A stretch of 62,947 nt of DNA, filler included, from Choristocarpus tenellus KU-1152 (lineage: Eukaryota > Protista > Phaeophyceae), in assembly GCA_964200185.2 (NCBI GenBank). It is 12 parts of 12 records of this genome, joined end to end, with 100 filler letters (N's around TTAATTAATTAA, not from the genome) between each part and the next. Parts side by side here need not be neighbours in the genome. Positions count along the whole stretch, not along the records: positions 21,638 to 39,282 come from CAXNAD020000642.1; 11 more parts are not named here. One strand, written 5' to 3'. Below are positions 1 to 62,947 of the stretch, in pieces; position 1 is the first letter of the stretch; every line of letters begins with the position of its first letter. A model generated the notes under the pieces. That model was given only the letters and a program-made list of their open reading frames with translations. It made no database searches and was not told the DNA's origin. A program made the translations under genes and the position numbers.

Positions 1-440
1 TGAAAAAATTGGCCCCAAATGGACAACCGCTACCCCCCCCCGCCAGATACTTTGAGGCATCAATCCCCTTGGTCGACGCATCTTTTTAAACAGTACGATT
101 TGAAAGGAATGCAAAGTTTGCGACGCTAGACCAATGGAATAACTTCCTCTTTGTCACATCCACCCAATAGGATTCAAACCTAACCCTAACCCTAACCCTC
201 TAGTGCTGTGTTGCACTGATCAACGAGGTAGTGTATGCATGGAGTCCCTGTATGCTCGTGTTTGCTACATCAATCAATGTTTCATGTTTATTTTTGTATT
301 TTTAAATATACTTGCTACGCTTTGGTTCTTTTTCATTTTTTTGCTTTTTCTTTTTATTGTTACAATGCATTTTTTTCTTTGTTTTCCCTCTCTCTCTCTC
401 TCCCTCTCTCTCTCTCCCTCTCCCTCTCTTTCTTTTTCAG

Positions 441-640
441 GAAGTTTTGGAGAACGTCGCCAGAATGGCTCCCCTTCCGAAGTGCATTTCAAGACGGTTT
501 CAGCGCATTCGTGTGAAGGTGAGAGAGACGTTTTGGGATGAAGGACATTAAACAGTATCGAGGCGTATTCGTGGTAAGTAATGCTGTTGTGCTTTTGTAC
601 CTCATGTGCTCTAATGACTCCCCAAAGTGCTGCTCTTTAT

Positions 641-671
<31 letters not shown>

Positions 672-810
672 GGTGAGGGTTAAGGTTGTATTTTTACGCA
701 TGTTTTTTGTAAGGGTTTGGGGNNNNNNNNNNTTGTGTTTTGTTTTTTTGTTTTGTTTTTTTTTCTCTTTTCGGCTTGCTTCCCCCCCTTTTGGTTGTTT
801 TTTTTGTGGT

Positions 811-842
<32 letters not shown>

Positions 843-2305
843 GGGTTAAGGTTGTATTTTTACGCATGTATTTTGTAAGGGATTGGGGCTATTTTTTAAC
901 CAGTGTGTGTATTTTGTTAGGGTTAGGGTTAGTTTTTTTTTTTTTACGTTTTTTGTTGAATTAAGGGTTATAGGGTTCGTTTTGAGGTTGAGGTCGGTTT
1001 TTAACACGTGTGTTGCATTGAAAGGGTTTGGTCTGTTTTTCTTAATACCTAAAGCATGTTAGAGGTTGGGTTTATTTTCAAATTTTATGTATGTATCATA
1101 TTTTGGGGTTAGGGTTAAGTTTAGGGTTTACGATTTTGAGGCGAAGGTTTGTACTATAAAATAATAAGAATGTGTATGCTACGGGTGAGAAAATAATAAG
1201 AATAAAGTTTATATATAACCTTGGTGTTCTCCTTAGCACATACATTTGTCATGTGAATTGAAGGTTGAAGTTTATATCAATATATATATATATATTATGA
1301 GTGTATTTATTGCATGAAAGAGGTAACTCTTACTCACTGCACAAAAATAGGTTTTGATAAGAGTATTGGATGTTTCTACTGTCGTATGAAAGATAATGCC
1401 AATTCTGAGATGTGAGTAATTGTGGTTATTGTGTACCTTTGAAGGATCGCAAAAATATCTTCTTTTTTTTCTCTAATTTTTTTTTTTTTAATATATATAT
1501 GTTATTTGTACGTCTGTGTGGTACATGGACGTTTATGTAATCATTTTTTTTTGTTCACCTTGGCTACTTTTTTTTGTTTGAATATGAGAACTTTAAGACT
1601 ATTATACTTTTTTCCTTTTTTTTTCTTTCTCCCTTGGTACTTTTACTTTGTACTTTTATTTCATACTTATACTTCATACTTATACTTCATACTTTTACTC
1701 CATATTTTTACTACATACTTTTACTTAATACTTATACTTCATACTTATACTCCATATTTTTACTACGTACTTTTACTTAATACTTATACTTCATACTTTT
1801 ACTCCATATTTTTACTACGTACTTTTACTTCATACTTACACTTCGTACTTTTACTTCATACTTTTTTTATAACTGACTTTTGATGGGTAAATTTGATATA
1901 TATGTAGGTGCCGTTCTGTCTCCGTCTGGCCTCTCTCCCTCTTTTTTTTCTTTCTTCTCTTTAGTGAATAATATAATGTACTATTTGATTTCATTTTTAT
2001 TTTTTTAAGAATTAAAATAAAATTCTATATATATAACTTCTTGCTGTTCTGTCTCCGTATCCCTTCTCTCCAATATTTTTCTTCACTTTAGTGAATAATA
2101 TTTAAGTATTTGGTTTCATTTTGTGTTTTTAAGAATGAAAAAAACTATGCATATGTGTATATATATATATATGTATGTTCTGTTTTGTGAGGTGGTACGA
2201 GAGCTGGTGAGAGGAGCCCTGGCAGGATCAGCCAAGCTTCCTCTGCAGAAGGCGGAGGAGGTGGAAGCTGCCATTTTTTCACTCTGTGGGGGGGGTGTTA
2301 GCAAG
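441..2305 (+). CDS. Partial gene, two phase-0 exons (441-518, 2192-2305), TFIIS central (M) domain-like protein
   Basis: Splice sites tttcag|GAA, AAG|gtgaga, ttgtgag|GTG, AAG|gtttgg. Joined peptide EVLENVARMAPLPKCISRRFQRIRVK-VVRELVRGALAGSAKLPLQKAEEVEAAIFSLCGGGVSK fits the TFIIS-M pattern (R.kv.e.l..aL....A.eiE.aif). The second acceptor (GAG) is weak. Confidence 0.5.
1638..1863. repeat. Degenerate tandem repeat built from TACTTT/TACTTCA/TACTTA units (intronic)
   Basis: Visible 6-7 nt periodicity with a longer higher-order duplication. Confidence 0.9.
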
Positions 2306-2439
2306 GTTTGGTTAATACACGGTTAGAACAATTTAATGAAAAAAAGAAATAAAAAATGTGCAGCGAGGTGTTATTTGAATGAAAACAGTTGGAAGGCGAT
2401 GAGATACTCTTCTTTTTTTTTATTCGGCCCTTTTTTTTT

Positions 2440-2501
<62 letters not shown>

Positions 2502-3276
2502 CAGGANNNNNCCCCCCCCTTTCTGTTTGCTTTCATTTTTTGTTTGTTTTTGTTGTCCTAGAGTAGAGTCACGATTTTTTTTTTCTTGTGGAAGTATTTT
2601 TTTAAATCATTTTCAATTAAAAAAAAAAGTATTGTGTGTAGAGAGAAAAACTGGAAAAGTTTTTTGTTTTATTTGGTGGGTTTTGTTCATTGATTTTAAT
2701 ATAGGTCTGTCTTTGGCACTACTAGAGTCTGTACCTCTCAGGGTTTCATTTTTTTTGTAGCGTAATGGAATCGCTCTGTGGCACTCTGTAGCGTCACAGA
2801 GCTCCCCTGCAGTGTCAATAGGCGTCTCTCTTCTTTTTTCAGAGCTTTTGTTGTCACATTTTAATCTTAGCTTAGTGATGAAATCATTCTGTAGCGCTTT
2901 GTAGTACCACAGAGCTTCCCTGTGGTGGTAATCTGGTGCTGACTTCTTTAAATAATTTTAATTTTTTGTCCTGCCTCTGCAATACATGTGCCCTTGAAAC
3001 CCTCAAACTAATGTAGAGTATCTTGGTAAAGTAATAATATAGGAGCATTATTTTAAAGGATATTTATTCTATTTTTTACAGGACCTCATACTGCTGTCAT
3101 ACATTCATATGCTCCCGAGTAAAAAACTACAATTGTATTTTTTATTTTGTAAATTTATGTAGTATGTAAGAAATTGTAGTTACCATACCTGTACTGCTTG
3201 AAGTTAGGAAATATTTATCGTGCTAGTAGTTATAGCAATAGTAAGAATATTAGTAGTAGTAGTAGTAGTAGTAGTA

Positions 3277-3603
3277 GTACCTCTGTGCCATAAGTTTGTG
3301 CCATGAAACATCTTGGCTGGTCCAGCGAGAACGGCGTCGAATCGAACGGTAACCCCACAGAATGAAATTGGGTTGACAGAATGAAATTGGGTTGACAGAA
3401 TGAAATTGGGTTGACAGAATGAAATTGGGTTGACAGAATGAAATTGGGTTGACAATCTCAGCTTTCAGAAAAAGTGGGGTTCGAGGATCATCAGGTACAA
3501 ACTGGAGGTGCTTTAAGCCGTCAAAGTAGGGGTCTTTTGGGTGATTTTGAGGCCAGAACTGGGCATGTCGAGGCTCAGAAGCGTTGGCATGGCAACCCCC
3601 CCC
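3277..3603 (+). mobile_element. Probable left end of a Stowaway/DD39D-mariner-related element containing a 19-bp minisatellite
   Basis: TA-GTACCTCTGTGCCATAAGT at 3275 nearly matches the reverse complement of the mariner right end near 10019-10039 (TA-CTACCTCTGTGCCGTAAGT). Confidence 0.55.
3357..3454. repeat. Perfect tandem repeat (ACAGAATGAAATTGGGTTG) x5
   Basis: Five identical 19-nt units with no spacers. Confidence 0.97.
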
Positions 3604-5134
3604 NNNNNNNNNNNNNNNNNNNNNNNNNNNNNNNNNNNNNNNNNNNNTTAATTAATTAANNNNNNNNNNNNNNNNNNNNNNNNNNNNNNNNNNNNNNNNN
3701 NNNCAGAAGAAGCCAAGCCCCACAAACGGACAAACAGGGAAAAATTCGTACCCTCTAAGATAGTTTCACTCTTGTGTTCTATTATTAATAGGTCACTCAA
3801 GTGAGTAAAAAAAAGGACAGGAAATAACAGTAAGGTGGAGTGATTCATGTACACGTCTCTCTATACTCTTCTATATTGAATTGAAAAAAAGAACTGCCGA
3901 CTTGGGACATCAATAAGGTATGCATGACTGTCCAAGACAATAGATTTCATTATACAGTCATAAGTCACTTCCATACCTTGCCACCATACATCCTTTCCAG
4001 TTATAGATATCGAAATTTCTTGAAAAAATCTGTGGCCCACCAAACACTGCCCTGAATATTTCCTTCGCTATGATGGAGAGGTCTACCATGCTATTCCTAT
4101 GTGCTTCTTGCAAAACAAGCATACATGTATGGGGTGAAAAGTAACTCCAATCAGCAACGTTATCAATGACTCTTAACATGTTGCTATTCGAGTAGGAAAT
4201 CTTTCTACGGTAGTAATTTGACATCTTGAACTTTCCTCAAAATAAAAACAAGAATTAAAAAACCTGGAACCATGAGCTGTCTCATAGATTCAGAGAAATC
4301 AAATTTACCTTTGAACAAATACTACAAGAGTACTACTTTAGCTGCCAAACTGTGGGGACTGGAAGCAGCACTCACGAAGTGGTGTAGCTTGTACTACTGT
4401 AGCAACACAATAGTCAACACATGAAAACAAAAACACTGAAGCATTCACAGCCAACTGCTGGCCATCTGGATGCGCAACTGTTCTGCTGATGTCTTGATAC
4501 TGCTCGGATGATGTGTTATTCATACCCTGTTGATTTTCAACGTGGAACTACTTCTGAGCTAGTATACATACCATATGGTGGTTGAACAAGATGTTATCAT
4601 TTTACTCGTGAAAATAGTCCCCACAAATCTCAAGTACCTATTCCTTGATTGACGGGTCAGAAGGGACATGATGCCCACCTGCCAAAACATGGAAGTGGTC
4701 ATGAGCTTTTGTTGTGGAATGCCCAGTTTTGATGAAGTACAAACTATTTACATGCACAACATCTTAAAGGGTGGTGGGAGGGGAAATAAATTGAAACAAT
4801 ACAACTAAAATTGACATTCCCATCTCAAAATTAAACTTCGAAACGCCAAATATATGTATGTTTGAGTAGTTTGATTGTAGTATGAAATGCACCGAAAAAT
4901 GAACACCCACCTCATGAAATTATGTGCCTGGCAGAGTGTCACTTTGAAGTCATTCATTTGACCTCTTATCACAAGCAACTCCTATATTCCACATCAATCA
5001 TCCAAGCTAACCTCCCCCTGAGGATCAAGATCCTCACTCCAAAGTCAAAGGGTTAGCTTTTCTGTACCTTGGGGACAAAATCGAAAGCACTCCTAGTATC
5101 AGGATTATCCTCCTGCCCCTCCCCAGTTTCTCAC

Positions 5135-7433
5135 CCTCTTGTGTTTCCTCTTCAAGTACAACGGTTTGGTTGGAAGAGTTCCCCCTGCATCTCTTACAGT
5201 CAGTACCTTCTTCACCCGAGCCCACACCTGATTATAACACGCAGCAAGAGGTTAGGGTTTGAGTTAGAGAGTGTCGAATTTGTTGTGCACTGATACAGTA
5301 GTCAGACTAGTTATCCACAACTGCGAACAACAGCCAAACATAGTATTATCCATCAGTCAGGAAACACACTGTCCTGAATACTCATCGGCCCAAGTCCACT
5401 TAGTCAAAATAAGCATATATTGAAAAGGGATTAAGAATGTAGAGCACCATGTTTGCCAGCAGGAAGATCGTTCGCCCAAACCAATGATCATAGCAAATAA
5501 CACTTACAACATACGCTCACTTGTAACATTTACAGCTATGCCACACATAGAATCATGAGAACTTGAAACAATGCAACTATGCCTCTCTCTACAACAGCCC
5601 AAAGATGACTCCACTCAGAAGATCATACAAGCGTACTGTTCCACCACATACCTACTCCGTATCACCACTGCAGACAACTTTGACCTTGAAGCAATTTGCC
5701 TACTATAGGAAGTGTTCATTGAAGTGTTGCATTGACAATTTGTACAGGTACTGATGCAGCACAAAATATTATACATATCATAGCGCTTAACTAGTTTACG
5801 GCAGATATCACAGATAAACCAAAAGCTACTTCCTTCGAAAAGGAGTCATTTCCCTGTCACACAAGACATCAAATCACAAACCCCATAGAGCTAGCAATAG
5901 TTGGTCCACTGCAGACCCCGAGCACAATGCTACGTTTCAAGCACTGTAGTGTATGCAATACAGGAACCGCACTGTTCGCTTGGCCCCATTTTTTCAATTA
6001 ACTTAGGTGGTATCTTGTATCACAAGACGCAGTGCCAGCTACACCCATCATGTAGAAGAAAAACAGTTTGAAGCAAATGAACATCTGCCAAGCAATAGCA
6101 ATTAACACCAGGTTGTGTTGGGTAGTACAACAATAGTAAAAACATTCAATCTCACCTCCAAACGTGTTGAGGCGCTGTTGTAGAACTTTTAAAGTGCAAA
6201 ATATAGGGTGTTAACCAAGTGCTTTACAACACACCTCTTCAGGATCTGGTCGCGATATAGTTCCCTGCAGTTTGAAAAATCCAAACACACTGTTCCATGC
6301 AAACACTGTCCTTGGCGCCTCCCTCACCACCCCCCCGCTCCTGACCACTACAGCTAATGCTGGACGGACCATGCCCTTAGTGCAACTCTTGGACCGATCT
6401 TCTATTACCGCCCCCAGTCCGAAAATAGCATTAAGATGTACCACCTGCCCAGATGAAACGAGAAAACAATAGGAGGGGGGGGAATAAGGATGACAATGGG
6501 GTAAGGGGCAAAGGGGGCGAAGATTAGATTAGCAAGGCAGGTGTTCGATAGAATAAGTAAAGACTACATAGAGTATGTCACACTGGAAATGTTGCTGCAT
6601 GCCACTGAGGGAATACACACACAAAAGTCTTGCCGTGGAGAAAAACGACTTTCATAAGAAGGGATGACTGAGAGCCAGGGAGAGATGATGGTGACAAGTA
6701 GTGGGAGTAGAAATGGTGATTGAGAGTAATCTTATACAAGTAGACTTACTGCACTGTTGGAGGGGTCTCCGTACACAAAGTAGGATAATCCGCATTTCTT
6801 CTTAACCTCGTCTGCCCGTTCCTGGATCAAGAAAGAATGAGACGGGGTGATGTTAGGGGCTGGTACAATTTCAAAACGTTGTAAAGTGAGCAACGTTTAA
6901 GGCTGACAAAACAGCAGGCAATAGGAACTCGATCTTGCAGTATTGACAATGTAAGTATCACACGTCTATCTGACACTTTGAGTATCCTGTTTCATGAAAT
7001 GTCTTCACGCAAAGAGTGCAAAGGTTGAACACTAATCAAACTTTATGATCGTATGGAGATATTATGTTTTACTTGTGTAACGTAAGCGCAGAACCCTTAA
7101 ACTTCAATTCGAAAAATAAACAACAGCTACCTACTGTGCTGAAGTCGTCGAGTTCTACCATGTATTGAGTTGTCAGCTAGCGAGGTATGTTTCATAGTCA
7201 AGGTCCACCACCTGTGATTGAGAGGTAATCGCAAAGATTTCTCCTCCATTAGCCCTCACATCTTGCACAAGATCCTCTAGACGCTCGAGGAAGTCCTTAT
7301 CCAAGTCGACCCTTACGTCATGGGGAATGGGAGGTGTATCAGCTTGTTGCGTGTAAGGTGTACCAGACATGAAAGGCCTGTCTGGCCCTCTATGGGACCA
7401 TGTTGGAGTTCGGTCGACCTCGGAGAAGCAGTC
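5135..7433 (-). CDS. Peroxiredoxin-like (AhpC/TSA, thioredoxin-fold) protein; exons 7433-7212, 6821-6750, 6444-6235, 5227-5135; termini uncertain
   Basis: Four phase-0 exons with AG/GT borders join to ...DKDFLERLEDLVQDVRANGGEIFAITSQSQ-ERADEVKKKCGLSYFVYGDPSNSA-VVHLNAIFGLG...GMVRPALAVVVRSGGVV...VFAW...GTISRPDPEE-VWARVKKVL. The helix-G-strand-AITS, F...DP.N, P...V...G.V and RP...V motifs are redoxin-like. Confidence 0.75.
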
Positions 7434-8534
7434 CTACCATGTCAGCGAACATAGCTAAAAAAAACATTGACATATCCACACTGAACAGGTAGGCAACTAC
7501 GGGATTGCTCCCTTTCCTTCTTCGGTGTTTTCATCATCGACAGGATGCTCTCTACAACTTGAAGCACTATCTGGCGTTCGGTTCGACAGGTGCTCGCGTT
7601 TTCAACGGAAGAGAAAACTAGAAATCACACTAGAAATCGGAAAAACATCTTGGGAGGAAAAAAAAGCGTGTAGAATTTCGGTGTCGTGTGGGTGAGGAGG
7701 GTGTAGGGAAGGATACGATGCGCTGTAATACGTTGGTGTTAAGAGTGTATGGTAGGGGACCTGTACAATGGAGACCAAAGGGACGGCAGTCGTTCAAGTC
7801 ACATACTACCATTCAAGTCATACTTTCAGGATATGATGCTTTGGGAGCTTCCAACCTCCAAAGCAAGACCAGCAATTTATAATGCTATGACTATCACTAA
7901 TATGATGCATGTGAACTGATCATTTTATGATTTTCGGCTTCTTACAGTCTGTGTAGGTGAATTAAAACAAGCCCAGGTTGGACATCCTGCTCTCACCAGT
8001 AACCGACCCTGAAGGTTGTAATTACAATAAGAATGTTGCTTGACACAGCAGCATGTATACTGTCGACTATGTCATCCGCATGCTGCAATTCGTCATCCCT
8101 TTGTCTCAACTTTCCCCCAGGTATGGCTGGCTCTCTAATTTTGAGGTGGTTACATCCAGGGACATGCCCAAAAACAGTCATCAGAAGATTAGCCTATCCG
8201 TACAGACTCTGCAGGTCGAGGTGAAAACTGATGCTAAGATCAAGGACAAACAAGAGTGACAAATCAATATGACCTTGAAAAGGTGAGCGGTGTCCATATC
8301 TGCACTAGCGAGTTTCGTTTTGTGTTAACAGTAACAATTTTGTTTCGTCAGTGAACTTCAAATGTCAGAATATTGTAGTGATAGAATACTAAATATTCTA
8401 TTTGTATTATTGGAATTAATGTTCTTCACATTTGTAAGTCATCTAATAGTTTAGACTAATATGAAAATGGTACGTTAATTATACCGCCAGAGCCGTAACC
8501 ATAGAGGTGTAGACCGTAGAATATAAGTAACTTA

Positions 8535-8710
8535 CAGTACCTACCCCGATTTTGTTCACCCATGGGTATGCCCAAAAAAAGCGGCACACAATATATATGG
8601 TATAATATCAATTTTGCAGGGTTAGGGTTAGCTGGGAATCAATCGTCGAAGCGACTGATTAATCGTGGTGAGCTGGGAAAACAATCGGCGAAGCGACTGA
8701 TTAATCGTGG
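8535..8710 (+). mobile_element. Tc1/pogo-type MITE terminus with internal TTAGGG and a ~42-bp tandem unit; second copy at 51249-51311 (minus)
   Basis: Both copies start TA|CAGTACCTAC(C/A)CCGATTTTGT and share GTTAGCTGGGAATCAATCGTCGAAGC; both run into contig ends. Confidence 0.65.
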
Positions 8711-8810
8711 NNNNNNNNNNNNNNNNNNNNNNNNNNNNNNNNNNNNNNNNNNNNTTAATTAATTAANNNNNNNNNNNNNNNNNNNNNNNNNNNNNNNNNN
8801 NNNNNNNNNN

Positions 8811-10037
8811 GTGGCGGCACGTGGTGGGCGGCCTTCAGAGCTCACACCGACCAAGATGGCCACTAGTATCAACTCCGGTAATCAGTCATCCACAGTACAC
8901 CAGGTGACAATGAAGATGGCCGCCAAGGGGCTGAATTATAGCACGAGCACCATAAAAAGGTGGTTGGATGATGTGGGGTTCATGCCAAATTGCTGCTGGA
9001 TCAAACCCAAGCTTAAATCGTGGCAAAAAGTATGGAGAATGAACTTTGCTTGCGATCAAGTGGACCAGAAACATGGTGTTTACGCCTCCATGGTGAACAC
9101 AATTCATGTGGATGAAACCTGTTTTTACGTGATGGCTGATGGGGAAAGGGTTAGGGTATTTCTGGATGAGGATGATAGCGACCTTCCAAGGTCCTCTACT
9201 GTGCCGCACAAGAGTCATATCCCCCAAACCATCATCATTGCAGGCAACGCCCACCCAGATTCGGCTCACAGCTTTGATAGAAAGCTTTGCGTTTGGCGTG
9301 TGTGTGTGTGCCAAAAACGGCATACAGGACAAGCAAGAACCATAAAAGGGGGGATGTGTATGAGCAGGACTGTACTTTAGACCATTTGTGGTGCAGGAAG
9401 TGGTAAACAGAGAAGTTACTGCCTGCAATCAAGATCAAGATGCCTTGGTTACAGGGGAAGCATGTTGTCGTTCAGCAAGACGGTGCCATCTCCCTCCCCC
9501 ACACGGACAAGGGCAACTCAGAAATCTTGTCAGGGGCAGGGAAGACTGAGGGGTGGTCGATAGGCTTGTGATGCAGCCATCTAACTTCCCCGACCTCAAT
9601 ATCATGGACCCGTGCTTCTTCAGGTCTTTGAAATGCCAGGTGATGGGGGAGCGGTTAGGGTCCGTCAAGGAGATGGTGAAGGTTATGAAGAAACAGGATG
9701 AGGAATATGATGAGAACATACTTGAGAGGGCTTGGCAGCTGCTTTTTGTGGTGTACAATCAAGTACTTAGACACAAAGGGGAGAATGACTTCAGTGTGGA
9801 GCACACAGGTGTAAGGAAGAGGTAGGTGTCTGGTGAGGTTGAAAACATGCCGAAGGTAGACATGGAGGCTTTTTCTGTAACTGATAAAATTGTTGTGGAT
9901 AGGGAGTAGTAATAATAAAAAGAGCTGACCCCAACCAGAAATTCATCAAGGATTCCAAATCTTCTTTCAGAAATGAAATCCATCAACATCTTCAAATGGT
10001 ATGGACAACGCAGCACAGACTTACGGCACAGAGGTAG
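8811..10037 (+). mobile_element. Decayed DD39D (plant/oomycete-type) mariner transposase with right TIR
   Basis: Motifs IHVDETCFY, TVPHKSHIP, FDRKLCVW, VVQQDGA and QPSNFPDLNIMDPCFFRSLK across frameshifts; ends ...GGCACAGAGGTAG|TA (Stowaway-like TIR plus TA). Confidence 0.9.
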
Positions 10038-10559
10038 TATTATTATTACTAATGGCTATGCTGATGCTGATTATGGCTATTGAAGGGAGAGCATTTCGCC
10101 CATTCTGGGAGATGTTGCGATGTTTGGGAGGATAAGTGGACTGGTGGTACAAAAGCAGAGAACATTTGGACTGGGTACTGCTGAGGCCGAGTGAGCTGCA
10201 TTGATGGAGTTTGGTAAGGAGGTGATGTCCCTGAACCACATGCACATGTTCATGAAATCACTTCAGAGGGATTGCTCTGTAGTGCACAAACGGCTTCATT
10301 GCAGAGTCCGGGCATACCATAATCTACAATCTAGAGCCACACTCATTTCTACCATGCCAATTACAGTAGCTCTTACATGGGGTCCAAAATCACTGTTGAC
10401 TCTTAGCATGATACAACACATACATGTACCAAACAAAGACATTTTACAGACTACATACACACCACAATATCTCACTGCACTAGGCACCAGAAAACATGCC
10501 TACAAACCTCACCACACCCACTGTATCCCAATACCGTACCACACCATAAAGCACCGCAC

Positions 10560-10715
10560 CTCCTCCAGCTCTGGGCACCCAGTCACCAGCCCCGTGACGC
10601 CATAGTCTGTAATCAAGCCACACCAGGAGAAATCAACCCACTCCAACAGGCAGCAATTCTTTGACAACGCATCCAGCGAGAGGTCCGTCACCTGCAAGCC
10701 AAGGGAAAGAAAAAC

Positions 10716-10766
<51 letters not shown>

Positions 10767-13421
10767 GAGGTCGGCGGGACAGGCTTGGTTGTATACGTTA
10801 CCTGGCGGCAGTGCAGTGACAGTTATCTCATTTGTCACTTCAAACAAATGTAGAAAAAAATATGACCAGGTGGGAACAGAGGAGAAACAGTCTCTTCACG
10901 CCTGCCAGACACACTTACCCTAACCCTAACCTCAAGATCGGTTGGAGTAAGTCCATTAATACATACACCATACAGACCGAAACATAGGTTATCCACTCTC
11001 CTACCCCGGACATCTCTTCTCAACCCGCATGCCCCCACGTCACCACTTACAGCAAACAAAAAGACGCAGAAAATCAACCAGTGCCTATTTGTGAACGAAA
11101 CATGGCCTGGTGAGTCACTTCTTCTGTGCTCCCGACCTAGACTGTAACACTATCATTTTTACTCCTCCTTCATCCAGAGGAAAGGAGTAGCTCTGCCAAG
11201 CATCCATAAAACCTTTGCCACACAGCATACAGCGTGGGGAGACCTGTAAGGGGACCTCTGCGAAGTGTGCCGACGAAGGCACAGTGGTGCACAGTGTTGA
11301 GTGCTTCCTACCCATCAAAATGATAAATGCCCATTCTCCACACTCGTGGCATAGGAAAATAAATGTCCAGAGGGACTCACTTCACCCTGTCAAGAACACC
11401 ACGGCCTACGCTAGCCATGCCCCCCCGTTGCTGCTCCAAATATGGACACCAGTCAGATCAGGACGTCAAGCCACATATGCCCTCCTCAACAAAGAACCAC
11501 AGGCTACTGAGTACCATTATTCACATATGGCAGAGGGTTTTAAAAGGCTTTACAGAGCCTCCAAAACTCAGGCGGGAGGGAGTCTGGCGATGTCTACATC
11601 ACTTCCCAAAGCTTGGTGAAAACGTTTCGTACGACTTCATGGCCAATGACTGTGGTGATGGCTGAGCAGTTGTGGTCAAGGTAAACACCATCAGGGCCTG
11701 GGGTAGAGTTGCTGTTCTCCCACATGAAAGTCATGTACAAGTGAGGGAGGGGTGTATTCCCTTCCTAGAGGGAAGTACTGCCATCCCCTTGATCTCTCTG
11801 CAGTGTTCTTCATAATTGCCTGCCTGAGGACATACAGATTTTCCGTGGGGTGCTTAAATTAAAGACAAGCAACTCAAAAGTAGTCTCATTTCCTGGAGAG
11901 CTAAGCCAGGAGGACACCTGATGCCCCGGAGATACTCCCATGATGGTCACTGAGTGCAGCTGCCTCCTGCAAACTGGAAGCCTAGTCCTCTCCTATGGAT
12001 TCCCAGCACCAATTTACCCCCTGCACTCACTACAGGAGTCCTTGGCCACCGTGGTGATGGTGGCCTGCCCCAGAAAATTCTGTTATCACGGAACAGTAAA
12101 AGGCTTGAGGTGACTCCCAGAGGCTTGGAAGGGTCTAGCGAGCCCTGGGAAATCATGTCCCCTCATTAGGTAGGGTCACTGACTTCATGCAGTAGGAGTT
12201 TGTAGAGACAAATGAGAATGTTTGCATGAGCCATAGGGAGCCTGCTAGGGATGTCCCAGTTTCAAAATCTTGCTGTCCAAGGCCATCCATCACCAACTCA
12301 TCCTCTGACAGGAACCCTGGATAACATGCCAATGTATGAACTAGGTTGTGTGCAATTTGCAACTAACAAGGACATCACCTAGCAGATACAGCAAAATCCA
12401 TACACACATCCTCTCATACACATCTGCAAACTCCTCCTAGAAGAGACCAGTGCCCCTACCCTAGGAGGGAAAACAACACCCCCATCTCAAGGGCCCCCTT
12501 AAGCTTCCAAGCTCCAGCAAAAATCACATTGGACCTTTCACTGTCCAATGATGTTAAATTTCCTACCGAGCAAGATGGCTGTCGGCATTGGAGTCCATGT
12601 AGAAATGGCACAATCTGTAAGTAAATAACTTTCAATGGTCGCACTTCACTAAGCACAGTTCTAATGTGTATCAAGAAAAACGGCGGTGGCAATACAGTAC
12701 CTGCCAGTCTCTGCCAACCAAAAGACTCCCTTACACGAAAAGTTGACAAACATTGTACACCTCATCATATGTTCTTAGCGGTCAAGGGATGGACAGGTAT
12801 GTGGCAGTCATGATATTGAACAACACTGCACCAAGCTTAAATAAAATTTAAAAAACGGTTTGATGTAGGCTGCAATCATCACACAACAAATCCCATCGCA
12901 ACTTCTCAGTGGAAGAGATAACCACCATCTCTTAACAGTCTCTTAAATCGCTGAACTCTACGTAGAACAAAAAAAAATCTTTAAAAAAGGAAACTTTGGA
13001 GTGCATCAAATGACAACCTTTTTTCAGAATATTTATTTTCTTCCCCTCCTGTCTATACAGGCCTTCCTCTATTTCTCACCAGACCACAGTTCCCCAGACC
13101 CACAGCACGCAACATACAGCAACGCCTTGTCAGTTCACGGACACCCTCATCGGTCACCAGCAGGCAGTTCTCAAGGTGCACAGACTCCAGGCCATTAAAG
13201 CAACCTACACGGGCCAATCCCACATCCGTGAGCCCCACGCAACAACCCATATTCACATGGCGAAGGGGGGGGAGCCAGTCAGGCCTTGCCCCTGTCCCCG
13301 CAGTCCTGGGAGTGGGTGTCCCTCCCTCTCCTTGTACTACATCTCTCTCTCCCACACATTCCATCAAGGCCACTGTTGCAGGAGCTGCAGCAGAGCCGAC
13401 ACGTTCTACAAGTGGAAGCCC
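10560..13421 (-). CDS. Partial gene, cysteine-containing LRR protein (FBXL/AMN1-type repeats); exons 13421-13080 and 10691-10560
   Basis: LRHVNMGCCVGLTDVGL, LESVHLENCLLVTDEGV, LRAVGLGNCGL-VTDLSL, LEWVDFSWCGLITDYGV; canonical phase-0 splice sites. Confidence 0.88.
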
Positions 13422-14599
13422 CTGTGAGAAAGAGGCTACGGGGGTTAGGGTTTATACATTCAGAAGTCCTGCACTGCTATGGTGTCAACAGAGTTAAAAG
13501 AGAGCAGAGAGTGGTGTATGAGAAGGGAGGTTGAAACACATACAGGAACGCATGCATGCTAGTCAACAGGCAGCTAAGAGGGGGAAACGAGAGTGAAGTT
13601 AATTGGTACAGCAACCTCACGACTATCTCATGGATAGGGTAAGAACATGCCACTGTTGTATCACACCATACCCTGCAAACATCCCAGGTCATCTGGCATC
13701 CACACCCACCCATCATAGTTCATCATCCCTATGACTGCACATAACCTGTTTTATACCACAACAATACCGAGTTACACATTTCTTCCACAAAACAAACTAC
13801 TGTCCAACAACCCCGTCACAATAAAAGCACCATGCACTGAGACCCAAAGTATCTGGGGGGGGGGGGGAGCTACACGAGGGTGTCCTTTTGGCCCAAAATT
13901 AGGAATAGTGCGATTANNNNNNNNNNNNNNNNNNNNNNNNNNNNNNNNNNNNNNNNNNNNTTAATTAATTAANNNNNNNNNNNNNNNNNNNNNNNNNNNN
14001 NNNNNNNNNNNNNNNNACTCCATACATATTTTACCGTAACTGTCCGATAGAGTTGGAAGAGTCTAATCGAACAGGCATAGCCGCGTCCGTTCGGGAGCCA
14101 AACATCAGTGTTACCATTTGGATGTAATTTTGGCTAGTGTGTTTGTTAGGAAGTATCAACATCCTTGTTACCGACACACCTTTTCTTAACGTACACATTT
14201 TACCTACTCTGAAATATTTCGGAATAGATAAAATGCCATTAAAAAAACAAAGGAAGCCAAGACCCAAACAGACAATCAGGGCCAAACTCGTACACTCTAT
14301 GATACCTTCACTCATAATCAATTACCGTTAGAACATCATGGCGCATAGGAAGCATGGATTAGTTGCCACCTATTAAACATACAAGTAGTATGTGCCATAT
14401 ATGAGTTGCCACAGATATTGATTCAATTTTGTTTCCTTCTTTTTATCTTAACATTAGAATCACCAGTTGTGTATTGATTTTCTTCTCCCCTCTGGTTGGC
14501 ATTGCCCCCACTTAAGACACCAACCTCACTCTGAGTTGATTGTGCCTGATACTAGATGCCATATATTCATAAGGTAAAACACCCCCTCAAAAACTCTTC

Positions 14600-17500
14600 T
14601 CTTCACAAGGTGACTCAGAACATGCATATCTTCCTTTGAGCGTGTAAAGGAATACCCAAAACTTTGTACCAAATAACCTCTGACTGTGCACAGCATGTCA
14701 CTAGGTTTGTCAGAACGAATTCGTCAGTGCTTCACTGCATTACGACGCCCCTTCTCTACAAGCCTGTCACTGCACAAGAAAGCACGATTATTTCAATCTC
14801 AGGTTTCAACTGGTTACGAGCCTCACACGATTCTCCTCCCCCTCTGCACCCTGATACCCTTGACTTCATAATGGTGAGCAAGCCACTCCCACATCTTTGC
14901 TCCTAAACGTTCAATGGCAAGTCGATTGCGGATCTTGGTTTTATGTGGTGCAAGTACTCCCATTCTACAGAGGAGTGAAGTATGACCGTACACAGATTGT
15001 ATCAACTTGAAGATGCTGAGATTGTTTTGCTTCACACCAGTCTCTGTTTTATACCAAAATGTAACACCCTTGCGCTGCCTCAGTCGAAAACCTGATCGTC
15101 AGGGAGAAACAAGGACTATATCTCTACAACAAGACTTCCATACACGAATAGGTATCAAGCCAATCTTCACTTTTATACAGAGAAGTTGCCAACCGTATAC
15201 TGGCAGCCCTTGCACCGATGCTTCAACCTGTTCTGACCCAGAAGCCTTCGCCCGCTGTCTGTGCAGCCTTAAATACCGAACCTCCTTCCGTTCCCAGCAA
15301 GCACAGTACCTCGTTCGTTCCCCCCCCAAAAAGCAAGGCACCAAAACCCGTTCGATCAGTCACATCCGTTCCCCAGCCTGTGCTTTGATCCCTACCTGCT
15401 TTAGCCACAGACAGGGCGAACGATAGAAGTCGGCACGATTTGGGCAAAGTCATACCTCCATCTTCTACCTCCACAAGATGAAGTCGACATATGACTAAAG
15501 GCACACCGAGTTTGCTTTCATCATGCCTGTAGTGAAGACTGCTTCACGTCTATAACTGACGAGTGAAGGTATACGTAATGCCACTCGCTAGTTCCCAGAG
15601 GAATCCATTCATACCTTTCGGGAACCCACCGAGGACCTCCTGGTACTCAATCTACTGTAGTATCTCGTACGATGGTAGCCTTAATAGAAATGAATCTCCG
15701 ATACCTACCAGCGATGCAATACTCGAAACTTTCTCCACTATCCGCGAGAAGCCCAACCGTTTCGGATGTTGCAGAGTCGTCTTGAAGTTACACCATGGAG
15801 TCTGAATTTCCAGACATGTCATTCCAACTATAGACATTTAGTCTTTCGTTTCCACTTCGAGAATATTTACCATGACACCGGCCTGTGGTACTACCCAAGT
15901 ATCGACATATGCTCCTGATATGTCACCCACACAGAGTCCACTCGAGAATGCTTGCCCAGGTGCTCCTTGACACAGGTGCTGGTCTCATCTATTTTTGCGA
16001 AAATTGCTTACCACAGCTCAACATGACAGGCAAAGGTACCTTAAATGTAGCAAACCTCAGAGGGTGCAATATTCTACCTGTGCTGGTACTGAGATCATGC
16101 AAGCTTCTAATAGCGTTTTCCCCAGAGGAAAAGTACGCAATATGGGTTGTAGGATAATGGTGGGGCTGCCATACAAAATTATTTTTAGGAGCAACACTTT
16201 GTAGACAACACTAGAGGGAATTGTTATTTAGATAAGATCAATGCTCCCAACCATCACCACTGCCACCGTGGGTACCTTTTGTCAACATTCCAACACCCAG
16301 ATCGAGCAGTAACAATGTACCCTTGTCAGACCTTAGCAAATGGCATTGTAGTACAAAGGAAACTTCTAAGATAGATAGTTGTCAGACTAGGTAACTAAAC
16401 AGAAGAAATGAACAGCTTTAACTTACTACAGTTGGGTGTTTATCATGCCTTCTAGGACCTTCACAACTCTAACACAGGACCATGCCCAACTAATGTTCCC
16501 ACCCAAGAACAACTCTTGCCTCGAGAGGATGTGCTACATCTCTTCCCTCTAGGTACTAGCGTCAAACATTGTGGAAGGATGAAAGCTGAAGAGACTAGTA
16601 GGATAAGGTTCAGTTTTTGAGTTCAAGTCACCCCACTGGAGGGTATGGTTAATGAATGGAGGTAAGGAGGAATTCAGTAGGAGAGAGATGAGTGCCTCCT
16701 CCAGAAAACCTCCCAGCAGGTAGCAACTGTATGCCTAAGGACGAGGAGAGGTTCAGCCGGTACACGTTAGAACAAGAGATTAAAGCAATGATAATCATAG
16801 GCACTGAAAGGAACATGAGACAGCAGAAGTTGGAATGAAGAAGCTGCCCACATTTTACCACACATTAATATACATTGGTTCTATAGGCTGAAATCCTTAA
16901 AAAAAGACAATCACTGAACTCACTACTTCTTATTTTTTATTTATTTTTCCCTTTTCTATTCTGTAACAACTCTCTGTGATCTTGAATCCTTATGTTTTTC
17001 TAATGCTTATATATTTTTAGTCTCATCCCATCATCCCATGATTTTTAATTTCATTTTCTTTTCATAGTTGTTACTCTTCTTATTTACTGAGAGTTTTTCT
17101 TTTCTTTTTTTCCTTTTACTTTTTGTGCTTTCATTTTATTTTATGTACTATTCAGTTTTCACTTTGTTGCCCTCATCATCTCCACTATTTTCATCTATTT
17201 TATTTCTCTCTATTTATTATTATTATAGTACTAATTGCTGCTCTCATCGACCCTTCCTTATTTATTTATCTTAATTTTTTTCATTGCCTGTTTGCACACT
17301 AGCACCCTTGAGTATGCTTTGTGAATGGGGGGCATAGGACAGGCAATAATCATATGCTGTGTAGGTCATGAATGATATAAGTCTAATCCTTGATAGCACT
17401 TGCATTTATATAACCCGGAAGATTGGAAAGGAAGACGCACAAATTGGATGCCCAATCAGAGCTATGTATTTTGTAACATTTGAAGGTCTAGTTCAAAAGA

Positions 17501-18673
17501 AATAAATGTATACTCAGACTAGGCCAGGGGCAATCTGACTCTAATGGTATTCTGTGACCCTTTGGAAAGTTTTCCCAGGATAAACAAGGACATTTGCTGA
17601 CCTGTTTTGAAGCTAGTTGGAGTTATATACATATATATATATATATTTAAATAAAAGTACATACTCTTATCTAGTCAGATATATATTGATCTTGACTGTG
17701 CCTTACGACTTTTGAGGATCCGTTCTCGAAGGAAACGAGGGGATTGTTGATCATTGTTGGAATCCATGGGTTAATTTGGAACAGGAGTCTCTATGTCGGA
17801 GGAAACTGGCAGAGTCTGAACTAAAGCCCCTATGTTACCAAATGGTAATCATGCATGCCACCACAGCATGATCTAAGGCGATAGATATTTACTATCCAGA
17901 TAATGATTATTGCCTGTAGAAAGCATGGAACAGGTAGCCTCTGCATGGAACATAGGATAGCAGAAGTCAGAAATATGAAGTAACCCATATCCGACCAGAC
18001 AGTAAATTCACAGGGTGCTTTTATTTATTTTCTCACTTTCTTTTTTCATTTTTACTTTTTTGCTATATTGATTTTGTTTCCTTTTTTTTCTTTCTCCCTT
18101 TCTATTAGACCAGGTACCCCCTTGCGCCCTTACTATGCTCTACCTTCAATTCTTTCTTTTTTTTCCCTTGTATCCTCTGTTTTATATTATTTATTATTCA
18201 TTTTGGGTGCTGATGTTGATGTTATTGCCTGTTTTACGCACTAGCAGTCGTCAGAATGCTTCATGCTGGGGGAATGTGACAGGCAGTATTCAGAGTATAC
18301 ATGGCACTCTAGGGAAGCTGTTTTTTTTAGAGAGATTGAATATATCCTCAGATTAGGCTAGATGTAGACAGATTTTCCCAAGTAAGTCAAGGATGGATGT
18401 TGTGGACCTAGTAGGAGTACGGTATCCTTTTTCTCTCCCTACTTTTTTTACTTTTTTTGCAAGAGGATGATCTGAGGTGATTTTGGTAAGCATGAAACTT
18501 GTATCGCTAGTTCACGCTGGGGGGCATGTTACAGGCGAATAGCGCGAGCGTTTCTTCTAGTATTTCAACGAAGTGCAAGGGTTTGTTACACGCGAATAGC
18601 GCGAACATTTTCTTCTTGTGTTTCAGGAAATACGAACATTTCTAACAGACGTAGAGTGTGAGGATTGTTTCTT
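14600..18673 (+). mobile_element. Non-autonomous Ty3/Gypsy LTR element: decayed gag-like region, protease, Tudor-like remnant, PPT and start of the 3' LTR at 18527
   Basis: VLLDTGAG retropepsin motif (DTG at 15969-15977); GGGGGGCA|TGTTACAGGCG PPT/LTR junction; 15553-18673 is colinear with the reverse complement of 44603-48181. Left boundary approximate. Confidence 0.8.
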
Positions 18674-18773
18674 NNNNNNNNNNNNNNNNNNNNNNNNNNN
18701 NNNNNNNNNNNNNNNNNTTAATTAATTAANNNNNNNNNNNNNNNNNNNNNNNNNNNNNNNNNNNNNNNNNNNN

Positions 18774-19240
18774 ATCCAGGCTACGCCAAATTGTTTTGGT
18801 GACTACGCAAGTGGCATTGTTTCGATGTGTGATGCGCTTCAAACTAGAGTCGCCAGGGAGATGGGCATGGAGGGGTTTGTTGGATTCTTGGGATGCCTCC
18901 CTAGTTCCCCCCCCTGGGGCACAGGAGTAGGTAGATGGGAAGCTAAGGAAGACAGTAGTACAATATTGATAGTGGTGAAGTAACTGATAGTTGATTGGTT
19001 TTCACACTACTTACAGTGTTTTATAGTGCTCTTAAGTTTAGGATATTTTATTTCTTTATGGCTAATAACGACATATAATATTTCATTTGTTTTCCCCCTG
19101 ACACATCTGCAAAATGTCAGAGGACATAATAATACAAATATTTTATTTCTTCAGGGCTAATAACGACATATGTATAGTTTTCATTGGTTTCCCCCCTGAC
19201 ACATCTGAAAAATGTCAGAGAGCATAATAGTATAATATAT
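18774..19240 (+). mobile_element. 3' end of the CRE-like LINE, with two tandem terminal hairpin/(AAT) tails
   Basis: Homologous to the reverse complement of 29870-30205; CCCCCTGACACATCTG(C/A)AAAATGTCAGAG..CATAATA occurs twice. Confidence 0.8.
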
Positions 19241-20332
19241 GGCCAAGACAAAGGACCAGCAGATAATATTTAATATTCAGCAAATGTTCATTTAACTTAA
19301 CCAGCTGCTTTGGGCGAAGAGTGTTTTATGCGCTCTAAGCTTTTCAATAACTTGTACTCGTGCTGATCGTTTCATATGTGTTCCTTCATCGACAGTTGCA
19401 CTACCCCTCTACCATCTACAGCTGACATCCCACCACTAACTGAATTTAAGACGGGCTCTTTTGAAACCCTCTAGCTTCTTTCCCAGCTGGGGCTGCAGTT
19501 CTCCAAACACGCAGCGTGTGAACTGTTCTATACTATGCTACCTGCATCTAGAATATCCTGTGACAATCGCTCCCCCTTTAGGATACTAACTACTTCCAAC
19601 TCTACAGAGCTCTTTGCGGCAGAAAGTGGTGTAAGTAGGGAATGGTACCGACAAACTACTTGGGCAACCTATTTTGTGCCACTTGAAATGTACAAGATGA
19701 GGATGTTAGCTTTCGGTCTCTGTTGTGTATAAAAAGGACTTCCGGCTCGGAGAAAACGTTGGGAATGGGAGCCGTAGAATCCATACTCTTATCAACACAA
19801 CAAAAGGGATAGAAGTCGGAGTGTAGTGTGTGGTTCATTTAATTTTGTGTTCATATCTGTGCCTGAAACGAGCGCGTGGTGAAGAAGCTGTTTCTTTCCT
19901 TCGTGCATGTCCCTTGAAACAACACCCTCTTATGTGCTTGGTCCCTGCACCTCACGTGGCAATCACTTCTTTGAAATTATCTCCAGCCTTCCAACCCTCT
20001 ACAGAATTGCACGCGCTCAGATGAACATGTTCCGATAATTCACATATGCACCAGGAAAAAAAGAGAAAAAAGGAACGGAAGCTCCACCAGGTAGTAGCCA
20101 ATGTATTCCAGAAGACCTGCGAGGAATGGAACAGCGGGATAGTGCGCTTGGGTAAACCCATGTGGGTTGTGCTGGGGGGAAATGAGAAGGCGAGCTTCTG
20201 CCAGTTTGAAGCCATAGTGCTCTAGAAGCACCAGGAAGAAATGCACAAGGGGGGCTATGCCAGGGTAGCAGGGATGAGCTGTGCCTGGATAGATGGGGAG
20301 GGCCGTTCCAGGGGGGGTCTGTTTCTGTGTAT

Positions 20333-20595
20333 GAGTCAAAGTATCTTAGGGTTAGGGTAGAGCCCCATCCGCTTGGGGACCAAAATCCAATGTTGCGATT
20401 TTGATGAAATTTTGACTATCGTGTTTGTTAGGAAGTGTCAATATCCTTGTTCCTGACACACCTTTTAATAATGTACACATTTTACCTACTCCAAAACCTT
20501 TCGGAGTAGGAAAATGTAATAAAAAAACCCGTTAAAAGCCAAGCCCCAAACGGACAAAAGGGGCAAAACTCGTACCCTCTAAGATACTTTCACTC
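20333..20595. mobile_element. ~265-bp MITE with GAG...CTC termini and 4-bp TSD (Sola-type); other copies at 40956-41224 and 61320-61581, partial copies at ~14077-14313 and 3704-3771
   Basis: TIR GAGTCAAAGTATCTTAG / CTAAGATACTTTCACTC. TSD is GTAT here and TAAC at 40952-40955/41225-41228; the TSD is not intact in the 61320 copy. Confidence 0.88.
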
Positions 20596-22085
20596 GTATA
20601 CGGAAGACCTAGCTATCTGTACACGTGTAGTGTGGGGTCTGTACGCTACTTAATCCTTCAGAGTGGGGGCAAAAGGAAATTTTATGGTGATAATGAAGAC
20701 ATCAAAGGCGATGGCCTTACCAGACAGTTTAACAGTATGTTTAAGTCTGAACCAACCATTTCCTCATTATTGCTCGATATACTAACAAATCGACTACAGG
20801 ACGAAGAAAAGGGGGGGAGTGTCTGACGATAGCTGTAAATATCCACTGCTTCGTATCTGGCAATAGCTACTTACGGCTTTTCTCTGTTTTGATTCATGAT
20901 TCATCCAAGACCTGATCTTGTGGTGTGTCTGCTGTTGCTTAGAAATGGTAAAGCATCATCATCAACACTCCTGATGTGGATATGACTGTAAAGACAACAG
21001 CTTGGAGTAAGTCAGTGATCACAAGCATTTCACGTGGTGCATCACTACTTTGTACCTCTGGAATACCCCGTATGTCTTTTGGCTGTGTGCTCATCGTTTT
21101 GTTCTGGTCCCTATCCTCTGCTTGGGTCTGCTGAGAGCTTTCTATTACTGCCTGCCTACTACTACTGTGCGTAGGAAGTGCATTGCTTCTATTGAACTAC
21201 CATTCCCTTTCCTTCTGCCAACCCCGGAGGAGGAGGAGGAGGTGTCTCGGTTGGTCACATATTCCTGCTCTGGTTTCATTGTATCTTGTGTGACAAGATA
21301 GCTACAGCCTCCAGATCCACACACAACCCTGCAGTAGTATACACTCGGACAACCTGGCTGAAACAGATTGTGCGCATTAAGACGAGATGATGGAAGCTTG
21401 ATGTTGCGCCACATGGTCATCCAACCGCACATAAATCATACCAACACTTGTCTTTCTCCTACGGTGCAACCACTTGGTAAGGCCCAAAGTATCTGGGGGG
21501 GGGGGTGGCGGCTGTCCATTTGGGGTCAATCTTTTCANNNNNNNNNNNNNNNNNNNNNNNNNNNNNNNNNNNNNNNNNNNNTTAATTAATTAANNNNNNN
21601 NNNNNNNNNNNNNNNNNNNNNNNNNNNNNNNNNNNNNCATAAATAATTTACCGTAACTGTCCGATAGAGTTGGAAGAGTCTAATCGAACAGAAGTAACAC
21701 ACACAGCACAGAGAATACAAACACAATAATTGCACCAGGGTTTATTAATACATACAGTATATTCAATACATACATACATATTTTGTTTCCCTGTAGTACG
21801 AAGGGTTTAGATGACTAAGTTAGAAACAATGTCACAGCAAGTCGACGGATAGAATTTGTTGCCGTAGTCTACACATTCACCCATTCCAGTAAAGAAAAAC
21901 CGACCCTACATCAGAACAAGAAGAAACGCCAACTAATATTATTCGGTTTCCTATCATTTTTTTATGTACTCACCAACGTCCACCCCATCTATTGCTGCAA
22001 AATAATTAAATTCTGCCCACAACACATCAAAGTAGCATTCCGCAAATCTAAACCCACGGAAAAGAGGAGAATATCTGACAGCTTA

Positions 22086-24260
22086 CATTCACACTCCTCC
22101 AGCACCACTAGGAGGAGAGACACAGAGTGATGGAGGCTGTTCCTGGTTAGCAGGGGATCTGTGCCAGGGTGCAAAGATGGCACAGGAGATCCACCAGCTA
22201 GCAGACTCTGAGGGCGACTTTGCCAGGGTAGGAGGAGGGCTGTATGCCAGGGAGGAGAGAGTAGGAGAAGCTCACTCCACCAGCTATCTGTCAGTCACGA
22301 TGCTCCATCACCACCATGACAAGGGCAGGAACGTCCTTTGCAGAGAACTTTCCACGCATAAACGATCTTGTGATCATTCAAGGCTGGAGGCTAATCTTGT
22401 TGGTGGAAGGTATAACAGTATCAATCACCCCATATGTCAAAATCTTTCTGAATCTCACTGTACAATCATTTCAAAGATCTCCAGGTGTATTGCTAAAAGT
22501 TCAGTCTATCGAAACAAAGGGTGTGGAAGAAGGAGTGCCTCCAGCAAAGGTATCCATGAGTGTCACAGAGCTAAACCTTCCAGAGAAGGGTCTTTGTTGC
22601 AGCGTCATCCATGATTCCATGCCTTTCCTAGTCAAGGGGCACTACTTTTGTTCCGGAATCTCATCCATTCACTATGCCAATGCGTTCTTATCTTGAATTA
22701 AGGACCTCCACCTGTTTGTTCAGTTGTGGTGAGTACACACCAACATTTCTTCGTTATCACTCCGGTAAACACTAGAGTACATTGTTAATAAACTTTTATC
22801 AAGAGGACCTGAGCCCCCAACTGCTTGCAGTGTGCTTGTACATAGGAGTACAAAAGTTAAGATAGGAGGTGGGTTTGCGGGCGAGAAGGTTACCAAGCAG
22901 AACCGTGCTGTTGGAGAAGTAGGGACCACTACAGTAGTAATTGCACCTTGCAAAAGTTGTTCGGATAGGCAGCGGGAAGACTGAGTCCAGTATACACACT
23001 ACATACATAGCAGTACTTTGTGTGCCTCTTTGATGTGTAAATCAACATTATAACTCTTTGAGCTGAACAGCAATATGCATTAAGAATTGACCTGACAATT
23101 GAGGAGATTGGGCACCAGTGGAGGCAAGCAATTTCTTCACGCATTACGCATGTTCACGTCACCCGGTGAATTCTCAGTTGAAGTAATTAATTCTACCTAC
23201 AACCGGCTTGTTAGTGGACATGGCAACATTCCCCACAAATGGTAATACTCGGCTCAATGATGCATCAAAATCACTTTCTCAAGGTACAGTCATCAACTGA
23301 GCAACAAAAACAGGAAAACATCTCAATCCTACACAGAAATCGGTGCAGCACTGATGCAGAGGGTGCCAAAAGGGTGGGTGACTATACTCTTGCAGCAGGA
23401 TATATGTCTATATAAATATAGATGTGTGCGTGAGAGAGAGAGGGGTAGAAAAAGGACTGCCACAAAAAATAAAAATACCTGTATTATGAGTAAGAGTAAT
23501 TAGTACTTCAAAGTAGAAGAGAGGAAGATAAGTAAAAAGCATAGAGGTTCCTTTCACCTCAACAAATCTCAGCCCCTAAAAAAAATGAAAAAATATGAAC
23601 ACCCTACATCAGGGAAGTCATTAAAAAATTGATGGAGTCGAAAAAACTTGATATGGCAAGGTGCAGGCTATTGTGTGTATAGGGAGGGAAAATATAACTT
23701 CACAGTCAACACAACCCAAGAGTAATTACCACTTCCCACAAGGGATTTCCTACTCCGCTCGTGATCAAAGACCAACAAACTAACAATAACCTCTTGAAGC
23801 ACTGTCCATCAAGCAGAGCACAGCACCTCACACAAACTACACCCAAACGCATGCGGATAGAATTGCATGAGGGTGTGGAAAGGTTGACTCCACCTTCACT
23901 AAACTGATTCAAACGCTTCACAAACGCCGCTCCCCCAACACTTCTCCTGTTCCATTCAAGGAATTGATGTACATGTAAATTTATACAGCTACAACAACAG
24001 TAGTGCACGTCCAGCATACTCAGTTGAACTAAATCTATGAACAATAACACTTTATCGTGTGAGTGTTGTCGGCAGTGGGGACTTCATACCCCAAATTTAC
24101 GACCCCCAAGCTGACAACTACTGTACTTCTACTAAGATGAGCTGCAAAAGGATCAACACAAAACCGTTCACTGTACAACTGCAACCTCCTCCTTACATCC
24201 AACCCTCGGCAGCAAGCCATCCCATACTTACGTAGCAGTTTCGGTGAAAGGGAGAGGCAT
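22086..24260 (-). CDS. Possible multi-exon hypothetical gene (weak)
   Basis: Phase-compatible candidate exons give MPLPFTETAT-ERFCVDPFAAHLSRSTVVVSLGVVNLG-RSVGGAAFVKRLNQFSEGG..., plus a further open segment SWWSELLLLSPPW...VVLEECE|gtaagc. No recognisable domain. Confidence 0.25.
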
Positions 24261-25054
24261 CGCAGTTAATCATTATTCTCACTGTAGTTACTAGAGAAAC
24301 TCAGTCTTGGAGGATTTCCCTCAATGCAGTTGAGTTTAGTATAAATCTATATAGAGCAGGTCAGATACCTTGCTTTGTGACTATAGTCTCACAGGCACAA
24401 AGTCCAATCCAAGAAAGTTATCCTCGACGAATACAGGCCTCCCAGATTGGGCATTGTACAAGTTACCAGAGTAACTTGTCAGGACAATGGAAAACATGAC
24501 AGTGCAATATGAACCAATCTGTATCATATTGGACTCTACCTGCAAAGTACAAGTGGGGGACTCAGGACTTGAAAACCAAAGCACTATCAAAAGAAAATGT
24601 GGCAGGAAGAGCATAATCCTCATTCCCAGGCATAAAACACAGTAAAAATTTGTAAACACAATAGTCATCAACAAGGCATTCAAGACAAGTCAAACATGTA
24701 CTAACCACATGAAACCAGCCGCTCCAAATCAGACCCTCATTCTCCCACCCCCTTGCAGGCAGTCACCATCCCACTCCATACCCATGTCACATTAGTGACA
24801 AGAGCATTCTTCCCTCCCAGGCATAATAGCATAAGAGGCAACAAGCCCATCACAGAGAATCAAACCAATGTCTGCTGATCACCCGATTCCCTCCCACCCT
24901 CCAATGCATACAGTACTTGAGGGCAGAGGTCTTAAGGTGTCAAATAAGCATAGCAATGGTGTAGACAGAGGCCAGAACCAGAGTCACCCCAAAACAATAA
25001 ACAAACAGGGAAAAGTGAAATGAATAGAAGACCAAGCCAGTGACACTCTTTCAT

Positions 25055-28000
25055 TCACGCATAGTCATACTGCTGCCTAAAGTCCACCTCTGCAAGACCC
25101 TCATCCTCTTCCAAGATCGCAACCTCCTCCCTCCTCTCCACTCTTCCTGACACTTGGTTGATGCTGTCAGCCCTTCCACCGCCTCCCAGGCCTGTTGAAT
25201 ACCCATAGAAATGTTGTTGATCTCCATCTCCACCAACCATCCCCTCTCCTACGTTTGCATCGGCCCCAGACGTAGCTACAACCCCAGTCGGAAGGGAGTA
25301 AGGCCGATCCGTCAACGCTGTCGTCAGTGCCTCTTCCACGATCTGAAAAAAATGCAAAAAGAAAGACAAACACAAGTGTTTATCACCATTCAGACGTGTT
25401 ACAATATTCTGCATGTTTGATTGCTTCAAGGTGGAAGAAAATATCGATCTGAGAGACAACAAAATGAGACTCAGATCAGCAAACCTTTGTGAGGCACTCT
25501 TCCCCATCACAGCAAGTGCACTGACTCACACCTGACAAGTGGGGTTACCAACCAACAACACCAGTTGGGCGGGCACCTAACCCACTACAGGTCACGAGGG
25601 CCCTCGATGGTTCTGCCATAAAACAAGGGCGTTTGTTTCCATAAACCTATAAAAACCCTAGGTGCGCCTAAAGATTTCTCCAGCTTTTTTCCATTTTTCA
25701 AAACAAGTTTGTCGCCTAGATCATCACTTAGATCAATTCATTTATAACACATGCAAACGTAATGATTAGGATCCGAGAAAAGCATCTTGGTGTTGAAAAG
25801 ACGAAATACTGATGCTCATATTGTTGTCAACATAGTCAAGACTCCTACCTGCAAGCATGAGGACGGAGACAGCCCAGAAGAGAGTGGGGATGACGATGCT
25901 GACCCTGCAAGCTTCCCCTGTTGGTGCTGCTCTTGCTGTGGCTGAAGTGGAGGGTTTGCACCCATGTTCCGTGAGAGGGTACGAAGGAATGCCGGTGGTG
26001 CTGCAGGTGAGAAGAGCATTGAGTTCCTCAGTGCTTCCAACAGTTGACCCTTGCAAATGCTTGTTGCAATTGATCTGTCATATTTCGGGGAGAGGTGGAC
26101 TCAGGGAGCTAAGAGAGAACAATTCTTACTCTCTTTCTCTTCTGCAAATTCAAAAAAAGGTATTATAACATATGATACTGTGTTTCAAAAGCACACAGTG
26201 CATATATATATATATATATATATCATTACTATTTTCTAGAGATACGTACAATCGCTGAGAAAAAACAATTGATGAGAACAAGTTCTCATGACTGCTTGAT
26301 ACAGGTGCGAAAACCTAATGCATATATATGAGCAGTTTTGTCAACAGAATACACTTTTCTAAGACATACACACAGACAAGTTTGGAAGTGTTCAAAATAG
26401 ATCAGAGGTCTATAGTAGATATGAGAAGCACAGCTTTTGAACCCACAGCAAACAGTTACACCAGTTATTTTTGCATAGCACAGCGGAGAGCCATGTACGT
26501 CTTTCCATGCACATATTCTTTGCATATGTTTGCTGGCCCTAGAATATGTGCACATAATGGAGATTCAGAGAAACTTCTTGGGGTATTCCAGCTGGCCAGT
26601 AAGTACGAATGTATGGGATAATTACTATTTTTCTTTAAATGCCTGTGTGTAGGTCTAAATATTAAGAAAGATGGATGCTTGTACTAAAGAGTGAGTGTGA
26701 TGATACTGCAGGCATGACCAACCAGACTGGAACCTCAGAAAATGAAATAGGGAAGATGTAGATGAAACACCTTGGTATCTGAAAAATATCTCTCGGAGCA
26801 CCCATGACCATAGATATCTGTAAGGTATAGTCCCTCCAAGAGGTGTCCAATTTCCCCCCTCAAGGTCAGTGGAAGAGTCAAAGGAGTATGAAGAAGGTGA
26901 GACATTGTATGCCAAGTCAAATCAAAGGTTGCAATGGTCTTTGTTTGGGGACACGCACAGAGCTCCAATCATCTGGAGTTCGTTTGCTTACATGGGCTAA
27001 GGGGATGTACAACAGTTCTGATCTACTCATGGTGTACATGGAGCACAAATTCATCATCGTACGCTGGAGTGTCAACGAGCATTTGATTTTCACAGAGGTT
27101 GATCCGGCTATGGCATGCTCGTCCTGATCCCGAGTACACTCAATACTTACGAGCCAAGTAGATAATTGGATTCGAGCACTTCCAAATTACAAGCCTTGCT
27201 AGCCCTCCAAGATATTACACCCAACAGCCCCATTGTAGAACCGGCTACTTTACGATTCACAGTCATGCTCGCAGTTTTCATTGCCAAGTCACTACCATTG
27301 GTTCACACAATTTATCTTATTGCCGATATGACATGTACATCTCACCCAATAGACTTTAGAGTGTTGCAGGAGCACTCATAGAGCATTAGCTCTCCACCTG
27401 ACGTGAGTACCGGGTCCCCACCAGCTCCCAGTAAGACGCGTTTTGCCACGAAGGCGGCATCCGTCACTACTCCCTGCTCATCCACTGATACCTATATGAC
27501 CAGGTCCCAGAAAGAGGTGGATTTGGGATCGTTCGGCTGGTCAAAGGCATATCATCACACTAAACCATCCGCATGCAGGCGAAAATAACCATAGTTCGCG
27601 TTGTACATGATTGGATCACGACTGTGTCTACTAAAAACAAAACAGCACTTCACAAGCCTACGTCTCACGACCGAAATAATCGTGTGATTATTGATTAGAC
27701 GTAAATGTTGCAACCACGAGATTTTACCGGAGACATTCATGCAACGAGTCAACCGCAGCATGCAAATGTGCCAATTATAACATGGATACAAACGGTATTG
27801 CCCAGTCTAGAAAAACTCAAGAGAGATGAGAGAGATGCAATATGTGATGTAAACCAATATCGCTCGCACAACCCTACAGAGCATGGGTTACCTGTATGTC
27901 ACACACACAACCACAACCACTTCCTTTACCGCAGCCGTGCCCTTGACCGTGTCGCAACAGGACCTCCCTCCCTCGCTGAGCCCAAGGGGTGTCAGGGATG

Positions 28001-28083
28001 GCCACGGGAGTTGACAACAGGTTTTGGGGGTTTCTTGAATGCATCTTAAACACATCCCTCGTCAATGCCAGCAGGAACTTCAT
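25055..28083 (-). CDS. Divergent IscU/NifU-N/SufU-like Fe-S scaffold protein, 283 aa; exons 28083-27892, 27491-27346, 26074-25849, 25342-25055
   Basis: All introns are GT-AG with consistent phases (0, 2, 0). GCGCVCDIQ-VSVDEQGVVTDAAF, CNTLKSIG-SIATSICKGQLLEAL and SCLQ-IVEEALTTAL align without gaps to IscU ACGDVMKLQIKVNDEGIIEDARF, CGSAIASSSLVTEWVKGKSLDEA and HCSILAEDAIKAAI (E. coli sequence recalled from memory). Start codon inferred. Confidence 0.85.
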
Positions 28084-29089
28084 ACTGCACCACGAAGATG
28101 ACCCCTTGCTGTCTTGCTGTCTCCCACCCAGCACCTGCTATCCCCTCAACTACCCCTCTGTGTCGTTCAAACTGGAATGATAACTTTGTTTTTTGGTTGG
28201 TCAGTGACATCCTCAAATTTTGATGTGTAAGAAAAAATGCACACACGTCATACAACCATGTGACGTAGGACGACGTGTCGTATTGCTCCGTTCAAAACAC
28301 CTTTACAATCTTTTTTGTTCTCTCAACCACACACTAACATATCTATATTATTTGCAGATACGTATGACGTATGAAAGCCGGTATTAAATATAGAACATCA
28401 AGCTTCAAAACCCTCCGAAGGTGTAGAAACCCTTCAACTATGTTGCTTTTTGGTCTACTGAATGGTTTTATTTTCTTTGGATGTATACGAGTCAAGTTTT
28501 CACAGAAACATATATATACAATAAATATCTCTCCTTGTCGCAGTCTGAACGTATTTTAATGTACGACAAATCCTGTGTGTATAGCGCCTCATCCTCCACA
28601 AGTTGAGATTATCCACGAAGGAAGAAACATCATGTAACGAATACACCATAATAACCACAGAAAGCACTATAACATCAGATACACCAACTTGTGTGTTAAC
28701 AATTAATTGACCAGAAAACAACAAACTTTAGTGCTAAGTTGCGTGAAACCCTGTTTATCCTTCTTCTGTTTGGAAGACAACCTCGTTTACCTGTTGATAT
28801 TATTGGTTCGTCTAAGGTGATTCAGATGCCATTACTCAACAGTTTGTCCAAAAATGGACATAGTAAGGTGTACCCTGTTTTATGTATATTATGGGATTGG
28901 ATTGAGTCCATGTGATGTGTTTATAATATGAATAATGTTTGGGGTTTGGTATTGCAATTAAACTTCTTTGACATAACCGTTGACTTACGTCCAAGGCACA
29001 GATAATAATAAGACAAGCAATAAGAAGACACCCCACAAGGTCACAAGGTCGCTTTTCTTTTCAACCATGTGATCATATTCAGCAATGGG

Positions 29090-29745
29090 GAATCGTGTGA
29101 GGCTCCCAGAGCTTTCTTCTCTCTTCTTCCATGCTGACACAAACAGTAGTCTAAATCTGCGCAGAGTTTACTCAGTAAACCAGAGATAATTTACAGCTTG
29201 CATTTGAGTTGGCAGACCGTAACCTCCACGAACACGTTAAGAGTAAGGAACGTGCCAACCAACGCCTCGTGTTCCTTATTTTCGTACCTGGTGATCAAGT
29301 TCTAGCTAGTCCATTGCCATATGAGAGTACTGATGGTCCGAATCCGAAATTACTTCACCCTTTTAGGGGTCCATATGAAGTACATTCTAAGCTATCACCC
29401 GTGGTGTACAGGGTAGTATTACCTGGAAATCCACGTCTATTTTTCGTTCATCTGTGTAGAATGAAAACTACCACCCTCAAGTCCAACCTCCCACACCAGA
29501 TTTGAATGAACTGGATTATTGTTTTCTGGGGAAACAATAGCCATTACCCGATATAGATCATCAAAATCTCTCAAACTGTTATTGGCCAACACACTATTGA
29601 TAGCATTGTTGGACATAGACCTGGTCCTGGTCGTCATTCGCCCACAAATGTTATCTATCTTTCTCTTTGTGGCTATGGACCGCTTGTGACCTTTACAAAA
29701 GAGCAGAACATATCCCACAATACCGTGAAATGATTGCAGCCTAAT
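29090..29745 (+). mobile_element. Chromovirus (Ty3/Gypsy) integrase C-terminal remnant: GPY/F motif and chromodomain
   Basis: PGDQVL...PKLLHPFRGPYEVHSKLSPVVYRV...VHLCRMK, then HTIDSIVGHR...GYGP / RAEHIPQYREMIAA with frameshifts. Confidence 0.85.
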
Positions 29746-29869
29746 GTGCAGTAAAATAATTGGATAACCAGTAAATTATCGTTCTACACAACTTTGACTT
29801 GAGAATTCGTATTTACTGATACCATATTCCTTTGCATAGTCTGTATATATCACATAATGTAACCTATTA

Positions 29870-30930
29870 TTAGTATCATGCCCTCTGACATTTTGCAGAT
29901 GTGTCAGGGGGGAAACCAATGAGAACTATTATTCACATGTCAGTGTAAGCCCTAAAGAAATCAAATATGTCACAAATGTGAAAAACAGCGACCCATTTGC
30001 TATTTTACTACTATTTATACTACTGCCTTCCTGCGCCTCCGATCTACCTATACCTGTGCCTCTGGGTGAGGAGCTAGGGATGCATCGCAAGAATCCAACA
30101 AACCCCTCCCTGCCCAACTCCCTGGTGACTCCAGCTTAAAAAGCATGACACGTCTAGACAGTGCCACTTGTGTAATTATTGATACAATTTGGCGTAGCCG
30201 GGATTTAACCGCTCCTTTCCTGCTATATCCTCCAGTTCCTCTCCCCCCCATGTGTGTAGCCAGCTCATTCAGGAAGCATTCCACTTGCTTGCCGAGGTGC
30301 CCAAAACTTTCCTCTGCGAAGGTTTTGAGGTTAGAACTACGAGGATCAAAAGAGTCCTCATAGTGGGTGCGCTTTCGCGCCTCAGCTGCAGCAGCAGCTA
30401 CACCATCGCTGGTGGATGAGTGTGTAAGATGGGAGGTGGCCTGCACTTCTGCAAATGTAGCATCAAGTAGAAGTCCTTTGTCCCGGTAGGGAGCTGTTCA
30501 AGCGTCTGCCAGTGCCCCTGCATGGACAACTAGATCCATGTAGAGATTTCTGTCTACAGTGAAGGGACTGCCGTCCTCAGTAGTGCAAGGGATGCCCATT
30601 TCCTTGCATACTTGGCTTAGGCGTTTCACCATGGGGGTATGCTGTCGAACCTGTCCTCCTGCCCTGGGGCAGGTATGGGCATGTCTGGTGTCAACATTTT
30701 GCCTCATGCACCCCACCACTGGGCACCTGTTTGAGAGAGCCTCCTCTCTCCCTAGGGATCTGCTGGTTGTAAGCTTGAATACCAAAGGGGGGATCTGGCA
30801 TGCTGGCTCCAGGGGTTGCGTTGAGGCCCATGCGTTTTCCCCCTTTCCACACTGACTCCAGTGGCGTGCTAGAGCTAATGAGGACCTCTCCTTCCCCTGG
30901 TGCACTTCACTAGGTAGGCCGGCTAATTGT
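29870..30930 (-). mobile_element. 5'-truncated RLE-type (CRE-like) non-LTR retrotransposon: zinc knuckle, restriction-like endonuclease and 3' UTR
   Basis: CPVVGC...HAHTC, VRQH, E.GSPF...MDLVV...LLLDATF, EARKRTHY, FAEESFGHLG; one in-frame stop at ~30498; terminal hairpin and tail. Confidence 0.82.
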
Positions 30931-30949
30931 GTCAGGAGTGTAACCTATC

Positions 30950-33400
30950 GTTTCAGTAAAGAGATCATTGTATGTATGTGTGGTACAGATTCTGACCAAT
31001 TTTTACTGTTTGTATGTTTGTTTTAAGACTTAAGTTTTTAGGCCCAGATCTCGTGTTACCCATATATTATCATATTACCCATATATCATAATCCTTTACA
31101 AAGGTTGACCATCCAGTTTAGACAAATCGTTTGTATGCCATTTTGTCATGAAGGGGTATAGTCTATCGTTTTGTGAAGAGATTAGATATCTGGTAATAGA
31201 TGTCAGTTAAATTGTCCCTGACCAGCTGTGACTTGATATCTCGTGTTTACTAGGTTTATAAATCCTAGCAAATAGACCATATGTATACTGAGTATATGTT
31301 GGTGGCATTTAGATAAATTAATAATTGCAATTAATTTATCTATCAACTCTCCTCGTTTGCATGAGTGGACACATGTGGTGGTGAAGAGACCATATCACCA
31401 GCACATTAGCAACCGTGTGTTCGAGGTGGCTGTTCATTACATTATGTCACTTTTTCATTAATTTGATTTATGGATTATCATGAAATGACTAACTCCATCA
31501 AACACAAAGATTCAAGTCTACCACTAGGTAAGTGATGGAGGCTTCAGGTGAATAATATTTTTATTGTTTTTCGAGTGGGATAGTCTCCCTGGGAGGATGT
31601 AAAGACGGTACAGTCACCTTGTATTGTTTGGAGAGTTGAGCCACCAATATTGCCCGTTTGCGTTGTCCACTTGGAATATTGTAGTCCTCTTGAGTAATAT
31701 TCCAATCGTTGTCAGAATGCGGGGAAGGAGAATGGGAGCAAATATCGTATATTTAATCTCATCGTTTGCTATGTTGATTTTTGGTCATATAACACGTGCT
31801 TGTATTTTCGTGCATCAGAGTGTTGATCAAAATAATCGTGTTACACTGGTGTAGCAACGTCAGATGACAAACGCTTGCCAAACAGTTTATTGACATCGTA
31901 TAATGTTTGCTCCTTCTATCCCCATTCTATCCACTGTTTATACAAGATACAAGAGACCTACATGCTGGGCACATATACCTTTCGCCTCGTATTCAGGCTG
32001 ACCGCATTGCTGATCACATGCCACCAGACCTTGACCATGAGCTTGATGCGATACGGACCGCAGTCATCACCGTCACTCATATTTAGGCTGACTGATATGC
32101 TGATCCTATCCTCTCAGACCTCGTAACCTTGATTGGTATGCTGACCACATGCCATTAATCTTAAGGCTCATGATATCCTGATCAGATATTCATTGATGCC
32201 TTGTTATATACTACGCTTCATTTGTATTAATGGAGTAGTGTAATGTAATGGTACAATTGTATATCAACAGTCAAACATGTTTCCCATTTGGTCCCAGAGT
32301 TCACTTTTTGGTTGACCTTGAATCATGCTTACATGGCTTCAAGGCCGATCAGAAGGGGGTGTGACGGGGAAGGCAGGTTTGTCAGTTGTTATATCGTTAT
32401 TGCCGTAAATCACATATCGTCATACCGATTGAGGTTCTTTTTGAGAACTTCGGTTCCACTGTGAGGAGGATCTCGGAGGGATAGATTTCCGTCTCGTGTC
32501 TCTTCATGACCACGTTTTTTTCCAAAGACGGATCTCCCATCTCTGAAAGGTTTCTTTTCAGAAACTCATGCGAACTATGATCGTCCCCACTTCCCCAGTT
32601 CCCCACATTTTCTTGCAAGTCCTTTCAGTCTTTCACTTGTCAAACCTTATCCTCTCGGTTACGGTTCGTCTTGGTTCGTCTAGTCTGTGTTGCCTAGTAA
32701 TTCTCTTCGCCACCCTTACCTGAGTGAACCACGTCACCACAGAATCACACTTTATATTGATCATAAATAAAATGTTCTAACATGGTAGAGTCTAAGGTCA
32801 TGATTACTCAAAATGATTAGGTCCACAAGTTGACCATGTGCACAACCAAGAAACATGACCCAGTCGATGGTTAAGTTCATGTCCATCAATTCTGTGCGAA
32901 ATAGGACAATCTTAAGGTGTACCCTTTGTTGTATATATGAGATCATACCACTGGATTGAGTCGATGTGATGCAAGTACATCCAGATTATATATGGGGTTT
33001 GGTATTGGAGTTAAATTACTCTCACATAGTCGTTGACTTACGTATCATACAAATAATAATTAAACAAAAGTTTAACAAACAGGTTCGCGTGAGGCCTCAC
33101 TTCTTGTTATCTTCACTACTAATCAAGTAGCAATACTTTCCAAGGTTAATTGACCAAATTCTCAACATGAACAAAGGCATAATATACAACTAACTTGGGA
33201 TATGACTGAGATTATTGTTATCGATCGTTTCAACATGGGTGGTCGAATGGTCAACCCCTGTTATGTTTTTGATAAAATAGTAGTGGACATGGTAACTATG
33301 TAGGTCAATGAAAAGTTCTGATAAAATTCGATATAAGTTCTGGCTACCAAAATACAACACACAACAAGACACCCTCACCACTCACTTCATCCCTATTCGT
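30950..33400 (-). mobile_element. Highly decayed Gypsy pol-like remnants (RT, RNase H and integrase zinc-finger traces)
   Basis: Fragmentary motifs only (FARIINLV, VNDYVRV); 32915-33070 resembles 28865-29020. No intact frame. Confidence 0.35.
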
Positions 33401-33459
33401 TCCAGAAATAATCAAATATTCCATCTAAGCAGTTTGTTGGACATAGATTACATATAATT

Positions 33460-33815
33460 TATTATTATGCCCTTTGATATTTTGAAGATTTGTCAGGGGG
33501 GAAACCAATGAAAACTATATATATATGTCGTTATAAGCCCTAAAGAAATAAAATATCTTAAAGGTAAGAACACTATAAAACGAAACCACTAACAGTTACT
33601 TCACCACCATCAAATATTTTATTATTATGCCCTCTGACATTTTGCAGATGTGTCAGGGGGGAAACCAATGAAAACTATATATATACATGTCAAATATTGT
33701 TCTACTGTCTTCCTTAGCTTCGCATCTACCTACTCCTGTGCCTCGGCGGGGGGAGCTAGGGAAGCATCCCAAGAATCCAACAGACCCCTCCGTGCCCATA
33801 TATTATTATCCCCTC
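33460..33815 (-). mobile_element. Stacked short 3' fragments of the CRE-like LINE (similar stack at 50760-51075)
   Basis: Repeated ATTATTATGCCCT(C/T)TGA..TTT...GTCAGGGGGGAAACCAATGAAAACTAT, plus the ORF end WARRGLLDSWDASLAPPAEAQE. Confidence 0.8.
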
Positions 33816-34654
33816 TCATACCACATTGTAGTTTTTTTATTTCTAACGTATGACATATATGTTGAACGAATAAGTTCAGATCAAAATTGAAGATCCTTTT
33901 ACAAGGAACAAGATAAATAATGAATATTATTATGTACTGGAGGTGTGTGAGGGAAAAACGAATGAAAAACGATGATGAACCAACCACCCTATTATGATGA
34001 ATATCATTCTTTCGTATTGTAATATACTACAATTTGGTGAAGGAGAACAGAAAATTGAAGACATTTGTGGATACAAATATTTCTAATTTTTCGACTTTAA
34101 GATTCTCTGTCTTATGAACAAAAAATATGTATTTTCGGAACTTATCACTTTCAATGATAGAACAAGAATATAACAAGTTCTTGGTGAAAACATTCGATAC
34201 CCTTACCATTTCACACCTATAAGCGTTGAAGTCTGTGAATCTTGAGTCTGTCTGTAATTTGAACAAGGTGGTGCAGCAGGGGGATGCGACAACTCCTCCA
34301 TCGATACTGAGTGGGGCAATAAGCTATTTGCTTCTGCTCGCATCAGGTCCCATGTCTGGAATGACGTGTGTCTCTTTTTGCTGGGGAACGCCTGGTCCAA
34401 CTTGTGTGCGAGTCTTCCAAATATAGTGCAAACCAGTCGGTGAGAAACCATCAGCAGAAAGGGAAGACGCCATTGACCTCATACAGTATTCAGTGCTTCT
34501 TTTTTTCATTGCCCCTCACACTCAACGTTTTCGATGTTTCGACAACGATCGTAATTCAAACATATACTTTTGGAGGGAGAGTCAAGACATAGGGCAATCA
34601 AAGGAGAAGGCCCACCACAGAATTTGAGAGGGAGAGGAACACACCACAGCTCTC

Positions 34655-37600
34655 ATGGTGGCTACGATTCCCCTCAGGGTTTGTGTGAACAAGAGCGACC
34701 AAGGCTCGCATCAAACAGATGAACCACTGCAGTGTGACGACTCGATCTCTTCGCCTGAGAATTGTTTCGAAGGAAACGACGAGCGGTCATTATTTGAGGA
34801 GGACAAAATTTCGAGATACCGTTCGATTCATGTCCAACGTCCGAAAGGGCTATCTAGGATGTTAAAAAACTGTGGCAAATCCCACTTCAATCCTGACGAA
34901 GTCAATGCCGACAAGACTCTGGTGGACAAACCCCAGTTTAGAGGAATGTCTGGACACCGAGTTGAGGGCTTAGATTCGGAAGGTTGGAGGTTTCACGGCC
35001 ATCGGGGGCAAGTGAAAGCTCCCCCCCCAGCTGAGAACAGGGAGGTGGAGGGAATTGTAGGACAGGGGTCCAAGCCACGGTCCCATACTTCTGATGTGGG
35101 AGGGATGCCCATCAGTCGTCAGGGAGAGGGAGAGGATGATGGATCGGATCAGAATATTGGCACGTCTCGAGGCTCATCCCAGCCCTTAGATATGGGCTAC
35201 TTTCCTGATGCTGTGAACGCTAATCAAGGTGTCAGGGAAACTTGGGAGAGTGAATGTGGCATGGCGCGAGACAAGGACCAGTCCATGGACCAGGAACGAA
35301 CACATCCCTTGAAGAGACCACGGTTGTGTTTATTGTCTGGGACCAGTAGATCAGGAGAACAGGGAGACACATGCAGGTCTGCTGTTAAAGGCAGCGACAG
35401 TCTGAGGTCTCCCTGCCCGCTGGCTAAGGTCTTCAAGCGCATAGCATGGGTGGAGGGAGGCATGTCTTACTTGCAAGTCACCCCTGAGTACCTAGACCAA
35501 CTGGCAACAGGAGCAGCTTTGGAGGAGAAGGAGGATGAGGAGGGGGAGGGGGAAGGGAATGGGGATGCGATGGCAAAAGACTACATGTCTAAATTTAACG
35601 TCTATAAGTCTAAGGCTCAGGCTGGGTTGTCGTTGGTGCTCAGACCGCATCCATTGCCTCCATCTCAGCTGTGTGTTTGTTCATCCCTTACACACTCTCC
35701 ACACAAGCAGAGTCCGCCTACTGGGGGAGGGGGAATTGAAGGCAGCAGTTGCGCGAGTAATGGTGGTGGCATGGAGACAGGGTCAAGATCTACTGATGTG
35801 ACTTTTGGGTGTAAAGTAGTGCCTGATGGACAGGAGAAAGAAGGTGAGCAAAGTCACCTTTTCTTGAAGAAGAAAAGGAAGGCTGTGGTTGAGGGAGTAT
35901 CAGTGGGAGGTGGGGAGTGGGAAGAGGTGATGGTAAGAGGGACAAAAACGTCAGCTTCTACTTCAACGAGAGAGGATCGAATGACATCGATTGGGGGGGA
36001 GGCAGACACTGAACCTTCCGTTCCCTTGAAGAAGAAGAAGGTCCTGAGCAGGGGCGGGAGATCATCAAGTGGCCAGGTGGGGACAGCAGGAGTGCAGGAA
36101 GGGGAAGGGGAAGGGGCACGGGGAGAACCAAACCTGAGTGTCAACTCATCTTCAACCTGTTTGACAAGCTGCTCTCCCCATGATCCAATGGAGAGAATCA
36201 GCAAACCATCAACACTACTGGATCAGAGTTGTAGCCGCCCCAGCTACAGTGGTTCATCCCGTGACTGTGTCATCAATGGCAGCAGTTGCCCTGAAGCAGC
36301 AGCGTCCTTGTTGTCCATGACCACTAAATTTGGGGTGACTCCAGAGGTAGCAGGGAGGATTGATGTGAAGGTGGACACTGGGGGACATAGTGTGTCAGTT
36401 GGAGAGTCGCCTGGATTTACCACACAAAATGAGACCAAGTCCCAAAGTGATCACTCAGGTGTCCCCGACCTAGGTTGCCCTGTTGACCCCAGCACCTTTG
36501 TGGCATCATCTCTAGATGAGGAAGAGCAGCAAGAAGGGTCGGTGTTAGAAAAGGACAAGGGGAAGATGGTTACTCCTGGACACCAGGTATATGTCGGATC
36601 AGCAATCCCTTTTGCAAATCAACGGCCCTCAATGGGAGCTTCTCCTTCACACCTGCCTCCCAAGGCTTCTTCACATTCACCTCTTTATGTGGCCCTCAAC
36701 CTCCCACTTTCATTGAAAGATGTATCAGGAAGAAGTTCAAGAGCATCAGGAAGCTCACCCGTCAAGTTTGTGGCAAAGGAAACTACACAGTCCACTCAAA
36801 AATGTGCAAGTGCTGCCCTTGCTTCCCACCATAGTAAGATGGGCTCAATTTCTTCTTCACTTTGGAATACCTCCTTGGGCAATGGAGAGGAGAGGACAAC
36901 CCTTCAAAGCCCACAATGGCCACAGTGCTCAATGTCAGCATCGGCACTGTTAGCCGCAGGGTCTGTTCCCATGTGTGGCATTCCCACGGGAATCATTGCC
37001 TCCAGAGTCTCTCCACATACAGTCAATGCTGCTGATGCTGGTGCCGTGATGACATCAAGGTCATTGTCAAAAGACCGTCAGCCATCACCATTGTCAGCAT
37101 CAACATCATCTGGCTCAGGTAGGCCATCTATAGGCCACCAAACCGGTAGGGCACCTCCTCCTTCCAGCAATACTACAACTACTACAAACAGGTCAAAGGT
37201 TTCGCCGGCCTATATTGCTGCAACTCCTGAAGTGGATAGGAATCGAAAGTCCAGGTACACTGCCAAGCCCGTGATGGAGCGAAATTTTCCAGCAGCCGGT
37301 CTGTTGTCAAAGCCGTTGCCCCTGAATGGAGCAAAGAGTTTACCATCGGTGTCAAGGCTAGCAACAGCCCCAGCAGCAGCTGCGACGAGATCAGCTCCTG
37401 TTGACTCGCCATCACCACAGTTGATTGCTGTGGGTGGACCACGGGTTAAAGCGTCCAAGAAGCACGCTCACTCATTATCTCACGTAAGGGCAAAGGAGGC
37501 AGTTGTGTTATCACCATTCCAAGAAAGTACATCCATTCCCTTGTCACCATCTCGAGAACTGCATCCTCAGCCAACCATAGATGGAACCGCAGACTTGGCA

Positions 37601-38596
37601 AGGAGATCACTGGTGCTAGCAGCGGTACCACCGCCGGTTTCTACACGCGACAAGTGGAAGTGTTCAGCTGCCAGAGGTCCCCGTCCAATAAACAGGTGTT
37701 CGGTGTTGCAACCTGGGATGGGTGGAGGGGAAGACCGCCCATACTTGCAACTACAGCCACGTTATTCTCGACCGATGGTTGGGGCAACATCCGGTGCCAG
37801 GCCATCCCCGTCCAGTGTGACATTACCTTTGGCTCCTCAACCCCCGCCAGCCCAGTCAGTTTTACCTGTCCTTAACGACCATGCCCTTGCGGCAGTACAG
37901 TCTGAGACTGTAGTGCAGTCTCCAGCGCAGGGCACGGTGTCGATGTCTGCACCGTCTTGGAATCGTCATCTGCAGGATCAGGTCTTGCGCACGCCCACAG
38001 CAAAGGCAGCAAGCGCCCCGGGGTTGTCTGCATCGCTGTTCCAGTCTCTGGGAATTCCAATGCCTGCGCCCTCAACTGGTGCTAACCACCTGCCTTCGAA
38101 AGAGTCAGGACTGTCAACACCGAGGGCAAAGGTTAGGGACCCTAGGAGGAAGGGAAGTCAACGACAGCGATCCGCGTACTCCCCAAGACCCCATGTACGT
38201 GCGGACAAGGATGGACTGTGTGCTGTGGAGAGGAGGGTTAGAAGAGACCAGTCACGGCCATCTGTTCCTGGGGCAGATTTTGGGAGAGTGGACGCCGTAG
38301 GGGGAGTAAGACCGAAGCCAATTGCGATGGCGTTGGGGGGGTGCCCTGTTCTCCAGGACAAGCCTGCAAAGATCAAGGTTGCAGTAGATGGAGGGGAAGG
38401 GCGGGTGCAAGTATTGGGGCGTGAGGGAGGTTTGGAGGGCATAGAAGGGCGAGTCGTTGCACCTGATGTGACAACTGTTGTGGAGGGTGTGTTTGGCACT
38501 GTAAAGGTGTACCTTCCTAGGACTACCTCTGTGGCAAAGTCTACTTCTGCGAGAGTGCAGTTGCTTGGGGGCTGTGAAGCTGATTTGGAGCGGAAG
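34655..38596 (+). CDS. Very large coding exon (1314 codons) of a Ser/Gly/Pro-rich, probably disordered hypothetical protein; the rest of the gene is not in the contig
   Basis: 3.9-kb open frame with higher GC than its flanks, ending CGGAAG|gtgagc before low-complexity intron sequence; basic clusters KKKRK and KKKK; one RDPR motif. Confidence 0.8.
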
Positions 38597-40387
38597 GTGA
38601 GCAACCCCCCCCCTCCCCCCCCCCCCTGTAGGTTTTTTTTTTTTTTCTCCTTTTTAAAATTTTTTGAATTTTTCTGTTCTCTTCATCTTTTATTTTTGAC
38701 TGTTCATACAATCATAGTTTTTTTTTCTTTAATTCCTACGCTTGTGGTTGATTCTTTGAAAATATAATAATTAAAAGTACACTGCATCATTAAAGCTCTT
38801 GAGCAACAAGAACAAATTTATCATCGATCGGACAGTAAGTTTCGAAATCCTTTTTTTTGTCATCTTTTTTTTTTTACTCGCATGGTAATGTTAGTGCAGT
38901 AGTAATTAATAGTAGATACTCTTAACTTTTTTTTTTTCAATTGTTTTTTTTTTCTTTCCTAATTTGCGGTTTCGATTAATCCCTCGGACGCAAGAATCTA
39001 ATAGTTGTGCCGTTGTTGGGCTGACATTGCTGAGAGACGGAGCACAATTTTTTTAAATTATAGTATCTTTTTTCCCACACCCAATGGGTTAAGTAAGTGG
39101 TTGGTACCAGAACTATTGTACTCTTAGGGATGTGACTATTTTGCCCGAAGTTACACGGACTCTACCGATTTCTACCAAGGATCAGACTTTGCTGATGACT
39201 AAAGGTTGTGACTCGAAGTATATGGGGGGGGGGGGGGGGGGGGGGGGGTCTACCCGGGGGGTTTTTTTGGGGGCGGGAACGGNNNNNNNNNNNNNNNNNN
39301 NNNNNNNNNNNNNNNNNNNNNNNNNNTTAATTAATTAANNNNNNNNNNNNNNNNNNNNNNNNNNNNNNNNNNNNNNNNNNNNACCAAGCAATCTCGCAGG
39401 GTTTATCACCTTTATCCTCTTTGATGATTTTGGGGATACTTTAACACTGTACACTTCTCTTCCATAGTAGCATAGATGACATAGATCCCGCTGTTGATCT
39501 GTGCCCACTCCAATCAATTCCGATATTCTTTCCAAGATAAAAACCGGCATGGTCTCGGCTTGACCGTATATGCTCCCCTTTGGTGTGCACCCTGAACGGA
39601 CTACACACCTTTTCTACCACGGTAACGGAGATGAAACAGATCCTGCTGTTGATGTATGGCGAAATTCGACTGCAGCACACTTCAAGCTTCTAGTTCCCAC
39701 TACCACAGATACTTCCTCAACCTAGCTTACCTTGATGGCTGGAGGTGATATAGGTCGCGAGGACAGGAACACTGATCTAGAGAAGCGTCAAAAACAGGTA
39801 GGAATGCTTTCCTCACCCATGTTACCTCACCATTGCCGATACTTCACATCCTGCGCATTATGATGTGAGTTCTTCGCAAGTCATGATCGACCACTGTAAT
39901 TATATTACATCCACTGAATTCACTTGGCCATTTCTATATATTAATTCATCCCATCTCACATAAACCCCTATTGCAGTCCCCGCATCACATAAATGTAATT
40001 CCACCTCTTGGCCATCTCTACAACACAACACTTCAATATTCCTTCTACATGCAAAGCATATCCACCATGTCAAGGTCCTTCCCACCTCCATTGCACTCCA
40101 TTTACAGAATGGGTACTATCCATTTCAACTACATTTCATCGATCTCATATCATCATGTTTCCCTCGCTGATTTTGCACCATCCATCTTATCGTACCGAAT
40201 CAACAATGTAAGTTTCAATCGCATCCCATCCATCCCTTACGGACATTCCACCACACTCCCCACAACACACCACATTTCAATAATATAATTTTTCACTTAT
40301 TCACCATCTACACCGATACACAACTACATGTGCCTTCTGTACAACTTTCTCTTCCTCCATATTGCAATGCACAATGAGTAAATACTC

Positions 40388-40932
40388 TGTTACAGCGTGC
40401 CCCTGAACTCACCTCCACAAGATGTGTAACTCAAATCCGACGACCTTAAAACGACGCCATGGGGACGTTGCCCTTGGTAACAGTTTGTAGGGTGTCAGAT
40501 AGCCTTCTCTCTTGATATTCCACTCAGTGCTTAGCTCAAAGCTCGACTCAAAGTTTCGTTCAAGATAAAAAGACTGGCAAGGGGGGTAAAGGTGTTTTCA
40601 CTAAAAGCCCTATTATTATTTTCATCATCCACCCAATTTCTTTGATCTTCTATGCAACTGCTCTATGCGTACTCCAATCATAAACCATTATTCTGCAACT
40701 TCTTAGGAACTTTGACATTTTCTTCTGTAATGTTACATACGCATTACGAACCTTACTCTGTATCTCCTACGAAATCAGTATTTATTGTGTAAGGCTACCT
40801 ATGTGTTACTAATATCGTGTATTGTTCGCACTTGTTAGAACGCGAGAAACAATCCTCGCACTATTCGTCTGTCACAAATGTTCGTGTTTGCTAAAACATG
40901 AGAAGAAATGCTCGCGCTATTCGCCTGTAACA
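40388..40932 (-). mobile_element. Solo LTR (545 bp) with 4-bp TSD ACTC
   Basis: TGTTACAG...CTGTAACA termini flanked by ACTC at 40384-40387 and 40933-40936; ends match the LTR ends at 18527, 44774 and 48182. Confidence 0.9.
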
Positions 40933-42933
40933 ACTCGTCCCGTTCCTCCCCTAACGAGTGAAATTATCCTAAGAGGGTACGAGTTTTGCCGTGTTTGTCC
41001 GTTTGGGGCTTGACTTCCCACGAGTTTTTTTTAAATTGTATTTTCCTACTCCGAAATGTTTCGGATCAGGTGAAATGTGTACGTTATGAAAAGGTGTGTC
41101 CGGAACAAGGATATTGACACTTACTTCCTAACAAACACGATAGAGTCAAAATTATATCAAAACTAGAACATTGGATTCTTGCCCCCAAACGGACGCGACT
41201 CTGCCCTCTAAGATACTTTGACTCTAACCTCACTTTTCCTGAAGTCCACTAAAACTGCTACTTATCCTTTCCATTTCTTCAACCCTCCTACTTCGATATG
41301 ATTCAGGTAGCACTCGTCCTATTCCCACCCCTCGCGTGCAGTTATGCACAATATACATAACTTATCCCAAGCATTCCTTCACCCCGTTTGTAAACTAGTA
41401 TACATAAATGGTCAATCGCCCCATTCAAGAATACCTTTGCCTTCTGTGGAGCAATCTGTATGATGTATGATAGCGTTCACCTCATTCTTACATAGACATC
41501 TTTTCTACCCCTCTATGTATAAACTTATTCAATGTGGTACTCAACTTCTTCTGCACACTAGTAGACGGAGTGCTACTAATGTCACTGAGGGTCTATCTTC
41601 TTTAGTGTGTTACACACATCAGGTACCAATCAGTTTATTGACACCACAAAGTCTTTCCTTTTCTACCTTTGTACAGGTAATTATACCACACATCCCTTGC
41701 CAATATTTTGAGATCTTCTGCCCAGTGATACGCTCATGCTAAGTACCACTTATTGATAATATCTTCACCTACCCCTCCCAGATACTTTGAGCCTATACAC
41801 TCTATTTCATTGATTCAAATGCATAATAATAGTGTGTGCAAAATTGGTATTCTCCCTCTACAGATACAACATGACACCCCAGGCCAACAAAGGCTCTTTC
41901 CATAATTGTACAAAACGACGTCTTTTTCCTCTTCTCGGGATCCTTCAAACGCAATCCTGCCTACCTCTCAGAAAAAACCCCCCGTGGCAATTCATTATTT
42001 CACTCTAAATAATAATATCAAAAACTCCTCTTCCTAGGCCCACGTTATTTTTCGATCCTGGGAAAGTACGTCTATGTCAGACCACAAGTACTCATCGGAG
42101 TGGTTGGGTTAACCCTCCTTTGTCATGGAAACAATGTGTGTAGCGTTTATTGAGGGTGTGGGGTAGATCGAAATCCAATTATTGGTGGTAGAAGTAGTAG
42201 CACGGTTTTGAACAAGATAGTGATAGAGCGAATTCTGCAGTAAGCAATGAATGCACCTCAGTGTCGAAGTTGTGTTGCTCCAAAAAGGATTAGTTGGGAC
42301 GCTAACCACTTGAAAAAAATGTCGTGTACATAGCAGTAGCAAGCCGCCACAATAGGGTAAGTAGTAGTCCACTCTTAACAAGAACATACCACTGTCATCG
42401 ACGAGATGCATGCGTGGAGGGAGGGCACCCACCTGCTGCCATATTTGATCAAAGAAAGAAGGCACAAGATGTGCATGGGGAACGCGACATTGAAGTTGGT
42501 CGTAAAGAGCAGCATACGCAATCAAACCTATCCCACTGTTGATTACCTCGAAATCAGTAGGAACAGAGGAAGAGCCAGGTGAATGCAAAACAAAAGCCAA
42601 CAGGGGAGAAATCGTAGACAAGGGACAATTAACAAACAAGAAACGGCGAAAGGCAATGGACACATCACAAACATATCATTCCTACTACAGTGCACGCACT
42701 ATCCAACGTACTACAACATGACATCAATACATCTTACACACCAGAGTCAAACAAAACGAATCATGGAGAGGGGTAGCGATATCCAATTGATTTGGGATGG
42801 AAGTGAAGGCCGTCTCATTTCCCACAGGAATTGGAGCATCAAACCACCCTCAAGTATGTTTTCCCTGAGCTTCAAGCTCACAAGTCTCCTTCACCACTCG
42901 CAATGCATGGACTCCTTAGATATCCCTTTTACT

Positions 42934-43112
42934 GACCCAAAGTATCTGGGGGGGGGAGGGGGAACTACACCAGGGCGTCCATTTGGGCCATAACCAGGAA
43001 AAGTCCACCTATATTATCCTTCCGATGCATGTAACCAAATGACCCAAAATCGCAAGATTGAAAAATTGGCCCCAAATGGACAGCCGCCACCCCCTCCCAG
43101 ATACTTTGAGCC
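42934..43112. mobile_element. 179-bp poly-G MITE; partial copies at 1-58, 13841-13916, 21481-21537, 39210-39282, 41768-41793, 53717-53753
   Basis: TIR GACCCAAAGTATCTGGG / CCCAGATACTTTGAGCC; no clear TSD in the full copy. Confidence 0.88.
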
Positions 43113-43259
43113 CGAACATGATGCCAGAGTATCACGCCATAGAAGATGATGTCAGGGTTGATGAAGCCCAGATTGCTCTCTGTACAACCGCCCAAACCAG
43201 GGAGAGCAGGAAAAGCAATTGTCCGCACTGGTTGGGAGTACGAAATCCAGAGTAGAACA

Positions 43260-43829
43260 CAGTGATGTGAACTGGGGAACTAGACCTTCTTCGGGAACAT
43301 CCCAAGGCTTTTGGGAACACCAACTGGAATACTTCTCACTTATTTCGAACCACTTTTAGGCGTTTTAGGTGACGGTTTAAATGATATTTTCACATCATGT
43401 TAGAGAGTTTTCTTGATCATTTGGTCATGTTTTTGGTAAGGGTTAGGATTAGAATTAGGTTCAGATATAGGGTTAGGCATAGGGTTAGACACAGGGTTAG
43501 GTTTTCAAAAATACGTGCGAAGAAGTGAAAACAAAATGCATTGGAGGTTCCCCAAGGACAGTGAGGGTTCCTGAACGCAGGGGATCTCCCCTGTGCACTG
43601 CAACCCAATCCCCAAAAACATGACCAAATGTCCAAGAAATATCGCTAAAAAGACGTGAAAATGTCTTTAAAACGTCCCCAACAACGCCTAAAAATGGTTC
43701 GGAAACACAACTAATTGGTTCTGCAATGACGTCAAAATGGTTCAAAAATGAGGTGAGAAATATTTTACTAGGTGTCCCCCAAGCATGGGGGTGCTCCCGA
43801 AGAAGATCTTACTCCCCTGTGCAACACAC
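43260..43829. mobile_element. Foldback-type non-coding element with ~170-200 bp imperfect inverted arms around a degenerate TTAGGG core
   Basis: Left arm ...GACCTTCTTCGGGAACATCCC...TTTGGTCATGTTTTTGG mirrors right arm CCAAAAACATGACCAAA...GCTCCCGAAGAAGATC. TSD not identified. Confidence 0.8.
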
Positions 43830-44602
43830 AGACAGAAGTCATAGGATGAGCTCGACACTGGAGCACTTATCATCATGAACGAAGCCACGTGAGGCGATGC
43901 AATTTAAGTGTGGCATTTACGAACTCGTGACCCTGGAAATGTTGAAGGATTCAGTGCGATCCCTTGTATAGCTTAAAGGAGAAGCCATGGTCGACAGCTG
44001 GCGGGAGTGCGATCCTATGGCTGGCACTGATTTTAACATGCACAGAGAGAAATGTGAACGCGTATGCAGTGTGTTGGTCAACGTACATGGCAAGTGTGAT
44101 GGACGAATGCGGAGCAGAATCCGAGTTCCCAAGGCTTTCCGAATATGGCTGGAGCTGGAGAGATTGCCTAGGTAAGATAATGCCATAATCCTACCCCAAG
44201 AAGATGGTGGAACAAGTGAAGACGATCAGACCAGGTTGCAATATTCCCAAGGAGAGGTTGCGGCCAGTCGACCAAGGAAGAGCAGGAAACAGAATCTCTT
44301 GACCACACTGCCCAGGGGTACACGATTGGTACCAAATCACAGTTAGGAGGCATAGGATGAACTCCACAGGAACTCCATCCTGAATCATTTGCCATGAGAT
44401 ACGATGTCAAGCAAGGTGATATCGACTCAGTCCAGGTCTCCTTGGTCATGCCCAGTGCATGTCGGAGAAAACATCACGACCACTTATGGTGCCAAAGGCT
44501 ATNNNNNNNNNNNNNNNNNNNNNNNNNNNNNNNNNNNNNNNNNNNNTTAATTAATTAANNNNNNNNNNNNNNNNNNNNNNNNNNNNNNNNNNNNNNNNNN
44601 NN

Positions 44603-47600
44603 CTTTGTGTGTGCGCGCGGATGTGTATTTGGACTAAGATCAGCTCCCGAAGGGACCTGTCCGTCACATATACATGTAAGAGGAATTTCGAATCTTACAT
44701 GAATTCTTACGTATGTATACTGTTCGCGCATTTTGGCACGCAGAAAGAAATGCTCGCGCTATTCGCCTGTAACATGCCTCCCAGTGTGAACTAGCAATAC
44801 ATGTTTCACGCTTACCAGAGGCGATTGTCACCAGTAAAGGTAATAGATATCTTCAACCACCTCAGATCATCCTGTGGCAAGGAGAAAGAAAGAAGAAAAA
44901 AATACCTGACTCCTACTAGGCCCAAAACATATATCCTTACCAACTTGGAAGAATTTGTCAGCATCTGACCTAATTGGAGTATACATTTGCTCTTTCTAAA
45001 GTACAGCTACTCTAAAGTGCCAAGTATCATCTGATTATTGCCTGTCTCATGCCCCCCAAGCACGAAGCATACTGACGGCTGCTACTGCGTAAGACAGGCA
45101 ATAACATCAACATCAGCATTATTTAAAAAAAATGAGACAAGGGACAGAAAAGAGAGGACTGAAGAAAGAGCAAAATAAGAAATTAAGGGGATCAGGTACC
45201 TGGTCTGAAAAAAAGAGAGATAAAAAAATGAAGTAAGAGATAGATAAAAAATAAAAACAGAAAAAGAAAAAGAAAATGCAGAATAAAGGGGATCAGGTAC
45301 CTGGTTTACAGAAATATATATATATATATAAATCCTATATAAAGTAATGTCTGTTCTGATATGGGTTGCTCCATGGTTCCAACTTCTGCTATCCTACGTT
45401 CGATGTAGGGGTTACCTGTTTCACGCTTACCACAGCCAATAACCATTATCTGGATAGTAAATATCCATCACCTTAGATGATGCTGCGGCGGCATGCATAA
45501 TTGCCTTTTGGTAACATAGGGGCTTCAGTTCCGACTCTGCCAGTTGTTTCCAACATAGGGATTCCAGTTCCAACTCTGCCCGTTGTTTCCAAGAGAGGGA
45601 CTCCAGTTCCAACTCTGCCAGTTTTTTCCAACATAGGGACTCTAGTTCCGACTCTGCTAGTTGTCTCCAACATAATAGGGACTCTAGTTCCGACTCTGCT
45701 AGTTGTCTCCAACATGGGGACTCCAGTTCCAAACTAACCCATGGATTCCAACAATGATCAACAATCCCCTAGTTTCCTTCGAGAACGGATCCTCAAAAGT
45801 CGTAAGGCACAGTCAAGATCAATATATGTCTGACCAGATAAAAGTATATACTATTATTAAAAGAAATATATAACTCCAACTAGCCCCAAAACAGGTCAGC
45901 AAATATCCTTGTTGAACCTGGGAAAATTTTCCCAAGGGTCACGGAATACTATCAGAGTCAGATTGCCCCTGACCTAGTCTGAGTATACATTTGCCCTTTC
46001 TGACACACACCTTCAAAATTTACAAAGTATATATCTCTGACATGCCCTAAAATGAATGGATCCCCAGTTCCAATCACTCTAATCACAGCTGTGATTAATT
46101 TATCCACGTTCCCTTCAAGGTGTCCATAAGATCACACGATGCAATCTCCGTTAAATTGTGTCTGGCCTAATCCAAGTATACACTTATTTCTTTTGAACTG
46201 GACCTTCAAAAGTTACAAAATACATAGATCTGATTGGGCATACAATTCATGCATCTTTTGTTCCAATCTTCCCGGTTATATAAATGCAAGTCCTATCAAG
46301 GATTAGACTTACATCATTCATGATCTACTCGGCATCTGATTATTGCCTGTCCTATGCCCCCCAAGCACAAAGCATACTCAAGGCTGCTAGTAGTGCGCAA
46401 AACAGGCAATGACAAAAATTAAGATAAATACATAAAGAAGGGCAATGCGAGCAACAGATGATACAAATAATAAAGAGAAACAAAATAAATAAAAATAAAA
46501 TGGGCAATAAATAGAAAATAAATAATGTGTGGATGATGAGGGTAACAAAGTGGAAACTGAATAGTAAATGAAATAAAATAAATTGAAGAACAATGAAGTA
46601 AGAAGAAAAAGAAAATAAAAAATCGGCAAATTAGGAGAGTAATAACTATGGAAAAAAGAAAAAAGAAATAAAAAATCAGGGGATGATGGGATGAGAACTA
46701 AAAATAAATAAACATTAGAAAACATAAGTGAGATATAGAAGATTAAAAAATATCAAGATCACGGAGAGTTGTTACGATATAGAAATAGGAAAATAGATTT
46801 TAAAAAAGTGGTGAGTTCAGTGTTTGTGTTTTCTAAGGACTTCATTCAGCCTATACAACCGATGTATATTAATGTGTGGTCTAATGTGGGCAGCTTCATT
46901 TTAACTTCTGCTGTCTAATGTTCCTTTCAGTGGCTATGATTTTCACTGCTTTAATCTCTTGTTCTAGCATGTACCGGCTGAACCTCACCTTGTCCTTCAG
47001 GCATCTGTTGTAACCGGCTGGGAGGTTTTCTGGAGGAGGCACTCGTCTCTCCTGCTGAATTCTCCCTTACCTCGATTCTTCAACCGTACCCTCCAGTAGA
47101 GTGACTTGAACTCAAAAACTGGACCCTGTATCCTACCTGTCTCTTCCGATTTCATCCTTCCACAATGTTTGACACTAGTATCAATAGGGAAGAGGCGTAA
47201 CACATCCTATCGGGGCAAGAGTTGTTCTTGGGTGGGAACATTAGTTAGGCATGATCTTTTGTTAGGGTTGTGAAGGTCCTAGAAGGAGGCATGATTAACA
47301 TCTAACTGTAGTAAGGTAAAGCTGTTCATTTCTTCCGTTTTGTTACTTAGTCCGACAACTATCCATCTTAGACCTTTCCTTTGTATTACAATGCCATTTG
47401 CTAAGGTCTGACAAGGGTACACTGTTACTGCTCGATCTGAGTGTTGGAATGTTGACAAAATGCACCCATGGTAACAGTGGTGATGGCTGGGAGCATTTAC
47501 CTTCTCTAAATGACAGGTCCCTCTAATGTTGTCTGCAAATGATGCTCCTAAAAATAATTTCGTAAGGCAGCCCCACCATTATCCTAGAACCCATATTGCG

Positions 47601-48428
47601 CACTTTTTCCTCTGGGGAAAACGCTATTGGAAGTTTTCATGACCTCAATACTAGCATTGGTGGAATATTGCACCCTCTTTGGTTTGCTGCATGTATGGTA
47701 CCTTTGCTTGCCATGTTGAGCTGTGGTAAGCAATTTTCACAAGAATAGATGAGACCTGCACCTGTGTCAAGGAATACCTGGACAAGCATTCTCGAGTGGA
47801 CTCTGCGTGGGTGACATAGCAGGGCGTATATCGATACTTGACTAGTACTATAGGCCGGTGTCATGGTGAATAGTATCGAGGTGGAAATGAAAGTCTAAAT
47901 GTCTATAGTTGGAATGACATGACTGGAAACTCAGACTCCACGGTGTAACTTCAAGTGGACTCTGCAGCGTCCGAATCGGTTGGACTTCTCGCTAATAGTG
48001 GAGGGATTTTCGAGTCTTGCATCGCTGCTACATACTGGAGATGTGTATCTTTTAAGGCTACCATCGTACGTGACTCTGCGGTAGATTGAGTACCCGGAGG
48101 TCCTCGATGGGTTCCCAAAAGGTATGGGGGGATTCCCCTGGGAACTAAGGAGTCGTTTTAAATATCTGCACTCGTCAGTTATGTTACAGGCGCCCCTCAA
48201 TGCTCACCTTTCCAGGATGTACAAGTCGAATCCAATTTAGAGATTAACGCACGTCAGCTCAGCAGAAAAATAGTACTCTCAGGTGAATCAAATAGCACAA
48301 GGAAAGTGTGTAAAAATGGTATCAGTAAGAGAGAACTGAATCAGTAGGGCTTCTCTGGGTCAGAAGAACTGAGCCGTTTGGAGCCGTTTTTAGTATCTCT
48401 TATTATCATTTACCGTTGGGGCTTCTCT
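44603..48428 (-). mobile_element. Second copy of the non-autonomous Gypsy element; LTR parts at 44603-44774 and 48182-48428
   Basis: VFLDTGAG protease; FPIDTSVK...GPVFEFKSLYWRVR Tudor-like remnant (46997-47203); PPT GGGAGGCA|TGTTACAGGCG. Confidence 0.85.
45513..45735. repeat. 39-bp minisatellite (~5.6 copies) inside the LTR element's 3' region
   Basis: Unit AACATAGGGACTCYAGTTCCRACTCTGCYAGTTGTYTCC; only ~1.6 copies in the homologous site at 17776-17838. Confidence 0.92.
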
Positions 48429-48528
48429 NNNNNNNNNNNNNNNNNNNNNNNNNNNNNNNNNNNNNNNNNNNNTTAATTAATTAANNNNNNNNNNNNNNNN
48501 NNNNNNNNNNNNNNNNNNNNNNNNNNNN

Positions 48529-49980
48529 CCTCGTAGTCCCGCTCCATCCCCAATTTTGAAAATCCTCTGTTCAGTGGAGTGGCCCTGGTCTTGGTATCCC
48601 TGTTGACAGACTGTGCTGGGGCAATGTTGATGTCCAGAGGGGTCTTGTTTTGCCGGTCCGCCCCCGCAGGAGATATTACCCCGTGTCCTCACAGGTACCT
48701 TTTCTTAGTGGGTGTCTCCTCCTGGTCTTTCCCCCCTTTTTTCTTCTCTTTCCCATCATTGCCTGGCTTCCCCCTCTTTTTCCCTTCCTTGAAGTGATCG
48801 AACTTGCAGTACCCGTTGCGTTTAATGAAATCACACTCCCTGACGTAAGTGCAAAGCACGGATATCCGTGTCTCCTCTCTTCCCCTGATGTGGACATTAT
48901 TCCCCATCCGTTCTTCAGGCCTTGGGGACTTCGACAACTGTTGTTCTCCCCACATGCCCATCCTCTTCATTGACCCTGGCCTAGGTTCTGTGCTGTACAG
49001 AGATGGCAGAATGTTCCTAGCCCGCCCCAAGGTTATGTCCAGCATTGTAAATCATGGCAAAAGGGGGAAGGGGGAGCCACACATCTGGGGCCGGGGGCGT
49101 GGCATACTTGTGGCGTAGTATATCTGCTGCCTGCAGTATTTCCTTGAGCCATGCATCTAGATCTCCTGCCACTGCTTGATTATACCAGGTCTACAATTCT
49201 CCTTATCAATCAGTACCGGTTTATTCGAATTATAAAATGTTTGCACCTTGCTTCTTGCCTCCTCCAGTTCTTCTATGACCTCAGTTGTCCTCCTCTGTCC
49301 CGTCTTCCATGCCTCCCAATAGGGGCATATTTTAATCGTTGCCGCCACAAAACAGTCAAGGTTGTCTGGCATGTCATAACTGCTTTGTTTGTGGACCTTC
49401 CAATTTTCCTTTGGGGATAAACTCTTTCACATTGAAGGCTGTCAATTGGCTCAATTGCTCCGTCACCTCCTCTGTGACATCGGATGTCTAGTTGAGAATG
49501 TACTGCAGTTCTTCTCGTATTGAGGACACATCCCTCTCCTGGAGAAAAAGGGACGTACCCCACCAGTGCATAGTATCTCCTAGTGTTGATTCTTCTCCAG
49601 ACTTGGATCATTGTATTCTCCTTCATCCTTTCTGCAAGAGATGAGAACCATCCCATCCCTCTCCCTTCCCTTGGAAACCCCTCTCTCCACCCATTCGGTG
49701 GGCTCATGTCATTGAAAAGGGGGGCGTTTCCTAATTGCGTCTCCTAACATTGCCATACGTTGATTCATTCCTTTCGATAGTCTAGCTACGTTCTTGAACA
49801 TTGTTCGCTGCTTATCCTGTATGTTGCCTTGTATCCTCCTAACCCATCCTTTGACTTGCTTTTCTGATCTCCTGTTTTCTTCCCCTCACTCTCGTCAATG
49901 TCTGCTATGTTAAAGAAATTGATGTATGACTCGATTAATTCCTTATTGAGTAGAACAGGTTGTAGATGCAGCAAGTACCG
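48529..49980 (-). mobile_element. Decayed non-LTR-like coding remnant (possible APE endonuclease N-terminus and Cys/His finger)
   Basis: ETQL...GWREG...GRGMGWF and CDFIKRNGYCKFDH occur in broken frames; assignment tentative. Confidence 0.35.
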
Positions 49981-51369
49981 TGAAAAGAGGTGCGAACATC
50001 CAAGCGTGAGGGGGGGGGGTTCTTGCCACCAAAACTATTCTATTCTGTGAATGACTATTCAAACTAATCACACATTACTTCCCCACAAATCTTCGTAGTC
50101 CTGAACCCCTACATATTCTAGTTCTTGAAACCCAACCATATGTTCTGTTACTCAGCACACAAACATTGTCTCTTCATCCTTAGATTGTTTCTTGTACTAC
50201 AGAATATTTGTTTACACAATGAATAAAAAGCATATTCTTAACACGCCATGTGTTTTCTAGACCAATCGATCTCCTCCCGTACCCTGTTAGCTACCATTTC
50301 TGTTCGCTGGTCGCTCTTTTCCCTGGACCCCTTCACTTGTTCAAATTCCCTATCTTTCCTTTCTCTTCCCCATCTCTACTTTTTTTCTCTCTTCTCCCTT
50401 TCAGGTCCTTTTACATCAATGGACTGTTCAATGTCGCCTTTCTCCTTTGTTCGACCATGCTCTTCGAAAGTTTTCTTGGAGGTTGCCGTGGTCTTATCCC
50501 TCCTTGCCCGCTCCTCCACCCATACTTCATAACTCACTCTGCTCCAGTCGTTCCTACCTCATTCCTCCTTCTACCATTCGTCTATTTTTACTTCTCATGT
50601 ACTTCTTTTGTCTCACAACAATACAGTCTTTAAATTTCGGTGTACCCTTCAATTCTTTTCTTCTATCCATACCAACACTCAGATTATCGTACGTATTTCC
50701 CCTTTTTTGGGGATTATCACTCACACAAAACTCATACTGCTTTTTATACTCTATACTATATTTTATTATTATAACCGCTGACATTTTAGAGATGTATCAG
50801 AAAGAAAACTCATGAGAACTATTCACATCTCTAAAAAATCCCTAAAAAAGTAACAGTTGTCTGTCACAATAGGGAAAAATGTTCATCAATTTCCTATTTC
50901 CTATTTTACTTACCACTATCTATGTTGTGCTTCTTTATACCATCGAACATTTTCCAGATGAGTTAGGGGGAAAACCAACTCAGATTACTTCATAAACTTC
51001 CTCTTTATTTGTATTATTATGCCCTCTGACACTTTGCAGATTTGTCAGGGGAGAAGCAAATGAAAACTATACATATAACAGTGGATTTTCAAAATTGAGG
51101 CAGGAGCGGGACTATGAGGAAGGTTGTTTTGCGAAAACTGTCTCAAAANNNNNNNNNNNNNNNNNNNNNNNNNNNNNNNNNNNNNNNNNNNNTTAATTAA
51201 TTAANNNNNNNNNNNNNNNNNNNNNNNNNNNNNNNNNNNNNNNNNNNNGCTTCGACGATTGATTCCCAGCTAACTCTAACCCTAATTACTACAAAATCGG
51301 TGTAGGTACTGTACTACTTTTTCCAAGGATTCACTTTAGACTTGACACTAGGGTTATTTCCAGGATCGT

Positions 51370-51855
51370 GGGACACGCATTTTGGAATGGCTAAGGACCC
51401 ACAGTAGAAAAAAACACCCCAGGATGTGTTCGTAGAGATTGTGATAGGATAGGTAGGAAATGACAGTTCCACCATATTACTTCCTTCCGAAGATTTGTAG
51501 TGGTGATGTGCTAGGGAAGTTTTGTTGAATGTAGGAGACGCTGGATGTATTGCTAAGGACCTTGCCATTTCATGCATTGTGGGAGACGCAATGTGACATC
51601 GCTAAGGACTTGCAGGAGAAGGTACCCCATAATGTTTCCACTGGAGGCTACAATAGGGAGGTAGATATGAGGTAGGATCTGTGTTCCAGTGACCTGCAGT
51701 AGTGATGTACTAGGGAAATTTCGTTGATTGTAGGAGACGCTGGATGTATTGCTAAGGATCCTGCCATTTCATGGATTGTGGGAGACGCAATGTCACATCG
51801 CTAAGGACTTGCAGGAGAAAGCACCCCGTAATAATGTTTCCACTGGAGACTGCAG
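51370..51855. repeat. ~200-bp direct duplication with five GGA(G/C)ACGC-N10-11-GCTAAGGA sub-repeats
   Basis: 51500-51652 is near-identical to 51699-51854; motif copies near 51371, 51534, 51582, 51733, 51782. Confidence 0.85.
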
Positions 51856-52689
51856 CAGGACAGACGTTTAGAATTGATGACTGATTTTTTGTACTTACAC
51901 AGACCCAATGTCAACATTGATATTAGGGTATATTTATTGCATTGTTCTTGAGAGAGTTAGCAAACGTTTGTTTCTTTCTTGAAGTTTTCAGAGAAGTAGA
52001 TTCTACGGGTGTATAGTGTCCGCACAGCAAGGGTGAGTGTTCGTAGATAGTGCTGCTGATACACGTAGACACCACCGGTGGATTAGATAGTAGGGTGGAG
52101 AGCCAGTGACAGATATATTATATNNNNNNNNNNCATAGTGTTGATAGGTTTTGATATCATGTTCAAGATACACGTTCTATACTTAAGACAAGTAAATAAG
52201 TGATTCATAGTAAATTAGTGTGGATGATTACAAACCCCACACTGTAGAATAATAATGGTAGTCTGCACTGGTCTTACCCACATATCCAGTCAGCGGAATC
52301 GAGACCCTAAGGCCCCTTGTAATATTACCTTTACTCATCTGCATCAAGCTGTTCTTTGTCCTTCACTAAAACACCATAAAAGCCGCGGGTCCAGTGTGGG
52401 ATGCTTCAACAGATGTAAGGTTGTGCCTCGTCATCAGGTGGTCAAAATCGGGTGGCGTCACTATGACCCTGGCATACATAATTATATGCCCTCAAACAAT
52501 TTGTAAATGTGTGAGGGAAAGTCAAACCTGTATCACAAAGACCCCTGCAAATATAACAGTAGTTGTCGCCAATTCTAATACACTTCTCAAAAAAACATGT
52601 ACTATTTTAAAGCCAACAACACAGCAATATCCCCTTAAGGGGTCATTCAGCGTAATGTTATGTGCACGCTGCCCTGCTTATAACTCAGA

Positions 52690-53262
52690 TTAGCCCTACA
52701 AAGGTGGACGAGGAGCTAGGGAAAGATCTCAAGAACTATGAGGCTCCTTCTTGCCCACCTGCCTAGTGTCTCTAGGTTGGAAATGCATGATGTGTCTCGA
52801 AGGAGTCACTTGTGCAGTAGCGGACACTACCTATATCAAACAGGACTTGACAGCCCTTCTCCTACAATATCCTCCAGCCCATCTCCCCCCTACTGCAGGG
52901 TTGGCCAATTCATCCAAGAAACTCTCTACTTGCTTTCCAAGTGACCCAAAGCTTTCCACCATGAAGGTGTTGAGTTTAAAACTACAAGAATACCATATCC
53001 ATGCAGAAGTCCTGGTTCACTGTCAACAGGCTACCATCCTCCATAGAGCACAAGCGATGCCCATCCCCCTGCAGAGTTGGCCTAGCCGTTTCACCTTAGG
53101 CGTGTACTGGCGTTCTTGTCCTCCCGGCCTAGGGCAGGTACAAGCATGTTTGGTAGGACCTCCTCTCCCCCTAGAGATCTGCTGATGGTGAGCCTAAACT
53201 GCACAGGAGGAATCCACCGTGGTGGTTCTAAGGGCTGTGTGGAGGCTCATGCATTTGACTCT
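52690..53262 (-). mobile_element. Older, internally deleted copy of the CRE-like LINE
   Basis: Segments match 30070-30370 and 30590-30840 (e.g. GATGCCCAT.., GGGCAGGTA..GCATGT, GAGGC.CATGC). Confidence 0.75.
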
Positions 53263-53898
53263 GCTATAAGGCGGTGACCGCTTACATAGGTACCAACCCT
53301 CAACAAGGCGGCACAGAGCCTATGAACCGTTTTTCTTGTCTTGCCCTGTTCATTTCGCTCATTTCGTTTTTCTTGGTGATTTCTTCCCCTTGAATTTGTT
53401 TTCTTTTGATCTCTATACAATACACTACTACTGTTGTCTGTTCTCTTGTTTCCTATCCGGTGGCACCAGGGTATGTCTGACCTGTTCGCCCTCCTGTCCC
53501 TTTCTGTGAACTCGAGTTTTCCTCACAAGTCCAAGACTTCGAATTAATCTGGGGCCTATGTACTACAAAGAAATACAATAGTGTTGGAATACTAAACTCT
53601 GCATACAAAGTACTCATACTTGGTGGATGCAAATAATGGTGTGTATCCTATATATCGGGCAGAGTCCGCCCTGTATCGGATATGTTTGAAGAAAGCATCG
53701 ATTTATGAAGGGTAAAGTCCCAAAGTATCTGGGGGGGGGGAGTCTACATCAGGNNNNNNNNNNNNNNNNNNNNNNNNNNNNNNNNNNNNNNNNNNNNTTA
53801 ATTAATTAANNNNNNNNNNNNNNNNNNNNNNNNNNNNNNNNNNNNNNNNNNNNTGTAATGGTGGGGGTCTGGTGTTGTGTGGGGGGTGTGGGGTTGGT

Positions 53899-53966
<68 letters not shown>

Positions 53967-55919
53967 AGAGGTACTGGTGTCTTTTTGGTGTATATGAGGT
54001 CAGGGTTAGGGTTAGGGTTAGGAATAGTGTGTTGTTCTGCCTGTTGGTACCACTGTAGCTTGACTTCTAGAGCTAGTTGGCATATTTTATTATCTTGGCT
54101 CAGGATATACTGGTCAAGATGGACCTGAGCTGCTCGACATGGGCATGGATAGTCACATAAGCGTTTGTGACATGTCTATAGTCGGAGTTAGGGCTAGGGT
54201 AATGCATGTGTTCTTCTCATATTTTGATTCCGTCTTCATTGGCATTGTGCAAGTAGTGGACTCTTTCTCGTGGGGGTTATTCATTCCACTGGGGGCGATT
54301 CTTATCTCATCATCATTTGCAAGGCTGAGAGGGTAGGGTGTGTGGAAGAGGCGGTGCATTCGTTCCATAGGCTGATTTTACAGTTACAGAATGGTGCTTA
54401 CAGGGCATTAATTTGTGAAATGGTGCTGGTATCTGTACAGAGTCACCTACTCCACTAACTGCTGAGTGAGTTTAGTGACATGTGTTTTTGTGTACTTGTA
54501 AGGTTATCATCCATGCGAATTCATTCCGCTGTTTTTTTTCACTATCTTTATTTCTGTGATTGTAAAGGGGGAATTTTTTTTTTTGATGATTATCATCTCA
54601 TGTCATGGTTGATGAAACGCTTTTTCTGAGCATGTGGTTGATCCGGCACAAACCTATGTGGATATATTGTGTACATACTTTGTTTATATTTTGTGTCTAC
54701 CCCCTATTCAGATGAAGATATAAGCCATAACATCACAAACCTTTGAACTACAAATTGTTCCTAAAAGTTTGGACCCTACACAATCTTTGGTTACCACCTC
54801 AGTTTCATATCTTGCCTGTTCACATCACAAAGTTCTGACTCTACCCTTCTCAACAAGCTCAAACTCTGAACCAAATTCTGACCACAGCATTCGTGAGCAG
54901 TGAAACTTTTTTTCAACAGTTGGCCTACAATAATGATATCAATAATTATTATTTTTTTTATGTTGACCCCAAAGTCTGAATCTGAACCTTCCTCTAACCT
55001 TGAACGGTAGTTAATATTTTTTTTTACAACCCTCTGCTGTCACATACGTATGCTGATGTATCTATTAGTAACATTGATGATATCCTCATTTTTTTAATAA
55101 TTTGACTCTGGCCCTGAATAGGAAGTCCTTCTTGTAGGAAACCCTAACCCTACTGCAGTATACGGTGTTTGTGAATACAAATAAATAATCGCTTAATGCT
55201 GTAGCATCGTTGTGGCCCAATTTCATAATGTTTATGTAATGTTTATATAATGTTACAATGTTTATGTTTCATAAATAAATAAATATATATATATATCAAT
55301 GTATGTACAGTGCTCGAGGCAAAGGGGCCACGTGAGGAAATATAAAGTCCCTTCCAGGTCCCGTAATGGCATTGAAAGCAAATTACACGAGACCGTGATG
55401 AACCGAGCGATTGAAAGAGTTTGATTTCCATCTCGATTAGAGTAATTCACAGGACTATAATCTCATGTAAGAAGTATCCCAATGTTGTCTGACCCCTAGC
55501 TAGCCCCAGGATCAACGGACACGTGTCTTATATCGCAGGCTTGATGATCGCTCCTATCTGTAACGTATGTTTTGGTACTGATATCGATGAGCTCTCAAAC
55601 GTTTCATACATTGCGGTGTTTGGAAGTCAGGATGCCTGTCAGGATGCCTGTCTTCCTTTTAAAGGTAGTGACCTTCCAACACTGAACGGGCTAGAAGTTT
55701 TTGGAAAGGACCACCGCAAAGCAGTAACAAGGGTTAGGGTTAATGACAAGATGTATATTCACTTAGATATGTACTTCCAAATCGTATGTGTACATATATG
55801 TATTCAGCAACAATAATAATTATGAACATAGCCCTATCCACCTTCACCCACTTACTATATTTGACCCTAACCTAACCCTAACCCTGAGAATCTGAAAATG
55901 GTACATACAATCTTAACAG

Positions 55920-58289
55920 GAAACAGGTGCGGTTCCGGAGCTGCTGATGGGTGAACAGGTATATGATGACCCAAACCAAGTTATTCAGCTACTTCCAGAG
56001 ACGTACCTTCTTTCGGACCTTGTACCTTCTGTTGACATCGTAGAGGCCGGAGTGAAGGAGGTGGGTTTTTGTCATGGGGGTCGCACAGGATGAGAAATAG
56101 AACAGTATCTACATAATTTATACTTCTTTTTTTTCCTGACATTTGATTTTGAAGAGATGCACCAATATATGTATGTATGAATGATAGCAGGACTGTAGAG
56201 CTGCGGATATGCAGTCTTTCAAAAAGGAATTTTACAAGAATGAGACCAGAATTCGCGGAATGTTGTATTTTTCTTTTTTTTACGGTGTGCTTATTCTGTA
56301 AGCATTTTGTTTTGCTCATCAAGTCCCCCACCAATAGAGTGTGCAAGGTGCATCACTATCTGTAAAACCTTGCATCATCTTTTATAGACATGCTTCCCCC
56401 CCCCCCCATTATGCTGTTAGTGTCCTCCCACAGTTAAACCACACTGCCAACTAAACCTCAACTCTATGTGCAAACATGTGTGAATGTAATTGATGGGTTA
56501 AGTCAATGTCTGCCGACTGAACTCAACACATTACACTAATAGAGGTAGAGGTGTTCAACATGTACCCCTTACCTGCCTCTCCTTATGTGGCTCAGTGCTA
56601 CTGCTTGATGGAGCGTACACCTTTGTAGTTCACAATATTTTCAAGTGCCCTCACTATCTCGACCCTAACCCTAAGTATATATTTGTTTTTTTTCTCCACG
56701 ATAGAAAAGTCTGTACATACTACATACCAGGCATGTGTGAGGTAATACTACTGTACTGTATGCCATATTACGAATGCAATCGTGATAATGGCCCTATCCC
56801 TCTCCTTACAATCAAGAGCCAATTCAAAGCTATTACTTCTGCACGCAACAGGGTGTGTAGAGAGACCAGTACATATGTTACAGGGATGAAACTAGAGTAT
56901 CGGTTAAGCTGTGTGTGGTACAGTGACTAGCGTCGAAGGGACCACCAGTAGTATTTTGGGGCTTCAGAATGACCATAATCAAACTGTTTAAGGACCTTCC
57001 TACTGGTTTCTTCCCATGCAGTTTGCTGTGGCTCTGTGGTGTGATATCTTGTACACATGGTAACGTTTGAGGTAGATACCCCAATGTGTGCGATGTCATT
57101 GTGAGTTACATACATCAGTCCTTCTTGCGCAGTTCATTGTGCCTCGGTAATGCTACTGAGTGTGTGCCTGCTGTATGTGAGAGAGCATGTTAAACTCGCT
57201 GTTTGACTCAAACGTACATACAATATCAATTTTTTTTTCTTACCTCTAAATCTCAGGTGCGGACATCTTGGGAGGCATTCTGCTTTAACCAGGATGCAAG
57301 TAAGGAAGCTGTCCTCAAGAGAAATTTCTATACCAGGTGAAGAACCTGGCATGATGGCGATATTCACGGCAGGGGGAGGGAGGACTCGGAGTGTATTCTG
57401 CCTTGTGTTCCTCTAAGCATGCAAAAATTGACATGTAGTCAGTGTGGGTCGAGAGAGATGATTAAATTGACGGAAGTGGACTTGCCCCAATGAATGGAAT
57501 GAAATATTTTGTAATGAAACAGCAGAAGCACCATTGCGCGAAGCACTCCATGGTGAGGAATAAGTGAAGTGATGGAAGAATTGTTTGCATCAGATGTGTG
57601 GGTCTTTTTTTTGGTGTTCAGGTACATCGCAAGGTCATGAAAGGTTTTCATCATTTCTGTGGCATTTCCATTCTAAATGGCATGCACAGCTTGTGGCAAA
57701 TATTCCTCATTAATATTGAACGTTGTGCTTTCTTGCAGTATGCAATGGGTTAATCTGGATGCAACCCCCCCCACCCACCCTCCCACCCGTATAATTACAC
57801 TTGCAACATGTATCAGCCTAATGTCAGAGTTTATGTGTGCTGTTTTCCATCTTTGCTACAGTGCATAGTGCATGGGTATTTTCTCCTATTTTCAACACGA
57901 GCCTACATGGTTTCGTGTGTGTTACAGAAAATGTAACTGTAAATTGGATTAAACACACCCCTTTCCATTCACAGTTGGCTTGGGGTGGATCTGTTTGGTG
58001 GACAGGAAGGAGTTAGTTGCTTGAGAAGAGATCCCATTGGAGTGTCCTTCATTTTTTTGCTTTATGGACAGGATTGATTCAACACTAAGTTATACGTACG
58101 GGTGTGAATATTACATTTTTTTTTGTCATTTTTGTTTCTGCTGATCAGCATGGCAAAGGTTGATGGACAACTCAAGTCGACATCAAACAAGGGAGCGTTT
58201 TTGGAGGGCGAAGAGCTCACCATCGGCGACCTAGAACTAGCAGTGGTGACTTACCACATGATCCCCGCCCTTGGAGCCATAAAGTTCTG
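55920..58289 (+). CDS. Partial gene, dehydroascorbate-reductase/CLIC-like glutathione transferase; exons 55920-56060, 57257-57336, 58149-58289
   Basis: ETGAVPELLMGEQVYDDPNQVIQLL...-VRTSWEAFCFNQDASKEAVLKRNFYT-SMAKVDGQL...GAFLEGEELTIGDLELAVVTYHMIPALGAIKFW; phases 0 and 2 are consistent; matches the DHAR G.VP and GPF..GE..T..DL.LA...YH...AL...K.W motifs. Confidence 0.82.
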
Positions 58290-58654
58290 GTAAGTGGACA
58301 GTAGGAAGAGGAGGACAGGGGTGGGGCTACGTTTCACCATCTGAATATTGGCTCATCATTCAGATTTAACTTGCCTTTATCCATCGGTCCATGCATAGGG
58401 TTAGGGTTATGACAACAACAACAGTAGGATGTTTGCCAATCTATTTCTTGTGGTCTAATCCGGGCACTGCACTGCAGTCCTTTGCTTGAGGTATGAAGCT
58501 GGAAATTGTGGAAATTAGAGCAGATTTGTCATTCTACGTCTGTTTTACGAGTCTAAAAGAACAAGAACGCGCAGTTTAGTCCATAGGCTATCCGATCTTC
58601 TAGGGATTTTTTACTATTTTTTTTTTTGGGGGGGGGAGGGGGTCCTTTTGCTCT

Positions 58655-59940
58655 CCGCTACTGTTTCATAGTAGTCTGTTTGATCTTGATTTGTGTTAAA
58701 TTAGGTCAAATTGGTCATGTAGAAGTATATGCGGCAAACAGGTTGTTGTAAAAACTCTGTGAGTGAGGTGAATCCATTGGGCTGGCTCCACTCCCTTCAT
58801 CAAGCCCCCCAACAAAAGGCTTTCCCTGGGGGATAGATTGGCTGAAGAGTTTGAGGTGGGAAAGAGATACTCTAGACTTTTGTGGGCACACACGAAAGAA
58901 TGGCGAGACGGTGGGAATACCGTCTCTCTGAAATCACAGGCACAACCTGGCCGACCATTGGACTTTACGCCAATGAAACAAGCGAATATCCGGGAAATCA
59001 GCTCCCAATATCGTACAGTGACCCCCAACCAACTTTCCGCCAAGCTAACCAAAGCGGGCCTTACCGTCGGCAGCTCAAAGCTTCAGTGCTGGCTCCATGC
59101 CATGGGAGCAATGAGGGTTCGGCATCGCATCACCCCTAGCCTTCCCTTTCCTCAATAGAAGGACCAGGTAGACTTCATCCTCGAGCAGATCTGCCGCAAC
59201 CGCAAAGCATACAGGACTGGCCTCAATACTGTTCGCATCGACAAGGAGTTGTTGTACCTCATCTGCAACGGAGAGAAGGTGTGCGTGTTCTTGGGAGAGG
59301 AAAAGGTGGGATCGACAAAGGTGCAGCACAAGAGGCGCATTCCTCAAGTGTTATGTTCGCCACAATATTTCACGCCCGGATCCTTCCCATTGATTTCGAC
59401 AGCAAGATCAGGATCTGGTGGGTTTGCATTTTGAAGGAGGCGCAATGGACTACAGAGCGGTGCACACAGGGCAAGGGGTATGAGGTTGATATTGCCGTTG
59501 ATGCCAAGTGGTACCAGGAGTGGTACACAGAGCACAGCTGTTGCCTGCTATTAAGGAAACACTGCTGTGACTGGAATCGGGGGCACGGGTTGTACAGCAG
59601 GATGGCACGACCCCGCCTATGGGGAAAGGCATGGTACAGGAGCTGAACGCTGCAGGGAGGGAGGGCGGATGGAGTGATTAAGCTCATGAGCCAGCACAGG
59701 CGCCGCATCTCAACATCAATGCCTTCATTTTTTTCGCATCCCTGAAGAGCAGGGTTTGGGCAGAGTGTTACGATACCATCGATGACCTTGTAGAGGGGGT
59801 CAAGAGCGTGTTCCATGTGTACAATGCAGACATTCTTGAGAGGGTGTGGCAGAGTCTGTTCAAGAGATGCAATCAGGTGTTAAGAGTGCTTGGGGGGAAT
59901 GATATCGAGGTAGAGCACACACGGGTTAAAAAAAAAGGCA
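58655..59940 (+). mobile_element. Second decayed DD39D mariner, inside the DHAR-like gene's intron
   Basis: VRIDKELLYL, KVQHKRRIPQV, FDSKIRIW, QQDG, QPAQAPHLNIN and ILERVWQSLF are homologous to 8811-9830; several stops and frameshifts. Boundaries approximate. Confidence 0.85.
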
Positions 59941-60721
59941 GTGGAGGGGGGGGGGGGGGGAGGGGGGGTTGATAAAGAGAAAGGGGGAAGATCCTGAGGA
60001 ATCNNNNNNNNNNNNNNNNNNNNNNNNNNNNNNNNNNNNNNNNNNNNTTAATTAATTAANNNNNNNNNNNNNNNNNNNNNNNNNNNNNNNNNNNNNNNNN
60101 NNNGGGGGGGGGGGGGGGGGGGGGGTTATTGCAGTGGGATACGATCAATACGATCTTTTCTATTTAAAAAATGAAAATGAGATGATATACTCACTCATTC
60201 ATTCATTCATAATTTTTTGTTAGAAAGGAGGAATCGATTTTGTGTCCAAGAATTCAGTATGATACAATTAATTTTATAAAAAAACAACAACAAAGAGGCA
60301 CAGTCTTTGTGTGGAAGTAAACTAATACATATATATATATATGTAAGATGATACAAAAGAAGAGAAAAATAATGCACATGGTACGGGCTTACAACAAAAA
60401 AAATGTATTTTTTTCTCTTTTTGCATTGTTACGCCTGGAAAATTCTGAAGCGTGTTCCGAGAATCGGAGACCCTTCTTTGCCGTGCCAATTTCAAAGAAA
60501 ATAACAAAAAAACAAAAACAGAAACAGAAACAGAAACAGAAACAAGAACGAAAACGAAAACTTTTGAGAGCAAAAAAATACCCCTCTTCCCCTAACTTAA
60601 CAGAGCAGATAACCTGGAAAAATAAAATGGAATATATGTGTATATATATTTATTTTTTGTTTTTTTGTTTTTTTCTCTGATCGTCCCGTTCATGCACATT
60701 TTTTGACATTTTTATCTTCCG

Positions 60722-60900
60722 ACAACAATAATAATAGTAACAATAATAATAATAATAATAATAGTAAACAATAATAATAGTAATAATAATAATAATAATA
60801 AATATAATAGCAACAATAATAATAATAATAATAATAGTAACAATAATAATAGTAACACTAATAATAATAATAATTATTATTATTATTTTTATTATTATTT
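60722..60900. repeat. (AAT)n microsatellite followed by inverted (ATT)n
   Basis: Directly visible. Confidence 0.95.
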
Positions 60901-60936
60901 TGTCACACGCGTACGTACGTACCTCTCCTCCAACAG

Positions 60937-62798
60937 GTTACCTATTCAATCACATTGCCTCGGCGGGACCTACCTGACGCCAGGGGTAGTGGTCAAGCCC
61001 TGCTACAGGGCCGCCGTGATGACGGCCACCAGGGCAGGGGCCTGGGCAGTCAATGGACCCAAGGCCAAGGGGAGCTCAGGACAGTAATGGAGGCCCATGT
61101 ATCTGGCCGATCAACCCCGTTTAATCCGACCAATCACACGTATTGGAACCTCAGTGGGGTGTGCTCTGGGTCGGCCCGGGGGCTTCACCTGGCTCTCCCG
61201 AACTGTGGAGGGTATTTGCCTCTGGATACGGACCAGGTTTGTTTTGAATGTGTGTTTGAATGAGTGTGTGTGTGTGTGTGTTAATGTGTGTGTTAATGTG
61301 TGTGTTAATGTGTGTGTTAGAGCCAAAGATATCTTATAGAGGGTAGAGCCGCGTCCATTTGGGGGCCAAAATCCAATGTTGTAATTTTAATGTAACTTTG
61401 GCTATCATGGTTAACAGGAGATGTCAATATCTTTGTTCCGGACGCTCCTTTTCATAATGGATACATTTTAACTACTCTGAAGCACTTTGGAGTAGGAAAA
61501 GTGTCATAAAATACTTGTGGGAAGCCAAGCCCCAAATGGACAAACAGGGAAGAACTCGTACCCTCTAAGGTACTTTCTCTCTTGATGTGTGTTTGAATGT
61601 GTGTGTTAATGTGAGTAGTGAAAGGTATTGCGGTCATGAATAGGAATAATTAAGTCTGTTGTGTGCGCTGTGTACTTTCACCGTAGCCTTTTGACCAATA
61701 AGATGTTTTTGTGGACCTTTTTTTGACCAATAGGATGTTCTTACTGACGCAGACTCTGTACGTACTGACAAAATACGCAGACAAATCAAAATAATATCGT
61801 GAACGTGAATACAAGAAATACGTTTGACATCTTTGTTTGACATCTTTGGACTGGGGTCCAATAACACGTTCCGTCAAGAAAAAGTTAAGGGGTCCTTTCA
61901 AGCTCAGCAGCAGTAGGATCTATCTCTCCATGATTGATCAGGAACATCCATTGTATTGAGAGTGTTAAACGCACGCCGTTTTTGGATGCGCAGCCGAAAT
62001 TCAGGTAACTGCCGCTCTGAAGTAGGTTAGGTTAGGTTAGGTTAGGTTAGGTTAGGTTAGTTAGTTGGTGATGAGAAGGGAGTACTTTGATGAGTCCAGG
62101 TAGTCGGTGCCGTCCTAGTACCAAATTCGTACTAGGACATCGCCTCGGACCAAATCGGATATACCTTACAATGTCAGATTCTGATCCCACCATTCAGAGA
62201 TAGGGGGGCATGACATTGTAAGGTATATCATATATATAAATATATTTATATACATGTATACCTACCAATAACGGTATATATTCAATAATACTTCATACCT
62301 CTGTCATTGATTTCTTTTCACGGAAGATAGTTGGTCGTACCTTTCCACCGGCTCTCTCAATTTACAAATTTGGTACCCTGCTAGCTTGATGCACGCGCCA
62401 GTTGACCTTTCTCGTCAGGAAAAGAAACGTACATATTTATTTATATTTATTTATGATAACCCCCCCCCCCCATCCTCCCACCCCCACTATCTGTGCCCCG
62501 CCCAAATCTCTCCCCTCCACCCTCATAGATCCCTATTGGAAAGGTCTCTCCTGTGACAGGAACCCCTTTCGACCTTCGGGAGGGTGTTCCGCTTGGAGAG
62601 GCGATAGATGCTGTCGGTGCAGCAGCCCCTGGGCCTGCCCCTGGGCTACAAGAACAATCTGCTGCCGACCCGAAGGTGGACGAAGATGGAAGGCGGGGGG
62701 AGGGGGGAGTAGGGGCTGCTGCTGATTTCGACAAGGGAGGAGGAGCTTCGAGTGGTGGATTTGAACCCGTTGGCCTAGACCACTGCTTCGTGATGGGG
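60937..62798 (+). CDS. galM: Partial gene, aldose 1-epimerase (galactose mutarotase) family; exons 60937-61236 and 62529-62798
   Basis: TPFNPTNHTYWNLSG, YLPLDTDQ-IPIGKVSPVTGTPFDL and GLDHCFV; canonical phase-0 splice sites. Confidence 0.92.
62024..62063. repeat. (TTAGG)n tract
   Basis: About seven to eight GGTTA units. Confidence 0.95.
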
Positions 62799-62947
62799 GT
62801 GAGAAAGGAAAAAGGGGCCTCTAGGAATAACAACAGTAAATATTGCTCAGGCTTGAGGGTCGGGGGGGGGGGGGGGGGGCCCGTTTTTTTTTTTTTTTAA
62901 GGTTTTGGGGGGGGGGGTGTGGGTATTACGGTGTGTGGTGACGAGGG

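Follow-up and report, generated by a model that had tools for sequence, protein, structure and literature searches.

A putative distant IscU relative with six invariant cysteines in brown and yellow-green algae

IscU is among the most conserved proteins of Fe-S cluster biogenesis, and three of its features, Asp39, His105, and the LPPVK motif, make it a transient scaffold. LPPVK is the site bound by the Hsp70 chaperones (HscA/Ssq1), and replacement of Asp39 stabilises the bound cluster; the variants D39A, D40A/H106A, and H106C are known to trap or stabilise it. A second described protein of the same fold is SufU, which has no LPPVK, carries an insertion of 18-21 amino acids between Cys2 and Cys3, binds Zn, and relays sulfur. 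Motifs of the CxC and CGC types are also found in thiolate proteins that bind Zn, Cu, or Cd. Here we describe a gene of Choristocarpus tenellus whose product is predicted to share this fold, with a different set of residues at the cluster site.

The gene is located on the minus strand, at 28083..25055, of the window (the whole stretch of DNA analysed, 62,947 nucleotides with filler included), and it consists of four exons separated by three GT..AG introns, encoding a product of 283 amino acids. Transcript support comes from X3, a run that carries no RNA label but has the character of a transcriptome from this organism. The parts of the gene are as follows.

27892-28083, minus strand: exon 1, coding for residues 1-64, start codon at 28083-28081 (translation; X3 contig)
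27492-27891, minus strand: intron 1, 400 nt, GT..AG (X3 joint 27488>27889)
27346-27491, minus strand: exon 2, residues 65-112 and 2 nt of codon 113
26075-27345, minus strand: intron 2, 1271 nt, GT..AG, phase 2 (X3 joint 26074>27346)
25849-26074, minus strand: exon 3, the third base of codon 113 followed by residues 114-188
25343-25848, minus strand: intron 3, 506 nt, GT..AG (X3 joint 25342>25849)
25055-25342, minus strand: coding part of exon 4, residues 189-283 and the TGA stop codon (25057-25055)
24900-25054, minus strand: start of the 3' UTR (X3 contig 8)

All three junctions are matched exactly by spliced X3 contigs, in which the introns are skipped (for intron 1, a cut three places on, 27491>27892, fits equally), and contig depth is 376-993 over the exons versus 0-13 over the introns. 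Contig 11, which continues into exon 2, spans 27889-28091 and ends 8 nt upstream of the ATG, and positions 1540-1982 of contig 8 (2238 nt) map to 24900-25342, the transcript running approximately 1.5 kb further left of 24900. The start codon is fixed by an in-frame stop upstream (28140-28138), with no ATG between the two. The product has the same sequence as NCBI CAM9206673.1, recorded as 'unnamed protein product [Choristocarpus tenellus]', in which the exon translations are placed at residues 1-64, 65-112, 114-188, and 189-283, the codon split between exons 2 and 3 (GG and A) being that of G113. The gene is thus real, expressed, nuclear, and spliced as modelled, and the four-exon, 283-residue reading proposed in the initial annotation is upheld. 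A (TA)n tract lies within intron 2, at 26191-26234.

With exon 2 as a query, a family of homologues (n = 8 full-length) was recovered from Phaeophyceae, Xanthophyceae, and one metagenome eukaryote, with members from Tribonema, Ectocarpales, and Scytosiphon included. These proteins are annotated only as 'unnamed' or 'hypothetical', with no name in any source, and a literature search (IscU in brown algae, Ectocarpus, D39C) returned no papers on the family. Pattern scans, of limited reach, across 185,579 prokaryote genomes and JGI metagenome contigs revealed no confirmed relative. Judging from these searches, this appears to be a small, uncharacterised family so far seen only in brown and yellow-green algae, plus the metagenome eukaryote, in agreement with the uncharacterised stramenopile subfamily originally suggested. 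An ordinary mitochondrial ISU presumably exists alongside it in Choristocarpus.

The family is not recognised by the standard models. Pfam returned no match at E<=10, NifU_N (PF01592) included, for the four exons, for P0005, P0008, P0007, P0001, and P0004, or for the eight full-length members, CAM9206673.1 included. The TIGR01999 iscU equivalog cut-off of 192.4 bits was missed by CAM9206673.1 (13.7 bits, E 0.051) and by P0008 (13.8 bits), P0017 and P0009 giving no match to this model, and phmmer searches of PDB with exon 2 or exon 3 singly produced chance matches only. The family profile (alignment A1), when compared with PDB, gave 16 matches in two collinear segments, all of them IscU/ISCU/NifU-like (E 1e-3 to 1e-2), and hhalign of the same profile against Escherichia coli IscU extended over 88 columns with a probability of 93% and an E of 3.4e-7. 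As the AF2 model of CAM9206673.1 itself was poor (mean pLDDT 49) and its Foldseek match weak (IscU first, E 0.02), folds were compared using an AF2 model of a shorter homologue, P0017, for which the input alignment was limited to family sequences and the core pLDDT was 74-86. The best approximately 45 Foldseek matches of this model in PDB are almost all IscU, SufU, or NifU-like (probability 1.0, TM by target 0.60-0.66, rmsd 1.8-3.3); one of them is CsdE, of the same fold. VIA-align against 48,161 representative chains placed IscU at Z 10.1, 9.4, and 8.6, SufU at 8.2 and 7.9, and SufE/CsdE at 5.4-6.5. The ESM Atlas model of CAM9206673.1 matches a NifU_N cluster (TM 0.75 by that row), and its nearest Atlas folds are all NifU_N. 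Present among the fold and sequence matches are PDB entries 2kqk, 7c8o, 7cnv, and 2z7e, which are, respectively, IscU D39A, D40A/H106A, H106C, and the Aquifex IscU with a [2Fe-2S] cluster.

Profile, hhalign, Foldseek, VIA-align, and ESM Atlas results thus all agree with the IscU-like fold of the initial annotation, the Pfam NifU_N search being negative and AF2 with Foldseek positive. The core, approximately residues 45-200, is predicted to have the IscU fold, and the protein is, by these comparisons, a distant IscU relative, with modest support at the sequence level. On the same models and alignments, the family would descend from the IscU/NifU_N scaffold fold and would have left the canonical family. 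The features in which it departs from IscU, or recalls it, are located as follows.

28021-28041, minus strand: codons H15-N21 (H-x3-P-x-N); collinear counterpart in IscU, HYENPRN
27907-27933, minus strand: first Cys loop, codons C51..C57-G-C59 (hhalign; Cys in 8/8 homologues)
27381-27443, minus strand: insert K81-L101, 21 residues before Cys2 relative to IscU (hhalign gap)
27366-27374, minus strand: CxC, codons C104-S-C106 (hhalign; both Cys in 8/8 homologues)
25870-25950, minus strand: Q/S/P-rich low-complexity insert P155-L181, 27 aa, pLDDT <50
25855-25860, minus strand: codons S185-C186 (hhalign; C186 in 8/8 homologues)
25067-25096, minus strand: C-terminal motif L-A-E-V-D-F-R-x-Q-Y, codons L271-Y280 (homologue alignment)

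As originally claimed, C57, C106, and C186 are in register with the IscU cysteines: in hhalign, with HMMER in agreement, they correspond to C37, C63, and C106 of E. coli IscU, and C59 corresponds to D39. The C-G-D motif of IscU reads C-G-C in the exon fragments and in each of the eight homologues of full length, so that the exchange of Asp39 for Cys is a property of the family. Likewise, the position of His105 is occupied by Ser185 in CAM9206673.1 and by Ser, Ala, Thr, or Gly in the homologues, and a His before the third Cys was never found in the family alignment. Four further cysteines had been listed as extra ones. Two of these, C51 and C104, lie shortly ahead of the first and second ligand positions and are invariant; the other two, C61 and C120, are each present in only four of the eight homologues. 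The invariant set across the eight full-length homologues is therefore 51, 57, 59, 104, 106, and 186, in the arrangement C-x3-5-C-G-C, C-x-C, C, and by this alignment the conserved site would have six Cys rather than four plus incidental ones. The Cys loops lie within or adjoin low-confidence parts of the AF2 models.

LPPVK is absent from all family members aligned, as had been noted. Its replacement by a Q/S-rich insert does not hold for the family, since the insert P155-L181 is lineage-specific, being present in Choristocarpus and missing from every other homologue (alignments A1 and A2); the segment aligned to LPPVK reads G-A-N-P plus insert in Choristocarpus, L-E-L-A-P-H-Q in Tribonema, and L-G-T-P-R-H in Ectocarpales. 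The insert before Cys2, initially put at about 20 residues, is kept in all homologues and is predicted to form a beta-hairpin extension (strands E62-73 and E91-93 of the P0017 model), and hhalign places approximately 10 extra conserved residues between Cys2 and Cys3 compared to E. coli IscU.

The N-terminus had been described as presequence-like, and this is not supported, because the region is retained from Met1 onwards in every homologue as a conserved segment of the protein, with M1, K2, L4, H15, P19, and N21 invariant (for H15, P19, and N21, as counted over 8-10 homologues). The best local hhalign match of H15-N21 is exactly to IscU residues 10-16, at a non-significant E of 0.28, and the similarity of H-x3-P-x-N to HYENPRN is likewise not significant in a shuffle test (z 1.06); a possible likeness to the IscU N-terminal motif is kept as a lead only. 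Exon 4 encodes the domain's C-terminal helix and, after it, a disordered tail that is acidic and rich in Gly. The acidic tail, as first described, is found across the family, with a length of 40-95 aa (pLDDT <50 in CAM9206673.1), and the low-complexity or disordered share of the protein as a whole is approximately 45%. The alignment of the eight full-length homologues points to a conserved C-terminal motif overlooked in the initial annotation, with its L, E, D, F, R, Q, and Y invariant. One more match involves this exon, between Y203-G226 and E. coli IscU residues 11-34 (BLASTP E 6e-4; z 4.7; 0/1000 shuffles). An internal duplication or circular permutation was considered on this basis and rejected, since the stretch falls within the Gly-rich tail, which varies, and no orthologue conserves it.

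What might such a protein do? With moderate confidence, we favour a metal centre, probably Fe-S, that is ligated by Cys and stably bound, over a scaffold discharged by chaperones. Six thiolates would converge on the IscU cluster pocket, a convergence that we infer solely from the alignment to the IscU ligand positions, and would bind a metal centre firmly, the likeliest candidate being an all-Cys-ligated [2Fe-2S] or [4Fe-4S] cluster. A centre held in this way would therefore make for a stable Fe-S/metal protein, acting as a carrier, store, sensor, or redox partner, and not for a scaffold emptied by HscA/HscB-type chaperones, and the conserved tail motif would be a probable docking peptide for some partner. 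A stable four-Cys Fe-S or Zn protein instead of a transfer scaffold, as the initial annotation had it, is a reasonable inference from the known chemistry of IscU. A more specific version, which we offer tentatively and consider doubtful as a whole, is that of an IscU-derived family confined to ochrophyte algae, namely brown and yellow-green algae and at least one further relative, with no cleavable targeting peptide, a permanent all-Cys Fe-S cluster at the six-Cys site, and a C-terminal docking peptide, possibly extramitochondrial. If true, this would be a new class of Fe-S proteins (sensor, store, or Hsp70-independent donor) that evolved from a scaffold.

Other interpretations must be weighed against this one. 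That the IscU resemblance is due to chance, the protein having some other fold or being largely disordered, is already disfavoured and is very improbable: while exon-by-exon Pfam and PDB searches are empty of real matches, and the low mean pLDDT of CAM9206673.1 and its large low-complexity or disordered share would fit this reading, profile and structure searches yield almost nothing but IscU, which also ranks first, and the ligand Cys line up. A sulfur relay similar to SufU, with structural Zn and with one Cys that would take the persulfide from a desulfurase and pass it on, as an activator or shuttle rather than a cluster holder, we consider unlikely. SufU chains are indeed among the fold matches (the two VIA-align chains and several Foldseek rows), SufE/CsdE, single-Cys sulfur acceptors of the same fold, also match, and the family resembles SufU in having neither LPPVK nor His105 and in carrying insertions relative to IscU. 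However, the matches to IscU are stronger (Z 10.1-8.6 versus 8.2), and the Asp ligand that in SufU gives way to the Cys arriving from the desulfurase is a Cys here. In addition, an algal survey reports only SUFE-type relays for photosynthetic eukaryotes, and thus no SufS/SufU-type partner system is known in these organisms (PMC8003979).

Two further interpretations were considered. In one, the IscU fold is simply reused for a metallochaperone, a metal buffer rich in thiolates, or a thiol-based redox sensor, acting on Cu(I), Zn, or Cd or through reversible disulfides. This would agree with the six invariant Cys and their spacing, and with a distribution limited to two algal classes, CxC being typical of metallothionein-like and Cu-handling proteins; we judge it distinctly unlikely, as the three Fe-S Cys of IscU are kept in exact register and no specific pointer to Cu or Cd is found in the sequence. 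It is also quite improbable that the protein is a working transient scaffold, a second ISU of another compartment or condition, releasing its cluster without Hsp70. Such a scaffold would explain the retention of the IscU fold and of the three canonical ligands, and the N-terminal H-x3-P-x-N resembles (not significantly) an IscU motif near the desulfurase interface, but Asp39, on whose lability cluster release depends, is replaced by an invariant Cys, neither His105 nor LPPVK remains, and the scores are far under the IscU equivalog threshold.

If a stable, Cys-ligated metal centre is the correct reading, this brown-to-yellow-green algal family, which keeps the Cys ligands, adds two Cys, and departs from IscU at exactly Asp39, His105, and LPPVK, would present a natural experiment on the conversion of a scaffold into a stable metal protein. 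It is missing from the inventories of algal Fe-S machinery because it is invisible to Pfam and its members are annotated 'unnamed' or 'hypothetical'.

Overall, the closest described system is the ISC scaffold IscU/ISU1/ISCU (PF01592, TIGR01999), with which the family is predicted to share the alpha+beta fold, the collinear order of elements, Cys ligands 1, 2, and 3 in register, the Cys-bearing C-terminal helix and, possibly, the N-terminal H-x3-P-x-N. It differs in having Cys for Asp39, Ser/Ala/Thr/Gly for His105, and no LPPVK, and in adding two invariant Cys, the 21-aa insert before Cys2, approximately 10 aa between Cys2 and Cys3, and the 40-95 aa acidic disordered tail with its conserved terminal motif. 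The engineered IscU variants D39A, D40A/H106A, and H106C carry changes in the ligand set where the family does, at Asp39 and His105; they are, however, laboratory mutants of true scaffolds, while the changes in the family are natural, conserved, and accompanied by others. With SufU, the Zn-dependent sulfur transferase of the Gram-positive SUF system, the family has in common the fold, the lack of LPPVK and of the His ligand, and the presence of insertions relative to IscU, but SufU keeps the Asp (three Cys plus Asp on Zn) where the family has an invariant Cys, and, as judged from the alignment to E. coli IscU, the main insert of the family would precede Cys2 rather than follow it as in SufU. 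SufU is also a weaker fold match than IscU, its rows standing below those of IscU in Foldseek. SufU is bacterial and is unreported in photosynthetic eukaryotes (PMC8003979). The SufE/CsdE proteins are of a related fold, to which the match is much weaker than to IscU (Z 5.4-6.5), and they possess a single catalytic loop Cys and no multi-Cys site, in contrast to the six invariant Cys of the algal family.

The part of the window analysed here (21638-39282) holds the gene in question as four exons on the minus strand, as follows, with residues numbered on P0011, its 283-aa protein product:

28083..27892, minus strand: exon E1, 64 codons, residues 1-64
27491..27346, minus strand: exon E2, 48 codons and 2 nt, residues 65-112
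26074..25849, minus strand: exon E3, 1 nt and 75 codons, residues 114-188
25342..25055, minus strand: exon E4, 95 codons and the TGA stop, residues 189-283

All three introns (400, 1271, and 506 nt) are bounded by GT..AG, G113 being encoded by a split codon (GG/A), and the start codon within E1 is fixed by the absence of any ATG between 28083 and the in-frame stop upstream (28140-28138). The stretch is present in three public runs, all from one study. One of these, X1, in which a single contig spans the entire region unspliced, probably represents the source assembly. Another, X3, bears no RNA label and behaves as a transcriptome, with a contig depth of 376-993 over the exons versus 0-13 over the introns. 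Its joints, 25342>25849, 26074>27346, and 27488>27889, coincide exactly with the junctions of the model (a cut three places on, 27491>27892, fits the last equally well), all of them reading CT..AC on the plus strand, that is, GT..AG on the minus, and upstream of the ATG the transcript contig extends for 8 nt. The four-exon gene is real, and of this we are practically certain. One X3 contig (contig 8, 2238 nt), whose positions 1540-1982 correspond to window 24900-25342, runs for approximately 1.5 kb past the stop codon on the minus strand (window ~23361-24900), indicating that the 3' UTR is very long or that another transcript overlaps here; only short ORFs with no Pfam match are found in this segment. 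Intron 2 contains a (TA)n microsatellite (26191-26234), passed over as a repeat in read mapping.

A phmmer search with E2 against 1.84 billion representative proteins returned seven real relatives, and a search with one of these retrieved P0011 (CAM9206673.1, 283 aa, "unnamed protein product [Choristocarpus tenellus]"), of which each exon translation is a substring at the expected offset; the 283-aa model of the initial annotation is identical to this deposited one. Choristocarpus tenellus is an early-diverging brown alga, and homologues are found in other Phaeophyceae (Discosporangium, Ascophyllum, Scytosiphon, Ectocarpus, Cladosiphon, and Nemacystus) and in the Xanthophyceae Tribonema minus (KAG5190452.1, "hypothetical protein"; "Uncharacterized protein" in UniRef) and T. 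gayanum. Genomic-contig ORF calls from other brown algae (P0012, P0013, P0002, P0028) read through introns at the same residues, and thus the intron positions are conserved. Two further homologues, of 203 aa, come from JGI metagenomes, their genes being intronless and adjoining a eukaryotic SPT_ssu-like gene. One of them, P0017 (L002:3001-3612, plus strand, also L003:850-1461; no introns), is encoded on a 26.8-kb JGI contig next to such a gene (PF11779), and is 33-47% identical to the brown and yellow-green algal members, its source being clearly different from both. Searches with two family profiles (A1 and A3) added no lineage, pattern scans of prokaryote genomes and metagenome contigs revealed no confirmed family member, and no source gives a functional name for any member.

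An alignment of eight full-length members has 46 invariant columns, including six Cys (51, 57, 59, 104, 106, 186), M1-K2-x-L4, H15, P19, N21, L-x-x-L-R-N, A-P, and a C-terminal motif, L-x-E-x-D-F-R-x-Q-Y, which the initial annotation did not mention. That annotation listed four additional Cys, of which C51 and C104 are indeed invariant, so that the conserved site comprises six Cys, the two extra ones lying four to six residues ahead of ligand 1 and two ahead of ligand 2, while C61 and C120 occur in only four of the eight members. The insert of approximately 20 aa noted ahead of Cys2, with its C-x-C, is likewise conserved (K81-L101) and predicted to form a beta-hairpin, and the acidic tail is present. 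As for the LPPVK motif, it is absent as claimed, but its proposed replacement by a Q/S-rich insert does not hold, as the Q/S/P-rich stretch P155-L181 is, in the family alignments, private to Choristocarpus, its relatives possessing a short linker, and Tribonema still has L-E-L-A-P in this region.

The relationship to IscU is not recognized by standard models: neither the exons nor any family member has a Pfam match at E<=10, and TIGR01999 (iscU) scores 13.7 bits versus a cut-off of 192.4. With P0005, a family homologue, phmmer against the PDB gave only weak matches (E 0.4-2), 11 of 13 being ISCU or IscU, and the A1 profile gave 16, all to IscU, ISCU, or NifU-like proteins, in two collinear segments (E 1e-3 to 1e-2). 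In hhalign, A1 aligns with E. coli IscU over 88 columns (probability 93%, E 3.4e-7), pairing C57 with C37, C106 with C63, and C186 with C106, the register originally proposed, and C59, invariant in the family, with D39, in agreement with the Asp-to-Cys change (C-G-C). The predicted loss of His105 is also borne out, this position being Ser in P0011 and never His in the family. Within exon 4, Y203-G226 (window 25270-25200) also resemble E. coli IscU residues 11-34 (E 6e-4, z 4.7); a second, decayed IscU repeat was rejected, and the resemblance is most likely compositional or due to chance, because it falls within the Gly-rich tail, which is variable, and no orthologue conserves it.

For P0011 itself, AF2 yielded a poor model (mean pLDDT 49), for which IscU nonetheless ranked first. 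The P0017 model drew on family sequences alone, so that IscU sequences did not bias it; pLDDT in its core is 74-86, and the first ~45 Foldseek rows are almost exclusively IscU, SufU, or NifU-like chains (probability 1.0, TM by target 0.60-0.66, rmsd 1.8-3.3 A). In VIA-align against all 48,161 representative chains, this model is closest to IscU (Z 10.1, 9.4, 8.6), followed by SufU (8.2, 7.9), a NifU-like protein (7.4), and SufE/CsdE (5.4-6.5). In the ESM Atlas, an independent model of P0011 has a NifU_N cluster as a match (TM 0.75 by that row), and the Atlas folds nearest the P0017 model are all NifU_N. Overall, P0011 lies outside the curated IscU family, yet is a remote IscU homologue with the IscU fold; homology to this fold is highly probable, and a chance resemblance very improbable.

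The N-terminus, originally described as presequence-like, is basic (in the first 25 residues, 4-6 K+R versus 0-1 D+E), making a targeting role possible, but conservation in every lineage begins at Met1 and covers the first 21 residues. Their H-x3-P-x-N follows the spacing and order of IscU HYENPRN, a likeness not significant for the motif alone (z 1.06; hhalign E 0.28), and together with the conservation from Met1 it argues that these residues belong to the domain. In two Logan ORF calls from other brown-algal contigs (P0013, P0029), the frame is open for 48-77 codons upstream of Met-Lys-Phe-Leu, with hydrophobic stretches, which is relevant to the targeting question. As these extensions are dissimilar to each other and annotated models begin at Met-Lys-Phe-Leu, they are probably artefacts of prokaryote-style ORF calling.

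Elsewhere in the stretch, a GC-richer block (0.50-0.58) contains an uninterrupted 1370-codon ORF (34655-38767, plus strand), with no Pfam family at E<=0.01, whose Ser-, Pro-, and Gly-rich product ends in a poly-Pro and Phe-rich stretch; a large, low-complexity gene with a single exon is a possible interpretation. Two adjacent minus-strand ORFs (30048-30446 and 30498-30905; 132 and 135 aa), with no Pfam match, resemble fragments of a single coding region, which may derive from a repeat or be a broken gene.

As to function, a SufU-like, Zn-dependent sulfur relay appears unlikely: SufU is structurally close, but the relays of photosynthetic eukaryotes are, according to a survey of Fe-S maturation factors in algae, exclusively of the SUFE type and not SufU (PMC8003979). 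A thiolate metal buffer or redox sensor is less likely still, and a working alternative scaffold slightly less so again. From the retained ligand Cys, the Asp-to-Cys change, the loss of His and LPPVK, and the two additional Cys, we infer instead a firmly held, Cys-ligated metal centre in the IscU pocket; by analogy with IscU, a stable centre of some kind is rather probable, and an Fe-S cluster would be its most likely form, a specification to which we give somewhat less than an even chance. The C-terminal conserved peptide, which follows an acidic, disordered linker, resembles a docking motif. As mitochondrial ISU is near-universal, we assume that a canonical ISU is also encoded in the C. tenellus genome. 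In the literature library searched, we found no paper on the six-Cys IscU-fold family, which Fe-S specialists should find moderately to quite interesting and which can be tested at little cost. The cluster of IscU is labile owing to its Asp ligand and becomes trapped when that residue is replaced, and it is discharged by an Hsp70 recruited through LPPVK; the algal protein would not be emptied by chaperones, and the family represents a natural and new version of a fold already known.
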